Virus record (IMG/VR): IMGVR_UViG_2531839532_000007 | DNA: 8,294 nt | Strand: one strand, 5' to 3' | Origin: a virus | Lineage: Duplodnaviria; Heunggongvirae; Uroviricota; Caudoviricetes | Shown: piece by piece, positions 1 to 8,294 of the stretch | How positions within the stretch are numbered: position 1 is the stretch's first letter | Layout of the letters: every line of letters starts with the position of its first letter | Made by a program: the position numbers and the translations under genes | Notes under the pieces: generated by a model | Database searches by the model: none | Seen by the model: the letters and a program-made list of their open reading frames with translations, nothing else | What the model was told of the DNA's origin: nothing

Positions 1-306
1 GGCTAATGAAACACGGCAGTTTGCCCGGATGTTGGGGCTTGAACCGAAGAACACGGCGGTGCGGAGTCCGGAGAGTAACGGCATAGCAGAGAGCTTCGTG
101 AAAACGATAAAGCGTGACTACATCAGTATCATGCCTAAACCAGACGGGTTAACGGCAGCAAAGAACCTTGCAGAGGCGTTCGAGCATTATAACGAATGGC
201 ATCCGCATAGTGCACTGGGTTATCGCTCGCCACGGGAATATCTGCGGCAGCAGGCCAGTAATGGGTTAAGTGATAACAGGTGTCTGGAAATATAGGGGCA
301 AATCCA
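1..306 (+). mobile_element. Right-hand end of an IS2 insertion sequence (3' part of orfB plus terminal inverted repeat); element continues left of the window
   Basis: The 1..295 translation matches the IS2 InsD C-terminus as I recall it, and the sequence ...tggaaatataggggcaaatcca ending at 306 matches the IS2 terminus from memory. The downstream gene loses its N-terminus exactly at this boundary. Confidence 0.85.
2..295 (+). CDS. insD: IS2 transposase OrfB (InsD), C-terminal fragment; 5' end lies outside the window
   Basis: ORF 29..295 is in frame with the window start; the translation ...[55 protein letters not shown]... is the integrase-core C-terminus of IS3-family OrfB as recalled for IS2. 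Confidence 0.88.
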
Positions 307-608
307 ACTATTTAGCCACAGAGAATGTTCATATTGTATTAAAAAATGATAATACAGTGTTATTAAAGGGCCTAAAAAACATTGTGTCTGTCAAATTTTC
401 AAAGGATAGGCATCTTATAGAAACGACCTCTAATAAGCTGAAATCCAGAGAGATCACATTTCAGGAATACAGAAGAAACCTTGCTAAAGCAGGAGTTTTT
501 CGGTGGGTTACAAATATCCACGAACAAAAAAGATATTACTATACCTTTGATAATTCATTACTATTTACTGAAAGCATCCAGAAAACTACACAGATCTTAC
601 CACGCTAA
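307..608 (+). pseudogene. ydfO: DUF1398-family prophage gene (YdfO/YbcV-like), 5'-truncated by the IS2 insertion
   Basis: The open frame runs through the IS2 boundary; the 100 residues after position 306 (…[59 protein letters not shown]…) contain no Met. The only in-frame start is a GTG at 270 inside IS2. Symbol is assigned from Qin synteny (next to gnsB), from memory. Confidence 0.55.
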
Positions 609-704
609 ACCATAACGTCCGGCTTCTCTCACTCCTGAGCCGGACTGCATTGGTTTAATAAAAACCATCAACAATTGTGATTTAGATATTCGGAACCATT
701 CAAA

Positions 705-733
705 TATAACAAAACCCCGTAAAAACGAGGTTT
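705..733 (-). terminator. Putative intrinsic terminator downstream of gnsB
   Basis: Minus-strand reading ACCUCG-UUUUUA-CGGGGU (6-bp stem with one G-U pair) followed by UUUGUUAUAUUU, about 30 nt after the gnsB stop. Confidence 0.4.
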
Positions 734-759
734 ATGGATAAATTTTATTATTGAATACA

Positions 760-933
760 TCAGATTAAATTAATCTTGACATCATAGCTTTCAAGACCCG
801 TCATTTTTTCCCGTGCGGTAAACTGAATACTGGTAACTTCTTTCCCGGTCTTTTTCTTAAGTTCAATAATTTTTTTTGTTATATATTCAGAAATATCTGC
901 TTCTGCTTTTGTTTTTAAGTTTTCAATATTCAT
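760..933 (-). CDS. gnsB: GnsB-like small protein (Gns family, 57 aa)
   Basis: Hand translation of the minus strand gives MMNIENLKTKAEADISEYITKKIIELKKKTGKEVTSIQFTAREKMTGLESYDVKINLI*, which matches GnsA/GnsB as I recall them. An AAGAGGA Shine-Dalgarno sits about 8 nt before the second ATG (933); the first ATG is at 936. The gene is absent from the ORF track because it is short. Confidence 0.8.
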   Translation of the reverse strand: MNIENLKTKAEADISEYITKKIIELKKKTGKEVTSIQFTAREKMTGLESYDVKINLI

Positions 934-981
934 CATTTCCTCTTTTAGTCTGTTATGACTTTCCAGTTACACAGTAAGTCG

Positions 982-987
982 ATTATA
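982..987 (-). promoter_or_regulatory. Candidate -10 element (TATAAT) of a gnsB promoter
   Basis: Perfect TATAAT on the minus strand about 45 nt upstream of the gnsB start codon; no convincing -35 at 17±1 bp spacing. Confidence 0.3.
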
Positions 988-1104
988 TGGTGCAAACGTG
1001 TAAAAGATAAGATGAAACATCGCAATAATCAACATACGATAGTCTAAATTTTACACAAACAGACAAAGAGAATTTTCCTGAATTATCAATGCAATAGCAT
1101 CAAA

Positions 1105-1335
1105 TCAACTCAAGAGCCTTATTGCTGCTTCCAGAATTTCTTCTGAAGTAACATGTCGATCCGCGGCTACATAAATGACTTTATGATCTCCGGTCAGAGA
1201 TGGAAACCCTGCGGCCATTACAGTAAGGTGTGTTTTTTCGCCATTTGGATATTCACGCATGATGGTGTTAACTCCAGTCATCGCTGGCACTACCACTGCT
1301 GGTTCAGAGTTAAAAAAAACTATGATTTTTTTCAT
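1105..1335 (-). CDS. ynfN: Small prophage protein in the YnfN position between cspI and gnsB (76 aa from ATG 1335; 51 aa from ATG 1260)
   Basis: The ORF-track entry 1105..1377 begins at a TTG. The first ATG (1335) gives MKKIIVFF…; the internal ATG at 1260 gives a 51-aa product MREYPNGEKTHLTVMAAGFPSLTGDHKVIYVAADRHVTSEEILEAAIRLLS with a GGAG about 11 nt upstream. Symbol is from synteny and the recalled 51-aa length of K-12 YnfN. Confidence 0.5.
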   Translation of the reverse strand: MKKIIVFFNSEPAVVVPAMTGVNTIMREYPNGEKTHLTVMAAGFPSLTGDHKVIYVAADRHVTSEEILEAAIRLLS

Positions 1336-1377
1336 GATGTTACCGTAGTATGTGAGTATCCATCGAATAGACACCAA

Positions 1378-1402
1378 GCAAAAAAGCTCCCGAAGGAGCC
1401 TT
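1378..1402 (-). terminator. Intrinsic terminator downstream of cspI
   Basis: Minus-strand reading AAGGCUCC-UUCG-GGAGCUUU followed by UUUUUU: a GC-rich stem closed by a UUCG tetraloop. An A-run precedes it on the plus strand, so it is partly bidirectional. Confidence 0.6.
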
Positions 1403-1606
1403 CATTTTCACTTTTTTAAATCCAACGACAGACGGCTGGCATTTAAGTATTGTGAAATATTATCAAATGTAATCATCATTGATTTACAAAAGATACATTT
1501 TGCCCCGAAAGGATTCATGTCAGAAACATCAAAAGATGATGTTCTATACTGGGAACCATGACAACACGGGCATCTAAAGTGAATATGGTTTGTAATATTG
1601 TCTACC

Positions 1607-1819
1607 TCAAAGCGCCACTACATGAACAGCGGCAGGACCTTTAGGTCCGTTCTCAATACCAAATTCAACTTCCTGATTCTCAGTTAATGTTTTGAAATCG
1701 TTGCTCTGAATTGCTGAGAAATGGACAAACACATCTTTGCTGCCATCTTTCGGCGTGATGAAACCAAAACCTTTTTCAGGGTTAAACCATTTCACTAAAC
1801 CAGTCATTTTGTTAGACAT
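1607..1819 (-). CDS. cspI: Cold-shock protein CspI (CspA family, 70 aa)
   Basis: [70 protein letters not shown] carries the RNP1/RNP2 motifs (KGFGFI, VFVHF). The leader ends in AAAGGTAATAATT-ATG, like the cspA leader. Confidence 0.95.
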
Positions 1820-1999
1820 AATTATTACCTTTTGAAGAAATTAGCCCTTGGGCAGAATGGTCCGAAAAAAAATATCAGAGAGAAAAACCAACAAGGAAAT
1901 CTCAAGAGGTACAAATAATAAAATTATAACAATGACTGCTTCAGATAAATTTGTAACAAACCAGAACACCATTAACGCATGATTAACCACCCATAGCAA
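1820..1999 (-). promoter_or_regulatory. cspI promoter (-35 TTGCTA at 1999..1994, -10 GTTAAT at 1976..1971) and ~145-nt 5' UTR
   Basis: cspA-type architecture with a 17-bp spacer and an AT-rich upstream region. The 11-mer ATGCGTTAATG spanning the -10 is identical to that of the cspB promoter in this window. Predicted leader length is about 145 nt. Confidence 0.45.
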
Positions 2000-2181
2000 G
2001 GATTACTTTTGTAAAGAAAAACACAGCAATGAAAGAATAGCTTTATTTATTAATAAAACGTGTCATTCTGATTAAGACCTTTTATCTTACCCTTAAGATT
2101 TCAGGAATTTTGGCTCATGGAAGAGTCCTTTTTATTTAAATTTTACATTCCGCGATGTAAATGTTCCGATTTAATATTACC

Positions 2182-3205
<1,024 letters not shown>

Positions 3206-3209
<4 letters not shown>

Positions 3210-3517
3210 AGATATTTATGATGAGGACGCTCGTGCTTATTGGCAGGATTTTCAATCTTAAAGGAGTACTGATGCTGCAGATAAGACTCAACTTTTTCTG
3301 ACAATTTTTCTGCTACTTCCAGGAAGACTTGCCGGACGCTCCTTCTGGCTGCTGCCTCATAAAACTCCAGCGCAGCTCCTTCAACACGGTCCATGGCGAC
3401 ATCCAGGTCAAAAATTTCACCGTCAAAGCGTTCTTTGTCCTGTAAGGCTACAGTTACCGTAACTTTATTCTCAAAATTACGGACTCCTTTCACAACCAGT
3501 TCATAGTCTTGAGTCAT
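3206..3517 (-). CDS. ydfR: DUF1327-family prophage protein (YdfR-like), 103 aa
   Basis: Intact ORF between holin and endolysin with a GAGGAGAG Shine-Dalgarno upstream of ATG 3517. Identity is by synteny and a recalled family match. Confidence 0.75.
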
Positions 3518-3521
3518 TGGA

Positions 3522-3737
3522 TTACTCTCCTCTCGCAGCCTTACGCCTGTCTTCTTTAATCTTGAAATAAAGATTTGTCAGATACGTCAGCAGGCCAAAA
3601 ACCAGGCTACCCAGCACACCGATTGCAGCCCACTGTGACGGAGTTACTTTATCGAGTAACTGCAATGCCCAGAAACCAGCATTACCCGCCGATGTGCCAT
3701 AGGCAACACCTGTTGTTAACTTATCCATTGATTTCAT
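3522..3737 (-). CDS. essQ: Class II holin / pinholin (phage 21 S-like), 71 aa with dual-start motif
   Basis: [71 protein letters not shown] has two transmembrane segments and a charged C-terminus. Met1 and Met4 give the holin/antiholin dual start. The ORF-track extension to 3812 starts at a GTG with no Shine-Dalgarno. Confidence 0.85.
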
Positions 3738-3956
3738 ATCCTCACCCCGATGTACACGGATGGTGCAATATGTTTGAAAAGATCGGAGTCTACGGGGTAG
3801 TTTTGACAGCACACGTTGTTCTCAACGGCGCTAAAAAAACATACACATTAAAAATGTGGGTAATTATTTTGAAAGAAAGTCATATATAAAATAATAATAC
3901 GAGAAATGTTTTCATATTTAGTGTACTGTATACGGCCATTTATACAGGAAAAGCCT

Positions 3957-4127
3957 ATGTCAGAACGTAAAAACTCAAAATCACGCCGTAATTATCTCGT
4001 TAAATGTTCCTGCCCAAACTGCACCCAAGAGTCAGAACACAGTTTTTCAAGAGTACAAAAAGGTGCCCTTTTGATCTGCCCTCATTGCAACAAAGTATTC
4101 CAGACAAATCTTAAAGCTGTAGCCTGA
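3957..4127 (+). CDS. Small zinc-ribbon protein (56 aa, CxxC…CxxC), antisense to the late operon
   Basis: MSERKNSKSRRNYLVKCSCPNCTQESEHSFSRVQKGALLICPHCNKVFQTNLKAVA with an AGGAAA Shine-Dalgarno 6 nt before ATG 3957. The ORF-track start at 3906 has a poorer Shine-Dalgarno. It may correspond to a small Qin protein annotated in recent K-12 releases, but I cannot name it with confidence. Confidence 0.5.
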   Translation: MSERKNSKSRRNYLVKCSCPNCTQESEHSFSRVQKGALLICPHCNKVFQTNLKAVA

Positions 4128-4180
4128 TTGATTTTATTAGTAACAAGTATTTTTTATATTTTAATAATATATTTAAAGCA

Positions 4181-4208
4181 GATAATAAAAAACCCGCCTG
4201 AGCGGGTT
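4181..4208 (-). terminator. Intrinsic terminator (strong on minus strand, weak on plus) between cspB and the zinc-ribbon ORF
   Basis: Perfect 7-bp stem AACCCGC-CTGA-GCGGGTT; the minus-strand reading is followed by UUUUAUUAUC. It lies about 280 nt downstream of the cspB stop. Confidence 0.55.
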
Positions 4209-4490
4209 TGAGATTGTGGTGCTTTTTGTGGGAGTCATCCACTTACGCACTTTGTTTTGCCATGCCAGCAGTTAGCTTCTGCTGTAAAACTATTCATGCA
4301 GCAAACCTGCACTTCACCACAATGGTTAGCATACTTTTCCTGATTAAGATTTTGCCAAATATGCTAGCCATTGTTTCATGTATTGGACCTCCTTACTTTT
4401 TATTAAAGAGATCCAATATTCACTACTCTGTCCGTATCTCTACTCAGGCATCAGCCTTCTTCGTTATCGTATACAGACGAGCGATGAATT

Positions 4491-4706
4491 TTAATCAGTA
4501 ATGATGACATTTGCTGCTGCAGGACCTTTAGCACCACTCTCTATAGAGAAGGTAACCTTTTGACCTTCAAATAAGGTTCGATAATTATCATTCTGAATCG
4601 CAGAAAAATGCACAAACACATCTTTACTACCATCAACAGGAGAAATAAAGCCGAAACCTTTATCAGCGTTAAACCATTTTACTAAACCAGTCATTTTATT
4701 TGACAT
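4491..4706 (-). CDS. cspB: Cold-shock protein CspB (CspA family, 71 aa)
   Basis: [71 protein letters not shown] with RNP motifs; AAGGAA Shine-Dalgarno upstream; divergent from cspF as in K-12. Confidence 0.95.
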
Positions 4707-4849
4707 TCTACATTCCTTAACTTGAGCCTTTCGGCATAAATGGTTTGCATAACAGAAACGACTTCGTACTTAATTGGAGAGACTCAAAGAAGGAATAAGT
4801 GAATAACACCTGAAATGAGAACTGCTTTAGTAAACTACTTCGTATATCG

Positions 4850-4902
4850 TCTGTTCTTCAAACCGACGCAATCATTAACGCATAGTTGAACATATGAAGC
4901 AA
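4850..4902 (-). promoter_or_regulatory. cspB promoter (-35 TTGCTT at 4902..4897, -10 GTTAAT at 4879..4874) with a cold-box-like element (TGAAGAACAGA, 4860..4850)
   Basis: 17-bp spacer and AT-rich UP-like region. The element just after the predicted start site matches the cspA cold box TGACGTACAGA at 9 of 11 positions. Predicted 5' UTR is about 160 nt. Confidence 0.45.
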
Positions 4903-5006
4903 TGTTTATTTTAGACATCCAGCCATCTTCAACCCCATCAAAAAACTATAGCTTTCTTCAGGAACGTGTGTATAGTGCGCCAAGTTATCAGTATTAAGGA
5001 ATTTTT

Positions 5007-5219
5007 TTGTCCCGTAAAATGACAGGAATTGTCAAAACCTTTGACGGCAAAAGCGGCAAGGGTCTTATCACCCCATCCGATGGTCGTATCGATGTCCAGC
5101 TTCATGTTTCAGCGCTCAATCTCCGCGATGCAGAAGAAATTACCACCGGATTACGCGTGGAATTTTGCCGGATAAATGGTCTGCGTGGCCCTTCAGCTGC
5201 CAATGTTTACCTTTCATGA
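5007..5219 (+). CDS. cspF: Cold-shock-protein paralogue CspF (70 aa)
   Basis: [70 protein letters not shown]. The 70-aa form starts at a TTG (5007) with AAGGA 8 nt upstream; the first ATG is at 5019. The RNP motifs are degenerate, as expected for CspF/CspH. Confidence 0.88.
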
Positions 5220-5273
5220 GCTATATTAAAGCTTTAATTTCAGGCCCCATCGGATCACACATGGAGAGTTTTT

Positions 5274-5363
5274 ATGAATAACCCCGTCTGTCTTGATGAC
5301 TGGTTGATTGGCTTTAAAAGCTTATGCTGTACTTTGGCCGTAATAGCTCTGCTAATAATATAA
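5274..5363 (+). CDS. Candidate small hydrophobic protein (29 aa) downstream of cspF
   Basis: GGAGAG Shine-Dalgarno 7 nt before ATG 5274; product [29 protein letters not shown] has a hydrophobic C-terminal half. It lies between cspF and the plus-strand terminator at 5512..5548. Sequence-only prediction. Confidence 0.3.
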
Positions 5364-5511
5364 TAAGCAGACTCATTGTGTTTAGGGACATTGTACTGGA
5401 AGAAAACATTTTAAACATCAGGCAAATAACCAAGTCACCAGCTAAATAATAAGTTAACAGACATGAGTCCCGGGATGAGATTCAACATTACCATTGCCCC
5501 ATTTAAAGCAC

Positions 5512-5548
5512 AAAACCCGCTCATCAGCGGGTTTTCTACTTTTTCTTA
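5512..5548. terminator. Bidirectional intrinsic terminator: cspF terminator on the plus strand and tR'-like terminator of the late leader on the minus strand
   Basis: Stem AAAACCCGCT-CATC-AGCGGGTTTT (perfect 8-10 bp). On the plus strand it is followed by UUCUACUUUUUCUU; on the minus strand by UUUUGUGCUUU. Confidence 0.6.
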
Positions 5549-5565
5549 ACGTCGGGTATACAAAG

Positions 5566-5609
5566 CCCATCGTTGAAAAAATTTTATCCATATTTTTTGA
5601 AAAATGCAA
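5566..5609 (-). promoter_or_regulatory. pR'-like late promoter with sigma70-dependent pause element (target of the Q antiterminator)
   Basis: Minus-strand reading TTGCAT-17 bp-TAAAAT-TTTTTC-AACGATGGG, beginning 32 nt after the Q stop. It parallels lambda pR' (TTGACT-17-TAAATT-TGACTC-AACGATGGG), including the -10-like AACGAT pause motif, as recalled. Confidence 0.6.
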
Positions 5610-5640
5610 ACATCATGTCGCCATCTTCAGCAAAAATCAT

Positions 5641-6393
5641 TTATCTCGTCACCTTCCTCAATTGCGCTTCCGCGTATGCTTCTTCCTGCCAGCACTTTGT
5701 TACCAGTTTACCAATGACGTCCGCATACCCCTTATACCACTGATAATCGGTCAGGTCTGGTACCAGCTTCTGGACATGACGTCGTGCCAGCGTGGTCGGT
5801 AAACGACTAAACCGGTTTCCATTACAACGCCCACAAATCTTATATACCGGTACGCCATGAAACCGGGTTCTTTTTTCATCCAGAACAATCCCTTTACCCT
5901 TACACCCTCTGCACGCTGTGCTGGCTTCGCCCTTACCATGGCAATGCTGACATAGTTCCTTCACCCATTCTTCCTTGATTACAGATTCCCCGCGTCTGTA
6001 GTGTTTCACCACTTCGCGCAATACATTATAAAATCCCGTACCTGAACAATGCTCACAGCGAGCCTTACTTGCCGCAGACCTGGAGTAATCAGCAAAGGCA
6101 AAACTCACGAGGTAAGGAATAATCTGTAACCGGATTTCTTCACTCAATTTGTTCAATGTCGGGTTATCCAGTGCCATCGCGTAATTTAGCAGGCCTTCAA
6201 TCGCAAACTGAGGGTCCTGAACACCAACTTTTGCCAGAAATAAGGCCAACCCAAGTGGTGCTTTCGACTGCACCATCCCCTGCGCTGCCATTACATCCGT
6301 AATTGTTAAACAACCGGTGCCTGTCGCTGGAGCGTCATCGCTCAATTTTGGAGATTTTGGGGAGTAATATTTTGGTAAGGCTTCAAGGTTCAT
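5641..6393 (-). CDS. quuQ: Late-gene antiterminator Q (250 aa from ATG 6393)
   Basis: Several CxxC/HCHGKG zinc-binding motifs (CEHCSGTG, CQHCHGKG, CRGCKGKG, CGRCNG) and a position directly upstream of a pR'-like promoter. GGAG lies 7 nt before ATG 6393; the ORF-track start at 6423 is a TTG. Length matches K-12 QuuQ as recalled. Confidence 0.88.
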   Translation of the reverse strand: MNLEALPKYYSPKSPKLSDDAPATGTGCLTITDVMAAQGMVQSKAPLGLALFLAKVGVQDPQFAIEGLLNYAMALDNPTLNKLSEEIRLQIIPYLVSFAFADYSRSAASKARCEHCSGTGFYNVLREVVKHYRRGESVIKEEWVKELCQHCHGKGEASTACRGCKGKGIVLDEKRTRFHGVPVYKICGRCNGNRFSRLPTTLARRHVQKLVPDLTDYQWYKGYADVIGKLVTKCWQEEAYAEAQLRKVTR

Positions 6394-6406
6394 GCTCGTT
6401 CTCCAC

Positions 6407-7456
6407 TTACGCCAGTACGCCAATTGCCAGCGCGCGATCGATAAAACGAAATATCAGCTCCAGTTGGGAGCCATACTTATCTTCAAATGCCACTGTATCC
6501 GTATGCAGCTCGTTGTGATGCTTTCTGCACAAAGGCAACACAAAGAGATCATGTGCTTTTGTTCCCATTCCGCCCTGCCCGTGACCAATCAGATGATGCG
6601 GATCGTCGGCTGGCATACCGCAGCAAGCACACGGCTGTGTCTTAACCCAACGTGTGTATTTCTCCTTAACCCAGCGGCGACGTTTAGGCAGCTTCATGAA
6701 AGATTCCGGAGACTCTGGATCAACGGTGATGCTTACCACCGTCTTTTCCTGTGGTGATTTTTGTTGCTGGTGGGCGTAAGGCAACGGTGCAAGATTTTTT
6801 GTGCGTTGTTTCAATATGCTGGTGGCGGTCTGCTCTCCCGGTACGATGTCGCTTTCGCGGTACACCGAGCAGATTTTTTCCGCTGGTAATCCCAGCGAAC
6901 GACGCGATACAGCCTCAGGTAGTGCATCCACCACCTGATTGCAGACCGCCCACCAGGATAATTCAGCCAAAGATAATTCCCGCTCCTGCGTACCGCTTAT
7001 TGCGTGACGGATGACGTCAATCACCCATGCTGTCAGATTTTGTTGAGCAAGCAGCTCCAGTGATTCCGATGTCTGGTCACGCAGTTGGTTGTCGCAGTGC
7101 CAGCACAACACCATTGCGCCGGTACCATAACGGTGAATGACTGTTTCAGTGTGATGGTAATCGCCATTAGGCCACTGGCAGGATGTAACATGACGTAATA
7201 GCCAGTCGGACAATGCGCCAACGCCGCCAGCAGCACGAATCACCCGTTCGTTACTAAAAAACGGCAGCAATGTTTTGTCTTCCGCCAGCGGCTGGCGAAC
7301 GGCAGGAACGACTCCGGATGGCAGATTACGCATGCTTTTTGGTTCCGGTTCCACCAGCACTCGAGGATTATGAAATATCTGTATGGATTCACGGCCCGGC
7401 TTAAGGACCACCAGCCCAAGCTCAGGCACCAGAACAGGTCTAAGTAATACCCGCAC
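6407..7456 (-). CDS. ydfU: DUF968-family protein with C-terminal HNH/His-Me-finger-like motif (YdfU-like), 349 aa from GTG 7456
   Basis: C-terminal motif …QPCACCGMPADDPHHLIGHGQGGMGTKAHDLFVLPLCRKHHNELH… Strong GGAGG Shine-Dalgarno 4-5 nt before GTG 7456; the ORF-track start at 7495 is also a GTG but lacks a Shine-Dalgarno. Stop lies 13 nt before the Q start. Confidence 0.8.
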   Translation of the reverse strand: MRVLLRPVLVPELGLVVLKPGRESIQIFHNPRVLVEPEPKSMRNLPSGVVPAVRQPLAEDKTLLPFFSNERVIRAAGGVGALSDWLLRHVTSCQWPNGDYHHTETVIHRYGTGAMVLCWHCDNQLRDQTSESLELLAQQNLTAWVIDVIRHAISGTQERELSLAELSWWAVCNQVVDALPEAVSRRSLGLPAEKICSVYRESDIVPGEQTATSILKQRTKNLAPLPYAHQQQKSPQEKTVVSITVDPESPESFMKLPKRRRWVKEKYTRWVKTQPCACCGMPADDPHHLIGHGQGGMGTKAHDLFVLPLCRKHHNELHTDTVAFEDKYGSQLELIFRFIDRALAIGVLA

Positions 7457-7457
7457 G

Positions 7458-7736
7458 TTACCTCCAGATCCGTTGCTGGAAAGTGCGGGACGCACGTGGT
7501 GGGCGTTCGGAATAAGGCAGCCTGACAGAGATTATCCAGTGCCGATAGTCGAGACTGAGAGCTTTCTTAACCTCGAACCCGCGCCTGCGGTAAGAATGAA
7601 TCAGCCATTCGGCCTGTTCTGCAGTGCATGGAGGGTGCTGGAACCATTCAGACTTGAATGCGTGAGAATACCGCCCGTGCGTGCAGGCAAGAACGGGCGA
7701 ATTATCAGAATTGTAATATTTTGCGTTGCGTGCCAT
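7458..7736 (-). CDS. Hypothetical 92-aa protein translationally coupled to the DUF968 gene
   Basis: ATG 7736 with GGAG 8 nt upstream; the TAA stop (7458..7460) sits inside the ydfU Shine-Dalgarno (GGAGGTAAcGTG). Product MARNAKYYNSDNSPVLACTHGRYSHAFKSEWFQHPPCTAEQ… is Cys/His-containing; no family recognised. Confidence 0.5.
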   Translation of the reverse strand: MARNAKYYNSDNSPVLACTHGRYSHAFKSEWFQHPPCTAEQAEWLIHSYRRRGFEVKKALSLDYRHWIISVRLPYSERPPRASRTFQQRIWR

Positions 7737-7802
7737 CGGTTTTCTCCGGTGGCACGGTGTTACTCAGCGGGAGTTCAGCCCCGCGCAAGATTGTAGATGA
7801 GT

Positions 7803-8054
7803 TTATTCTCCTGAAAAAGCAGAAAAGCCAGCTTTTATTCCGATCTCTTTCAATGCCTGTAATGAAGTGACAAACTCACCTTCGCGCAAGATAAATCCGT
7901 CCGTGACCCGAGCATCCACAAAATTAATTAACGCAGCCCCATTCTTTCGCAAACACATAATGCGGTAATGACTAACAAGATTTCCATTTTCAACGCACAC
8001 AGCATAGAGGCCATCTTCACAAAAAATTTTACGCAGTTCTTCGATGTTCATCAT
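7803..8054 (-). CDS. rem: Rem-like small prophage protein (83 aa), function unknown
   Basis: ATGATG start with AAGGA 6 nt upstream. Length and position (between the hok toxin and ydfU) match K-12 rem as recalled; I cannot verify the sequence itself. Confidence 0.6.
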   Translation of the reverse strand: MMNIEELRKIFCEDGLYAVCVENGNLVSHYRIMCLRKNGAALINFVDARVTDGFILREGEFVTSLQALKEIGIKAGFSAFSGE

Positions 8055-8170
8055 CAGAATCCTTCCGGATAATTAGCTCTCCCCTTTAAGGGACCATCCC
8101 TCTTATCCCTGCGCGCTACTTAAGTATTTTTGATTCTATTCCGGCACCGTCCAGAACTTCAAACGCGTTG

Positions 8171-8202
8171 AAAATAAAAACAAAAACCCGCCGAAGCGGG
8201 TT
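8171..8202 (-). terminator. Intrinsic terminator of the upstream (hok-containing) transcription unit
   Basis: Stem AACCCGC-CGAA-GCGGGTT; the minus-strand reading is followed by UUUUUGUUUUUAUUUU. It sits about 70 nt after the hok-like stop codon. Confidence 0.6.
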
Positions 8203-8270
8203 AAGTGCGGGTGCGTTGAGGATGCCTGCCACATCAGAGGTGGCGAGGGATTTCTCCCCCGCCGGGTCTC

Positions 8271-8294
8271 TTACTCCTCAGGTTCGTAAGCTGT
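8271..8294 (-). CDS. hokD: Hok-family type I toxin (HokD/RelF-like), C-terminal 7 codons plus stop; rest of gene outside the window
   Basis: Minus-strand translation of the window edge gives …TAYEPEE*, which matches the Hok/Gef/RelF C-terminus (…EVAVFTAYEPEE) as recalled. Very short fragment. Confidence 0.5.
   Translation of the reverse strand, partial: TAYEPEE

Follow-up and report, generated by a model that had tools for sequence, protein, structure and literature searches.

The first 306 bases of the window, meaning the whole 8294 nt stretch of DNA analysed here, are the 3′ part of a complete IS2 isoform that lies within ydfO, a gene in the Qin cryptic prophage of Escherichia coli that encodes a DUF1398 protein. 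An insertion of IS2 disrupting a DUF1398 gene had been proposed from a sequence-only reading of the window, and this core claim was borne out. The architecture of the insertion, its target site duplication (TSD), the empty site and the truncation of the domain are established. The consequence, with a probability of about 0.9, is a plain null allele of ydfO, in which the function would be lost and the 3′ remnant of the gene would not be expressed. The kind of event is already known and this example is already annotated in RefSeq, where two partial pseudogenes flank an IS3-family transposase. It is a textbook case of insertional inactivation of a dispensable cryptic-prophage gene and matters little beyond that.

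The whole window is an exact match to E. coli strain 300709 (accession number NZ_CP025903.1, 100 % identity). When bases 1–1000 of the window were used as a megablast query against 5426 complete E. coli genomes, full-length matches were found in only two genomes, 300709 (100 %) and WS4437A-1 (99.9 %). In the other matches listed, including K-12 MG1655, the similarity begins exactly at base 307 and the matching sequence is annotated as ydfO and gnsB. The IS2-filled site is present in 2 of the 5426 genomes, and the uninterrupted ydfO site was found at ≥99 % identity in 1175 records. Bases 307–8294 of the window correspond to the Qin cryptic prophage and are 99.975 % identical to K-12 MG1655, with a single 1 nt indel and one substitution the only differences over 7988 bp. 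Relative to the K-12 record, the window has an extra A within an A-run at base 1312 in ynfN (minus strand), and this gene is intact in the window but frameshifted according to the annotation of the K-12 assembly compared. The substitution is at base 6831 in ydfU (minus strand), and the protein accession differs. No match was found in bases 1–608 when Rfam was searched at gathering thresholds. The only Rfam matches in the window were two cspA thermoregulators, at bases 1580–1965 (minus strand, 112.8 bits) and 4475–4867 (minus strand, 158.8 bits), which overlap cspI and cspB and reach across their upstream leaders, as expected for the cold-shock paralogues of Qin. The features at and around the IS2 junction are listed in Table 1.

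Table 1. Features in the first 936 bases of the window
Feature	Position	Strand	Basis or remark
IS2 3′ part, nt 1026–1331 of the complete 1331 bp isoform	1–306	+	Window starts within the element
IS2 OrfB/OrfAB transposase C-terminus, 97 codons and TAG stop (293–295)	2–295	+	Pfam rve_3 (integrase core), E 1.9e-19
IRR, 41 bp, ending in GGGGCAAATCCA	266–306	+	IRL/IRR alignment; comparison with K-12 IS2
Chimeric ORF, 112 aa: 12 IS2 residues, junction Asn and YdfO 38–136	270–608	+	Mechanical ORF listing
TGGAAA, inferred outward −35 hexamer	285–290	+	Pjunc geometry
ACTAT, right copy of the 5 bp TSD	307–311		L001 4307–4311; left copy L001 2971–2975
ydfO 3′ remnant, codons 38–136 and stop	309–608	+	100 % identity to K-12 ydfO; native start codon absent
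Hairpin, 9 bp stem GTCCGGCTT...GAGCCGGAC, no T-run, just past ydfO stop	617–645	+	RNA fold of bases 601–760
gnsB, convergent with ydfO	760–936	−	Pfam GnsAB_toxin, E 3.3e-35; RefSeq gnsB at 760–933

Comparison of the 300709 locus (L001) with the uninterrupted K-12 locus (L002), a check that had been suggested along with the original proposal, located the insertion point and identified the 5 bp duplication as ACTAT. A complete IS2 of 1331 bp occupies bases 2976–4306 of L001 and is flanked by this sequence on both sides. The K-12 empty site includes a single ACTAT (L002 3001–3005), which corresponds to nt 110–114 of ydfO and places IS2 after codon 38 (codon 37/38). When IS2 and one ACTAT were removed from L001 in silico, the resulting sequence matched that of K-12 from ynfO to ydfO with 0 mismatches in 731 bp. 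The 5 bp duplication and the perfect restoration of the empty site indicate that IS2 arrived by one simple transposition, and exclude a deletion or an IS-mediated rearrangement. As the whole IS2, both copies of the duplicated target and the corresponding empty site were recovered, the junction is real and not a chance resemblance.

As nothing to the left of IS2 is visible in the window and the strain carries many IS2 copies, the element might have been thought to form the boundary of a rearrangement or deletion, for example one produced by IS2–IS2 recombination that removed the 5′ end of ydfO together with adjoining DNA. The identical 5 bp direct repeats and flanks that are contiguous in K-12 make this scarcely credible, and the 5′ fragment of ydfO, ynfO and further Qin genes are found directly to the left of IS2. 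The duplicated target and the collinearity of the flanks refute this explanation. The proposal that IS2 marks the edge of the intact region was likewise not sustained, as ynfO and Qin remnants continue leftward and the window boundary merely falls inside IS2. The order leftward from IS2 is collinear, and includes the ydfO 5′ fragment, ynfO, an ISCro1 and then further Qin remnants, namely terminase, portal and tail remnants, tfaQ, pinQ, ydfK and the ydfJ attachment side. ISCro1, an IS66-family element, is located approximately 0.9 kb to the left of IS2 (bases 13407–16104 of L005, a 300709 locus), with ynfO on one side and a nohA-like small terminase gene on the other. When placed on the K-12 sequence, the two flanks of ISCro1 share approximately 10 nt, indicating that this element too arrived by simple insertion and duplicated its target. 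The left part of Qin in 300709 (L005 8000–13400) keeps more degraded structural genes than K-12 Qin, including those for terminase, portal, head–tail joining and tail assembly as well as host-specificity J fragments.

The IS2 copy in 300709 begins with TAGACTGGCCCCCTGAATCTCC and ends with GGGGCAAATCCA, its tips being TAGACTGG on the left and CAAATCCA on the right, in keeping with the 5′-TA and CA-3′ ends of IS2. The terminal repeats, a 42 bp IRL and a 41 bp IRR, align with one gap, and repeat lengths of 41 and 42 bp have been reported for IS2 (PMC3299598). The terminal repeat had been predicted to end at base 306. In agreement, the similarity of the flank to other genomes starts at base 307, and bases 207–306 of the window align to the right end of the IS2 copy from K-12 strain MC4100 (annotated in RefSeq as 'IS3-like element IS2 family transposase'), which was used as the reference. 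The junction thus matches a genuine IS2 end. The outermost 26 bp, TGTCTGGAAATATAGGGGCAAATCCA, are identical in the two copies, and the only mismatch between the IRR and that of K-12 IS2 is at position 27 from the tip. Over their whole lengths, which are equal, the two copies differ at 54 nucleotides (95.94 % identity). Relative to the proteins of K-12 IS2, amino acid identity is 100 % for OrfA and 95.8 % for OrfB, and both copies have the A6G frameshift window (AAAAAAG) at nt 409. The feature named 'IS3 family transposase, programmed frameshift' in RefSeq ends at the same position as the OrfB stop.

By the ISfinder convention, isoforms share >90 % DNA identity or >95 % transposase identity, and the identity of the element to the reference IS2 falls within this range. 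The length, the DNA identity, the repeats, the frameshift window and the identical right tip together identify the element as an IS2 isoform. This isoform is present in 11 places on the 300709 chromosome (NZ_CP025903.1), with at least one further copy that is 100 % identical, and an identical copy is found on the 60 kb plasmid of the same strain (NZ_CP025905.1, bases 10011–11341). The identical chromosomal and plasmid copies indicate that the isoform has apparently been active recently. The same copy pattern was seen in WS4437A-1. This suggests that the isoform has recently expanded in the lineage that includes these two strains.

The two genomes with IS2 in ydfO were sequenced independently, are of different origin (Mozambique and Saudi Arabia) and have the same IS2 junction. 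Because the ISCro1 insertion upstream of ydfO is also common to both, we conclude that they inherited one IS2 event. In WS4437A-1 (L004 2951–3000), the ydfO junction has two tandem copies of the 25 bp that begin the IS2 left repeat (TAGACTGGCCCCCTGAATCTCCAGA), compared with one copy in 300709. This tandem may be either a real duplication of the end or an assembly error. IS elements are a frequent cause of misassembly, and together with this odd duplication that might raise the question of whether the junction itself is a collapsed or misjoined repeat placed in ydfO by the assembler. The chance of this is negligible, as the same junction is found in two independent complete genomes and the precise 5 bp TSD is the signature of real transposition. 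An assembly artefact was rejected on these grounds.

In K-12, ydfO is 136 codons long and the initiator Met is the only Met in the 136 aa protein. The NMR structure in PDB entry 2HH8 is of full-length YdfO. Pfam DUF1398 (PF07166) covers residues 8–126 of the intact protein, corresponding to profile positions 1–119. In 300709 this gene is in two pieces, both already recorded in RefSeq as partial pseudogenes. The window does not include the 5′ fragment (L001 2862–2975), which retains the native upstream region, with the promoter region and ribosome-binding site. This fragment encodes 38 residues followed at once by a TAG stop codon formed by the three outermost bases of IS2 on its left side, and includes DUF1398 profile positions 1–31. 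The presence of this fragment with its native upstream region to the left of IS2 indicates that the start of the gene was displaced, not deleted. The statement that the insertion had removed the start of the gene was therefore incorrect, codons 1–38 being intact beyond IS2. It had also been considered that the gene might naturally start downstream of base 306, but the start codon of the intact homologue is 114 nt upstream of the point at which IS2 inserted.

The 3′ remnant, named in RefSeq as 'DUF1398 family protein, incomplete, missing N-terminus', scores 109–110 bits against Pfam DUF1398 (gathering cut-off 22), and the match covers profile positions 31–119 of 119. Of the 119 positions, 90 are retained, but the remnant is not a complete domain with its own start, as the first 30 profile positions are missing and there is no ATG. 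A reading frame that runs on out of the IS2 end, with no Met for 100 residues past the junction, had been described, and both observations were confirmed by the ORF at bases 270–608, which spans the junction, and by its translation.

An outward-reading −35 has been described in the right end of IS2 (PMC3219604), and fusion promoters formed by IS2 have been documented at ampC, acrEF and neoR (PMC3219604; PMC9330008). In the IS2 junction promoter, Pjunc, the −35 of the right end is combined with the −10 of the left end at a mandatory spacing of 17 bp via a 1 bp junction spacer (PMC3299598; PMC3219604), while the element's own promoter is weak and repressed by OrfA (PMC3299598). The position of the −35 in the window was deduced from the 17 bp rule, assuming that TAGACT, at the left-repeat tip, serves as the −10. 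Downstream of this TGGAAA, the hexamers at spacings of 16, 17 and 18 bp are ACTATT, CTATTT and TATTTA, which match the −10 consensus at 3, 1 and 3 of 6 positions, respectively, and none of these has both A at position 2 and T at position 6. No usable −10 was found when spacings of 16–19 bp were searched by hand, and the flank does not supply the −10 at 17 bp that a fusion promoter requires. A scan of both strands of bases 1–1100 for the sigma-70 consensus found 0 promoter-like sites, compared with 3.7 expected in shuffled sequences. The general statement that IS2 ends supply outward promoter elements therefore agrees with the literature, but at this particular junction no usable −10 accompanies the putative −35. 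Low-level read-through into the remnant, from the weak promoter of IS2 or from prophage promoters upstream such as that of ynfO/ydfO, may nevertheless occur.

The initiation codons available to the remnant were also examined. GTG 270 lies within the IRR, where it overlaps the last part of orfB in a different frame. The ribosome-binding site at this codon had been described as weak, and this was supported by the calculated pairing with the anti-Shine–Dalgarno sequence, which was −3.4 kcal/mol in the upstream 20 nt, with a spacing of 2 nt that is unsuitable for initiation. Pairing equal to or better than this is found at 20 % of window positions. The corresponding values for the native ydfO ATG are −6.2 kcal/mol and 5 nt, placing it in the top 4 %. 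GTG 270 had been named as the only in-frame initiator, but GTG 357 and GTG 384 in the remnant are also in frame, and the Shine–Dalgarno sequences of both are poor or badly spaced. An AlphaFold2 prediction for the 112 aa chimera, made with no alignment, had a mean pLDDT of 37.9 and was uninformative.

It could be argued that the remnant is expressed, via a fusion promoter or IS2 read-through, and translated from GTG 270 as a 112 aa IS2–YdfO chimera that is partially active or has an altered activity. An open frame extends from base 270 to base 608, the right end of IS2 faces the remnant, and both the outward −35 and the IS2 fusion promoters at other loci are on record. We consider this improbable. 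The hexamers at 16, 17 and 18 bp are poor −10 matches, the published junction promoter requires exactly 17 bp, and promoter-like sites are absent from bases 1–1100. The Shine–Dalgarno pairing at GTG 270 is unremarkable and badly spaced, and a product starting there would lack the beginning of the DUF1398 domain. The suggestion of a chimeric product was correct in that the frame is open, but overstated.

Effects on genes beyond the remnant were also considered. A hairpin just past the ydfO stop codon is part of the native locus and was not called in a terminator scan. Beyond it, nine annotated genes in succession (gnsB, ynfN, ynfR, ynfQ, cspI, rzpQ, rrrQ, ydfR and essD) lie on the minus strand, and no gene on the plus strand is reached before ynfU, which starts approximately 3.3 kb downstream. 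Because of this arrangement, a transcript reading outward from IS2 would be antisense to the genes from gnsB to essD and would not activate them. The possibility that expression of downstream genes is affected by outward promoters was thus not supported, as there is no gene nearby for IS2 to switch on. It is very improbable that the chimera (GTG 270 to base 608, 112 aa) or the 38-residue peptide is made and active, or that transcription from the IS2 right end, antisense into gnsB, changes the expression of that gene.

The most probable history, leading to a null allele, is that a complete and apparently active IS2 isoform transposed once, by a simple insertion, into the ydfO gene of Qin in a common ancestor of 300709 and WS4437A-1, and that the target ACTAT was duplicated on integration. 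The native promoter and ribosome-binding site would now drive only a 38-residue peptide that ends at the TAG supplied by IS2. The 3′ remnant of 99 codons, with no ATG, no good Shine–Dalgarno sequence and no recognizable promoter, would be silent. The insertion can be used as a lineage marker common to 300709 and WS4437A-1, and 300709 provides a natural ydfO-disrupted strain for studies of YdfO. In previous work, ydfO was strongly but transiently induced by an ionic liquid (PMC4077768), and overexpression of YdfO is cited in the same article as giving higher resistance to oxidative stress. In another study, ydfO loss was listed along with other changes in mutants resistant to phage, and no role was assigned to it (PMC8711792).

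A parallel for outward transcription is the ampC fusion promoter, in which the right end of IS2, with its outward −35, likewise abuts host DNA in the same orientation. The ampC case (Jaurin and Normark 1983), as it is cited in PMC9330008, had a functional host −10 at 17 bp, whereas here there is none at 16–18 bp. A further difference is that this strand of the window offers no intact gene for IS2 to activate. The element itself is like K-12 IS2 in length, repeats, termini, the orfA/orfB overlap and frameshift window, and the 5 bp target duplication. It is distinguished from it in being an isoform and not the K-12 reference copy, and in that the RefSeq name of the transposase is only 'IS3 family transposase'.

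Other IS are also found at this locus. In strain B-1109 (L008), ydfO is split by IS1A in an independent insertion, and in strain 7/2 (L009) and at least six other genomes among the matches listed, an IS1 lies between ydfO and gnsB. These insertions are in the same dispensable, AT-rich prophage region, but the IS family and the positions differ from those of the IS2 in the window. The independent IS1 insertions in other strains indicate that the ydfO–gnsB locus tolerates disruption, and the AT-rich ydfO–gnsB stretch is a recurrent IS target, to which the insertion described here adds one more case of IS traffic. Both pieces of the gene, the 5′ fragment and the remnant, have 100 % DNA identity to ydfO of K-12 MG1655, in which the neighbours of ydfO are likewise ynfO and gnsB. 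The gene is uninterrupted in K-12, and is here split by the 1331 bp of IS2 and 5 duplicated bp.

Follow-up and report, generated by a model that had tools for sequence, protein, structure and literature searches.

A 36-codon reading frame between cspI and its terminator in the Qin prophage is the C-terminal part of ynfQ, a ymcF-type gene

What lies in the long interval between cspI and its transcription terminator? The question is raised by an 8,294-nucleotide stretch of viral DNA (the window, taken at its full length), in which a first-pass annotation reported an unannotated 36-codon ORF with a CxxC motif on the minus strand, ending against a UUCG-loop terminator, and read it as either a small protein or a structured 3' UTR. 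The ORF is present at 1518..1408 and encodes MNPFGAKCIFCKSMMITFDNISQYLNASRLSLDLKK exactly as stated (ORF listing). The interval is indeed long: about 229 nt lie between the stop codon of cspI (1609-1607) and position 1378, where the RNA 3' end has been mapped. The window as a whole maps to Qin, a prophage of E. coli K-12, from hokD/rem to ynfO, and the segment 1350-1900 shows 100% identity to E. coli K-12 MG1655 and likewise to many other E. coli chromosomes. On its minus strand, RefSeq places cspI, ynfQ, ynfR, and ynfN, in that order. What was reported as an ORF makes up the C-terminal 58% of ynfQ (its last 36 codons), so the observation was real yet mis-delimited: the reading was right about a small protein and a terminator and wrong about size, start, and annotation status.

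A fragment of ynfQ

The features of the locus, all on the minus strand, are as follows.

1580..1965, minus: cspA-type thermoregulator mRNA element, covering the 5' UTR and the cspI coding region (Rfam RF01766)
1607..1819, minus: cspI coding sequence, the upstream cistron of the operon, stop TGA at 1609-1607 (RefSeq and ORF listing)
1604..1608, minus: Shine-Dalgarno (SD) sequence of ynfQ, GAGGT, overlapping the cspI TGA and lying 7 nt before the ATT (sequence)
1408..1596, minus: ynfQ coding sequence, 62 codons plus stop, ATT start at 1596-1594, TGA at 1410-1408 (RefSeq WP_071524604.1)
1486..1572, minus: invariant core with two Cys knuckles, CPCC(HGSQYR) and C-IF-C, a putative zinc ribbon (motif scan)
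1408..1518, minus: ynfQ codons 27-62, the 36-codon ORF, no independent gene (ORF listing)
1378..1403, minus: intrinsic terminator, with stem-loop 1403..1382, UUCG loop 1394-1391, U-tract 1385-1380, and RNA 3' end 1378
1340..1405, minus: ynfR coding sequence, 21 aa (MKAPSGAFLLGVYSMDTHILR), beginning 2 nt past the ynfQ stop and spanning the terminator (RefSeq)
1105..1335, minus: ynfN coding sequence, 76 aa, 3' of the terminator, with a full-length match to phrog_3425 (RefSeq)

The reading frame does not begin at the ATG at 1518, and the 36-codon extent was too short: upstream of this ATG the frame is open as far as a TAG at 1620-1618, and the annotated coding sequence begins within it at the ATT. 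The shorter ORF was reported because the ORF finder accepts ATG, GTG, and TTG as starts and not ATT. RefSeq and Pfam already list the gene itself, its family, and the coordinates of its ATT start; the finding as first stated therefore adds nothing new, and the description as unannotated has to be withdrawn. The RefSeq product names are “cold-shock protein” and “cold shock small protein YmcF” (WP_071524604.1). The Pfam family PF23641 (YmcF-like) aligns over all 62 of its profile positions with residues 1-62 of YnfQ; the score is 111.8 bits, where the cutoff is 27 (E 1.7e-32). A protein search returned 132 relatives, all with PF23641 and mostly of 62 aa, in Escherichia, Citrobacter, Salmonella, Klebsiella, Raoultella, Kosakonia, Enterobacter, and other genera.

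It is highly probable that the ORF is part of ynfQ, a Qin paralogue of ymcF, carried with cspI on a bicistronic cold-shock mRNA and started at AUU. In the mechanism proposed, a cspA-type cold-shock leader would drive the cspI-ynfQ mRNA, and ribosomes would initiate ynfQ at the AUU at 1596-1594 through a strong GAGGU SD that overlaps the cspI UGA, 10 nt upstream. From this overlap we infer that ynfQ translation is probably coupled to that of cspI. The product would be a 62-aa protein whose two Cys knuckles most likely bind a single zinc ion as a zinc ribbon, with a variable helix at the C terminus. For most transcripts the 3' end would fall at the UUCG hairpin with its U-tract, 4 nt past the ynfQ stop; transcripts that read through would express ynfR and ynfN.

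The leader in this scheme corresponds to the RF01766 match at 1580..1965, which scores 112.8 bits against a gathering score of 78 (Rfam). In published RNA-seq data, cspI, ynfQ, and ynfN are co-regulated (6.5-, 5.9-, and 5.8-fold), their SspA dependence is 38, 42, and 51, respectively, and ynfQ is labelled “cold shock induced” (PMC11228462). Term-seq also maps a 3' end inside the cspI leader, at MG1655 1638774(-) or window 1926 (PMC7815308 supplement), a hint that transcripts are terminated early or processed within the thermoregulator. RF01766 matches the window a second time, at 4475-4867 on the minus strand, over cspB.

Conservation of the locus was assessed in 80 enterobacterial genomic loci with a ymcF-type gene, and dN/dS was estimated from Nei-Gojobori counts over 66 unique homologous coding sequences. 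The protein is 62 aa long in 70 of the 80 loci. ynfQ directly follows a cspA-family gene: the cspI stop lies 10 nt upstream of ynfQ, and an intact csp gene is adjacent in 48/80 homologous loci. The whole ynfQ coding sequence is under purifying selection, with dN/dS of about 0.11. Codons 2-26 have a ratio of about 0.08 and the core (codons 7-40) one of about 0.05; the estimate rises to about 0.17 over codons 27-62 and to about 0.45 in the tail (codons 47-62). The 25 codons omitted from the 36-codon ORF are therefore the more constrained part of the gene.

These comparisons also bear on the two alternatives to the 62-codon gene. An independent 36-aa protein could be translated from the ATG at 1518, alone or as a second isoform beside full-length YnfQ; the ATG and the open frame do exist in K-12, and internal starts are known in bacteria. 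Conservation in relatives, a check set beforehand, mostly goes against this shorter unit, whose ATG is missing from 76/80 loci, while the 62-codon frame is intact. Met at residue 27 is confined to four Qin-type copies from E. coli, Shigella, or E. ruysiae, and elsewhere among the 80 loci the residue is Lys, Arg, Ser, Gln, Gly, Ala, Asn, or Thr. Even in E. coli variants of about 95% identity, codon 27 is AGA or AGG, with the ATT, the SD, and the frame intact, and PGAP calls a 62-aa YmcF-family protein there. The internal ATG has no SD, as the first-pass annotation had noticed (anti-SD duplex +0.3 kcal/mol). A start at this position would split the conserved CPCC...CIFC four-Cys motif in half and leave the product only one of the two knuckles, constraint is strongest upstream of it, and the 36-aa sequence taken alone matches no family in NCBIfam. 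A stand-alone 36-aa protein is thus rejected on conservation, the absent SD, and the split motif, and the internal-start reading as a whole retains very little probability.

The other alternative, that the 200 nt between cspI and the terminator are a non-coding structured 3' UTR, has two points in its favour: a stop codon precedes the region and a terminator follows it, and the Rfam cspA element reaches a few bases into it. Substitutions are, however, synonymous in their great majority (pS about 0.77, pN about 0.19), the 62-codon frame is kept in the same 70 loci, with an invariant amino-acid core, and the predicted fold is unexceptional (z only -1.68 against shuffles; 12/200 shuffles fold as well). 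On pN/pS and the fold z-score the UTR reading is rejected, and the probability that remains to it is negligible. Of the two options offered at first, the small protein stands, as the annotated 62-aa YnfQ and not as a 36-aa peptide.

The ATT start codon and the upstream csp gene

If ynfQ is read as a 62-codon gene, its start is a near-cognate codon. Comparison of the loci indicates that the ATT at 1596-1594 is the true start. The homologous codon, which precedes the first Cys by eight codons, is ATT in 54, ATG in 22, and ATC in 4 of the 80 loci, and an AAGG, GAGG, or AGGAG motif lies 5-14 nt upstream of it in all 80. In K-12, predicted anti-SD pairing before the ATT is the strongest of the operon (-6.9 kcal/mol, against -3.9 before cspI). 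No canonical in-frame start precedes codon 27 of K-12 ynfQ. More generally, in 22 of the 58 ATT/ATC loci, K-12 included, the frame from the upstream stop to the first Cys codon is free of canonical starts, so that the core would be translatable there only from ATT or ATC. Some upstream in-frame canonical codon exists in 33 ATT/ATC loci, at non-conserved positions.

AUU initiation yields about 1-2% of AUG initiation in reporter assays, and infC and pcnB are the only confirmed AUU starts in E. coli named by the literature searched. The ynfQ/ymcF start shares with these two a near-cognate AUU conserved over evolutionary distance. Unlike theirs, it is supported by annotation and comparison: direct experimental support for YnfQ synthesis or for the AUU start (N-terminal mapping, start-site ribosome profiling, or tagging) was not found in the literature searched, and the Weaver, Meydan, Nakahigashi, and PIRT-Seq main texts make no mention of ynfQ/ymcF. 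It also differs from infC and pcnB in lying 9-10 nt past the stop of a highly expressed upstream cistron, a placement that suggests coupling rather than IF3 autoregulation.

The identity of the start codon follows the state of the upstream csp gene. Where an intact, separate csp ends 9-10 nt upstream (48 loci), the start is ATT or ATC without exception (non-ATG:ATG 48:0). Where csp is absent, degenerate, or fused (32 loci), 22 genes start with ATG and another three carry it as their second codon. A naive Fisher test gives p 2e-12 for this association, although all the ATG loci come from about three clades (Klebsiella/Raoultella; Enterobacter/Silvania/Leclercia; and C. sedlakii) and represent few independent events. 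The pattern fits a near-cognate start that is tolerated or favoured where ribosomes terminating on csp feed initiation. A stronger form of this idea, which we regard as possible and propose only tentatively, is that selection keeps the AUU/AUC start of ymcF-type genes specifically under translational coupling to an upstream csp whose stop lies inside the SD, 9-10 nt before the start. Synthesis of YmcF/YnfQ might then be a low, fixed fraction of Csp synthesis, or might be sensitive to IF3 fidelity in cold shock, and AUG would appear where csp has decayed or fused. If true, the few E. coli genes listed as starting at AUU would gain a conserved coupling-dependent class. How expression of this cold-shock partner protein is set could be approached through the connection of its ATT start with csp coupling.

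A different relation between the two frames would be a CspI-YnfQ fusion made by programmed frameshifting. The +1 frameshift of prfB uses a CUU-UGA shift site. The 3' end of cspI at 1612-1607 on the minus strand reads CUU UGA G, which matches that site; the +1 frame at the end of cspI is the ynfQ frame, with no stop between; and an in-frame csp-ymcF fusion occurs naturally in Citrobacter sedlakii. Nevertheless, CTT-TGA is found in only 7/48 csp-adjacent loci, the rest having CTC-TAA, GTA-TAA, or CGC-TAA, and in the seven loci with a 9-nt gap the csp stop falls in the reading frame of the ATT. cspI also lacks an SD-like stimulator at 3 nt upstream of its CUU, and all 22 ATG loci initiate independently. 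With a site that is not conserved and no stimulator, a prfB-type +1 frameshift is rejected as exceedingly improbable, and the CUU-UGA-G at the end of cspI is probably a coincidence. Separate initiation of ynfQ at its own AUU is the reading retained here.

In the C. sedlakii locus (about 1257-1686 of its sequence), csp and the ymcF-like gene are fused in one frame (MSIKKTGLVKEFN...HFKVTVMTPHIHFRCPCC...), and an ATG stands at the usual ymcF start.

Terminator and read-through genes

The hairpin behind ynfQ is a real intrinsic terminator, and it lies inside ynfR. As the first-pass annotation had noticed, it sits close behind the TGA of the ORF, its stem-loop (1403..1382) beginning after 4 nt. The stem has nine pairs with a UUCG loop and is followed by UUUUUU (-13 kcal/mol, z -2.26, by folding). 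A simple terminator scanner did not list this minus-strand hairpin. The annotation had also predicted termination at about 1380, and published Term-seq data bear this out to within a few nucleotides: a strong 3' end was mapped at MG1655 1638226(-), with the flank ...GAAGGCTCCTTCGGGAGCTTTTTTGC (Adams et al., 2021; PMC7815308 supplement), and the offset set by the published ynfR coordinates places it at window 1378. This 3' end was classed as “orphan” (Adams et al., 2021; PMC7815308) because ynfQ and ynfR are missing from the annotation used there. Most of the 80 loci have a hairpin and T-run within a few nucleotides 3' of the YmcF-like stop, so that csp, the ymcF-type gene, and the terminator form a conserved unit.

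Some transcripts must nonetheless pass this terminator, since SPA-tagged YnfR has been detected, with strong cold-shock induction (PMC6001520), and the ynfR ORF spans the hairpin. ynfN would probably need read-through as well, its start lying only about 43 nt from the mapped 3' end. The ynfR ORF is not conserved: it is reduced to 12 codons in the E. coli variants of about 95% identity, where it is flagged “too short,” and other genera lack it. One possibility is that the ORF is young or incidental and is translated when transcripts read through. Csp proteins have reported antitermination activity, and one may speculate that they promote read-through of this terminator.

In the genome record NZ_CP032667.1, ynfN (230 nt, 1335..1106) is flagged “frameshifted.” In the window, however, its ORF is uninterrupted for 76 codons and ends at the stop 1107-1105; the flag may be an annotation quirk.

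The YnfQ protein, ymcF, and phage copies

The CxxC motif first noticed was one of a pair. The first-pass annotation had seen the second knuckle (CIFC, residues 34-37); the first (CPCC, residues 9-12) lies upstream of the internal ATG, and the Cys residues concerned are C9/C11/C12 and C34/C37. In an alignment of 32 sequences, the invariant core comprises F7, C9, P10, C12, G14, Q16, R18, S20, D23, N28, P29, G31, A32, K33, I35, F36, C37, K38, and M41. C9, C12, and C37 are thus without exception, and C11 and C34 are conserved in at least 90%. The AlphaFold2 model of YnfQ has short beta-strands at both knuckles and a helix at 44-58 (mean pLDDT 74), and an independent AF3 model shows a rubredoxin-like topology with a metal site (PMC13348028); both present a metal-site mini-fold. 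YnfQ is most likely a single-zinc ribbon protein.

Searches with the model and the sequence gave no close neighbour of known function. Foldseek against the PDB returned no significant structural neighbour (E above 0.8, TM below 0.4), its best, non-significant matches being the zinc ribbons of TFIIE-alpha and ribosomal eL43. A PDB profile search gave only CPxCHG motif-level matches to UvrA and Rieske proteins (E 0.02 or worse), PHROGs had no match for YnfQ or YnfR, and the NCBIfam family ECs_2282_CxxC stayed below threshold for YnfQ (17.8 bits against a cutoff of 37). YnfQ shares with generic zinc-ribbon or rubredoxin-like mini-domains (TFIIE-alpha, eL43, YnfU/ECs_2282) two CxxC-type knuckles about 20 residues apart, placed on short beta-hairpins that in YnfQ are predicted. 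It has no significant sequence or structure match to them, however, and functional transfer is unjustified. A nucleic-acid- or ribosome-associated partner in cold shock would be a guess. In the same prophage, ynfU, annotated as a “putative zinc-binding” small protein (CPNC...CPHC), lies at about 3957-4127 on the plus strand, convergent with cspB.

The closest known system is ymcF, the E. coli K-12 core gene that follows cspG. Like YnfQ, YmcF has 62 aa, the invariant HFRCPCCHGSQYR...NP.GAKCIFCK core, and an ATT start; in both genes the SD overlaps the stop of the upstream csp, and a terminator lies directly 3' of the stop. The two proteins are about 65% identical. In contrast to the core gene, ynfQ is a prophage (Qin, lambdoid) copy behind cspI, and Met27 and the downstream ynfR belong to the Qin type only. 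The ynfQ type is found in about 2130 of 5426 complete E. coli genomes, and cspG-ymcF in 5414, that is, in nearly every one, with a YmcF/YnfQ core that is almost invariant across Enterobacteriaceae.

The start codon has practical consequences. ORF finders that need ATG, GTG, or TTG reduce ynfQ to a meaningless 36-codon piece, which is a warning for annotation. In 6 of 9 phage records with a YnfQ homologue, nothing is annotated beneath the match, a gap probably due to gene callers overlooking the ATT start. Unannotated homologues are present in the lambdoid phages PhiR42_1, PhiR63_1, 2H10, mEp460_ev081, and others. The name itself has also been used twice: the “ynfQ” of VanOrsdel et al. (2018) is a different ORF of 37 aa between ydfJ and ydfK, at MG1655 1632890-1633003 (PMC6001520). 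Later sources use ynfQ for the cspI-adjacent gene, a naming trap when supplements are mined.

Follow-up and report, generated by a model that had tools for sequence, protein, structure and literature searches.

The 56-residue open reading frame on the plus strand of this 8,294-nt window, by which we mean the whole stretch of DNA that was analyzed, is ynfU (b4776) of the cryptic prophage Qin of Escherichia coli. Taking the evidence jointly, we consider it likely that this known and translated Cys4 zinc-ribbon gene has a compact promoter of its own, that the inverted repeat beside its ribosome-binding site is incidental, that the gene travels with a mobile set of cold-shock genes, and that its product acts as a binding protein. 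Little of this is new overall; a 2019 publication already described the gene, its translation, and its zinc-knuckle motif, and ynfU is in RefSeq, Pfam, and NCBIfam. The additions made here are the dismissal of the repeat, the definition of a promoter-like element, and the linkage of ynfU to csp genes.

Identity and translation of ynfU

The reading frame runs on the plus strand from an ATG at 3957 to a TGA at 4125-4127 and specifies MSERKNSKSRRNYLVKCSCPNCTQESEHSFSRVQKGALLICPHCNKVFQTNLKAVA, a 56-residue product that contains the CxC-PxC and CPxC knuckles of a zinc ribbon. The 315 nt of the region are 100% identical to K-12, in which ynfU occupies 1640805-1640975 of NC_000913.3, and the gene is annotated in 1,651 of 5,426 complete E. 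coli genomes. Both family models score the product well above their cut-offs, PF23499 with 107.3 bits (cut-off 27, 3.5e-31, model positions 1-49 of 49) and NF038384 with 79.4 bits (cut-off 36, 1.1e-22), which places it in the YnfU family. It does not differ from the type member of that family, K-12 YnfU, with which it shares its sequence, its length, its four cysteines, and its position in Qin.

The coding status of ynfU is well supported by the differences from the E. coli gene at the three codon positions, which stand at 671:236:1344 over 75 species, and by a Shine-Dalgarno (SD)-like motif in all 80 homologous loci. The CAGGA columns of the aligned upstream regions show almost no variation, and strong purifying selection acts on the protein. 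In K-12, a peak at the ynfU start was seen by Ribo-RET and the product was confirmed by immunoblotting of an SPA-tagged protein (Weaver et al. 2019; bioRxiv 10.1101/511675), which reached the highest level among the newly found small proteins of that study and was produced at 37 °C in rich medium in uninduced cells (bioRxiv 10.1101/511675). The gene was recovered independently by PIRT-seq (PMC12350097). The original prediction, made from the letters alone, of a 56-residue CxxC...CxxC protein encoded on the plus strand between cspB and the holin gene thus describes a real and translated gene, flanked by cspB and essQ on the minus strand (Table 1). A 73-residue frame that begins at an ATG at 3906 was rejected: the conserved SD precedes the ATG at 3957 instead, the spacing between this ATG and the conserved upstream block changes by amounts that are not multiples of 3, and stops lie in frame in 39 of the 80 loci.

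Table 1. Positions of ynfU, its candidate expression signals, the inverted repeat, and neighboring features in the window.
Feature	Position	Strand	Comment
Alternative Escherichia-only sigma-70-like site TTGAAA-18-AATAAT	3869..3898	+	10/12 matches; region not alignable outside Escherichia
A/T-rich tract, possible UP-like element	3889..3899	+	Consensus AAAATnAA, A12 and A15 nearly invariant; candidate
-35-position hexamer GAGAAA (family RRGCWA)	3901..3906	+	17-bp spacer to -10-like hexamer; candidate
-10-like hexamer TACTGT (family TAnnGT)	3924..3929	+	27 nt before ATG; candidate promoter element
Left repeat arm CTGTATA	3926..3932	+	Covers last 4 bases of -10-like hexamer; not conserved outside Escherichia
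Right repeat arm TATACAG	3941..3947	+	About +4 to +12 of the putative ynfU transcript
Shine-Dalgarno AGGA	3947..3950	+	6 nt before ATG; begins with the final two bases of the right repeat arm
ynfU CDS (56 aa and stop)	3957..4127	+	Cys4 zinc ribbon, basic N-terminal tail
GC-rich hairpin AAACCCGC-CTGA-GCGGGTTT	4190..4209	.	63 nt past ynfU stop; strong intrinsic terminator on minus strand (cspB side)
essQ, class II (P21 S-type) holin	3522..3737	-	Divergent from ynfU; PF04971 4.4e-34; RefSeq annotation
cspB mRNA (CDS 4491-4706)	4475..4867	-	Convergent with ynfU; cspA thermoregulator family RF01766, 158.8 bits
Hairpin	5512-5535		
PR'-like promoter candidate TTTGCA-18-TAAAAT	5581..5610	-	Just downstream of Q gene; presumed origin of the late transcript, antisense through ynfU, from lambdoid organization

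A conserved promoter-like element

Upstream of the gene, the homologous loci share a layout that looks like a promoter in 78 of 80 species, consisting of an A-tract, a G at the -35 position, a 17-bp spacer, the hexamer TAnnGT, and a leader of about 20 nt with AGGA. The T, A, G, and T of TAnnGT are invariant in 55 aligned upstream regions, and the distance of the hexamer from the ATG is 27-30 nt in 77 of the 80 species and 22 nt in another. The three positions that define a sigma-70 -10 element (T-12, A-11, and T-7) are all occupied without exception across the 55 sequences, and at the -35 position a G (G22) is invariant 21 columns before T43. At the 17-bp spacing, only the G and the last A of GAGAAA fit TTGACA, for which the upstream A-tract may compensate. 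This conservation is non-coding, since the distance to the ATG varies among 27, 28, 29, and 30 nt and in-frame stops occur just upstream in 39 of the 80 loci. The motif accompanies ynfU into unrelated contexts, including a Klebsiella phage and the locus of a distant relative (L092), and promoter and gene are equally conserved where no phage surrounds them.

If the element is used as its layout suggests, ynfU would be a self-contained unit, with the A-tract, a weak -35 GAGAAA, the 17-bp spacer, and the -10 TACTGT directing a transcript that would start near 3935-3938 (K-12 1,640,783-1,640,786), carry AGGA in a leader of some 20 nt, and end probably at or near the hairpin at 4190-4209, in common with the convergent cspB. 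On the plus strand, only TTT follows this hairpin, and autonomous termination in that direction is weakly supported. The element offers precise positions for 5'-end mapping and mutagenesis. The supplementary tables of the Cappable-seq (PMC4782308) and SMRT-Cappable-seq (PMC6131387) studies list no entries for K-12 1,6407xx-1,6409xx.

The -35 match of the conserved element is poor (2-3 of 6), and its conserved G residues at -8 and -13 do not belong to the sigma-70 consensus. By eye, the conserved block fits none of the sigma-32, -28, -54, -E, or -S promoters. The view that the region holds weak promoter candidates only was partly right: the number of promoter-like sites equals the shuffle expectation, but a scan did find TTGAAA-18-AATAAT (3869-3898, 10/12). 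This E. coli-specific site fits the consensus better than the conserved element does, and the G of its TTGAAA is an A in several E. coli variants. If it were used, it would put the whole inverted repeat into a leader of about 52 nt.

Linkage to cold-shock genes

Across Enterobacteriaceae, ynfU is linked to csp, ymcF-like, and ynfN-like genes in a way that is tight, variable, and mostly outside prophages. At least one of these genes lies within 1.5 kb of ynfU in 64 of 80 species loci (none in the other 16), while lysis or Q genes lie within the same distance in only 9. At least five different arrangements of ynfU with csp genes were found, among them an uninterrupted block gnsB-ynfN-ymcF-cspI-ynfU-cspB-cspF in a Citrobacter locus, and a relative of about 40% identity also adjoins CSD and YmcF-like genes. 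In Enterobacter, Klebsiella, and Kosakonia, the neighbors of ynfU are chromosomal metabolic genes. The linkage is an association and does not itself specify a function, and the loci of related species share ancestry.

These arrangements suggest that ynfU is one member of a mobile group of small genes associated with cold shock (csp, ymcF-like, ynfN-like, and gnsB). The group is chromosomal in most Enterobacteriaceae, and in Qin-type lambdoid phages it flanks the lysis cassette as accessory "moron" cargo. Morons of lambdoid phages, such as stx, bor, and lom, are accessory genes inserted between Q and the lysis genes, each with a promoter and a terminator of its own. Like them, ynfU lies between Q and the holin gene, has what appears to be a conserved promoter of its own and a hairpin downstream, and is expressed from a cryptic prophage in normal growth, its protein having been detected in uninduced K-12; on these grounds it resembles a phage moron. 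Unlike them, it faces against late transcription, and together with csp genes it is mostly chromosomal outside Escherichia and Citrobacter.

The E. coli cold-shock clusters (cspB-cspF, cspI-ymcF-ynfR-ynfN-gnsB, and cspG-cspH-ymcF-gnsA) consist of the kind of genes in which ynfU is embedded in the 64 species. YnfR, CspB, and CspI are cold-induced, and cspB, cspI, cspF, and ynfN are induced in long-term stationary phase (PMC6001520, PMC7406224), a condition in which the loss of cspB or cspI has a phenotype (PMC7406224). For ynfU itself, no evidence of cold induction was found in the literature. The csp genes have a leader of about 160 nt, whereas that of ynfU would be about 20 nt; because YnfU is produced in rich medium at 37 °C and its gene appears to be without a long csp-type leader, it is not obviously cold-regulated. 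The linkage nonetheless supplies a relatively abundant small protein with a testable neighborhood of cold shock, stationary phase, and RNA chaperoning.

Position relative to late transcription

The original prediction also held that the ynfU mRNA is antisense to the Q-dependent late transcript, and the orientation is indeed head-on in the window, where RefSeq annotates antitermination protein Q, a PR'-like sequence (5610-5581 on the minus strand) and a hairpin (5512-5535) lie downstream of it, and the minus-strand holin gene follows. A moron-type placement of ynfU around the lysis cassette would account for this head-on arrangement. The alternative is that the arrangement serves control, in that transcription of ynfU, or its mRNA of about 250 nt, opposes the late transcript just before it reaches the holin gene and thereby delays lysis or dampens it, either through collision or because RNase III cuts the duplex. 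We regard this as improbable. The PR'-like and tR'-like signals downstream of Q are consistent with it, as is the recurrence of an opposite-strand ynfU between Q and holin, which is seen not only in Qin but also in HannyBb, an active phage, and in a Klebsiella phage that has an unrelated, LydA-type holin and no csp genes. The Q-S junction of lambdoid phages is, however, a well-known insertion hotspot for accessory genes, which accounts for this recurrence without a regulatory role. The scarcity of lysis or Q genes near ynfU, the purifying selection on the protein, and the undiminished conservation of promoter and gene outside phages also argue against it, and since most homologs lie in non-phage chromosomal contexts beside csp genes, the antisense relation cannot be the conserved purpose of ynfU. 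Inducible phages that carry ynfU include HannyBb, 2H10, and PhiR42_1. In HannyBb, a run of tiny open reading frames between ynfU and Q contains no tRNA genes and no tandem repeats; its annotation is poor, for the cspB mRNA is located there.

The inverted repeat

Just before the SD, the original prediction had noted a perfect inverted repeat and suggested that it forms a hairpin or binds a dimeric regulator. The repeat itself stands, with two fully complementary arms of 7 nt around an 8-nt loop (3926-3947); neither suggested role is supported. When dinucleotides of the 753-nt intergenic region are shuffled, 45% of the resulting sequences contain a perfect 7-bp repeat with a loop of 3-12 nt; for the 60 nt that precede the ynfU ATG, the figure is 3%. 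The whole window contains 17 such repeats, where shuffling gives 6.6 ± 3.4. Taken by itself, the repeat is not beyond chance at the level of the intergenic region. Over 55 homologous upstream regions, the arm positions pair in 48.0% of cells as compared with 47.9% in shuffled columns (265 of 500 shuffles equal or exceed the observed value), and RNAalifold on the same alignment gives 0 pairs and no consensus structure. The E. coli leader folds like its shuffles (z-scores of +0.17 for 43 nt and -1.07 for 71 nt), and the mean over 65 homologous leaders is -0.2, so that neither the covarying pairing nor the energy below shuffles of a regulatory RNA hairpin is seen. An Rfam scan of 3700-4520 found no family above threshold.

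When conservation among homologous loci was tested, the check that the original prediction had itself named as able to refute it, the dyad proved not to be kept wherever ynfU and its promoter are, as an operator would be: of 65 distinct upstream regions, only 3 contain a repeat of at least 6 bp, and two of those 3 are from Escherichia. In Escherichia sp. E1V33, a C>A change breaks one arm without compensation, while TAnnGT is retained as TAATGT. All E. coli copies examined retain the repeat perfectly, which is uninformative because these copies are at least 97% identical overall. The left arm may not even be transcribed, since it overlaps the conserved -10-like hexamer. The repeat would then be a lineage-specific by-product of the sequence within and just after that hexamer, and it can be dropped as a regulatory candidate.

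Two regulatory roles for the repeat were weighed against this explanation. It is very improbable that an Escherichia dimeric DNA-binding protein represses ynfU by binding CTGTATA-N8-TATACAG, at about -10 to +12 of the ynfU promoter. The site is perfect and covers both the -10 hexamer and the start site, exactly where repressors act, but it is absent as a conserved feature outside Escherichia and lost without compensation in E1V33; its rarity (only 3%) when the 60 nt ahead of the ATG are shuffled is set against the 45% of intergenic-region shuffles that have an equivalent somewhere, and its unchanged state in divergent E. coli copies against an overall likeness of those copies too great for conservation to carry meaning. 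Read from the sequence, the arms TACTGTATA and TATACAG match LexA (SOS) half-sites, but they are spaced as CTGT-N14-ACAG rather than the CTGT-N8-ACAG of a LexA box and are not conserved in other genera, and a LexA box at 3926-3947 was rejected. Further upstream, GAAATGTT at 3903-3910 is what we take, comparing by eye, to be a Zur half-site; as a Zur or Fur box it was rejected, its second half being mismatched and the segment not conserved in other genera.

We hold it just as doubtful that the repeat acts as an RNA hairpin in a longer leader from TTGAAA-18-AATAAT (start near 3905, K-12 1,640,753), where it would partly mask the SD and tune translation or mRNA stability, possibly by temperature. 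That site is the best sigma-70 match in the region, the end of the predicted hairpin (-6.4 kcal/mol) falls within AGGA, and the adjoining cold-shock genes carry RNA thermoregulators. Against this, the hairpin is energetically no better than its shuffles, its homologs share neither structure nor covariation, and the upstream site is absent outside Escherichia and has its -35 G mutated in E. coli variants.

The YnfU protein and its proposed role

In alignments of 24 and 48 YnfU sequences, C17, C19, C22, C41, C44, S26-F30, and K35 are invariant or nearly so, and the product encoded here has the two knuckles (C-x-C-P-x-C ... C-P-x-C) and the SEHSFSRVQKG linker that characterize the family. The structure prediction that had been proposed for the 56-residue product yields a zinc-ribbon topology with a core pLDDT of about 85; zinc binding was likewise proposed from the motif (Weaver et al. 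2019). The protein has a pI of 9.6, with 6 K/R among residues 1-16, and its closest PDB sequence matches, Tim15 (E 0.004) and eL42 (E 0.007), are zinc ribbons that bind nucleic acids or partners. A search of PHROGs with YnfU returned no family and only weak matches (E ≥ 0.002).

The basic N-terminal tail and the invariant SEHSFSRVQKG between the knuckles may form a binding surface, which is the weakest step of the proposed mechanism, and the target could be a nucleic acid (RNA or the ribosome) or a partner protein, alongside the Csp proteins. Our best guess is that YnfU, as a basic zinc ribbon, has nucleic acid or a partner protein as its ligand and works with the cold-shock gene set. A more specific version, which we consider rather unlikely, would make it a fourth dedicated component of an enterobacterial cold-shock module with Csp, YmcF-like, and YnfN-like proteins, binding RNA or the ribosome and assisting the Csp proteins in the cold or under long-term stationary-phase stress, the whole module having been captured by Qin-type lambdoid phages around the lysis cassette. 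If so, prophage carriage would alter the RNA-chaperone repertoire of the host. The zinc ribbon encoded next to ynfU, YmcF, was rejected as a homolog, with an hhalign probability of 0.6% and no sequence relation.

The DNL zinc finger (Tim15/Zim17/Hep1) and eL42 (L44e) are Cys4 ribbons like YnfU, with (S/T)xHSxS after the first knuckle and K(G/K)xxL(I/V)xCPxC before the second, and PDB profile E values of 0.004-0.01. It is extremely unlikely that YnfU is a bacterial relative of the DNL fingers that serves as escort or co-chaperone for Hsp70 (DnaK) or another aggregation-prone partner: Tim15 is the top PDB profile match (E 0.0086 and 0.0043, with C..C...S.H..S....KG..LI.CPHC shared), its core aligns with YnfU at an hhalign probability of 90%, and the convergent neighbor of ynfU in Kosakonia is an HSP20 gene, but zf-DNL (PF05180) scores YnfU at 13.5 bits against a cut-off of 27 and reaches E ≤ 0.1 in only 6 of 24 members, fewer than several generic ribbons do, PhnA (19 of 24) and gpA (17 of 24) among them, YnfU lacks the eponymous D-N-L segment behind its second knuckle and is variable there, and eL42 scores about as well as Tim15.

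A described small-protein gene in Qin

The window covers the part of the cryptic lambdoid prophage Qin of E. coli that holds lysis and cold-shock genes. The genes gnsB, ynfN, ymcF-like, cspI, rzpQ, rrrQ, ydfR and essQ (holin) lie in this order on the minus strand, followed by a plus-strand ORF, cspB (minus), cspF (plus), ydfT/quuQ, which is the Q antiterminator gene (minus), and ydfU (minus). The original prediction placed a 56-residue zinc-ribbon ORF between cspB and the holin; it is there, and it is ynfU, a gene described earlier. The 315-nt interval is 100% identical to K-12, where the counterpart is b4776 (NC_000913.3 1,640,805-1,640,975), and 1,651 of the 5,426 complete E. coli genomes carry it under the annotation "ynfU: putative zinc-binding protein YnfU". 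The product scores 107 bits against Pfam PF23499 "YnfU" (cut-off 27) and 79 bits against NCBIfam NF038384 (cut-off 36). Its cysteines are arranged as C17-x-C19-P-x-C22 and C41-P-x-C44, and a Shine-Dalgarno AGGA stands 6 nt 5' of the ATG.

Ribosome profiling of retapamulin- and Onc112-stalled initiation complexes identified this start codon, and the chromosomally tagged protein was the most abundant among the newly found small proteins in a study that also pointed out its two CPxC zinc knuckles (Weaver et al., bioRxiv 10.1101/511675). The gene was independently recovered in a transposon-reporter screen (PMC12350097), and the papers found that mention ynfU assign it no function. Our sample comprised one ynfU locus from each of 80 species, with 55 distinct upstream regions aligned. 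Differences to E. coli at codon positions 1, 2 and 3 number 671:236:1344 (codons 10-47, 75 species), a cross-species comparison from which the coding status is clear, and all 80 loci have an SD-like motif ahead of the ATG. A 73-residue reading from the ATG at 3906 was rejected, with in-frame stops in 39 of 80 loci and a distance from the upstream block to the ATG that varies among 27, 28, 29 and 30 nt. What is new here is a negative result on the inverted repeat, the exact coordinates of a conserved promoter-like element, and a strong, rearrangement-tolerant linkage to cold-shock-associated genes outside prophages.

Features of the ynfU region and its surroundings in the window
Feature	Position	Strand	Remark
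IS3-family transposase gene, 3' end	1-306		inserted in 5' part of ydfO (DUF1398)
YmcF-like cold-shock small protein gene	1408-1596	-	RefSeq-annotated, absent from the ORF listing; PF23641 6.9e-32; first codon reads Ile
cspI mRNA	1580-1965	-	Rfam cspA thermoregulator family, 112.8 bits
TTGAAA-18-AATAAT	3869-3898		best consensus-scan promoter site
GAGAAA	3901-3906	+	-35 position of putative promoter
GAAATGTT	3903-3910		Zur-like half-site
TACTGT	3924-3929	+	putative -10
TACTGTATA with TATACAG	3924-3947		LexA-like half-sites
CTGTATA	3926-3932		left repeat arm
TATACAG	3941-3947		right repeat arm
ynfU	3957-4127	+	ATG 3957, stop 4125-4127
Strong terminator hairpin	4190-4209	-	~280 nt past cspB stop, 63 nt past ynfU stop
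cspB mRNA	4475-4867	-	Rfam cspA thermoregulator family, 158.8 bits
GC-rich bidirectional hairpin	5512-5535		just downstream of Q gene
PR'-like promoter	5610-5581	-	just downstream of Q gene

Of the 5,426 complete E. coli genomes only 2 match the IS3-family/ydfO junction exactly, so the window does not come from K-12 itself. Given the distance of the terminator hairpin from the cspB stop, 4210-4490 looks like a long cspB 3' UTR; Rfam matches in this stretch are sub-threshold only. The small gene ynfS lies on the opposite strand near the PR'-like promoter and its neighbouring hairpin.

The inverted repeat and a conserved promoter-like block

The original prediction also read a perfect inverted repeat with an 8-nt spacer as a possible hairpin or dimeric-regulator site. 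The repeat exists as described. A perfect repeat of 7 bp with a loop of 3-12 nt arises in 45% of shuffles when the 753-nt intergenic region is shuffled by dinucleotides, and in 3% when the 60 nt 5' of the ATG are shuffled. As RNA, its hairpin (-6.4 kcal/mol, z = +0.17) is no better than shuffles; the 71-nt leader folds at z = -1.07 relative to shuffles, and the homologous leaders have a mean z-score of -0.2 (65 distinct sequences). In the 55-sequence alignment its seven pairs form in 48.0% of cells versus 47.9% after column shuffling, shifting the partner by 1-3 columns gives similar values, and RNAalifold finds zero consensus pairs. Only 3 of 65 distinct sequences, 2 of them Escherichia, hold a perfect repeat of at least 6 bp in the 45 nt 5' of the ATG. 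The repeat is unchanged among E. coli variants, which is uninformative at an overall identity of at least 97%. Across the 80 species' loci it is thus not conserved, and on this comparative evidence its regulatory reading appears to be wrong.

What is conserved is a block that travels with ynfU into differing genomic surroundings, composed in order of an A-rich tract, a hexamer RRGCWA with invariant G, 17 bp, TAnnGT, gCAGnCCaTT, aTCAGGA (the SD) and the ATG. In the 55 aligned regions the T, A, G and T of TAnnGT are invariant and follow RRGCWA at exactly 17 bp. TAnnGT stands 27-30 nt from the ATG in 77 of the 80 species and 22 nt from it in 1 more, and the variants by number of species are TATGGT 43, TACTGT 10, TAAGGT 9, TATTGT 7, TATCGT 5, TAATGT 2 and TAAAGT 2. 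A relative of ~40% identity (locus L092) has GTGTATGGT at equal distance from its ATG. With its invariant T-A....T suitably spaced from the invariant G, the block resembles a sigma-70 promoter whose -35 is weak, and we infer that TACTGT and GAGAAA are the putative -10 and -35 position of ynfU; the G residues conserved at -8 and -13 are non-consensus bases for sigma-70. Transcription would then start near 3935-3938 with a leader of ~20 nt, the left repeat arm would overlap the -10 hexamer and discriminator, and the right arm alone would be transcribed. Escherichia sp. E1V33 has an uncompensated change to A at the first C of the repeat (TACTGT to TAATGT), at one of the two free hexamer positions, which fits a promoter constraint and not a dyad constraint.

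The best consensus-scan site lies within sequence that is not alignable outside Escherichia, and its G is lost in several E. coli variants; it may contribute in K-12. The LexA-like half-sites are spaced CTGT-N14-ACAG, unlike the N8 of a LexA box, and GAAATGTT, by eye, equals what we take to be a Zur half-site; neither is kept in other genera.

Antisense geometry and cold-shock gene linkage

That ynfU is antisense to the Q-dependent late transcript is right as geometry in the window. A transcript from the PR'-like site would pass cspF in antisense, cspB in sense, the hairpin at 4209-4190 and ynfU in antisense before reaching essQ. The active phage HannyBb has the same layout, with ynfU opposite to the late direction, and a Klebsiella phage that lacks csp genes carries ynfU flanked by a Q-type antiterminator and a LydA-type holin, whereas in phage PHB10 a ynfU-cspB-cspF block lies near the integrase instead. 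In lambdoid phages, accessory genes are classically inserted at the Q-S junction, and this, with the mostly non-phage distribution of ynfU, makes a dedicated antisense role unlikely overall, although the phage copies may have one. The original interpretation stands in part, for the protein and the local antisense geometry, and falls for the repeat.

Between ynfU and Q, HannyBb (PP925841.1, L082 3806-6879) is annotated with ~25 tiny ORFs of ~30 aa; Rfam places an unannotated cspB mRNA in this stretch, and a search there for tRNA genes and tandem repeats found none.

Of the 80 species loci, only 9 have lysis or Q genes within 1.5 kb of ynfU; over this distance 58 have a cold-shock-domain gene, 23 a ynfN-like gene and 15 a ymcF-like gene, and 64 have at least one of the latter three. 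The arrangement varies (ynfU> <cspB cspF>; ynfU> cspF>; csp> ynfU>; <csp ynfU>; cspF> ynfU>), and ynfN-like or ymcF-like genes are often divergent from ynfU, 136-420 nt upstream. Citrobacter meridianamericanus holds an unbroken gnsB-ynfN-ymcF-cspI-ynfU-cspB-cspF block without lysis genes, whereas in Qin the lysis cassette lies between cspI and ynfU; the two cold-shock gene groups on either side of the Qin cassette seem to be present in the Citrobacter block in an undivided state. A family member of ~40% identity adjoins cold-shock-domain and YmcF-like genes with ordinary chromosomal genes as flanks, and neighbours in Enterobacter, Klebsiella and Kosakonia are metabolic genes. PHROGs has no family of its own for YnfU. 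The YnfU family is narrow, with 44 cluster representatives at E <= 0.001 out of 1.84 billion, and all loci found are enterobacterial. Four genome records under other labels (Veillonella parvula MAG, Vagococcus sp., Kocuria sabuli and a Bacillota MAG; L004, L026, L036, L038) carry typical enterobacterial ynfU loci, L004 being a full Qin-like segment, and these assemblies are likely contaminated or mis-binned.

Among the neighbours of ynfU, YnfR is cold-induced (PMC6001520), cspB, cspI, cspF and ynfN rise jointly in long-term stationary phase (PMC7406224), and replication inhibition induces cspI and ynfN (PMC11228462). The linkage is a modest, testable clue to what this abundant but uncharacterised small protein does.

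The YnfU protein

The AlphaFold model (48 sequences) has a zinc-ribbon topology, with strands 14-18, 25-29, 38-40 and 47-49, a short helix 30-35, a core pLDDT of ~85 and disordered ends. A zf-DNL (Pfam) identity was rejected, the score being far below threshold and the DNL segment missing; fewer family members match zf-DNL than PhnA or gpA ribbons, and matches to known zinc-ribbon proteins are treated as resemblances. From composition, fold class and gene linkage, YnfU could act with the Csp set as a small zinc ribbon whose target is nucleic acid or a partner protein. It is basic (pI 9.6, with 6 K/R among the first 16 residues), and its most conserved surface is SEHSFSRVQKG, between the zinc knuckles. 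One 186-aa predicted protein from a public assembly (P0058) joins the CspB-like LVKWFNADK directly to CSCPNCTQESEHSF... of YnfU and is probably artefactual, the two neighbouring genes having been fused by assembly or recombination.

Follow-up and report, generated by a model that had tools for sequence, protein, structure and literature searches.

A conserved structured RNA in the cspB 3'UTR of the Qin prophage and an eleven-codon open reading frame that is probably its by-product

Results

The cspB-ynfU interval

The stretch of DNA analysed here (8,294 nucleotides at its full length, hereafter the window) corresponds to the Qin prophage of E. coli K-12 and includes the cold-induced gene cspB; csp mRNAs are a classic example of regulation through 5'UTR structure and mRNA stability. 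The cspB coding sequence occupies 4491..4706 on the minus strand (b1557 in NC_000913.3; CSD domain, Pfam E 9.8e-32) and its TAA stop codon is read directly at 4493..4491. On the plus strand the convergent gene ynfU (3957..4127) encodes a small zinc-ribbon protein (NC_000913.3 annotation; Pfam PF23499, NCBIfam NF038384). The two genes have in common an intrinsic bidirectional terminator (4184..4209, both strands; scan match 4209..4190), which is a GC-rich hairpin with U-tracts on both strands and reads AAACCCGC-TCAG-GCGGGTTTTTT at 4209..4184. A plus-strand Term-seq 3' end at 1641060, equivalent to window position 4212, matches this terminator; its use by cspB on the minus strand was not seen in Term-seq at 37 C. 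Zero genes are annotated between ynfU and cspB in NC_000913.3. The small proteins YnfU, YnfS, YnfQ and YnfR are all encoded close to the cspB 3'UTR.

Direct reading of the minus strand in this interval gives an 11-codon ORF, MKQWLAYLAKS (4344..4379), whose ATG (4379..4377) lies 111 nt past the cspB stop codon and whose TAA lies at 4346..4344. It is preceded by the Shine-Dalgarno (SD) sequence TAAGGAGGT (4395..4387) and the 7-nt spacer CCAATAC. This reading confirmed the SD, the ATG (4379), the stop (4344) and the terminator as reported in a preliminary description of the locus. That description also held that such an SD-ATG arrangement was unlikely to arise by chance, which did not hold up: AGGAGG-N4-10-ATG occurs once in the window, as against 0.32 expected, and at least once in 54 of 200 dinucleotide-preserving shuffles. 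Since shuffling so often produces one, an SD-ATG pair is by itself no statistical surprise in 8.3 kb of DNA. The full 9-mer SD is rarer by chance than the AGGAGG-ATG pair, and is explained by the fact that it forms one arm of a 14-bp hairpin.

Predicted fold of the cspB 3'UTR

The 313-nt cspB 3'UTR has a predicted minimum free energy (MFE) of -105.2 kcal/mol (z = -7.57), and none of 100 shuffled sequences was as stable. The predicted order of its elements, 5' to 3' along the minus strand, is a hairpin H0, a lineage-specific hairpin Hv, an 8-nt linker, a long hairpin H1, a four-way junction (P1-P4) and the terminator common with ynfU. H0 (4430..4478), found just past the stop codon by MFE folding, alignment and covariation, consists of an outer stem (GTCTGTAT/ATACGGAC), a GA-rich internal loop (ACGATAACGAAGA / GAGTAGAG) and an inner hairpin, AGGC-TGAT-GCCT. 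Hv (4382..4417), present in both the MFE and centroid folds, has 14 bp and an 8-nt loop, with arms AUUGGAUCUCUUUA / UAAGGAGGUCCAAU; its 3' arm is the 'consensus Shine-Dalgarno' at 4395..4387. Hv alone is predicted at -18.3 kcal/mol, leaving the SD with an in silico probability of being unpaired of at most 0.002 between 10 and 42 C. A fold of truncated RNA had paired the SD with an AUCUC upstream of the terminator; this candidate was rejected, being lost in the full-length fold and lacking covariation.

The single-stranded linker ACAUGAAA (4374..4381) leads into H1 (4320..4373), which is supported by individual folds, the RNAalifold consensus and covariation. Its arms, CAATGGCTAGCATA / TATGCTAACCATTG, contain a conserved C.A or C.C mismatch and enclose a variable loop. 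The 5' arm of H1 is made up of codons 3-7 of the ORF, and the ORF stop codon falls in the H1 loop. K-12 has a CTA codon where most copies of the Escherichia/Shigella class (type A) have CCA, and this brings back, in H1, a U-A pair with the A of CTAACC. The junction (4213..4323), defined by alignments, RNAalifold and covariation, is closed by P1, ATTGTGGTG (4323-4315) / CACCACAAT (4221-4213), and contains P2 (4312-4296), P3 (4284-4266, with the invariant loop AAGCUAA) and P4 (4242-4228), together with the invariant junction strands CAUGAA.AGU and AAAGUGCGUAAG. The preliminary description had remarked on short stems such as CAGCAG-7-CTGCTG. Indeed, this one is present as CAGCAG-AAGCTAA-CTGCTG (4284..4266), and the stems are helices of a conserved, covarying structure. 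The four bases 4323..4320 (strand X) can pair with either of two covarying partners, one in H1 and one in P1, which would allow two conformations. ARAGORN found 0 tRNA- or tmRNA-like genes in the window, and the junction strands of 11 and 23 nt are unlike those of a tRNA.

Conservation and covariation of the fold

Among loci retrieved by pattern, at least 10 enterobacterial genera have H0, H1 and the junction conserved 3' of csp genes, on prophages, phage-plasmids or islands. The element occurs in Escherichia, Shigella, Kosakonia, Enterobacter, Phytobacter and Kluyvera, and also in Superficieibacter, Pseudescherichia, Raoultella, Leclercia and Atlantibacter, in phages Cyrano and PHB10 and in phage-plasmids; a search for loci related by CspB returned identical Qin copies only. 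Its context is near-constant: it lies on the same strand as, and downstream of, a csp ORF, usually in a cassette of the form cspF / csp-RNA / ynfU. YnfU often accompanies the RNA but need not, being found in about half of the cassettes (tblastn synteny, 27 loci). We considered YnfU as a Com-like RNA-binding activator and rejected the idea, as its matches were limited to a generic zinc ribbon and to the YnfU family. One locus (L151), in which the element seemed to be preceded by a longer ORF in surroundings without csp, was set aside as an error-ridden assembly, because its flanking genes match in several frames and it has no RefSeq E. coli match. Two phage records carry protein calls over this RNA, which are probably spurious.

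The helices of H1 and the junction taken together are paired in 95.7% of cells, with 13 pairs changed on both sides, and were reached on all five measures by 0 of 500 shuffles, a control that ignores relatedness and whose significance kinship can inflate. When the partner strands were slid, pairing fell to 22-56%. H1 by itself is 93% paired with 4 pairs changed on both sides, and in the outer stem of H0 seven of the eight pairs changed on both sides (90% paired; 0/500 shuffles; slid controls 19-43%). RNAalifold, run independently, gave the same H1 and junction helices. The many G.U pairs assign the fold to the csp sense strand. In contrast to the variable stems, neither the P3 loop nor the AAAGUGCGUAAG strand shows any change, and no variants of the P3 loop came from a scan in which that loop was not required. 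The H0 loop blocks AACGA[AT]GA and GAGT[AG]GA are kept in types A, C and D; type B is without H0. Hv is not conserved outside type A, and Cyrano and one other locus (L104) have unrelated hairpins in its position. Lineage variants preserve Hv pairing: in GGAGAT a G.U pair becomes A-U, and another change replaces a C of the 5' arm by T. Compensatory change and strand-specific G.U pairs support a conserved structured RNA motif, proposed here as a csp 3'UTR four-way junction.

Might this conservation simply reflect the recent horizontal spread of one cassette, with functionless predicted helices and an SD-ATG that arose by chance? All copies come from Enterobacteriaceae and their phages, and relatedness can inflate tests based on shuffling; indeed, because the copies belong to one bacterial family and few lineages, the compensatory changes represent few independent events. 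However, the slid-partner controls retain relatedness and still lose pairing, and the loops are invariant where the stems are variable. Moreover, identity of the flanking csp proteins has dropped to 62-75%, csp coding sequences are 69-81% identical to K-12 and their third codon positions 45-70% (45-58% in 10 of 11 loci), yet the junction core remains 73-84% identical, its changes being concentrated as compensatory pairs. We regard mere spread of a cassette as hardly credible.

Lineage distribution of the eleven-codon ORF

The preliminary description had proposed the conservation of the SD and ATG across cspB loci as a check on the ORF, and neither was present in any orthologous lineage other than Escherichia type A. 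They are confined to Escherichia/Shigella type A; types B, C and D are without them, as are Cyrano and the PHB10 and Kosakonia/Kluyvera/Enterobacter types. Escherichia sp. E1V33 has a 99% identical CspB, yet the SD and ATG are deleted there and the junction is retained. Since the SD and ATG are not conserved in orthologous loci, an outcome specified beforehand as telling against it, the reading of this segment as a functional ORF fails.

Translation of the ORF was nevertheless weighed in full, either as a functional micropeptide or as a regulatory ORF that melts H1, shifts the H1/P1 pairing and alters the fate of the 3'UTR. The 9-nt SD is perfect and its 7-nt distance to the ATG ideal, strand X has its two covarying partners and real small proteins are encoded nearby. 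A ribosome on the ORF would unfold H1, because the ORF covers the H1 5' arm and stops in the loop. Of the type-A copies, 103/103 have the ATG and 94/103 have GGAGG, but this carries little weight because the copies are at least 95% identical. Against translation, the SD is predicted to be paired (P >= 0.998 at 10-42 C) and the ATG contains the dominant RNA 3' end, as described below; nor is the SD-ATG pair unusual by chance. The ORF is also unannotated in NC_000913.3, although neighbouring smORFs derived from profiling are annotated there, and the peptide had no match in the literature searched. Furthermore, the six peptide variants in type A (L5P, K10I, S11T, A9V, S11P and W4stop) are all non-synonymous or nonsense, with 0/6 synonymous; one copy reads MKQ-stop and the L5P polymorphism follows H1 pairing. 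As judged from these sequences, a small sample of low divergence, the peptide is without sign of purifying selection. The same evidence (SD within a hairpin, restriction to one lineage, no sign of selection and the RNA 3' end in the ATG) bears equally on the two coding options of the preliminary description, a mini-ORF and a regulatory ORF, and speaks against both. We consider translation of the ORF very unlikely; the 11-codon ORF is probably an incidental by-product of RNA constraints in one lineage.

An abundant RNA 3' end inside the ORF start codon

Published Term-seq data place minus-strand 3' ends at NC_000913 positions 1641226 and 1641224, window 4378 and 4376, within the linker (Adams et al. 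2021, PMC7815308, Supplementary file 1). Their scores of 604,404 (LB OD 0.4), 1,233,565 (LB OD 2.0) and 2,464,295 (M63), which ligation bias can distort and which describe 37 C only, so that the picture may differ in the cold, compare with 2.2M/0.93M for ssrA, 1.2M/3.9M for csrB, 176k for lpp, 92k for spf and 95k for cspE. They are in the range of ssrA, csrB and rydB and so among the strongest RNA 3' ends in E. coli (PMC7815308). The ends fall inside the ORF ATG, 4-6 nt past Hv, and are without a U-tract. No minus-strand 3' end at the terminator (16410xx) is listed in the three conditions of that study, all at 37 C (PMC7815308). We found no sigma-70-like promoter on the minus strand from 4370 to 4720; the abundant RNA is therefore probably processed from the cspB transcript.

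These data bear on a third option of the preliminary description, that of a small RNA derived from the 3'UTR. A discrete, abundant RNA end and conserved covarying stems are indeed present, and with such an end on record the lack of a discrete transcript, which that description had also named as telling against its reading, does not arise. However, the RNA ends upstream of the ORF, and as no end is recorded at the terminator at 37 C, it is not a simple terminator-proximal sRNA. One version of the idea would have the upstream RNA ending at 4376-4378 as the functional product rather than a remnant of decay, for example a stable RNA that binds a protein through the GA-rich internal loop. The 118-nt RNA from the stop codon to 4376 is predicted to form two compact hairpins, H0 and Hv (-43.2 kcal/mol), its Term-seq score is in the ssrA/csrB/rydB range, and H0 shows covariation and conserved internal-loop sequences. 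However, this RNA may be nothing other than the full-length cspB mRNA; it has no promoter of its own, Hv is conserved in type A only and type B is without H0. We see this version as rather unlikely.

Alternatively, the distal part (H1, the junction and the terminator, about 190 nt) could be released as a trans-acting sRNA that pairs via its invariant loops and is bound by Hfq or ProQ at the terminator. A break separating H1 from Hv would release this part, directly downstream lies a canonical terminator with a U-tail, and the invariant single-stranded blocks GAAGCUAAC and AAAGUGCGUAAG would be suitable as a seed or for binding a protein. The 3'UTR-derived sRNAs CpxQ and SroC have the same layout as this distal part. 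In contrast, the missing minus-strand end at the terminator in all three Term-seq conditions, and the lack of a canonical terminator hairpin past P1 in types B and D, count against it. Two entries among those in RIL-seq-based sRNA prediction tables, cspF.cspB.IGR (the cspB 5' region) and the cspB CDS, both have a very low sRNA probability. We judge a distal sRNA unlikely, more so than a functional H0-Hv product.

Discussion

The cspB 3'UTR resembles several known elements without coinciding with any of them. A stable stem just upstream of a 3' end that lacks a U-tract is the expected signature of 3'-to-5' trimming to a protective stem. Hv, 4-6 nt upstream of such an abundant end, is in this respect like the 3' stem-loops that block exonucleases (REP/BIME elements such as that of malE-malF, and terminator or 3'UTR hairpins that stall PNPase and RNase II). 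Unlike these, it is one of several domains, of which H0, H1 and the junction covary and have invariant loops; nor is the cspB 3'UTR sequence a REP element, being unique in the K-12 genome. Like 3'UTR-derived sRNAs such as CpxQ, SroC, SdhX and GlnZ, the cspB RNA comes from a stress gene 3'UTR, shows evidence of processing and has an intrinsic terminator close by, but the stable cspB species ends upstream of the terminator and is far more structured than typical seed-bearing sRNAs, and the two RIL-seq-based entries noted above give no sign of Hfq association.

Structured RNAs that control cold-shock expression are known from the same gene family, namely the cspA thermoregulator (RF01766) and the cspG/cspI 5'UTR thermometers (PMC13271884). 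RF01766 matches the window at cspB (158.8 bits) and cspI (112.8 bits); the cspB match (4475..4867) covers the 5'UTR and CDS and leaves the 3' terminal part of the model unaligned. Those elements comprise 5'UTR plus CDS, whereas the element described here is in the 3'UTR (4490..4216). A DMS-MaP study covers the 5'UTRs only. As in FourU and ROSE thermometers, the SD is paired to a U-rich strand (UCUCUUU), in part through G.U. FourU (RF01795) was rejected, since it scored 16.6 bits at 4384..4415 against a gathering score of 60 and the SD had an in silico P(unpaired) of 0.002 at 42 C; furthermore, Hv is located in a 3'UTR before an 11-codon ORF and not before a regulated gene. Finally, SgrS/SgrT, Spot 42/SpfP and the 8-codon YmdG likewise place a very short ORF with a strong SD inside a structured RNA. 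In those cases, translation and peptide function have been shown experimentally (PMC8916003; 10.1101/511675), whereas the SD of the cspB mini-ORF is predicted to be occluded and the ORF is lineage-specific and missing from the main RNA. With Rfam 15, both a sensitive scan of 4170..4495 and a scan of the whole window gave for the element only terminator-driven matches of 11-22 bits, below gathering scores. Literature searches on the peptide, the cspB 3'UTR and the coordinates found nothing relevant, and the motif appears not to have been described before.

We favour, as reasonably likely, a model whereby 4213..4490 is a multi-domain structured cspB 3'UTR of about 300 nt with a cis-acting role in processing or stability, rather than a spacer hiding a gene; the role itself is suggested by position and anatomy. 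The primary cspB transcript would run as far as the terminator and be cut in or downstream of the linker, either in the AU-rich linker or in the H1 loop. Trimming by 3'-to-5' exonucleases would then proceed back to Hv, and an exonuclease-resistant RNA, either cspB mRNA or a fragment of about 118 nt containing H0 and Hv, would accumulate, whereas the part comprising H1, the junction and the terminator would not do so at 37 C. The junction and H0 may constitute a cis module that determines csp mRNA lifetime and 3' processing, whether by recruiting the decay machinery, by resisting it or by binding a protein. The invariant loops argue for a specific partner (protein, RNA or ligand), since a passive exonuclease barrier would not need them.

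Tentatively, the element might go further and represent a new class of structured RNA, marked by the GA-rich loop of H0, the junction with its invariant loops and a two-state helix exchange, and acting as a specific sensor or binding platform whose target is a protein, a ligand or temperature. In that case it would direct the processing of cold-shock mRNA and yield one of the most abundant unannotated stable RNAs in K-12, possibly with its own function in lysogens that carry the cspF/cspB/ynfU cassette. We consider this broader proposal possible, though clearly less probable than a role in processing or stability alone.

For annotation, the locus is a caution that constraints of RNA structure can yield a textbook SD-ATG. 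For E. coli itself, K-12 contains an unnamed RNA that is backed by covariation, tied to a 3' end as strong as those of ssrA and csrB, and apparently never followed up. With a conserved module in the 3'UTR, csp mRNA lifetime would have a second point of control. Carriage of the element with the cspF/cspB/ynfU cassette by temperate phages, phage-plasmids and islands across many Enterobacteriaceae suggests an accessory function under selection.

An 11-codon ORF built from hairpin arms

The window belongs to Qin, a cryptic prophage of E. coli K-12 (subtracting 1,636,848 from an NC_000913.3 position gives the window position). The minus strand carries quuQ, cspB (4706..4491), essQ, ydfR, rrrQ, rzpQ and cspI, and the plus strand cspF and ynfU (3957..4127); the interval between ynfU and cspB is devoid of any annotated feature in NC_000913.3. 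Of 5,426 complete E. coli genomes, 1,640 contain a 371-nt region, in nearly every case as a single copy. Within the interval, the preliminary description had correctly read a minus-strand Shine-Dalgarno sequence (SD), TAAGGAGGT, at 4395..4387, followed by a 7-nt spacer, an ATG at 4379 and eleven codons (MKQWLAYLAKS) closed by TAA at 4346..4344. Its case against a chance origin of such an SD is weaker than claimed, since AGGAGG-N4-10-ATG is expected 0.32 times in this window and occurs at least once in 27% of shuffles.

In both the MFE fold and the centroid of the whole 3'UTR, the SD sits in the 3' arm of a 14-bp hairpin, Hv (5' arm AUUGGAUCUCUUUA, 4417..4404; 3' arm UAAGGAGGUCCAAU, 4395..4382), which by itself has a predicted stability of -18.3 kcal/mol. 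The SD is therefore predicted to be occluded, with an in silico probability of being unpaired of at most 0.002 at 10, 15, 25, 37 and 42°C. A FourU thermometer was rejected for this hairpin, given a weak match over the SD (16.6 bits versus a gathering score of 60) and the absence of predicted melting. The body of the ORF is likewise paired in the folds: codons 3-7 (CAATGGCTAGCATA, 4373..4360) form hairpin H1 with TATGCTAACCATTG (4333..4320), and the stop codon falls within its loop. The peptide has an L5P polymorphism (the codon is CTA in K-12 but CCA in most other copies) at a site that faces the A of CTAACC, such that the K-12 T gives a U-A pair and C gives a C.A mismatch in type-A copies, a set from Escherichia and Shigella; in lineages with CTGACC, the C forms a C-G pair.

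The SD and ATG are not conserved across orthologous loci, being present only in type A and absent from type B and type D copies, which represent other lineages. The ATG is kept in 103/103 type-A copies, which are at least 95% identical to one another, and all six ORF substitutions among them are non-synonymous or nonsense (L5P, K10I, S11T, A9V, S11P and W4stop). Unrelated hairpins occupy the position of Hv in phage Cyrano and in locus L104. A natural deletion variant, Escherichia sp. E1V33 (L143, about 7460..7700), encodes a 99% identical CspB and has lost Hv, the mini-ORF and H1, with a short GGG/CCC hairpin in their place; it retains hairpin H0 and a four-way junction. The 11-codon ORF is most likely incidental.

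Anatomy of the cspB 3'UTR

The whole 3'UTR (4493..4181, 313 nt) has an MFE of -105.2 kcal/mol (z = -7.57). H0 (4478..4430) directly follows the cspB stop codon and contains a GA-rich internal loop. The conserved strands of this loop (4438..4470, minus), AACGA[AT]GA and GAGU[AG]GA, could form tandem G.A pairs, and their AGUA/GAA arrangement presumably recalls loop E/sarcin-ricin motifs. The four-way junction lies 3' of H1 and comprises helices P1 (ATTGTGGTG/CACCACAAT, 4323-4315/4221-4213), P2 (4312-4296), P3 (4284-4266, loop AAGCUAA) and P4 (4242-4228); P3 is the CAGCAG-7-CTGCTG stem already noted in the preliminary description, which had also placed the terminator correctly (4209..4184, from the sequence and a terminator scan).

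H1 and P1 share the strand 4323..4320, ATTG in K-12 and GATG or GTTG elsewhere. ATTG has two possible CAAT partners, the 5' one (4370..4373) extending H1 and the 3' one (4213..4216) extending P1. Across lineages the three segments co-vary (GATG with CATC/CGTC; GTTG with CAAC/CAAC), and the two mutually exclusive extensions are equally supported (96.1% versus 95.7% paired). This alternative pairing is compatible with a two-state switch.

The element covaries in csp cassettes

In a distant BLAST search of phage genomes, the distal part turned up in phages Cyrano and PHB10, where it follows csp-like genes and shows obvious compensatory changes. Pattern scans extended this to more than 120 viral contigs, 52 metagenome contigs and 29 genome loci, the last from Escherichia, Shigella, Kosakonia, Enterobacter, Phytobacter, Kluyvera, Superficieibacter, Pseudescherichia, Raoultella, Leclercia and Atlantibacter; Cyrano/SSU5-like phage-plasmids in E. 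coli carry 92 copies. In almost all copies a same-strand csp ORF (62-100% identity to CspB) ends 110-210 nt upstream. The usual cassette, found in many genera, consists of a divergent cspF, csp with the RNA, and a convergent ynfU (window 3957..5219; also L004, L127, L128, L130 and L131, among others), ynfU being found in about half of cassettes. The neighbours of the cassette in Kosakonia, Enterobacter and PHB10 are umuDC, an SRAP (SOS-response-associated) peptidase gene and a tail-fibre assembly gene, and this setting is a prophage end.

In an alignment of 32 sequences (a 22-sequence version was also made), 95.7% of cells hold standard pairs and 13/35 pairs have changed on both sides. On all five measures this alignment outscored each of 500 column shuffles, a test that ignores relatedness. 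When one partner was slid by 1-3 columns, pairing fell to 22-56%, and a blind RNAalifold run recovered the same helices. In the H0 outer stem, analysed separately, 7/8 pairs have two-sided changes. Since all copies come from few enterobacterial lineages, independent compensatory events are modest in number. G.U pairs are frequent and place the fold on the csp sense strand. Identity to K-12 is 73-84% in the junction core, 69-81% in the csp CDS and 45-70% at third codon positions (45-58% in 10/11 loci). The P3 loop GAAGCUAAC and the strand AAAGUGCGUAAG are invariant, also in a scan without the loop requirement.

One Raoultella lignicola copy (L139, about 4440..4560) has the 8-nt unit GCCTGAAA tandemly expanded about sevenfold in the P2-P3 joining strand, and mismatches in P4; it is possibly a decaying copy. 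Two annotated phage ORFs overlap the element: a hypothetical 97-aa protein antisense to the UTR in PhiR42_1 (L005 2495..2770; window 4208..4501, plus) and a 41-aa ORF across H1/P2/P3 in PHB10 (L004 2450..2575). Both are probably spurious gene calls.

Rfam 15 contains no family matching the element, which lies outside the cspA thermoregulator model (this stops at 4475); a tRNA-like element was also considered and rejected, as it is not tRNA-like. Elsewhere in the window, the cspI 5'UTR and CDS (1580..1965, minus) match the thermoregulator model at 112.8 bits; with ynfQ directly downstream, cspI lacks a long 3'UTR, unlike cspB. A segment at 8181..8262 (minus), comprising a hairpin and then a terminator-like hairpin with a U-tail, weakly matches isrK, a Salmonella prophage sRNA family (25.1 bits, E 0.034, gathering score 50).

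An abundant RNA ends just past Hv

The curated Term-seq list for MG1655 (Adams et al. 2021, PMC7815308, Supplementary file 1) contains minus-strand 'orphan' 3' ends at 1641226 (score 604,404, LB OD 0.4) and 1641224 (1,233,565 in LB OD 2.0; 2,464,295 in M63). In window coordinates these are 4378, the T of the mini-ORF ATG, and 4376, where codon 2 begins; they lie 4 and 6 nt past Hv. In the same list, scores are 2.2M/0.93M for ssrA, 1.2M/3.9M for csrB and 2.2M/4.1M for rydB, and 176k for lpp, 92k for spf and 95k for cspE. At 37°C it gives no minus-strand 3' end at the cspB terminator. A plus-strand end at 1641060 (window 4212), that of ynfU, maps to this terminator hairpin (4184..4209), which suggests that it is bidirectional. 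At 37°C, cspB transcription is known to stop prematurely, with a 3' end in the 5'UTR (1641634, window 4786, minus) and a Rho-dependent termination region early in the cspB ORF (1641537, window about 4689, minus; Adams et al. 2021, PMC7815308).

Since no U-tract follows Hv, and no sigma-70-like promoter was found on the minus strand within 4370..4720, the 4376/4378 end looks like that of a processed, exonuclease-trimmed, cspB-derived RNA. The 118-nt RNA from the cspB stop to 4376 is predicted to fold into H0 and Hv (-43.2 kcal/mol). Our literature search found no paper discussing an RNA that ends here.

A model for 3'UTR processing

We file the element as a structured bacterial 3'UTR element or processed 3'UTR RNA, a kind already known. 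It behaves partly like exonuclease-blocking 3' stem-loops and partly resembles the source of a 3'UTR-derived RNA, but at 37°C it lacks the defining feature of terminator-ended sRNAs. We suggest that the cspB transcript extends to the terminator and is cleaved in the AU-rich linker between Hv and H1 (4374..4381) or in the H1 loop, after which trimming would proceed back to Hv. The upstream RNA would then accumulate at 37°C and the H1-junction part would not. H0 and the junction, both conserved, would serve to tune the processing or stability of csp mRNA, and the invariant loops make it probable that they do so through a specific partner.

Follow-up and report, generated by a model that had tools for sequence, protein, structure and literature searches.

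The divergent cspB/cspF pair of the Qin prophage as the probable core of a cargo module between tR′ and the holin gene

Gene content of the locus

The window, i.e., the whole stretch of 8294 nucleotides that was analyzed, aligns from position 307 to 8294 with the Qin cryptic prophage of Escherichia coli K-12 at 99.975% identity, and the remaining differences in this part are two point differences. Positions 1 to 306 are an IS3-family fragment (IS damage) that replaces the start of ydfO in K-12. The segment from 4491 to 5219 runs from cspB (b1557, minus strand) to cspF (b1558, plus strand), which carry the label "cryptic prophage Qin" in the K-12 annotation. The DNA of the two genes is essentially identical to that of K-12, with no difference inside the segment. 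The genes are divergent, and their start codons lie 300 bp apart. The gene order is that of K-12 Qin (Q, cspF, cspB, ynfU, essQ, Table 1). The late genes occupy the minus strand, and the csp pair follows Q, a lambda-type PR′, and tR′ and precedes the holin gene essQ. cspB points in the direction of the late operon, to which cspF is antisense.

An earlier, sequence-only reading of this DNA had described a divergent cspB/cspF pair between Q and the holin gene, below the late promoter, with cspF antisense to the late transcript. This layout is confirmed by the exact ORF ends, the cold-shock domain matches of both proteins, the Pfam matches and K-12 annotation of the flanking genes, and the plus-strand position of cspF opposite the minus-strand late genes. 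The pair was also said to be known from Qin and functionally unexplained, the core of which is supported. The observation is correct and already known, as the genes have long been annotated in Qin; a chance pattern as the source of their signals is ruled out.

Table 1. Features of the cspB/cspF locus in window coordinates. Term-seq refers to the part of the K-12 Term-seq lists that was available.
Feature	Position	Strand	Description	Evidence
essQ	3522–3737	−	phage 21-type class II holin, first lysis gene	Pfam PF04971, E 4.4e-34
ynfU	3957–4127	+	56-aa zinc-ribbon protein, convergent with cspB	Pfam PF23499, E 3.5e-31; K-12 annotation
Intrinsic terminator	4190–4209	.	between cspB and ynfU, bidirectional	terminator scan, minus strand
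RNA element	4213–4323	−	four helices, outer stem around three hairpins	consensus fold
cspB 3′ end	4376–4414	−	hairpin 4385–4414, then dominant cspB-strand 3′ end 4376/4378	Term-seq
cspB CDS	4491–4706	−	71 aa	Pfam CSD PF00313, E 9.8e-32; K-12 annotation
cspB leader	4707–4867	−	cspA-type, thermoregulatory, 161 nt	Rfam RF01766
cspB −10	4874–4879	−	GTTAAT, TGc-extended	sequence; cross-genus conservation
cspB promoter	4874–4914	−	UP-like AT tract 4903–4914, −35 TTGCTT 4897–4902, 17-bp spacer	
Predicted cspF promoter	4949–4976	+	−35 TAGCTT 4949–4954, 16-bp spacer, −10 TATAGT 4971–4976	
cspF CDS	5007–5219	+	70 aa, TTG start; CspF/CspH clade	Pfam PF00313, E 5.6e-22
ynfS	5274–5363	+	29-aa small protein downstream of cspF	K-12 annotation; Pfam PF23697, E 4.7e-23
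Second hairpin	5348–5371	−	downstream of tR′	Term-seq 3′ end 5340 = 1642188(−)
tR′ hairpin	5512–5535	.	bidirectional; edge of the conserved Q module	terminator scan; Term-seq
PR′	5569–5609	−	−35 TTGCAT 5604–5609, 17-bp spacer, −10 TAAAAT 5581–5586	lambda alignment
Q (ydfT/quuQ)	5641–6393	−	late antiterminator	Pfam PF03589, E 4.2e-54, and PF00684; K-12 annotation

The cspB gene, its leader, and its 3′ end

CspB and CspF both cover positions 1 to 64 or 1 to 65 of the 66 positions of the PF00313 profile. CspB harbors the canonical RNP1 (KGFGFI, within KGFGFIS) and RNP2 (VFVHF, within DVFVHF). The first base of a published primer used for cloning the cspB 5′-UTR coincides with position 4867 of the window, where the leader begins. 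Leader and coding sequence together match the cspA thermoregulator RF01766 at 4475–4867 on the minus strand, covering the full-length model (positions 1–428) with 158.8 bits (E 2.2e-42), twice the gathering score of 78. A premature 3′ end marked as Rho-dependent lies inside the leader at 4786 (1641634(−)) in the available part of the K-12 Term-seq lists. In the same lists, the top scores of the region fall on 1641224/1641226(−), which are window positions 4376 and 4378. A hairpin of unlike sequence is found in Cyrano and PHB10 at the position equivalent to the one that precedes this 3′ end. A terminator scan for a private terminator right after cspB yielded only a weak site at 4296–4312. Published work reports cold induction of cspB and also its expression during long-term stationary phase at 37 °C.

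The cspF gene and ynfS

The best PDB matches of CspF are CspA and CspE. The regions that correspond to the RNP motifs read KSGKGLIT and DVQLHV, and alignment with CspA reveals the substitutions W11T, F18K, F20L, F31Q, and F34V. The literature agrees that CspF is devoid of the aromatic RNA-binding residues, and CspF was inactive in two Csp reporter assays based on two Csp-responsive leaders. CspB had little effect in these assays, though the protein accumulated poorly. CspF is not a typical nucleic-acid chaperone. The earlier description of both genes as nucleic-acid chaperone genes fits CspB with its canonical motifs and fails for CspF.

The −35 and −10 elements of cspF are of the sigma-70 type and are invariant in a cross-genus alignment of eight sequences as well as in the paralogue cspH, whose promoter is sigma-70 dependent in vitro. 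The cspB and cspF promoters are both conserved across genera. The cspF leader is predicted to comprise only about 24 nt. No match to RF01766 was obtained for cspF at E ≤ 1 on either strand, and the conserved −10 is situated about 30 nt from the start codon; on both grounds, cspF is placed outside the cold-inducible cspA-type subgroup (cspA/B/G/I). Of the own promoters and long leaders that had been ascribed to both genes, those of cspB stand, with a well-supported promoter and start and a leader that belongs to a known family. For cspF, the promoter is a prediction from conservation, and the long leader is not retained. Transcripts of cspB and cspF are detected at 37 °C in K-12, and tagged YnfS and tagged YnfU proteins have been detected as well. 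The terminator scan found no terminator directly after cspF.

Late control unit and terminators

The window contains a lambda-type late unit in which a Q homologue, PR′ with its pause element, and tR′ are all present. Q is a member of the lambda-Q family that carries an extra CXXCXGXG zinc-finger segment and matches lambda Q (PDB 7ubm) with E 4.6e-36 over both halves. A Q of the phage-21 type had been expected because the Q module also occurs in Stx2c phages; a lambda-Q relative was what the PDB search returned. The promoter scan picked the same PR′ −10 as the lambda alignment. The −10-like pause element of PR′ is AACGAT (5569–5574), and CAACGATGGG is invariant between the PR′ region of Qin and lambda PR′ in the alignment. 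By homology to lambda, transcription from PR′ probably starts at about 5574.

The PR′ RNA of about 67 nt is ended by tR′, with its 3′ end at 5508 on the minus strand (1642356(−) in the available part of the K-12 Term-seq lists). The second hairpin further downstream is probably a back-up stop for PR′ read-through. On the plus strand, tR′ is the sole terminator-like site downstream of cspF-ynfS, and the K-12 Term-seq lists, in the part examined, hold no plus-strand 3′ end at tR′. At the terminator between cspB and ynfU, the partly available Term-seq data place a plus-strand 3′ end at 4212, and the tables examined, again in part, hold no minus-strand 3′ end there. The two bidirectional hairpins are located 281 and 293 nt past the csp stop codons; one is common to ynfU, and the other is tR′. 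The terminators that the sequence-only reading had assigned to the csp genes as their own are hence better described as shared, bidirectional, and distant, with the main 3′ end of cspB elsewhere (4376/4378).

Cargo status of the Q-to-S interval

In relatives with Q modules of about 90% nucleotide identity (SfV, PhiR47_1, two E. coli prophages, and Stx2c phages), homology ends exactly at 5512, the distal edge of tR′. From there to about 3763 these relatives carry unrelated DNA, and two of them have the same holin type too. From the lysis side, homology to other S21-type lysis modules stops at breakpoints 3732 and 3763. A comparison with related lambdoid prophages had been proposed as a check on other cargo, and their Q-to-S intervals hold a methylase, four tRNAs, a NanS-p esterase, and genes without known function. 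A Qin-type Q module is present in 2415 of 5426 genomes, and 1608 genomes have the contiguous Q-cargo-S stretch. The GC content is 34–45% over 3751–5550 versus 47–55% in Q and ydfU and 45–51% in the lysis genes. In repressed prophages of the viable Qin-like phage Tritos, cspB is expressed at 59-fold over the local prophage background; cspB and cspI are listed as morons, so that the moron reading has already been published for this phage. The loss of homology at 5512, the alternative cargo, the AT-rich interval, and the transcription of cspB from repressed prophages together sustain the moron reading for Qin, in agreement with the insertion that was proposed earlier.

The mobile unit spans 3764–5511 (about 1.75 kb) and comprises ynfU, the RNA element, cspB, cspF, and ynfS. 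The cspB/cspF pair, which had been regarded as the cargo, is therefore part of a larger unit. With a probability of about 0.9, cspB and cspF of Qin form the core of an AT-rich, transcriptionally autonomous cargo module of this size between tR′ and the holin gene.

The opposite case, in which the interval is part of the ancestral lambdoid genome and the csp genes have belonged to the phage from the start, can draw on cspI, which follows Rz elsewhere in the window and has an RF01766 leader of its own, and on the sheer frequency of the arrangement in 1608 genomes. It is already contradicted and has next to no probability left. Relatives with the same flanks break sharply at tR′ and the holin, the reverse of the ancestral interval in related prophages that had been named as what would refute an insertion; the gap between tR′ and S in lambda is without any gene of such kind, the base composition deviates, and a collinear module occurs in nonphage chromosomal contexts of other genera.

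Conservation and origin of the module

About 20 loci from at least seven genera, all lacking Q and the holin, contain cspF, cspB, the RNA element, and ynfU in collinear order. The module is conserved on the chromosomes of Enterobacter, Kosakonia, and Kluyvera, and in phage PHB10 it is located near the integrase. In other genera, conservation of ynfU goes together with that of cspB and cspF. A chromosomal module that is conserved beside umuDC, of the type seen in Enterobacter, Kosakonia, and Phytobacter, is most likely the source of the Qin module or has a common ancestor with it. In phage genome records (2H10, HannyBb, PhiR42_1), the cassette is at least 95% conserved. HannyBb contains an extra 1.55 kb, in which a tRNA search found no tRNA and a 94-aa ORF had no Pfam match.

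That the csp pair might be the decaying, functionless baggage of a dead prophage is suggested by the cryptic state of Qin with its IS damage, by the cspF deletion, which has no phenotype, and by the truncated or frameshifted cspF of Tritos and some Escherichia loci. The ORFs are intact, however, and in comparisons across genera all three genes have a pN far below pS, with dN/dS of 0.06–0.30 where dS is estimable, which points to purifying selection. Conservation extends to the promoters, the thermosensor leader, and the 3′ RNA element; deletion of cspB lowers fitness in long-term stationary phase, and the phage genome records keep the cassette. Mere decay is accordingly very improbable.

A conserved RNA element downstream of cspB

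The RNA element is supported by covariation: 98.2% of the alignment cells at its pairs are paired, both partners differ in 8 of the 24 pairs, and none of 500 shuffles equals the result. Identity to other genera is 71–76% in its core versus 15–45% in the flanks. Rfam searches with the whole window, with two other genera, and with short subwindows (E ≤ 10) gave no relevant match. The candidates Trp_leader, isrK, STnc370, and RyhB were terminator-driven noise far under their gathering scores. A 20-codon ORF within the Qin element is interrupted in other genera by 2-nt indels and early stops, on account of which a coding explanation is rejected; a 97-aa plus-strand ORF at 4208–4501 falls on the same grounds. 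Nothing relevant on an sRNA or 3′-UTR element of cspB was found in the literature searched. The element is apparently undescribed and possibly the one item that is new here.

A tentative extension of the cargo reading, put at somewhat below even odds, is that the cargo corresponds to a conserved enterobacterial module (cspF, cspB, RNA element, and ynfU) in which the RNA of about 110 nt is a functional, undescribed motif. It may act as a processing or stability element in the 3′-UTR of the cspB mRNA, or it may control the convergent transcription of cspB and ynfU. If functional, it would be a new regulatory element for a well-studied cold-shock system. An RNA element without a described family, together with a three-gene module common to phages and chromosomes, could matter more than the csp pair.

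Proposed mode of expression

In the proposed mechanism, cspB would be read from its own sigma-70 promoter with UP-like tract and TG-extended −10 through the 161-nt cspA-type thermosensor leader, and a repressed prophage would therefore yield CspB, chiefly at low temperature and in late stationary phase. Transcription of cspF and ynfS would proceed divergently from the back-to-back promoter with a short leader. The two bidirectional hairpins appear to fence the module and may insulate it: the one at 5512–5535 would double as tR′ and shut cspF transcription out of Q, and the one at 4190–4209 would probably shut cspB transcription out of the lysis genes, starting with the holin. Upon induction, Q-modified polymerase from PR′ would ignore these terminators and then run antisense through cspF and in sense through cspB into essQ. 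Fencing by bidirectional terminators could let the cargo and the lysis genes be expressed without mutual interference. The module may benefit host or phage.

An alternative explanation is that the cassette is kept since it tunes late expression of the phage, not for host benefit. Two routes are conceivable. On the long late transcript, CspB could serve as an RNA chaperone or as an antiterminator when temperatures are low; CspA-family proteins can reportedly act as antiterminators. Alternatively, transcription of cspF-ynfS could collide with the PR′ transcript or pair to it and dampen leaky late expression. The geometry suits both routes, as the path of the late transcript takes in cspB in sense orientation and cspF in antisense orientation, transcription of cspF-ynfS runs toward PR′ and uses the same terminator hairpin, and minus-strand RNA leaks beyond tR′ to 5340 in the available part of the Term-seq lists. 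The cassette is also retained in phage genome records, and Tritos genomes, in which cspB is present and cspF is damaged, are encapsidated. The same Tritos is nevertheless produced despite its damaged cspF, and where a Qin-type Q module is present, about one-third of the genomes are without the contiguous Q-cargo-S arrangement, while sampled relatives carry other cargo. Also against late tuning, CspF is without the RNA-binding aromatics and was inactive on the two leaders, and CspB, although it accumulated poorly, had little effect. The same module resides in chromosomes without a nearby phage late operon and near the PHB10 integrase; its conservation is therefore independent of the position between Q and S. 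Late tuning is thus considered unlikely, and the autonomous cargo module remains the preferred reading.

Comparison with known systems

The slot between tR′ and the holin gene is also the place of the stx genes of Stx phages and of nmpC in DLP12. The locus is a clean, well-bounded example of how this slot of lambdoid phages takes self-contained host-type modules.

The closest chromosomal counterpart is cspH-cspG (b0989/b0990), which is arranged back-to-back like cspF-cspB and is 76% identical over a stretch that takes in cspF, the entire intergenic control region, and the initial 115 nt of cspB. The two promoters, the cold-box leader, and the TTG start are conserved in it. In contrast to the Qin pair, it is not in a recognizable prophage and has neither ynfU nor the 3′ RNA element. 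Its 3′ half, together with the downstream ymcF and gnsA, resembles the cspI-ynfQ-gnsB cargo of Qin. As a weaker reading, the cspH-cspG-ymcF-ymcE-gnsA island may descend from a Qin-like prophage by cspB × cspI recombination that deleted the lysis cassette; the evidence for cspG as such a recombinant is a Fisher p of 0.014 over 57 informative sites. No relevant discussion of a paralogy between cspG-gnsA and cspI-gnsB was found in the literature searched.

Compared to the cspA mRNA thermosensor of RF01766, the 3′ terminator segment of the model has no match in cspB, which carries some 280 nt of additional 3′ sequence with a different conserved structure in its place.

Among the Q-to-S morons, stx, nanS-p, the tRNA clusters, and nmpC of DLP12 occupy the same slot directly downstream of tR′. 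Like these and like bor and lom of lambda, the csp cargo appears to have its own expression signals, is of deviant composition, and is replaceable between phages with the same flanks. It differs from the other Q-to-S morons in that it consists of a stress module of the housekeeping type instead of virulence genes or tRNAs and in having one member, cspF, that is antisense to the late operon.

Identity and gene order of the region

The window corresponds to the late region of the Escherichia coli cryptic prophage Qin, with the minus strand carrying the phage late genes. Over 307-8294 it is 99.975% identical to Qin of K-12 MG1655. By the K-12 annotation, the gene order from left to right is gnsB, ynfN, ynfR, ynfQ, cspI, rzpQ/rzoQ, rrrQ, ydfR, essQ, ynfU, cspB, cspF, ynfS, ydfT (Q), ydfU, and rem. 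The divergent cspB/cspF pair fills 4491-5219 exactly from stop codon to stop codon. Because of this fit, the Qin match, and the cold-shock domain in both products, the pair is confirmed as real and not a chance pattern. Near the hokD end of the window, 8181-8262 (-) weakly resembles isrK, a family of prophage sRNAs (25.1 bits, gathering score 50; E 0.034), and the span of this hit includes a terminator hairpin.

Features of the Qin late region in window coordinates
Feature	Position	Strand	Remarks
IS3-family transposase 3′ fragment	1-306		Takes the place of the ydfO start relative to K-12; K-12 Qin similarity begins at 307
Island-matching piece: gnsB	759-951		
Island-matching piece: cspI and ynfQ	1460-1823		
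cspI	1580-1965	minus	Second csp cargo gene, 3′ of the Rz genes; own cspA-type thermoregulator leader (RF01766, 112.8 bits)
Bidirectional terminator hairpin	4190-4209		281 nt after cspB; also ends convergent ynfU; plus-strand 3′ end at 4212 (Term-seq)
RNA element	4213-4323	minus	Between the 4376/4378 3′ end and the 4190-4209 terminator
cspB	4491-4706	minus	Cold-shock-domain protein (PF00313, E 9.8e-32)
Island-matching piece: cspF, intergenic region, first 115 nt of cspB	4592-5215		
cspF	5007-5219	plus	Cold-shock-domain protein (PF00313, E 5.6e-22)
tR′ hairpin	5512-5535		G+C-rich, 3′ of PR′; T-run on the plus strand also
Q (ydfT)	5641-6393	minus	250-aa product, lambda family (PDB 7ubm, E 4.6e-36; Pfam PF03589)

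The late control unit

Compared to lambda Q (207 aa), the Qin antiterminator contains an insertion, a zinc-finger segment of the DnaJ type (CXXCXGXG; Pfam PF00684, residues 158-203 as numbered on the 260-aa ORF 5641-6423). The late promoter PR′ directly follows the Q stop codon and consists of TTGCAT, a 17-bp spacer, and TAAAAT, followed by CAACGATGGG. This segment aligns base for base with lambda PR′ and its -10-like pause element. The published Term-seq tables for K-12 contain a strong minus-strand 3′ end just past the tR′ hairpin (K-12 1642356, window 5508). Given the lambda-like promoter, the hairpin, and this end, Qin produces a leader RNA of ~67 nt from PR′, which is terminated at tR′. 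Another minus-strand 3′ end is recorded at 5340, together with a second hairpin (5348-5371) inside the antisense of ynfS; part of the transcription from PR′ thus continues beyond tR′ even without induction.

In the direction of late transcription, tR′ precedes both csp genes and the phage-21-type holin gene essQ (Pfam PF04971) follows them, which puts the pair between the late promoter and the holin, as the sequence-only reading had stated. It was also right that cspF, on the plus strand, is antisense to the late transcript; cspB is co-oriented with the late operon.

In phage HannyBb (locus positions 3700-5251), the Q 3′-end and PR′ segment (window 5558-5698) is duplicated, and ~1.55 kb of extra DNA separates the two copies. 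The extra DNA contains no tRNAs; it includes a plus-strand ORF of 94 aa whose C-terminus is hydrophobic and which has no Pfam match. PhiR63_1 likely has the same layout.

Cargo status of the Q-to-holin interval

The proposal that the csp genes are inserted cargo is borne out by the related lambdoid prophages. In relatives with a ~90%-identical Q module (SfV, mEp460, Ayreon, PhiR47_1, many Stx2c-converting phages, and two inspected E. coli prophages), all similarity is lost exactly at window 5512. Each relative has other content after tR′: a DNA methylase and a 64-aa ORF in SfV, a 141-aa ORF and four tRNA genes in PhiR47_1, a NanS-p-type sialate esterase in one E. coli prophage, and a 111-aa ORF in another. 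Two of these relatives, PhiR47_1 and strain 2013C_3964, also share the Qin holin type. Because similarity stops at 5512 and resumes in these two only at ~3763 and 3732, the variable interval extends over 3764-5511. Its G+C content is 34-45%, compared to 47-55% in Q and ydfU.

A count over 5426 complete genomes of E. coli found the Qin-type Q module in 2415 of them; 1619 have the cargo interval, and 1608 have Q, cargo, and holin as one contiguous stretch. The cassette also occurs at 95-100% identity in the phage records PhiR42_1, 2H10, HannyBb, and PhiR63_1. Phage Tritos, which strain LF82 spontaneously produces as encapsidated genomes, carries cspB; its cspB and cspI were reported at 59-fold and 93-fold above the prophage background, respectively, and both have been called morons in the literature. 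In view of the swapped content, the deviant G+C, and this published naming, the csp interval is cargo, and the moron reading is right and already in the literature.

A module shared with other genera

The inserted unit extends beyond the pair: besides cspF and cspB, the cargo module comprises an RNA element and ynfU, to which ynfS is added in Escherichia. An exact-pattern scan with one genome per species yielded 26 loci, ~20 of which are collinear, with a cspF homolog, a divergent cspB homolog, and usually a convergent ynfU homolog (Kosakonia, Enterobacter, Phytobacter, Kluyvera, Superficieibacter, Pseudescherichia, and Raoultella). In the two loci inspected, the neighbors are umuC and either umuD and an SRAP peptidase (Enterobacter) or an AcrB-type pump (Kosakonia), and neither Q nor lysis genes are among them. 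Phage PHB10 harbors ynfU, cspB, and cspF homologs in the same order beside its integrase and umuDC, not between Q and S. At least 120 IMG/VR contigs contain the motif; 64 of them show the full Q-cspF-cspB-ynfU-essQ-rrrQ order, and neither Q nor a holin is found near the 13 Enterobacter-type copies. For cspF, cspB, and ynfU, pN is far below pS, and dN/dS is 0.06-0.30 where dS is estimable. Qin thus holds a copy of a module that other genera carry in the chromosome. This agrees with host-type cargo, the direction of transfer being unproven.

The same distribution bears on the possibility that the cassette modulates late read-through. This alternative is weakened on two counts: the module is also conserved where there is no late operon, and Tritos is produced even though its cspF is damaged. 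Tritos lacks window 5210-5467, comprising the cspF 3′ end and ynfS, so that its cspF is truncated.

Several synthetic-biology papers use the K-12 essQ-cspB intergenic locus as a neutral chromosomal landing site. The essQ-cspB interval (window ~3738-4490) contains ynfU and the RNA element.

Expression signals of the pair

Both genes had been credited with their own promoters, long leaders, and terminators. The cspA thermoregulator family of Rfam (RF01766) matches 4475-4867 (-) end to end (158.8 bits, gathering score 78), and the extent of this match places the cspB mRNA start at 4867, with a 161-nt leader. A published cspB 5′-UTR cloning primer begins with the same bases. The cspB promoter combines TTGCTT with a TGc-extended GTTAAT across a 17-bp spacer and includes a UP-like tract rich in A+T; all of these are kept across genera. 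For cspF, which has no Rfam match, a promoter is predicted from T.GC..T and TAT..T hexamers, 16 bp apart (4949-4976), that are invariant in an alignment with the cspH paralog and six other genera. They predict a leader of ~24 nt, so that long leaders hold for cspB only. The cspH promoter was reported to be sigma-70 dependent in vitro. The TTG start codon of cspF (5007) is kept in cspH and all nine other-genera homologs examined, which suggests a selected weak initiation codon.

Terminators of their own were not found, as a terminator scan detected none adjoining cspB or cspF. The nearest convincing hairpin after cspF is tR′, 293 nt on, with ynfS in between, and the hairpin beyond cspB is shared with ynfU. 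The published K-12 Term-seq tables contain no minus-strand 3′ end at the latter; the strongest minus-strand 3′ end of the region by far lies at 4376/4378, 113-115 nt past the cspB stop. It is immediately preceded by a hairpin (4385-4414, -) whose position but not sequence is kept in Cyrano and PHB10. Rho-dependent premature termination within the cspB leader or ORF at 37 °C has been described from Term-seq and reporter data.

CspB and CspF proteins

CspB has canonical RNP1 and RNP2 motifs, but CspF has lost W11, F18, F20, F31, and F34 in the alignment with CspA. The same losses were noted in published work for the CspF/CspH clade, whose function was reported as unknown, and overproduction of CspF and CspH left two Csp-responsive leaders unaffected. 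Because of both observations, it is unsafe to name both genes nucleic-acid chaperones. In K-12, cspB, cspF, and cspI transcripts increase in long-term stationary phase at 37 °C, and competitive survival is lowered by loss of cspB or cspI but not of cspF. In two Escherichia loci, one of them from E. ruysiae, cspF is broken into two frames, and some lineages can dispense with the gene.

Overall, the pair is real, and its interpretation is correct in outline and already known. Corrections concern four details: how long the cspF leader is, what kind of terminators serve the pair, the biochemistry of CspF, and how far the module extends.

A conserved element, probably a structured RNA

The RNA element is 71-76% identical between Qin and other genera (62-68% without the bases fixed by the search pattern), compared to only 15-45% in its flanks, and synonymous sites of the adjacent genes are nearly saturated (pS 0.5-0.86). 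RNAalifold predicts an outer stem around three hairpins. In these four helices, 98.2% of cells are paired across 23 distinct sequences, and sliding the partners lowers pairing to 22-64%. Both partners vary in eight of 24 pairs, whereas shuffles give a mean of 3.5 (0/500 reach 8), with covariation in three helices, in an alignment that comprises few independent lineages and two blocks fixed by the search pattern. The excess of G-U pairs (~30 cells) over A-C (~6 cells) favors a reading on the cspB strand. The single-sequence fold has a z of -2.3.

No Rfam family matches the element, a small ORF located there is not maintained in other genera, no stable RNA end marks it in K-12 at 37 °C, and a literature search found no description. 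It is probably an undescribed structured RNA, and it is the only part of the region that might repay further work.

Comparison with the cspH-cspG-gnsA island

The chromosomal cspH-cspG-ymcF-ymcE-gnsA island of K-12 matches three pieces of Qin at 73-76% identity (Table). The cspG gene resembles cspB in its 5′ third and cspI beyond it: its first 72 nt share 10 sites only with cspB and 5 only with cspI, compared to 12 and 30 in the remainder (Fisher p = 0.014). This pattern is suggestive only, and the island may be what remained of a Qin-like prophage after recombination between cspB and cspI had removed its lysis cassette.

Follow-up and report, generated by a model that had tools for sequence, protein, structure and literature searches.

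The window analysed here, a stretch of 8,294 nucleotides taken at its full length, belongs to Qin, a cryptic lambdoid prophage of E. coli K-12, and represents its late region; positions 4950-5650 of the window are identical in DNA sequence to the K-12 chromosome (NC_000913.3; 100% over 701 nt). On the plus strand, cspF (b1558; 5007-5219, with a TGA stop codon at 5217-5219) codes for an atypical cold-shock-domain protein of 70 amino acids (RefSeq; Pfam CSD PF00313, 77.8 bits). Next on the same strand is ynfS (b4750; 5274-5363), a gene of 29 codons for a 29-aa small protein that closes with tandem TAA TAA codons and lies between cspF and ydfT/quuQ (K-12 coordinates 1642122-1642211). A weakly conserved 3' untranslated stretch (5364-5511) separates it from a terminator-like hairpin at 5512-5535. 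The minus strand beyond carries quuQ/ydfT, the gene for the late antiterminator Q (5641-6393; RefSeq; Pfam PF03589 Antiterm, 181 bits).

The mini-ORF is already known: it is annotated, named ynfS, has a Pfam family of its own and has been detected experimentally, all of which was missed when it was first singled out from the letters of the window as a short hydrophobic reading frame preceded by a palindrome. RefSeq lists the CDS as 'protein YnfS', and the match to Pfam PF23697 ('YnfS') runs over the full length (residues 1-29) with 80.9 bits against a cutoff of 27; the Citrobacter-type peptide MYQKIYLNDWLTGLKSSCCTLIVTLLVFI (from C. braakii locus L012; the single variant scanned) matches the same family with 32.3 bits. 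PGAP-annotated genomes label the same ORF 'hypothetical protein'. Searches of NCBIfam, PADLOC and PDB with YnfS return no relative, the best match in PHROGs is non-significant (E = 0.12, phrog_31207, function unknown), and an Rfam search of the whole window at a relaxed E-value threshold yields nothing in 5220-5640.

The features that the original prediction described are all in the sequence where it placed them, with one correction of distance. The ynfS Shine-Dalgarno sequence, GGAGAG (5263-5268), is present, separated by a 5-nt spacer from the ATG at 5274, and lies 24 nt from the palindrome; the 35 nt that had been assigned to this gap reach to the ATG.

Translation of ynfS is a matter of published record. 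Insertion of an SPA tag at the chromosomal gene allowed the protein to be detected by immunoblot (VanOrsdel et al. 2018; PMC6001520, with the Table 1 entry ynfS, cspF / ydfT, 1642122-1642211, 29 aa), and the tagged protein accumulates from its native locus in growing as well as stationary cells. The same study lists ynfS among the positives of tetracycline-arrested ribosome profiling, and Onc112 and retapamulin give strong peaks at the ynfS start codon (Weaver et al., bioRxiv 10.1101/511675). Ribosome profiling had been proposed as a check on the mini-ORF; these existing data are already positive and, together with the immunoblot, establish it as a real translated gene. They show translation of ynfS from its own strong ribosome-binding site. 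The conjunction of ORF and Shine-Dalgarno sequence is beyond chance, because the gene is annotated, its translation is published and it is conserved across genera. A 2024 survey still counts ynfS among the uncharacterized genes of Qin.

Conservation across genera could be followed in Citrobacter loci that were retrieved by similarity to CspF, and thus independently of YnfS. Three Citrobacter species have a 29-codon ORF placed 62-65 nt after the cspF homologue (54 nt in E. coli), with the peptides MNQTVYLSDWLTGLKSLCSTIAMTILLFI, MYQKIYLNDWLTGLKSSCCTLIVTLLVFI and MYPKIYLNDWLTGLKSSCCTLIATILLFI at 52-59% identity. In the DNA alignment of E. coli with Citrobacter, GGAGAGTTT, the ATG and the position of the stop codon are retained while the rest of the intergenic sequence and its length diverge; similarity is lost at once on both sides of ynfS, and the 3' region is unalignable. 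The GGAGAGTTT ribosome-binding site is invariant in all 43 distinct variants of the region, Citrobacter types included. Further copies were added by a pattern scan of viral contigs, and every one of 131 ynfS occurrences (10 distinct peptides, 14 distinct DNAs) is an intact 29-codon ORF. A second scan of the viral contigs, with a pattern that excluded E. coli types, returned Citrobacter types only, together with one unrelated chance match (L157).

Among E. coli-type variants ynfS is the least variable segment: 7 of its 90 columns vary, compared with 29/213 for cspF, 8/54 for the intergenic segment and 35/149 for the 3' region, which also holds a 7-nt indel and is exceeded in variability only by the 48 nt past the terminator. 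(The qualification that attaches to these variability and ORF-integrity counts is that most of the loci were retrieved by a DNA pattern over codons 9-18, so that conservation of that stretch is biased upward.) The best-conserved part of the peptide is D9-W-L-x-G-x-K-S-x-C-x-T20.

The differences between E. coli and Citrobacter types fall on codon positions in the order third > first > second, with pN of 0.24-0.30 against pS of 0.57-0.97, and dN/dS, where computable, is ~0.15-0.35 between genera, with synonymous sites saturated. In a substitution-only neutral simulation at that divergence, the frame stays intact in 4-7% of trials per lineage. These alignments show purifying selection on ynfS as a 29-residue peptide, and the cross-genus dN/dS below 1, the fixed length and the invariant ribosome-binding site together speak for a function of the peptide as such and against translational noise. 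A different reading of the same gene would have the peptide functionless, its gene translated incidentally or because ribosome traffic shields the long 3' region of cspF from Rho or RNases. Within E. coli-type variants the substitutions in ynfS are 6 nonsynonymous and 1 synonymous, close to the neutral ratio, so that these few changes give no sign of recent constraint; the gene has a narrow range, confined to prophages of Escherichia/Shigella and Citrobacter; no phenotype or partner is on record (2024 survey); and a cspF knockout is without effect in long-term stationary-phase competition. All of this is congenial to a peptide with no function. Yet a purely cis-acting role would leave the amino acid sequence unpreserved, and what the two genera preserve is an amino acid sequence: low dN/dS between them (subject to the saturation just mentioned), a length fixed at 29 codons, and the DWLxGxKSxCxT motif. 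We regard a functionless peptide as improbable, and favour a peptide that is maintained for what it does.

Past the ynfS stop codon, Citrobacter-type loci (L013 at ~1880-1915; L161-L164; L010 at ~1870-1900) have a GC-rich hairpin that is absent from E. coli, of which CTGGCCCC-12 nt-GGGGCTAG and CTGGCCTC...GGGGCCAG are examples. Its base pairs survive one-sided changes, and it is not followed by a T-run. It could act as a stabiliser at the 3' end or else be an element of the REP type.

The original prediction would have been undermined if the ORF were not conserved where cspF is conserved. In complete E. coli genomes the opposite is found: the ynfS segment (5255-5370) occurs in 1412 of 5426, a cspF-type gene (at least 90% identity) in ~1479 records, and of these cspF carriers ~95% (1413) also have ynfS, which is kept wherever the prophage-type cspF is intact. 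A class of E. coli sequences at ~90% identity (~67 records) is represented by two members that were examined (L005 1548-1945 and L165 700-902), and both have the same deletion allele, in which a loss of ~258 bp takes away the 3' end of cspF, all of ynfS and the greater part of the 3' region. The deletion spans ~5211-5468 in window coordinates, its junction joins directly to sequence just before the terminator, and cspF is annotated in both members as a frameshifted pseudogene. One further E. coli genome (H55, NZ_CM128591.1 614710-614747) aligns with the ynfS query over no more than its final 38 nt, at a place annotated as cspF, and may represent another deletion or fusion allele.

The linkage extends to phages. 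Four deposited Escherichia phage records (HannyBb, PhiR42_1, PhiR63_1 and 2H10) contain the cspF-ynfS segment, again located between Q and the holin gene. (In the HannyBb record, L004, PP925841.1, the Q-to-holin region is tiled with ~20 tiny, implausible minus-strand ORFs and the deposited annotation omits cspB, cspF and ynfS; gene calls there are unreliable.) No ynfS relic is found beside the chromosomal paralogue cspH, where the DNA match ends at the csp stop codon. The cspF-like gene of C. sedlakii (L011 1501-3115; 84% identical) is paired with a divergent csp gene and has a terminator but no ynfS; it directly adjoins icd, a classic prophage attachment region.

Two viral contigs separate the fates of the two proteins: in L037, with a premature stop, and L070, with a frameshift, cspF is inactivated and the neighbouring ynfS is intact. 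Any functional coupling of both proteins is therefore not obligatory, and the two contigs hint that ynfS can persist without CspF. One could nevertheless imagine that CspF and YnfS, the atypical cold-shock-domain protein and the membrane peptide, constitute a two-part phage-borne system that might, say, exclude superinfecting phages or adjust host physiology in lysogens, with YnfS synthesis gated by base pairing between the cspF stop region (CUYUCAUGA) and either the Shine-Dalgarno sequence of ynfS or its coding sequence, and shut off by antisense late transcription on induction; we consider so elaborate a scheme distinctly unlikely.

That cspF, the mini-ORF and the terminator might form one unit had also been proposed, and the arrangement fits. 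A scan of 4650-5750 gives no promoter-like site on the plus strand, including in the 54-nt gap between cspF and ynfS (the same scan also missed the promoter of cspF itself), and no terminator between the two genes. The sole strong terminator-like site on the plus strand follows ynfS: the intrinsic terminator AAAACCCGCTCATCAGCGGGTTTT at 5512-5535, 148 nt past the stop codon of ynfS, with a 10-bp stem containing 5 G-C pairs, a 4-nt loop and then the tail CTACTTTTTC. (A second entry of the scan, at 5663-5676 within the Q gene, is weak, with a stem of 5 bp.) This terminator is conserved in K-12, in phage 2H10 and in the deletion allele. From the 54-nt gap with neither promoter nor terminator and from the conserved adjacency we infer that cspF-ynfS is a bicistronic unit, whose transcript would start in the divergent region between cspB and cspF and end at the hairpin, with ynfS as its second cistron. 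A literature search for cspF together with RIL-seq gave nothing on an sRNA from the cspF 3'-UTR.

On the minus strand, a pR'-like late promoter, TTTGCA-18-TAAAAT (or, in an alternative register, TTGCAT-17-TAAAAT), is placed by the promoter scan at 5581-5610, 31 nt downstream of the Q stop codon, and is conserved among variants; its function is putative. The hairpin at 5512-5535 lies ~45 nt downstream of this promoter. The scan scores it as a terminator on the plus strand only; as read from the sequence, it could terminate in both directions, because it has an A-run upstream and a T-run downstream, and it is probably also the tR' of the minus-strand late promoter. The layout is thus Q - pR' - tR' - [ynfS, cspF on the opposite strand] - cspB - [ynfU on the opposite strand] - lysis genes, and it follows from this layout that Q-modified late transcription must run antisense through ynfS and cspF. 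The Q gene, the pR'-like promoter and the terminator on the minus strand agree with the earlier suggestion of an antisense relation between this region and the late transcript. In the prophage the cspF-ynfS unit would be expressed; after induction, late transcription in the antisense direction would oppose it.

The perfect 14-bp palindrome ATTAAAGCTTTAAT (5225-5238) is its own reverse complement, has two 7-bp halves, contains a HindIII site and is separated by 5 nt from the cspF stop codon. It had been put forward as a noteworthy element of this gap, to be examined for protein binding. A functional role, as the operator for a protein or as an RNA hairpin controlling the expression of ynfS or cspF, would draw on the perfection of the 7+7 symmetry, on its position immediately past cspF and on the minimum-free-energy fold of a 341-nt segment, in which the palindrome pairs with ynfS codons 13-16 and encloses the ynfS start. 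Against it stands, to begin with, the frequency of such sequences: in first-order Markov shuffles, 0.62 perfect palindromes of at least 14 bp are expected per 8.3-kb window and 46% of shuffles contain at least one, so that the palindrome is real but statistically not unusual. Of 30 distinct E. coli-type variants, 7 break it, at positions 5236 and 5238, and in Citrobacter loci unrelated sequence occupies its site, though cspF, the Shine-Dalgarno sequence and ynfS are kept. As RNA it could form an A-U stem only; the local fold of 96 nt around the palindrome and the ynfS start is no better than its shuffles (z = -0.24), and the 341-nt fold has z = -1.55. Occurrence at chance level, loss in E. coli variants and in Citrobacter, and the lack of a structure signal leave a functional palindrome scarcely credible; on this comparative evidence it is a chance AT-rich feature without function.

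Two candidate RNA structures in the same region were also set aside. A long-range pairing of the cspF stop codon and palindrome with ynfS codons 13-17 is 73% paired in its palindrome helix, with no compensatory change on the alignment, and this helix is rejected as well on account of the palindrome being broken outside E. coli. A pairing proposed by RNAalifold, of CUYUC at the end of cspF with GAGAG of the Shine-Dalgarno sequence, is uninformative because the columns are invariant or constrained by coding; CspH, which has no ynfS, ends in the same C-terminus.

The C-terminal half of YnfS was predicted to be membrane-like, and the last 13-20 residues are indeed hydrophobic: residues 10-29 have a mean Kyte-Doolittle value of 1.6-2.3. 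Only 13 residues form an uninterrupted hydrophobic run, K15 lies inside the 10-29 segment, and the position-independent Hessa sum (-0.7 kcal/mol for K-12, +1.5 to +2.0 for Citrobacter types) is borderline. On this prediction YnfS would be a membrane peptide anchored by its C-terminus. Conservation of the small and polar residues G13, S16, C18 and T20 suggests packing of a helix against a partner, as other small membrane proteins of E. coli do. One may propose, tentatively and with confidence falling a little short of even, that W10-I29 resides in the inner membrane and packs against a larger membrane protein via the D-W-L-x-G-x-K-S-x-C-x-T face; mechanistically, the C-terminal 20 residues of YnfS would insert and the conserved face would make the contact.

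Several small proteins of the E. coli inner membrane, among them AcrZ, MgtS, MgrB, KdpF and CydX, bind a larger membrane protein. YnfS is like the members of this class in having fewer than 50 amino acids and a single hydrophobic helix (a predicted one in the case of YnfS), and in having been detected by means of the SPA tag. It differs from the AcrZ/MgtS class in that it has no sequence similarity to it, and in that its hydrophobic segment is at the extreme C-terminus and borderline for insertion.

The type I toxins (Hok, Ldr, Ibs, ShoB, TisB) offer another point of comparison, since YnfS is likewise a short hydrophobic peptide from a prophage-rich region, with an antisense transcript possible. 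YnfS might accordingly be a membrane-damaging peptide of this sort, held in check by a dedicated sRNA or by the antisense late transcript. It is small, prophage-encoded and hydrophobic at its C-terminus, and hokD and relBE are 3 kb away in the same prophage; a weak promoter-like site on the minus strand (5384-5355, 9/12 matches) would generate RNA antisense to ynfS, and late transcription from pR' is likewise antisense. The promoter-like hexamers, however, differ in 13 of 30 E. coli-type variants, with changes at 5360, 5380 and 5382, the region is unalignable in Citrobacter, and 2.7 such sites are expected by chance in the scanned stretch; the antisense RNA and its promoter are thus not conserved as those of a type I system would be. 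Nor does YnfS behave as a repressed toxin: its translation is open, with strong initiation peaks, and the tagged protein accumulates without reported toxicity. There is no Rfam RNA, and no match to a toxin family in Pfam, NCBIfam, PHROGs or PADLOC. A search among E. coli papers that mention YnfS found no published overexpression toxicity test. A toxin-like function is, on balance, quite unlikely, and a membrane peptide with a protein partner remains the preferred reading of what YnfS does.

Other small ORFs are found directly 3' of a prophage csp gene and on the same strand, namely YmcF/YnfQ and YnfR (after cspG and cspI), and ynfS resembles them in this placement. The likeness does not go further: YmcF/YnfQ/YnfR share no sequence similarity with YnfS, and ynfS follows the atypical, non-CspA-like cspF, which lacks a cspA-thermoregulator leader, unlike the setting of YmcF/YnfQ/YnfR. 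YnfR is cold-induced with its csp neighbour, whereas cold induction of YnfS is not reported. As to CspF, the level of its mRNA is raised in long-term stationary phase, and the knockout has no phenotype in that competition assay; the protein is induced by AZT although there is no LexA box, and it is inactive in assays of the CspA/CspD type.

The surroundings of cspF-ynfS indicate how the pair may move. A block of four genes, ynfU-cspB-cspF-ynfS, is conserved in Citrobacter sp. FP75 (L010 414-3206, corresponding to window 3906-6393). In Qin it adjoins a Q gene of the PF03589 family, in Citrobacter sp. FP75 an unrelated Q gene of the PF06530 family; the Citrobacter block is also beside a DUF968 gene. 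The same block also occurs in the phage records 2H10, HannyBb, PhiR42_1 and PhiR63_1. Its presence next to Q genes of two unrelated families points to a mobile moron cassette and suggests, from gene order, exchange among lambdoid phages, the block being a candidate insert between the Q and lysis genes. Other lambdoid morons occupy this genomic position, past Q/pR'/tR' and ahead of the lysis cassette (stx of the Stx phages is one), and the proposed cassette is comparable with these in being an autonomous insert that is partly opposed to late transcription, has its own terminator and keeps company with different Q genes. The bor and lom morons of λ are located elsewhere, and the cargo is different from that of the Stx-phage morons, consisting here of csp genes and the small proteins YnfU and YnfS.

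Taken as a composite, the account in which ynfS is a genuine gene, cspF-ynfS a single unit, the block a moron insert, YnfS a membrane peptide and the palindrome a product of chance is one that we hold to be rather likely. The discovery value is small, since ynfS had been annotated and detected previously and the palindrome drops from consideration. New are the Citrobacter orthologues with dN/dS below 1, the invariance of the ribosome-binding site, the 95% figure for linkage with cspF, the allele with the deletion and the negative outcome for the palindrome. The gene travels with cspF, cspB and ynfU between Q and lysis genes, in isolated phages as well, and of the Qin genes that are still uncharacterized it is one that functional work could reasonably take up.

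Matches to the Rfam cspA thermoregulator are found elsewhere in the window, at 4475-4867 and 1580-1965 on the minus strand (158.8 and 112.8 bits; gathering score 78), where they extend over both leader and coding sequence of cspB and of cspI; there is none at cspF. At 8181-8262, also on the minus strand and upstream of rem, there is a sub-threshold match to the Hfq-binding sRNA IsrK (25.1 bits against 50, E = 0.034), which may represent a diverged prophage sRNA or chance.

Follow-up and report, generated by a model that had tools for sequence, protein, structure and literature searches.

In the late promoters (pR') of lambdoid phages, a Q-binding element (QBE) is located between the -35 and -10 elements (PMC4914094, PMC9388147). 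In lambda, a -10-like element extends up to +6, GGG follows at +7 to +9, and RNA polymerase pauses at +16/+17 (PMC5001585). The transcript is terminated at +193, which gives a leader of about 193 nt (PMC4914094). Lambda Q belongs to PF03589, the Q-lambda family (PMC9388147). Phages 82 and 21 resemble lambda and Qin in the order of the elements: the Q gene comes first, pR' with its QBE (a candidate one in Qin) is next, and tR' comes after the sigma-70 pause. Q of phage 82 is assigned to PF06323 and Q of phage 21 to PF06530, which are unrelated families (PMC9388147). Polymerase pauses at +25 in phage 82, where the pause element is displaced downstream by 9 bp (PMC5001585). In Stx phages and lambda, PR'-tR' transcripts act as sRNAs or bind Hfq like sRNAs (PMC7547250; bioRxiv 10.1101/2024.10.31.621285).

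The window, the whole stretch of 8,294 nucleotides that was analysed, is the Qin cryptic prophage of E. coli and matches E. coli chromosomes at 100%. It shows no mismatch to E. coli K-12 MG1655 across the 3801 bp compared, and Qin is annotated as such in MG1655. Based on this identity, window positions were converted to NC_000913.3 with an offset of 1636848. Published positions on NC_000913.2 were converted to NC_000913.3 with an offset of 1976 bp, which was checked with mgrR (MgrR).

The comparison with lambda supports the interpretation that the cassette 3' of the Qin Q gene is a late-gene switch of the lambda type, consisting of a promoter, a sigma-70 pause signal, and a terminator. Taken as a whole explanation, it is very probable that the late-gene regulatory cassette of Qin is of the Q-lambda type. 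The likeness includes the Q family (PF03589), a 17-bp spacer, 6 nt from the -10 element to +1, a promoter-proximal sigma-70 pause, a constitutive short RNA, and an intrinsic terminator ahead of the lysis genes. Public K-12 data show the switch to be active and to make a 67-nt RNA; the finding is therefore correct but of a textbook type, and the textbook picture is unchanged by the Qin cassette. What is added to the E. coli K-12 map is an unannotated, experimentally supported promoter, a pause site, a terminator, and the 67-nt RNA. In the literature on quuQ/ydfT, and on the Qin prophage in connection with a late promoter or antitermination, no account of the promoter was found, and likewise no in vitro transcription or Q-induction results on read-through.

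The Q gene, the late promoter, and the pause element

The gene upstream of the cassette, ydfT/quuQ (5641..6393, minus strand; stop codon TAA at 5643-5641; RefSeq name ydfT), encodes a 250-aa antiterminator of the Q-lambda family and is intact. The product matches PF03589 in Pfam with an E-value of 4.2e-54, plus DnaJ_CXXCXGXG, and it matches 7ubm, the lambda Q structure, in PDB with an E-value of 4.6e-36. These matches bear out the identification of this gene as Q in the original prediction. PF06323 and PF06530 were not matched in the Pfam search, which returned only PF03589 and the DnaJ zinc-finger family. QuuQ is 41% identical to lambda Q, and 93-94% identical to the Q proteins of SfV (94%), 2H10 (93%; full length), and Ayreon. 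In contrast to lambda Q, it has a 47-aa zinc-finger insertion with two additional CxxC pairs (CxxCxGxG motifs). The insertion sits in the zinc arm, which in lambda contacts DNA. Thus, the details of Q loading may differ from those in lambda.

On the minus strand after the Q stop codon, the -35 element TTGCAT (5609-5604; TTGACT in lambda) is followed by the 17-bp spacer TTTTCAAAAAATATGGA (5603-5587) and the -10 element TAAAAT (5586-5581). TTTTTC (5580-5575) fills the 6 nt between the -10 element and +1, the same distance as in lambda. The transcription start site (TSS), where +1 is A, is at 5574. A K-12 dRNA-seq TSS (Thomason et al. 2015, taken from the Supplementary Data of Sun et al. 2021) is at NC_000913.2 1640446(-), which corresponds to NC_000913.3 1642422 and exactly to window position 5574. 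This shows that the sigma-70 promoter (TTGCAT, 17 bp, TAAAAT) initiates transcription at this position. From its sequence and conservation, the spacer is a candidate QBE. It is identical to the lambda spacer at 11 of the 17 positions, which is approximate as a QBE comparison, given that the lambda QBE sequence is available only in figures. The spacer is kept within the Q clade (mean pairwise identity 0.78) and is clade-specific across Q subfamilies.

When lambda pR' (-35 to +9, 44 nt) was compared with the window without gaps, the best position was exactly 5609-5566 on the minus strand (32/44), where the background of the window averages 11.5 (sd 2.95) and the runner-up position reaches 25. 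The -35 to -1 part alone gave 23/35 at the Qin promoter versus 22 at the next-best position. The Qin promoter scored 9/12 in the generic promoter scan and is unremarkable by consensus alone. Promoter-like sites in the window were not enriched in the same scan (10 versus 6.9 +/- 3.0 expected). The generic terminator scan called the downstream hairpin on the plus strand only. With a promoter score of only 9/12 and a terminator called on the plus strand, the consensus scan alone is therefore insufficient as support. The composite TTG-N20-TA-N3-T-N6-AACGAT appears once in the window, against 0.07 expected.

The sigma-dependent pause element AACGAT (+1 to +6) and the GGG discriminator (+7 to +9) occupy 5566..5574 on the minus strand. 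AACGATGGG at 5574-5566 has the same sequence and the same register as the pause element plus GGG of lambda pR'. It is found once in the window versus 0.06 expected. AACGAT and GGG are present in nearly all the Q-lambda-family leaders examined. The original prediction had proposed alignment to the late promoters of both lambda and phage 82. The alignment to lambda holds, with 32/44 identical positions and an identical AACGATGGG, but phage 82 is not a suitable comparator, as its Q is of the PF06323 family and its pause is at +25.

The public sigma-70-affinity RNET-seq data, obtained from greAB-deleted cells, include two sites, 1640430 (score 5783) and 1640429 (score 6881), which are 16 and 17 nt from the TSS. 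They correspond to in vivo sigma-70-dependent pauses with RNA 3' ends at U17 and A18 (window 5557..5558, minus strand). Sigma-70-containing polymerase thus halts in vivo after 17-18 nt. By this mapping, the paused RNAs of Qin (17/18) are one nucleotide above those of lambda (16/17). The stronger site ranks 12th overall genome-wide, and 4th in the lambda-pR'-like class G1d. One of the strongest sigma-70-dependent pauses of the genome, previously left without comment, is accounted for by this prophage switch. A promoter of the phage 82 type (Q82) was rejected, since PF06323 is absent and the Qin pause is 16-17 nt from the TSS, as opposed to +25.

The segment upstream of the pause element differs from lambda. 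Lambda has TAAAT-TTGACT-C-AACGAT, whereas Qin has TAAAA-TTTTTT-C-AACGAT; in Qin, TTTTTT takes the place of the -35-like TTGACT that precedes the lambda pause element by 1 bp. In work by Nickels and Hochschild, the -35-like TTGACT reportedly seats sigma region 4 during Q loading. Sigma R4 is described as moving to the DNA segment that precedes the pause element (PMC9388147). TTGACT beside the pause element is an accessory feature and not a family-wide one. With its lack of the -35-like element and the extended zinc arm in its Q, the Qin cassette is a natural Q-lambda-type variant that could be used to ask which features of lambda are needed for Q loading.

The terminator tR' and the 67-nt RNA

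The tR' hairpin is at 5535-5512 on the minus strand. It is a perfect 10-bp stem, AAAACCCGCU/GAUG/AGCGGGUUUU, recognized by sequence and fold and able to act on both strands. It is accompanied by an interrupted U-tract, UUUUGUGCUUU (5505..5515, minus strand). GUGCUUU after the hairpin extends down to 5505, and the U-tract is broken (UUUU G U G C UUU). Qin has a run of 4 consecutive T, versus 5-7 in most relatives, including 5 in phage 2H10. A Term-seq dominant 3' end at NC_000913.3 1642356(-) corresponds to window 5508. It is dominant in all three conditions (LB OD 0.4, LB OD 2.0, and M63). The genome-wide study classed it as "orphan" and listed it without comment; the prophage late-gene switch accounts for it.

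The TSS and this 3' end define a 67-nt pR'-tR' RNA (5508..5574, minus strand), a counterpart of lambda 6S RNA; the Qin RNA is absent from the MG1655 RefSeq annotation. These ends show that most transcripts in K-12 stop at the hairpin and U-tract, yielding the 67-nt RNA in ordinary growth. The leader is much shorter than that of lambda (67 nt versus about 193 nt). The fold of the 75-nt leader has an energy of -30.4 kcal/mol (z = -7.1), and that of the 67-nt RNA -26.2 kcal/mol (z = -5.6). The Rfam scan (E <= 1) detected no family over the leader, and the matches were cspA thermoregulators elsewhere and a weak isrK.

The original prediction, made from the letters of the sequence, had placed a lambda-like pR', pause, and tR' directly after Q, and it is borne out base for base in the sequence. 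It expected a minus-strand start near 5574 (TSS exactly at 5574), a transcript of ~60-70 nt (67 nt from TSS 5574 to Term-seq 3' end 5508), a pause element (sigma-70 RNET-seq pauses in vivo 16-17 nt downstream of the TSS), and a perfect 8-10-bp hairpin (10 bp at 5535-5512, with the dominant minus-strand 3' end at 5508).

The hairpin could be taken merely as the terminator of Q (ydfT) and/or of the convergent cspF-ynfS transcript, with the promoter-like sequence being an inactive fossil. The hairpin is 106 nt past the Q stop codon and faces cspF-ynfS, the terminator scan placed it on the plus strand, and the promoter is not singled out by consensus matching alone. This reading is very improbable, being already contradicted by the mapped TSS at 5574 and by the very strong sigma-70 pauses 16-17 nt beyond it. 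At the hairpin, Term-seq lists no 3' end on the plus strand, and the region from -35 to +9 is far better conserved than the Q-proximal flank. The hairpin may well end the Q mRNA in addition, and the promoter is unaffected by that.

The RNA itself allows another reading, in which the locus is a domesticated stand-alone sRNA gene. The constitutive 67-nt RNA would have its own function, similar to StxS from PR' of Shiga-toxin phages, and Q control would be vestigial in K-12. In each of the three conditions, the 3' end of the RNA belongs to the roughly 1000 dominant ones, and the promoter is strongly occupied by polymerase. The PR'-tR' transcripts of Stx phages and lambda provide a precedent. The linker UUAAGAAAAAGUAGAAAA is A-rich and ARN-like, the RNA ends with a hairpin and U tail, and Qin is cryptic. 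StxS resembles the Qin RNA in being a constitutive short RNA from an antitermination-controlled late promoter of a prophage and in ending at tR' (PMC7547250). Unlike the 67-nt Qin RNA, StxS arises by processing of a 258-nt transcript, and its Hfq binding and targets are demonstrated (PMC7547250). For the Qin RNA, no target, Hfq binding, or phenotype is on record. Q is intact, and the same sequence is found in phage 2H10, where it is necessarily for late-gene control. Domestication as a stand-alone sRNA gene is considered unlikely; it is compatible with the late-switch explanation rather than exclusive of it.

The inserted DNA and the lysis genes

The late lysis genes are downstream on the promoter's own strand (3737-2182, minus strand). 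The first is the holin gene essQ (3522..3737; Pfam Phage_holin_2_1, RefSeq), 1837 nt downstream of +1. Next on the same strand come ydfR (3206-3517; Pfam DUF1327, RefSeq), the lysozyme gene rrrQ (2676-3209; Pfam Phage_lysozyme, RefSeq), and the Rz-like gene rzpQ (2182-2679; RefSeq). Qin has no head and tail genes, and its "late operon" is therefore cut down to the lysis cassette. The morphogenesis genes are missing downstream because Qin is cryptic.

Between tR' and the holin gene, inserted "moron" DNA occupies 3957..5363. It contains the annotated genes ynfS (5274-5363, plus strand), cspF (5007-5219, plus strand), cspB (4491-4706, minus strand), and ynfU (3957-4127, plus strand). The terminator scan detected a terminator-like hairpin within the insert (4209-4190, minus strand). 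Lambda has about 600 bp before the holin gene, in contrast to the 1.8-kb cold-shock-gene insert of Qin, which is partly on the opposite strand. In Shiga-toxin phages, the insertion slot of cspB, cspF, and ynfU is held by the stx genes. The path to the holin gene had been predicted to be about 1.8 kb with one opposing gene. The length is right (1837 nt), but three opposing genes are annotated (ynfS, cspF, and ynfU).

By homology with lambda, sigma-70 would rebind the -10-like element and cause the pause. Q, encoded just upstream, would bind the promoter spacer, the candidate QBE, and load onto the paused complex. The polymerase would then become resistant to tR' and later terminators, and the modified polymerase would cross the 1.8-kb cspF/cspB/ynfU insert into essQ-ydfR-rrrQ-rzpQ. 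On the same grounds, read-through of tR' in Qin would be Q-dependent. Minus-strand Term-seq 3' ends past tR' are also observed at window positions 5340, 4786, and 4376/4378. The one at 5340, in LB OD 2.0, suggests some Q-independent read-through.

Conservation of the module among lambdoid phages

The Qin cassette was compared with those of SfV, 2H10, Tritos, mEp460, Ayreon, and Stx2c-converting phages. These phages are complete, whereas Qin is a remnant. The 3' end of Q, the promoter, the pause element, and the terminator show 80-100% DNA identity to Qin. The promoter and pause element of 2H10, a classified lambdoid phage, are identical to those of Qin. 2H10 also has the Q-tR'-cspF-cspB-holin layout of Qin, with a cspF(-)/cspB(+) insert between Q and the holin gene. 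In SfV and Ayreon, a terminator is annotated at the position of the Qin tR'. The U-runs of the lambdoid relatives are longer than that of Qin (5-7 T versus 4). In most of these relatives, the sequence after tR' is unlike that of Qin.

Among viral contigs, the Q protein of Qin retrieved only relatives of 94-100% identity, and more diverse Q-lambda relatives were taken from a genome scan and DNA-pattern scans. Of one alignment in which six loci had wrongly set coordinates, just the rows with correct coordinates were considered. Clade conservation was calculated as the mean pairwise identity among 17 lineages of the Q clade of Qin. It is 0.97 from +1 to +9, 0.85 in the -35 element, 0.81 in the -10 element, and 0.78 in the spacer. 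The flanks are at 0.60 (upstream) and 0.40. In 32 of 35 Q-lambda-family lineages, there is an intrinsic terminator, which starts between +24 and +136. Terminators of relatives at the equivalent place have stems that differ or are compensated. The sequence past the terminator is wholly divergent between relatives; therefore, the module ends at tR'. As judged from these alignments, lambdoid phages, SfV and 2H10 among them, have conserved the whole module, -35 element through terminator.

A 51-codon ORF (5454-5609, minus strand) overlaps the cassette. It appears in the mechanical list of ORFs and is annotated as hypothetical in one phage record, PhiR42_1, which would fit a small protein. The ORF begins at the TTG of the -35 element and runs across promoter, pause element, and terminator alike. 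Its frame is not conserved in relatives, where stops interrupt it at varied positions (codons 6, 25, 30, and others). The ORF was rejected as a protein, and a coding function is extremely improbable.

The 5'-terminal stem of the RNA covaries across the Q-lambda-type leaders. Its 3' arm is at 5548..5556 on the minus strand, based on the predicted fold and covariation. In the predicted fold, CGUU (+24 to +27) pairs with AACG (+1 to +4), and CCCG (+19 to +22, window 5556-5553) pairs with UGGG (+6 to +9). The CGTT arm has a mean pairwise identity of 0.92 in the 17-lineage Q clade. Of 15 non-redundant leaders, 13 carry the stem with its anchor precisely at +1; anchors from -6 to -2 and from +3 to +9 yielded 0-2 of 15, and shuffles averaged 0.78, with 5 at most. 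By itself, the stem is thermodynamically weak, and a pair is broken in about five lineages. Two linked proposals can be put forward tentatively, and with some doubt: that a 5' stem is under selection in which AACG(A) at +1, the RNA copy of the pause element, pairs with a (U)CGUU whose last base is at +20 to +33, and that the 67-nt RNA is an unannotated, constitutive K-12 sRNA with a host function. Four independent, doubly compensated variants of the stem were observed (AACAA/TTGTT, AATGA/TCATT, AAGAATG/CATTCTT, and AAAG/CTTT), and several variants retain pairing via G-U wobble.

Sequence of the probable late promoter and comparison with lambda pR'

The 8294-bp window is 100% identical to E. 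coli chromosomes over its whole length in the database match, and it carries the annotation of the cryptic prophage Qin (gnsB, ynfN, cspI, rzpQ, rrrQ, ydfR, essQ, ynfU, cspB, cspF, ynfS, ydfT (quuQ), ydfU, rem, and hokD). MG1655 NC_000913.3 1639800-1643600 aligns to window 2952-6752 with zero mismatches, and window positions are converted to NC_000913.3 by adding 1636848. Because the sequence is identical to that of MG1655, experimental data from K-12 are directly usable. In RefSeq, nothing is annotated between ynfS and ydfT.

On the minus strand, the Q stop codon (5643-5641) is followed by a -35 element TTGCAT (5609-5604), a 17-bp spacer TTTTCAAAAAATATGGA, a -10 element TAAAAT (5586-5581), TTTTTC directly after it, and AACGATGGG, the pause element AACGAT plus GGG (5574-5566). 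A perfect 10-bp hairpin, AAAACCCGCU-GAUG-AGCGGGUUUU, lies at 5535-5512 and is followed by GUGCUUU. The minus-strand reading in the original prediction matched this sequence exactly in all elements.

The promoter is not distinguished by a consensus scan alone (9/12), and promoter-like sites are not enriched in the window. AACGATGGG occurs once in the window versus 0.06 expected, and the composite promoter-plus-pause pattern once versus 0.07. When lambda pR' from -35 to +9 was slid along both strands, the Qin site was the top match (32/44, ~7 sd above the mean; next-best 25). The -35 to -1 part alone gave 23/35, with the next-best position at 22. The leader RNA folds far more stably than shuffled sequence (z = -7.1 for 75 nt and z = -5.6 for the 67-nt RNA). 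The U-tract is broken after four U, and due to this interruption the scan tool called a terminator only on the plus strand.

Lambda pR' reads TTGACT-TATTGAATAAAATTGGG-TAAATT-TGACTC-AACGAT-GGG, and the Qin site reads TTGCAT-TTTTCAAAAAATATGGA-TAAAAT-TTTTTC-AACGAT-GGG. The spacing is the same throughout, +1 to +9 are identical, and the spacers are identical at 11/17 positions. The lambda-like arrangement proposed for this site is thus borne out. In lambda, TTGACT next to the pause element positions sigma region 4 while Q is being loaded. It lies one base upstream of the pause element, and in Qin this position is TTTTTT; the feature is absent. In lambdoid late promoters, the Q-binding element (QBE) is located in the spacer (PMC4914094). 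The lambda -10-like pause element extends up to +6, the GGG discriminator occupies +7 to +9, and the pause is at +16/+17 (Bird et al. 2016, PMC5001585).

Transcript ends and pausing in E. coli K-12

A transcription start site (TSS) of Thomason et al. 2015 is given at NC_000913.2 1640446(-) in Sun et al. 2021 (PMC7876045, Supplementary Data). Conversion between genome versions was calibrated with MgrR, whose TSS and 3' end (1620938 and 1620841) match the RefSeq gene 1622817-1622914 with a shift of 1976 bp on either side. This puts the TSS at NC_000913.3 1642422, window 5574. It is the first A of AACGAT, the exact lambda-analogous +1, and the start that had been predicted near this position. In greAB-deleted cells, sigma-70-affinity RNET-seq recorded two pauses, at distances of 16 and 17 nt from the start and scoring 5783 and 6881, respectively (PMC7876045). 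The stronger one ranks 12 in the sheet and 4 in the "G1d" class, which Sun et al. 2021 consider mechanistically like lambda pR' (PMC7876045). Under the MgrR calibration, the paused RNAs are 17 and 18 nt long and end at U17/A18 (window 5558/5557), one nucleotide longer than the lambda paused RNA.

A curated dominant RNA 3' end, labelled "orphan", is reported at 1642356(-) in all three conditions, with scores of 103591 in LB at OD 0.4, 55368 in LB at OD 2.0, and 123305 in M63 (Adams et al. 2021, PMC7815308, Supplementary file 1). It falls on the C of the GUGC that follows the hairpin, at window 5508. The two ends define a 67-nt RNA (5574-5508), within the ~60-70 nt anticipated. Searches of Sun et al. 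2021 (PMC7876045) and Adams et al. 2021 (PMC7815308) for prophage, Qin, ydfT, or cspF turned up nothing regarding the site.

Thus, the promoter is active, the lambda pause element has an identical counterpart over which sigma-70-associated pausing occurs at 17-18 nt, and a 67-nt RNA is terminated downstream. It is very unlikely that the hairpin serves only as the terminator of Q or cspF beside a fossil promoter, since the TSS and pause data contradict this. Even less credible is a protein encoded by the 51-codon ORF at 5454-5609(-). This ORF is listed as a hypothetical protein in one phage record, PhiR42_1 (effectively Qin itself); its frame is not conserved among relatives, and it spans the promoter, pause element, and terminator. 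It is probably a gene-caller artefact. The main alternative, a role of the cassette as chiefly a constitutive small-RNA gene today, is possible, if somewhat unlikely, and is compatible with a late-gene switch. A small-RNA role has been demonstrated for StxS (PMC7547250) and is suspected for lambda 6S RNA.

In or near the DLP12 prophage, the RNET-seq table places its second-strongest sigma-70 pause cluster (NC_000913.2 TSS 576452(+)). The sites of this cluster are 12-15 nt from the TSS and score as high as 10709, and it may be another prophage late promoter.

The Q protein and the path to the lysis genes

The Q-lambda-family gene upstream of the promoter-terminator module is ydfT (quuQ, 5641-6393(-)), and the lysis genes lie downstream. 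Its 250-aa product matches Pfam PF03589 (E 4e-54) and the solved lambda Q protein 7ubm (E 4.6e-36). QuuQ is 41% identical to lambda Q, 94% to SfV Q, and 93% to phage 2H10 Q; it is full length and looks intact. PF03589 is the Q-lambda family, and the Q21 (PF06530) and Q82 (PF06323) families are distinct (Yin et al. 2022, PMC9388147). Phage 82 had been proposed as a comparator together with lambda; because QuuQ belongs to PF03589, lambda is the right one and phage 82 is not. Immediately ahead of the lambda zinc ribbon, QuuQ has a 47-aa insertion relative to lambda Q; it carries two further CxxCxGxG motifs and also yields a DnaJ zinc-finger Pfam match. The insertion (residues ~113-159, window 5917-6057(-)) also occurs in the SfV, Ayreon, and 2H10 relatives of QuuQ. 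With it, the arm that in lambda contacts the QBE and sigma region 4 holds a DnaJ-like zinc module of four motifs.

It is highly probable that the whole represents the lambda-type (Q-lambda) late-gene switch of Qin. By homology, QuuQ would bind the promoter spacer and engage the paused complex. Polymerase so modified would pass the terminator tR' and the cspB-region terminators, would withstand collisions with opposing transcription, and would then express the lysis cassette. The Q-dependent step is the least secure part of this reading. The switch was correctly recognized and well observed. It is of an ordinary, textbook lambda type, and Qin is a familiar cryptic prophage. No annotation covers the switch, yet three public data sets already show it.

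The essQ start codon (3737) lies 1837 nt downstream of +1 (5574), in agreement with the predicted distance of about 1.8 kb to the holin. Between them are ynfS(+), cspF(+), cspB(-), and ynfU(+); three genes oppose the path (ynfS, cspF, and ynfU), not one as originally stated. The cspB 5' UTR is a cspA-type thermoregulator. The minus-strand scan found one good terminator-like hairpin after cspB (4209-4190), and Term-seq shows minus-strand 3' ends at window 5340 (LB OD 2.0 only), 4786, and 4376/4378 (very strong). The order is the same in phage 2H10, classified as lambdoid: its Q is followed by a promoter and pause element identical to those of Qin, then by tR', an oppositely oriented cspF, cspB, and finally the holin. 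The Qin layout is thus no degenerate oddity.

The 3' end at 5340 (NC_000913.3 1642188(-)) is antisense to ynfS, 168 nt past tR', at an AT-rich hairpin, and may represent Q-less read-through of tR'. K-12 Qin has a tR' T-run of 4; most relatives have 5-7, and phage 2H10 has 5. Together with the 3' end at 5340, the short U-run suggests a somewhat leaky tR' in K-12. The tR' hairpin (5505-5535) may act as a terminator on either strand, its plus-strand tail CTACTTTTTC facing cspF-ynfS; Term-seq lists no 3' end there on the plus strand. The dominant end downstream of cspB, at 4376-4378(-), reaches 2.46 million in M63 and lies 113 nt past the stop codon at a 9-bp hairpin without a U-tract. It may represent a fragment processed from the cspB 3' UTR. 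The canonical-looking hairpin at 4190-4209 has only a plus-strand 3' end (~4212), downstream of ynfU.

Other features were observed in the window. RF01766, the Rfam cspA thermoregulator, matches over cspB (4475-4867(-), 158.8 bits) and cspI (1580-1965(-), 112.8 bits), each including the 5' UTR. A weak, sub-threshold Rfam match to isrK is seen near hokD (8181-8262(-), 25.1 bits, E 0.034); IsrK is a Gifsy-1 prophage sRNA from an antitermination-controlled promoter. The 3' end of an IS3-family transposase (29-295) adjoins a DUF1398 (ydfO-like) gene marked as split by insertion (window 1-608).

Conservation of the module and a putative 5'-terminal stem

The 3' part of Q, promoter, pause element, and terminator are 80-100% identical in 35 phage records, including SfV, mEp460, Ayreon, Stx2c-converting phages, 2H10, and Tritos. 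A terminator is annotated at the same spot in SfV and Ayreon. Among viral contigs with Q 94-100% identical, AACGATGGG is present in 76 of 80; these contigs are near-identical up to the terminator and unrelated beyond, which indicates that the module ends at tR'.

In 17 lineages of the Qin Q clade, from several genera and with Q identity of 63-100%, mean pairwise identity is 0.97 for +1 to +9, 0.85 for the -35, 0.81 for the -10, and 0.78 for the spacer, against 0.60 between the Q stop and the -35 and 0.40 from +28 to +45. Unlike the family-wide pause element, the spacer is clade-specific: TTGCA-N3-TTC-AAAAA-N3-TGG in the Qin type, TTGAATAA-N-ATTGGG in the lambda type, and TTTACTTTTCCCGAA in a third type. 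This is the pattern expected if the spacer is the specificity-determining QBE. An intrinsic terminator starts between +24 and +136 in 32 of 35 lineages, with different or compensated stems, by a simple routine that missed lambda's own terminator, whose stem is bulged.

A mosaic late region was seen in the IMGVR_UViG contig L308, where a Qin-type promoter (TTGCAT...TAAGAT) is fused to the lambda leader (AACGATGGGTTAATTCGCTCGTTGTGG). The junction inside the common AACGATGGG suggests that the pause element may act as a recombination point. Many short genome contigs (L112-L130, L133, L134, L137, L142, and others) carry a lambda-type Q with a 621-bp match, 207 aa, and the same query identity throughout. 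Their assemblies are labelled Oceanobacillus, Kitasatospora, Segatella, Bradyrhizobium, Shewanella, and others, and contamination with lambda DNA is most likely.

The possible small-RNA role and a conserved 5' stem are the only parts that could lead to something new. In all 34 leaders first examined, AACG(A) at +1 has a complementary (T)CGTT whose last base falls at +20 to +29; in a wider set, including the loci L101, L132, L175, and L304, the (U)CGUU partner ends at +20 to +33. The Qin stem pairs 5574-5571 with 5551-5548 on the minus strand, and the lambda stem pairs +1-5 with +19-23 (lambda locus L002, 788-810). A Watson-Crick 4-bp stem anchored at +1 is present in 13 of 15 non-redundant leaders, versus 0-2 of 15 at control anchors (-6 to -2 and +3 to +9) and a mean of 0.78 (maximum 5) in shuffles. 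CGTT identity in the Qin clade is 0.92, conserved like the promoter hexamers. No description of this stem was found in the literature, within limited access.

Scans anchored on the promoter, with the pause element left unspecified, yielded four independent variants with double compensation: AACAA/TTGTT, AATGA/TCATT, AAGAATG/CATTCTT, and AAAG/CTTT. In several variants, pairing is kept by G-U wobble, and a pair is broken in about five lineages. The stem is thermodynamically weak. Its loop varies from 11 to about 21 nt, and this variation, together with the tolerance of wobble, favours RNA pairing over a DNA palindrome.

Follow-up and report, generated by a model that had tools for sequence, protein, structure and literature searches.

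The product of the prophage gene ydfU carries a cluster of Cys and His residues near its C-terminus. The gene lies in a stretch of 8,294 nucleotides (hereafter the window) that belongs to a cryptic lambdoid E. coli prophage of the Qin type. The locus raises two questions: (i) is the cluster the core of an HNH (His-Me finger) nuclease; and (ii) does the protein stand in for the NinG/Rap-type nucleases that lambda encodes in its nin region, as the original prediction had suggested? Family membership, predicted fold, residue conservation and gene order were computed and set beside the published work on relatives of the protein.

The ydfU gene and its neighbourhood

Positions 6407-7456 of the minus strand are exactly the RefSeq coding sequence of ydfU (WP_001265198.1), which carries the label 'DUF968 domain-containing protein'. 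The reading frame is 100% identical in E. coli C600/K-12 and strain 300709. Over bases 5600-8294 the window agrees with E. coli C600 (K-12), and with many other strains, at 100% identity, and its left end matches strain 300709 (100% over the full length). The features of the locus and of the encoded protein are listed below.

5641..6393, minus strand: ydfT/quuQ, Q-type antiterminator (Pfam, RefSeq)
6407..7456, minus strand: ydfU, 349 residues, GTG start, TAA stop at 6407-6409 (list of open reading frames, RefSeq)
6410..6721, minus strand: predicted C-terminal HNH / His-Me finger domain (residues ~246-349)
6503..6631, minus strand: Cys/His cluster (residues 276-318; translation, conservation, alignment with Gp16)
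6722..6793, minus strand: variable linker, predicted to be disordered (residues ~222-245; pLDDT, alignment)
6842..7456, minus strand: N-terminal domain (residues 1-205), conserved family-wide, down to 26% identity
7082..7180, minus strand: putative zinc-binding beta-beta-alpha element of the N-terminal domain (residues 93-125, CQWPNGDYHH…LCWHCDN)
7458..7736, minus strand: 92-residue open reading frame (orf92; PHROG 1212), the constant upstream neighbour of ydfU
7461..7465, minus strand: Shine-Dalgarno sequence GGAGG, 4 nt upstream of the ydfU GTG (read from the sequence)
7803-8054, minus strand: rem (RefSeq annotation of the C600 region)

A 362-residue open reading frame starting with a GTG at 7495 was discarded as the gene, because the GGAGG sequence, the TAA stop of orf92 (1 nt before the GTG at 7456) and the starts of the homologues, which share the initial residue and begin 'MRxLLxP', all favour the start at 7456. 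A scan for promoters and terminators between 5400 and 8294 yielded nothing above the shuffled expectation. The Qin copy of ydfU is an intact gene, carried as silent cargo by a cryptic prophage.

The order on the minus strand (RefSeq, matching the C600 region) is rem, orf92, ydfU and ydfT/quuQ, past which come cspF, cspB and the lysis genes essQ, ydfR, rrrQ and rzpQ. The junction sequence places the stop codon of ydfU 13 nt from the ATG of ydfT/quuQ, whose product matches Pfam Antiterm with an E-value of 4e-54; ydfU thus stands directly upstream of Q, as had been predicted. The further claim, that this is the position of the NinG/Rap-type nucleases, did not hold: in lambda ninH and ninI stand between ninG and Q. 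By position the gene corresponds instead to ybcO, which in DLP12/phage 82 lies immediately upstream of rusA in the order ybcN(orf)-ninE-ybcO-rusA-ylcG-quuD.

Related loci were retrieved from IMG/VR with a 10-sequence alignment as query, which returned E. coli-type loci only: 80 with homologues 82-100% identical, 65 of them evaluable. orf92 was found directly upstream of ydfU in all 65 (65/65). The start of rusA lay at most 60 nt past the ydfU stop in 51 of the 65, a count that describes one lineage and not 51 independent events, because these E. coli prophages are close relatives of one another. The 14 loci without rusA are a Qin-like subgroup (88-100% identical). Neither ninG nor orf/ybcN nor a separate ybcO was present among the 65 evaluated loci. 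The comparison was extended to five more distant lambdoid phages, namely Ayreon, YeP2, EPP-1, ST64B and Klebsiella ST101-KPC2phi6.3. In all five the ydfU homologue lies 0-2 genes downstream of rusA and is followed directly by Q or by a gene at the Q position. The normal module of the related loci is orf92-ydfU-rusA-Q, and Qin is without rusA. This order assigns YdfU to the slot of YbcO, next to the resolvase RusA, rather than to the role of a Rap substitute.

Some copies are no longer whole. That of ST64B is split into two open reading frames, and many truncated or chimeric ydfU-type copies exist. Apparent fusions of the N-terminal domain to tail fibre, tail tip J, capsid or portal proteins were put down to chimerism in decayed prophages, by deletion or in assembly, and judged uninformative as architectures. 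ST64B also has a separate small HNH gene (sb56) at the end of its genome, in the packaging position.

The C-terminal domain

YdfU scored above the gathering threshold of Pfam DUF968 (PF06147) with 256.6 bits (cut-off 27.8, E=1.5e-76), the entire profile (1-171 of 171) being aligned to residues 160-346. Searching with HNH profiles, one of the checks suggested earlier, was successful in part. PHROG 96, labelled 'HNH endonuclease', matched with E=4e-171, whereas Pfam HNHc_6 (PF16784), the family of Gp16 and phiETA Orf20, reached 26.2 bits, just under its threshold of 26.6 (E=6.8e-6; profile positions 123-184 of 204), and RecA_dep_nuc (PF16786; Ref) 17.6 bits, under a cut-off of 26.9. Pfam YbcO/DUF1364 (PF07102) did not match YdfU in hmmscan at E-values up to 1, and NCBIfam has no family for the protein. 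When 1.84 billion cluster representatives were searched exhaustively, 2885 clusters came up at E ≤1e-3, among them full-length relatives down to 26% identity. Against the PDB, phmmer with YdfU gave only a spurious match to peptide N-glycanase (E=0.32), and the family profile found YbcO only (E=1); searching the PDB by sequence alone is too weak for this domain.

The structure was predicted with AlphaFold2 from a 39-sequence alignment of diverse family members (mean pLDDT 87.1, pTM 0.54). Two well-defined domains were obtained, and the pTM of 0.54 is explained by the disordered linker between them (pLDDT <50 at 227-240), which is gap-rich and unconserved in the family alignment. In the C-terminal domain a conserved lead-in (VDPE..PK..RW..W-VK) precedes a beta-beta-alpha core, whose strands span residues 285-288 and 306-309 and whose helix spans 311-319; two more helices follow at the C-terminal end. 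The core has the beta-beta-alpha-metal arrangement of His-Me fingers, with a largely conserved His closing strand 1, where the superfamily has its invariant catalytic His, and candidate metal ligands on the helix, where the superfamily has His/Asn, and the four putative Cys/His ligands that flank it are those of the zinc-finger HNH subclass. An HNH fold, whose absence from a structure prediction had been named beforehand as grounds for abandoning the assignment, is thus seen in the model. Ref was the best structural match. Foldseek found no significant match in the PDB (best E=0.64), with HNH proteins nevertheless at the top of the ranking.

The cluster itself (6503-6631, minus strand) translates to CACCGMPADDPHHLIGHGQGGMGTKAHDLFVLPLCRKHHNELH, residues 276-318 of 349, with the motif CACCG…DDPHH…KAHD…CRKHHNELH. 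Conservation was counted over 84 sequences covering the C-terminal domain, each representing a cluster at 50% identity. The most constant residue was D303 (83/84), followed by H288 and K300 (78/84 each) and H287 (77/84); K300, H302 and D303 sit in the loop between the core strands. On the helix, H314 was kept in 72 and H318 in 71 of the 84. Among the cysteines, C276 was retained in 74, C310 in 69 and C279 in 61 representatives, and position 313 was H or C in 62. We propose C276, C279, C310 and H313 as candidate structural zinc ligands, H288, at the end of strand 1, as the candidate general base and H314 and H318, on the helix, as candidate ligands of the catalytic metal. Because the same residues are kept across representatives down to ~30% identity, selection on the active site is indicated, and the cluster, judged by its conservation, is real and not a chance pattern.

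An alignment with a characterised protein points the same way. In BLASTP, residues 273-328 of YdfU matched Gp16 of Staphylococcus phage PhiNM1 with 41% identity over 59 residues (E=3e-10), and the two proteins share the spacing CxxC-x8-H … C-R-x-H-H-N-E-x-H. Each Gp16 residue that was mutated in the published study has a matching residue in YdfU. The correspondence is as follows.

Gp16 C145/C148: YdfU C276/C279
Gp16 H157: YdfU H288
Gp16 C181/H184: YdfU C310/H313
Gp16 H185: YdfU H314
Gp16 H189: YdfU H318

Gp16 matches HNHc_6 with E=5e-117 and also exceeds the DUF968 threshold (29.1 bits). The profile of the C-terminal domain was further related to the YbcO family by hhalign (91% probability, E=1e-6, 74 columns), and BLASTP of YdfU against YbcO gave E=5e-4. 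Family searches, residue conservation and the Gp16 alignment together bear out the earlier reading of the C-terminal motif as an HNH core, and we consider it highly probable that YdfU has an HNH fold with an intact active-site signature.

The N-terminal domain

In the Pfam copy that was searched no model matched residues 1-160, DUF968 beginning at 160; PHROG 11007 spans residues 1-134. The AlphaFold2 model of residues 1-225 had a pLDDT of 88.5 and a pTM of 0.75, and the domain was present in all full-length relatives, PdcB of phage P1 included. A motif of the form C-Q-x6-[HC] … L-C-W-H-[CH]-D-N is conserved. Counted in 78 representatives, C93 and C118 were kept in 75 each, position 101 was H or C in 74, position 121 was C or H in 75, and D122 was found in 67. 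We propose C93, H101, C118 and C121 as candidate ligands of a second four-ligand zinc site, lying in an element predicted to consist of a beta hairpin (105-110/113-118) followed by a helix (119-125).

The spacing of the first knuckle, C-x7-[CH], is that of YbcO (C13-x7-C21). A conserved general-base His was not found in the N-terminal domain (His at 102 in 31 and at 108 in 13 of the 78 representatives). In hhalign the N-terminal domain gave 0.5% against the C-terminal domain of YdfU and 0.1% against the YbcO family, and in BLASTP the E-values were 0.76 against its own C-terminal domain, 0.15 against NinG and 0.40 against Gp16; these non-significant alignments all fall in the same register. The idea of an internal duplication is drawn from the predicted fold and the ligand pattern only, and the sequence statistics do not support homology. 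An Orf/NinB-like domain in YdfU was also considered and discarded (hhalign at most 0.2%).

The chances are evenly balanced that the N-terminal domain is another His-Me-like zinc domain, one that is catalytically dead. For group 7, the His-Me group of YdfU, no mention of a tandem arrangement was found in the classification of Jablonska et al. (PMC5714182). We are rather doubtful of the wider form of the tandem reading, in which YdfU-type proteins with two His-Me fingers would form, with orf92 and RusA, an unrecognised three-gene lambdoid module replacing Orf-Rap of lambda. Equally tentative is the suggestion that the dead N-terminal copy, flexibly tethered to the live HNH domain, could make an intramolecular pseudo-dimer that enforces nicking of a single strand. 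That such a pseudo-dimer would nick on a particular DNA structure, the three-gene module serving recombination or replication restart, is likewise conjecture that we think will more probably fail, and we would say the same of the corollary that the PdcB branch, with zinc sites only, is a non-catalytic derivative.

Proposed function and comparison with known systems

The explanation that fits best as a whole, and which we hold to be somewhat more probable than the rest combined, is that YdfU is a two-domain HNH nickase of the early lambdoid operon, acting alongside RusA. In this view ydfU would be a gene of the early, nin-type operon of lambdoid phages and its product would have two domains, the C-terminal one (~246-349) being a zinc-stabilised HNH / His-Me endonuclease of the DUF968/HNHc_6/YbcO/Ref clade. 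C276, C279, C310 and H313 would hold the structural zinc, H288 would serve as general base at the end of strand 1, and H314 and H318 would hold a single catalytic divalent metal. In the early lytic phase YdfU would nick intermediates of recombination or replication, for instance D-loops and branched DNA, in company with RusA; the gene of this Holliday-junction resolvase comes directly after ydfU in most related prophages. The N-terminal domain (1-205) would probably serve in the recognition of DNA, substrate or a partner rather than in catalysis. What we infer here are the roles of the residues and of the N-terminal domain, the nicking, the substrate and the connection with RecA and RusA. A nicking mechanism is suggested because the nearest characterised relatives, Gp16 and P1 Ref, are RecA-dependent nickases. 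That YdfU is actually a nuclease or nickase we regard as likely; we give at best even chances, perhaps slightly less, to its acting on intermediates of recombination or replication in connection with RecA or RusA. Experiments on YdfU or on any full-length YdfU-type protein were not found in the literature that mentions YdfU.

What is reported for Gp16 informs both this proposal and its strongest competitor. Gp16 binds and nicks double-stranded DNA in vitro, RecA enhances the cleavage, and the zinc-knuckle residues are essential for the in vivo effect; the protein supports phage DNA replication and suppresses that of the host (PMC12817073, 2026). The H157A mutation, at the equivalent of H288, did not relieve toxicity (PMC12817073), and the residue roles in the clade are therefore not settled. 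P1 Ref is reported as a RecA-dependent HNH nickase that acts on D-loops (PMC3973344, PMC4330346).

YdfU could instead mainly attack the host, by nicking or condensing the chromosome so that host replication stops, or by destroying competing elements. Overexpression of Gp16 arrests growth of S. aureus, condenses the nucleoid and suppresses host replication (PMC12817073), and P1 Ref is reported to raise the lethality of ciprofloxacin (PMC4713147). Moreover, a Rho-dependent terminator upstream of ydfU is very strong, among the strongest measured, and was discussed as silencing toxic prophage genes (PMC9160355). However, no report of YdfU toxicity was found, PADLOC gave no defence-system match, and the tight linkage to rusA points toward the processing of DNA intermediates. 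As Gp16 is reported to do both, an effect on the host would also be compatible with a role in phage recombination, and host attack as the main function seems unlikely to us.

Even less probable is a role of YdfU equivalent to that of lambda NinG/Rap, as a branch-specific endonuclease or Holliday-junction resolvase. The proteins belong to the same His-Me finger superfamily, and the genes of both lie ahead of Q in the nin-type region; a NinG homologue was absent from the 65 related and the 5 more distant loci, where another nuclease would have to fill the role. Yet hhalign of the C-terminal domain against lambda NinG gave a probability of 9% over 13 columns, covering the 'PCxxCG' knuckle only, the best BLASTP E-value of YdfU against NinG was 0.15, and Pfam NinG (PF05766; Rap) did not match YdfU. 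The two proteins are placed in different groups, 7 and 24, by Jablonska et al. (PMC5714182). In addition, RusA, beside ydfU in 51 of the 65 loci of the one lineage and in all five distant phages, would already take the resolvase role, and Ref and Gp16, the closest relatives in structure and sequence, are reported as RecA-dependent nickases, not as junction resolvases.

We consider it very improbable that the Qin copy, or the YdfU type as a whole, binds DNA without catalysis or is a remnant in decay, with a cluster that is a zinc finger only. Qin is cryptic and ydfU transcriptionally silenced, the PdcB branch keeps the fold and the zinc site of the N-terminal domain without the HH pair, and the split ST64B gene and the truncated or chimeric copies fit with decay. 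Against this, the Qin YdfU is full length with every conserved catalytic and ligand residue in place, and the retention of these residues to ~30% identity indicates selection on an active site. A homing- or packaging-type HNH, such as a terminase partner like gp74 of HK97, can hardly be credited: phage HNH genes often serve such roles (PMC12817073), but ydfU lies in an early operon between replication/recombination genes and Q, away from terminase and cos, is translationally coupled in the conserved orf92-ydfU-rusA-Q order and not a free-standing insertion, and in ST64B the packaging position is occupied by sb56.

The HNH assignment as such is already known from the literature and databases, so that the finding is correct and largely ordinary and the practical gain modest. 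Curtis et al. (2014) noted that DUF968 proteins carry a zinc-finger HNH motif and described an Orf/NinB-like domain for those of Gram-positive origin (PMC4118853). Jablonska et al. (2017) placed DUF968 and DUF1364 in His-Me group 7, naming Qin YdfU (NP_416078) and YbcO, noted RusA and Q as neighbours and hypothesised a role in recombination or repair, like that of NinG and RecA-dependent nucleases (PMC5714182). Several GenBank phage records label ydfU homologues 'HNH endonuclease'. The statement in the original prediction that the function is unassigned is correct for the RefSeq label and for the y-ome paper of 2024, in which ydfU is still listed as uncharacterised, but overlooks the published HNH call and that of the PHROGs. 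ydfU is a gene of the E. coli K-12 'y-ome', and its relatives occur in E. coli genomes by the thousand as well as in many temperate phages. The map of its residues onto the Gp16 nickase, taken with its place in the ybcO-rusA slot, makes a hypothesis open to direct testing out of what was a DUF label. What is added here is this map, the shift from a NinG/Rap-like to a YbcO/Ref/Gp16-like, RusA-partnered protein, the constant 92-residue upstream partner and a candidate degenerate second His-Me finger; only the putative zinc site of the N-terminal domain and the constant orf92 partner could yield novelty.

Among the known systems, P1 PdcB is a full-length two-domain homologue (26% identity over 91% of YdfU), encoded between phd-doc-pdcA and the late-gene activator lpa, just upstream of lpa. 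It has neither the HH pair nor the glycine-rich loop found in the active site of YdfU, and it has kept the zinc site of the N-terminal domain; it is therefore probably no nuclease, and not every member of the family can be one. The pdcB gene is non-essential in P1. Gp16 and YdfU are both products of early phage genes, with rusA in the same early region of each type, but Gp16 (223 residues) has a NinB/Orf-like N-terminal domain and YdfU (349 residues) an unrelated, putatively zinc-binding one; what holds for Gp16 in substrate targeting and RecA dependence may therefore not hold for YdfU. In Ref (P1; PDB 3plw) the N-terminus is reported to be disordered and basic (PMC4330346), whereas YdfU has a folded N-terminal domain in the model. 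YbcO (phage 82/DLP12; PDB 3g27) is a single domain of 96 residues, unlike the two-domain YdfU, with C-x7-C in place of CxxC in its first zinc knuckle and Asp as the last metal ligand. With lambda NinG/Rap, YdfU shares the His-Me finger superfamily, a gene in the nin region and a proposed recombination role, but no significant sequence relation, and phages of the Rap type are without rusA whereas those of the YdfU type carry it. Overall, as judged from its sequence, YdfU is YbcO/Ref/Gp16-like and not NinG/Rap-like.

Genes flanking ydfU

The gene immediately 5' of ydfU and the short junction 3' of it were compared with the corresponding regions of 65 related E. coli-type prophage loci from IMG/VR.

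7458-7736, minus strand: 92-aa ORF, PHROG 1212, of unknown function
6394-6406: ydfU-ydfT junction, 13 nt between the genes
5641-6393, minus strand: ydfT/quuQ, Q-type antiterminator gene

The stop of the 92-aa ORF lies 1 nt before the ydfU start, and the ORF stands immediately 5' of the ydfU homologue in all of the related loci (65 of 65). Searches of Pfam, NCBIfam and PADLOC returned no match for the ORF, which could be a partner or regulator of the YdfU nuclease. For K-12, a very strong Rho-dependent terminator has been reported 5' of ydfU (PMC9160355).

On the other side of ydfU, rusA starts no more than 60 nt past the gene and ahead of Q in 51 of the 65 related loci (among L012-L091, the IMG/VR set), whereas in Qin only 13 nt separate ydfU from a Q gene of a different (QuuQ) type; this difference suggests that rusA was lost from Qin through a module swap or a deletion. 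YdfT/QuuQ itself matches Pfam Antiterm and also the DnaJ CXXCXGXG zinc-finger domain, the latter with 35.2 bits (above the cut-off of 32.7) and over residues 158-203 of the 260-aa ORF, which correspond approximately to residues 148-193 in the annotated protein of 250 aa.

Divergent and chimeric YdfU relatives

Two of the homologues belong to Salmonella phage ST64B and phage P1.

L009 (Salmonella phage ST64B locus), 6492-7479: sb47/sb48, ydfU homologue, two annotated ORFs
L004 (phage P1 locus), 3905-4948: pdcB, full-length YdfU homologue

The ST64B homologue, divided over sb47 and sb48, is a mosaic, sharing 43% identity with Qin YdfU over residues 1-270 and 91% over the final 79 residues, a split which implies that a recombination breakpoint lies at about residue 270, where the HNH core starts. 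P1 PdcB, encoded just upstream of the late activator gene lpa, is a full-length homologue with 26% identity to YdfU; the zinc motif of the N-domain is retained, but the HNH site lacks both the HH pair (H287/H288 in YdfU) and its glycine-rich loop. PdcB is probably a non-catalytic derivative.

In six cluster representatives of YdfU relatives (P0125, P0145, P0173, P0189, P0190 and P0256) the N-terminal part of YdfU is fused with tail fibre, tail-tip J, capsid or portal domains. These are most simply explained as deletion fusions or assembly chimeras from decayed prophages.

Cargo genes and the ydfO junction

29-608, plus strand: IS3-family transposase C-terminal fragment (29-295) and truncated ydfO (DUF1398)
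1607-1819, minus strand: cspI
4491-4706, minus strand: cspB
5007-5219, plus strand: cspF

The three cold-shock paralogues are cargo amid prophage lysis and late-regulation genes, and such csp cargo is already known for Qin. The junction at which the transposase fragment adjoins truncated ydfO was matched over its full length by strains 300709 and WS4437A-1 only; in K-12, by contrast, ydfO is intact at this site.

Follow-up and report, generated by a model that had tools for sequence, protein, structure and literature searches.

ORF92, a small PHROG 1212 gene directly upstream of ydfU in the Qin prophage of Escherichia coli, is probably coupled to it in translation

Introduction

The DNA under study, a window of 8,294 nucleotides that comprises the whole stretch analyzed here, is a Qin-type cryptic lambdoid prophage of Escherichia coli. 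On its minus strand, an open reading frame of 92 codons (ORF92) ends directly ahead of ydfU, a gene with a DUF968 nuclease domain, and this closeness raises the question of whether ORF92 is a gene of its own that is translated together with ydfU or the detached N-terminus of a once longer gene. Both readings had been put forward in the initial annotation of the window. An identical ORF92 is present in E. coli K-12 MG1655 (NC_000913.3, positions 1,644,306-1,644,584, minus strand), whose curated record has no annotated feature between ydfU and rem, and PGAP annotates ORF92 in K-12-like and other E. coli genomes, e.g., as the identical RefSeq protein WP_012304870 ("hypothetical protein") in K-12-like strains. 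No mention of ORF92 was found in the literature searched, in which its family is undescribed, and the family is without a Pfam model.

Results

Organization of the locus

The gene order on the minus strand is rem, ORF92, ydfU, and ydfT/quuQ (Table 1). The ydfU product matched the Pfam model PF06147 (DUF968) with an E value of 1.5e-76 and PHROG 96 ("HNH endonuclease") over its full length, and it differs from YdfU of MG1655 in a single residue (Q versus L). PHROG 11007 covers YdfU residues 2 to 134, and a Cys/His cluster (C..HH...CWHCD) at residues ~103 to 136 (window about 7050-7150, minus strand), which lies in the N-terminal half of YdfU and outside the DUF968 match, has the appearance of another zinc-binding module or a degenerate HNH-like one. 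Elsewhere in the window, at 29-295 and 270-608 (both plus strand), the C-terminal end of an IS2-type (InsD-like) transposase abuts a truncated ydfO-like ORF; in MG1655, ynfO and ydfO are intact at the position of this junction, so that the window derives from a strain that is related to MG1655 but not the same. Two Rfam cspA-thermoregulator matches (1580-1965, 112.8 bits, and 4475-4867, 158.8 bits, both minus strand) each cover a prophage cold-shock gene (cspI, cspB) together with its 5' leader, and an intrinsic-terminator-like hairpin with a T-run upstream of rem (8185-8202, minus strand) probably terminates the hokD transcript.

Table 1. Features of the ORF92-ydfU region (window coordinates)
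Feature	Position	Strand	Description	Basis
rem	7803..8054	minus	83 aa; upstream neighbor in K-12-type loci only, outside the conserved module	
ORF92 Shine-Dalgarno sequence	7744..7747	minus	GGAG, 7 nt before the ATG	sequence
ORF92	7736-7458	minus	92 aa plus TAA; ATG 7736-7734, stop codon TAA 7460-7458	ORF list, sequence
N-terminal extension	7659..7736	minus	codons 1-26; absent from 66-aa members; predicted disordered, weakly constrained	
Conserved core	7461..7658	minus	codons 27-92; mini-domain and basic tail	AF2, dN/dS, family alignments
Two-frame open stretch	7457..7531	minus	75 nt, frames of ORF92 and ydfU; closed by TAA 7534-7532	
ydfU Shine-Dalgarno sequence	7461..7465	minus	GGAGG, spelled by the final two sense codons (TGG AGG) of ORF92	
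Junction TAA-C-GTG	7454..7460	minus	ORF92 stop, 1-nt spacer C7457, ydfU GTG 7456-7454	
ydfU	6407..7456	minus	349 aa; DUF968/His-Me-finger (HNH) nuclease domain in the C-terminal half	
ydfT/quuQ	6393-5641	minus	Q-type antiterminator	

Coding status of ORF92

ORF92 clearly is a real protein-coding gene under purifying selection. In 29 distinct nucleotide variants, the start codon was ATG 28 times and GTG once, and dN/dS was 0.25 overall, with values of 0.87 for codons 1 to 26, 0.14 for codons 27 to 67, and 0.10 for codons 68 to 92. Over the 66 codons of the core, which were compared in 25 distinct variants, the ORF92 frame was the only one of the six without a stop codon (17 to 125 stops in each of the remaining five) and had the lowest dN/dS (0.14, versus 1.9 to 2.2 in four alternative frames and 0.25 in the antisense frame with coinciding third positions). 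The good Shine-Dalgarno (SD) sequence with which the initial annotation had credited ORF92 was confirmed, and a purine-rich SD-like motif precedes the start codon in every divergent variant, even where the upstream sequence is different. Since the first 26 codons evolve in a nearly neutral manner, only the conserved start codon and the N-terminal indels, all of which are in frame in the variant alignment, speak for the translation of this extension. An antisense ORF of 137 aa (window 7383-7796, plus strand) was rejected as a gene, as it contains 17 stops in relatives and has a dN/dS of ~2.2.

The PHROG 1212 family

PHROG 1212, a phage protein family of unknown function with a 66-position profile, includes ORF92 on the basis of a full-length profile match (positions 1 to 66 of 66 against ORF92 residues 27 to 92; E = 1.7e-35, 121.9 bits). 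Shared between the two are a conserved Phe/Trp in strand 1, a Tyr in the helix, an Asp, a Leu-Pro pair, and the penultimate Trp; the extra N-terminal extension of 26 aa distinguishes the Qin-type ORF92 from typical members. The AF2 model of the core comprises a strand-helix-strand-strand mini-domain (residues 28 to 75; pLDDT of 92 to 96 over residues 30 to 70), which is followed by a basic tail that ends in the motif RTFQQRIWR, and the median pI of the family is 9.6. For residues 1 to 20 of the extension, the mean AF2 pLDDT was below 50. No Pfam or NCBIfam model matched ORF92 or 35 family members.

A search at 90% identity clustering yielded 129 clusters, all of them from Escherichia or Shigella, with a length of 90 to 92 aa for full-length representatives; the longest of all these clusters had 145 aa. 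Run against 1.84 billion representative proteins, a profile search retrieved 76 clusters, most of them stand-alone proteins of 66 to 69 aa that align to ORF92 residues 28 to 92. Only two long members were found among these 76, i.e., a 248-aa protein with the domain at its C terminus, which points to a fusion with an upstream gene, and a 338-aa protein that represents an internally repeated oddity. In phages, tblastn detected the family in 59 records, including Gifsy-2, mEp237, SPN3UB, PY54, phiES15, GF-2, an N15 homologue, and phages of Klebsiella, Edwardsiella, Hafnia, and Erwinia. The independent ORF has 90 to 92 aa in Escherichia and Shigella and 66 to 69 aa in other enterobacterial phages, and the Escherichia/Shigella lineage has gained the disordered extension of 26 aa on a core of ~66 aa, which accounts for the 92 aa of ORF92.

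Genomic context

An 801-bp stretch of this locus recurs in 4,332 of the 5,426 complete E. coli genomes, and in many E. coli genomes homology starts ~17 nt upstream of the ATG of ORF92 (query position 348, about window 7753). ORF92 and ydfU together form a unit in mosaic E. coli prophage regions with variable flanks: rem, other small ORFs, or hokD are located upstream, and on the downstream side RusA occurs in some loci only and Q belongs to one of three different families. Across the family, the gene immediately downstream encodes DUF968, RusA, NinG, YbcO, or Dcm. In 162 of 186 loci, which were fetched by similarity so that all of these context counts are biased, DUF968 followed within 2.5 kb, directly or after RusA; the arrangements found were DUF968 (71 loci), RusA then DUF968 (65), DUF968 then RusA (26), NinG (11), RusA (8), and YbcO then RusA (2), with none found in 3 loci. 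The order of the cassette is small gene, RusA, DUF968, and Q in Klebsiella-type loci (e.g., L129, 2501-4100) and small gene, DUF968, RusA, and Q in non-K-12 E. coli loci (e.g., L002, 2878-4579); Qin of K-12 is without RusA. In Gifsy-2, mEp237, phiES15, and Klebsiella phages, the family gene is located 0 to 5 nt downstream of an Orf/NinB-like gene (DUF1367, YbcN). In the ninR region of lambdoid and related temperate phages, the PHROG 1212 gene stands first in the cassette of DNA-junction nuclease genes located ahead of the Q antiterminator.

The junction between ORF92 and ydfU

The initial annotation had placed the stop codon of ORF92 inside the GGAGG of ydfU; in fact, the TAA adjoins this motif and sits in the 4-nt spacer TAAC before the GTG. 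This spacing is short, and the predicted anti-SD duplex has an energy of -10.7 kcal/mol. Of 28 distinct nucleotide variants of the Qin type, 27 share this junction and one has a C-to-T exchange in the spacer, and the codons TGG and AGG are invariant in 29 of 29 variants, although AGG is rare and the other Arg codons of ORF92 toggle. The pair thereby has two properties of coupled genes, i.e., a stop codon within a few nucleotides of the next start codon and a downstream SD sequence (GGAGG in 29/29 variants) that is conserved within the upstream coding sequence. A hairpin that would mask the ribosome-binding site (RBS) of ydfU can be predicted, but pairing of the RBS is no higher than in shuffled flanks, which favors coupling by proximity over coupling by unmasking.

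The same tendency is seen throughout the family, as the gap between stop and start codon is at most 2 nt, or the genes overlap, in most lineages. Where the downstream gene adjoins (gap of ≤2 nt), family genes end with TGG followed by AGG, GGG, GAG, GGA, or AGC, and the last 14 nt form anti-SD duplexes of -6 to -13.6 kcal/mol; in five lineages in which the next gene is 48 to 84 nt away, the ends are CAA/TTA/AAA-like with variable residues after the Trp, and the duplex amounts to -5 to +1.9 kcal/mol. The strength of the SD sequence thus tracks the adjacency of the next gene, which supports a role of the 3' end of family genes in SD function and reinitiation. Individually, the junction with RusA reads TGG-AGG-TGA-(AT)-GTG and that with NinG reads TGG-AGG-TGA-T-ATG or, as with YbcO-type nucleases, TGG-GGG-TGA-NN-ATG/GTG. 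Toward the cytosine methyltransferase (Dcm), it reads TGG-AGC-TGA-T-ATG or consists of an ATGA overlap, and a second branch of the family meets DUF968 through ATGA or TGATG.

Openness of two reading frames

The frames of ORF92 and ydfU are both open over 75 nt, where the initial annotation had counted about 74, and its calculation that a single indel would fuse them into a protein of roughly 440 aa holds, since a 1-nt deletion would give about 441 aa. Counted back from its GTG, the ydfU frame stays open for 75 nt in 27 of 28 Qin-type variants and for 66 nt in the other one, and an extra in-frame GTG (7495-7493) occurs in K-12-type variants only. The TAA that closes the stretch results from conserved Trp-Ile-Ile codons (TGG ATA ATC). 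An openness of at least 75 nt was retained in 82% of 20,000 synonymous recodings of ORF92; the stretch consequently carries no signal and is a by-product of the amino acid sequence that does not exceed chance.

Discussion

Two genes, and not one broken gene, are present at the ORF92-ydfU locus. It is highly probable that ORF92 is an independent small phage gene, the Qin member of PHROG 1212, which is coupled by proximity to ydfU. As judged from the sequence, ORF92 probably is translationally coupled to ydfU, and the conserved geometry of the junction looks selected. The codons TGG AGG of ORF92 double as the SD sequence of ydfU, and with the TAA located 1 nt before the GTG, a ribosome that completes ORF92 would terminate on top of the ydfU initiation site, where it might reinitiate, or keep the site open, at the weak GTG. 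We infer that translation of ydfU would depend on translation of ORF92. With two genes at the locus, ydfU truly starts at its annotated GTG. Of the "coupled partner" in the initial annotation, the conserved coupling geometry has stood the test, but not an exclusive partnership with YdfU, because the family also fronts RusA, NinG, YbcO, and Dcm; the range of junction designs rather supports the view that coupling is a family-wide habit. It may also be for the function of the protein, and not for the SD sequence, that the terminal Trp has been conserved. Altogether, the arrangement is ordinary phage gene packing, with nothing mechanistically surprising.

The idea that ORF92 is the detached N-terminus of a DUF968 gene of ~440 aa, split by a frameshift, draws on the two open frames that one 1-nt deletion would fuse and on a complete-genome assembly (CP178302.1) that actually reads from ORF92 into the ydfU frame. 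This assembly and a second one (CP178306.1) contain many frameshifts throughout the prophage region, and their merged frames probably represent assembly or sequencing errors or pseudogenization, whereas the openness is expected anyway from the recodings. No fusion to DUF968 was present among the 129 clusters obtained at 90% identity or the 76 clusters from the library of 1.84 billion proteins, in which the 248-aa and 338-aa members were judged without a DUF968 scan and neither has the architecture of ~440 aa with an N-terminal domain. A comparison of the small family with YdfU by hhalign gave a probability of 0.07%, so that no similarity to the N-terminus of DUF968/YdfU proteins was detected, and the PHROG 96 profile starts at YdfU residue 1. 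From the same residue, homologues share the motif (M/V)R.LL.P..ELGIV..PG down to low identity (mEp460, 58%; YeP2, 44%; Vibrio phage Pel, 30%; P1 PdcB, 26%); the genes that precede them, i.e., KilA-N, a deoxyribosyltransferase, and PdcA, are unrelated to ORF92, and no trace of the small family was found in six frames. About 186 phage records contain a YdfU homologue, 59 the small gene, and 23 both of them nearby, always as two separate pieces (23/23), and ~88% of the phage YdfU homologues are without an ORF92-family gene. Both outcomes that had been named in advance as speaking against a split gene were observed, namely, DUF968 homologues without an ORF92-like N-terminus and a conserved independent small gene, which moreover also precedes genes for RusA, NinG, YbcO, and Dcm. 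The detached N-terminus is hence refuted by the stand-alone family, the lack of DUF968 fusions in the libraries searched, and the shared N-terminus of YdfU proteins, and we consider its probability to be minimal. The same low probability applies to a programmed +1 (or -2) frameshift near the end of ORF92 that would add an ORF92-YdfU fusion to the two separate products. It could be based on the 66 to 75 nt by which the open ydfU frame reaches back from the GTG in each of the 28 Qin-type variants and on the little synonymous variation in the last seven codons of ORF92, but the former follows from the conserved amino acid sequence and the latter coincides with the RBS of ydfU. Furthermore, other branches of the family pair with a different downstream protein in a varying frame relation (gaps of 1 or 2 nt, 4-nt overlap), YdfU homologues work without any upstream partner, and neither an openness beyond expectation nor fused homologues were found; nor was a conserved shift-prone motif noticed in passing.

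That ORF92 is fortuitous and untranslated, the region serving ydfU just as a 5' leader or as a regulatory RNA, would agree with its absence from the curated MG1655 annotation and from Pfam and NCBIfam families. This explanation is nonetheless very unlikely, given purifying selection that is specific to the ORF92 frame, protein homologues of 30 to 50% identity in phages of Salmonella, Klebsiella, Yersinia, Erwinia, and Edwardsiella, and a confident AF2 core model (pLDDT above 90) that was obtained from the family alignment; in addition, no Rfam RNA family matched the ORF92 region, and the z-score of the local RNA fold was -0.19. Somewhat less improbable, but still unlikely, is that ORF92 serves the neighboring nuclease as a dedicated partner (inhibitor, immunity factor, or adaptor) or is the toxin of a Rem/ORF92 toxin-antitoxin pair. 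Gene order and coupling are typical of antitoxin-toxin or immunity-nuclease pairs, ORF92 and ydfU move as a unit within E. coli while their flanks vary, and an ORF92 homologue in one GenBank phage record (ON470583.1; L195, 801-1079) is labeled "toxin to Rem." The label is unsupported in the literature searched, however, many loci are without Rem upstream, no PADLOC model and only chance-level NCBIfam matches (E above 0.04) were obtained when Rem and ORF92 were examined as a type II toxin-antitoxin pair, and most phage YdfU homologues occur without ORF92. The downstream partners comprise a methyltransferase and members of four nuclease families that are unrelated or only distantly related, and this variety speaks against ORF92 being a specific inhibitor or immunity factor.

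With ORF92 regarded as an independent, proximity-coupled member of PHROG 1212, the production of a small basic protein just ahead of junction nucleases suggests an accessory role in DNA transactions or recombination, and a basic family next to RusA, DUF968, NinG, and YbcO would presumably act on DNA or recombination intermediates. A more specific proposal is that PHROG 1212 represents an accessory factor, either DNA/branch-binding or nuclease-restraining, that is made in a fixed ratio with the following RusA, DUF968/YdfU, NinG/Rap, or YbcO protein; we put this forward tentatively and rate it as rather doubtful. If true, it would be a previously unrecognized component of lambdoid phage recombination, and the position of the family before the RusA, DUF968, NinG, and YbcO genes is a lead for a missing accessory function in this process. 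Regardless of its role, ORF92 has been identified as a conserved protein-coding gene that the curated annotation of E. coli K-12 MG1655 lacks, and the build of the Qin nin region is settled in this part.

Among known systems, the pdcA-pdcB genes of phage P1 (L194, 1177-2448) resemble ORF92-ydfU in that a 66-aa ORF (PdcA) precedes PdcB, a full-length YdfU homologue of unknown function with 26% identity over 91% of the query. PdcA is unrelated to the ORF92 family, with which it gave an hhalign probability of 0.14%, and it is separated from pdcB by 27 nt and not by 1 nt. The synteny of the short nin genes is already known (PMC4118853), and DUF968, YbcO/DUF1364, and NinG are His-Me-finger nucleases linked to recombination (PMC5714182). 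The short ninR genes of lambda and P22 (ninD, ninE, ninF, ninH; ybcN-ninE-ybcO-rusA in DLP12) and the ORF92 family occupy the same slot, i.e., between an Orf/NinB-type gene and the junction nucleases and upstream of Q, with stop and start codons that overlap or nearly touch in both cases. Similarity between the proteins was not detected by hhalign (0.10 to 0.17% with lambda NinD, NinE, NinF, and NinH and 0.2% or less with NinB), and none of the 35 family members matched the Pfam models NinE or NinF; in position, the NinE slot of DLP12 corresponds to that of the ORF92-family gene after the Orf/NinB-like gene. Unlike coupling of the unmasking type, the ORF92-ydfU pair has no supported structure that masks the RBS, and its coupling is proposed here from the geometry of the junction. 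It is in this geometry that ORF92-ydfU resembles the classical translationally coupled pairs: the upstream ORF harbors the SD sequence in its final codons, its stop codon is close to the next start codon, and the arrangement is conserved.
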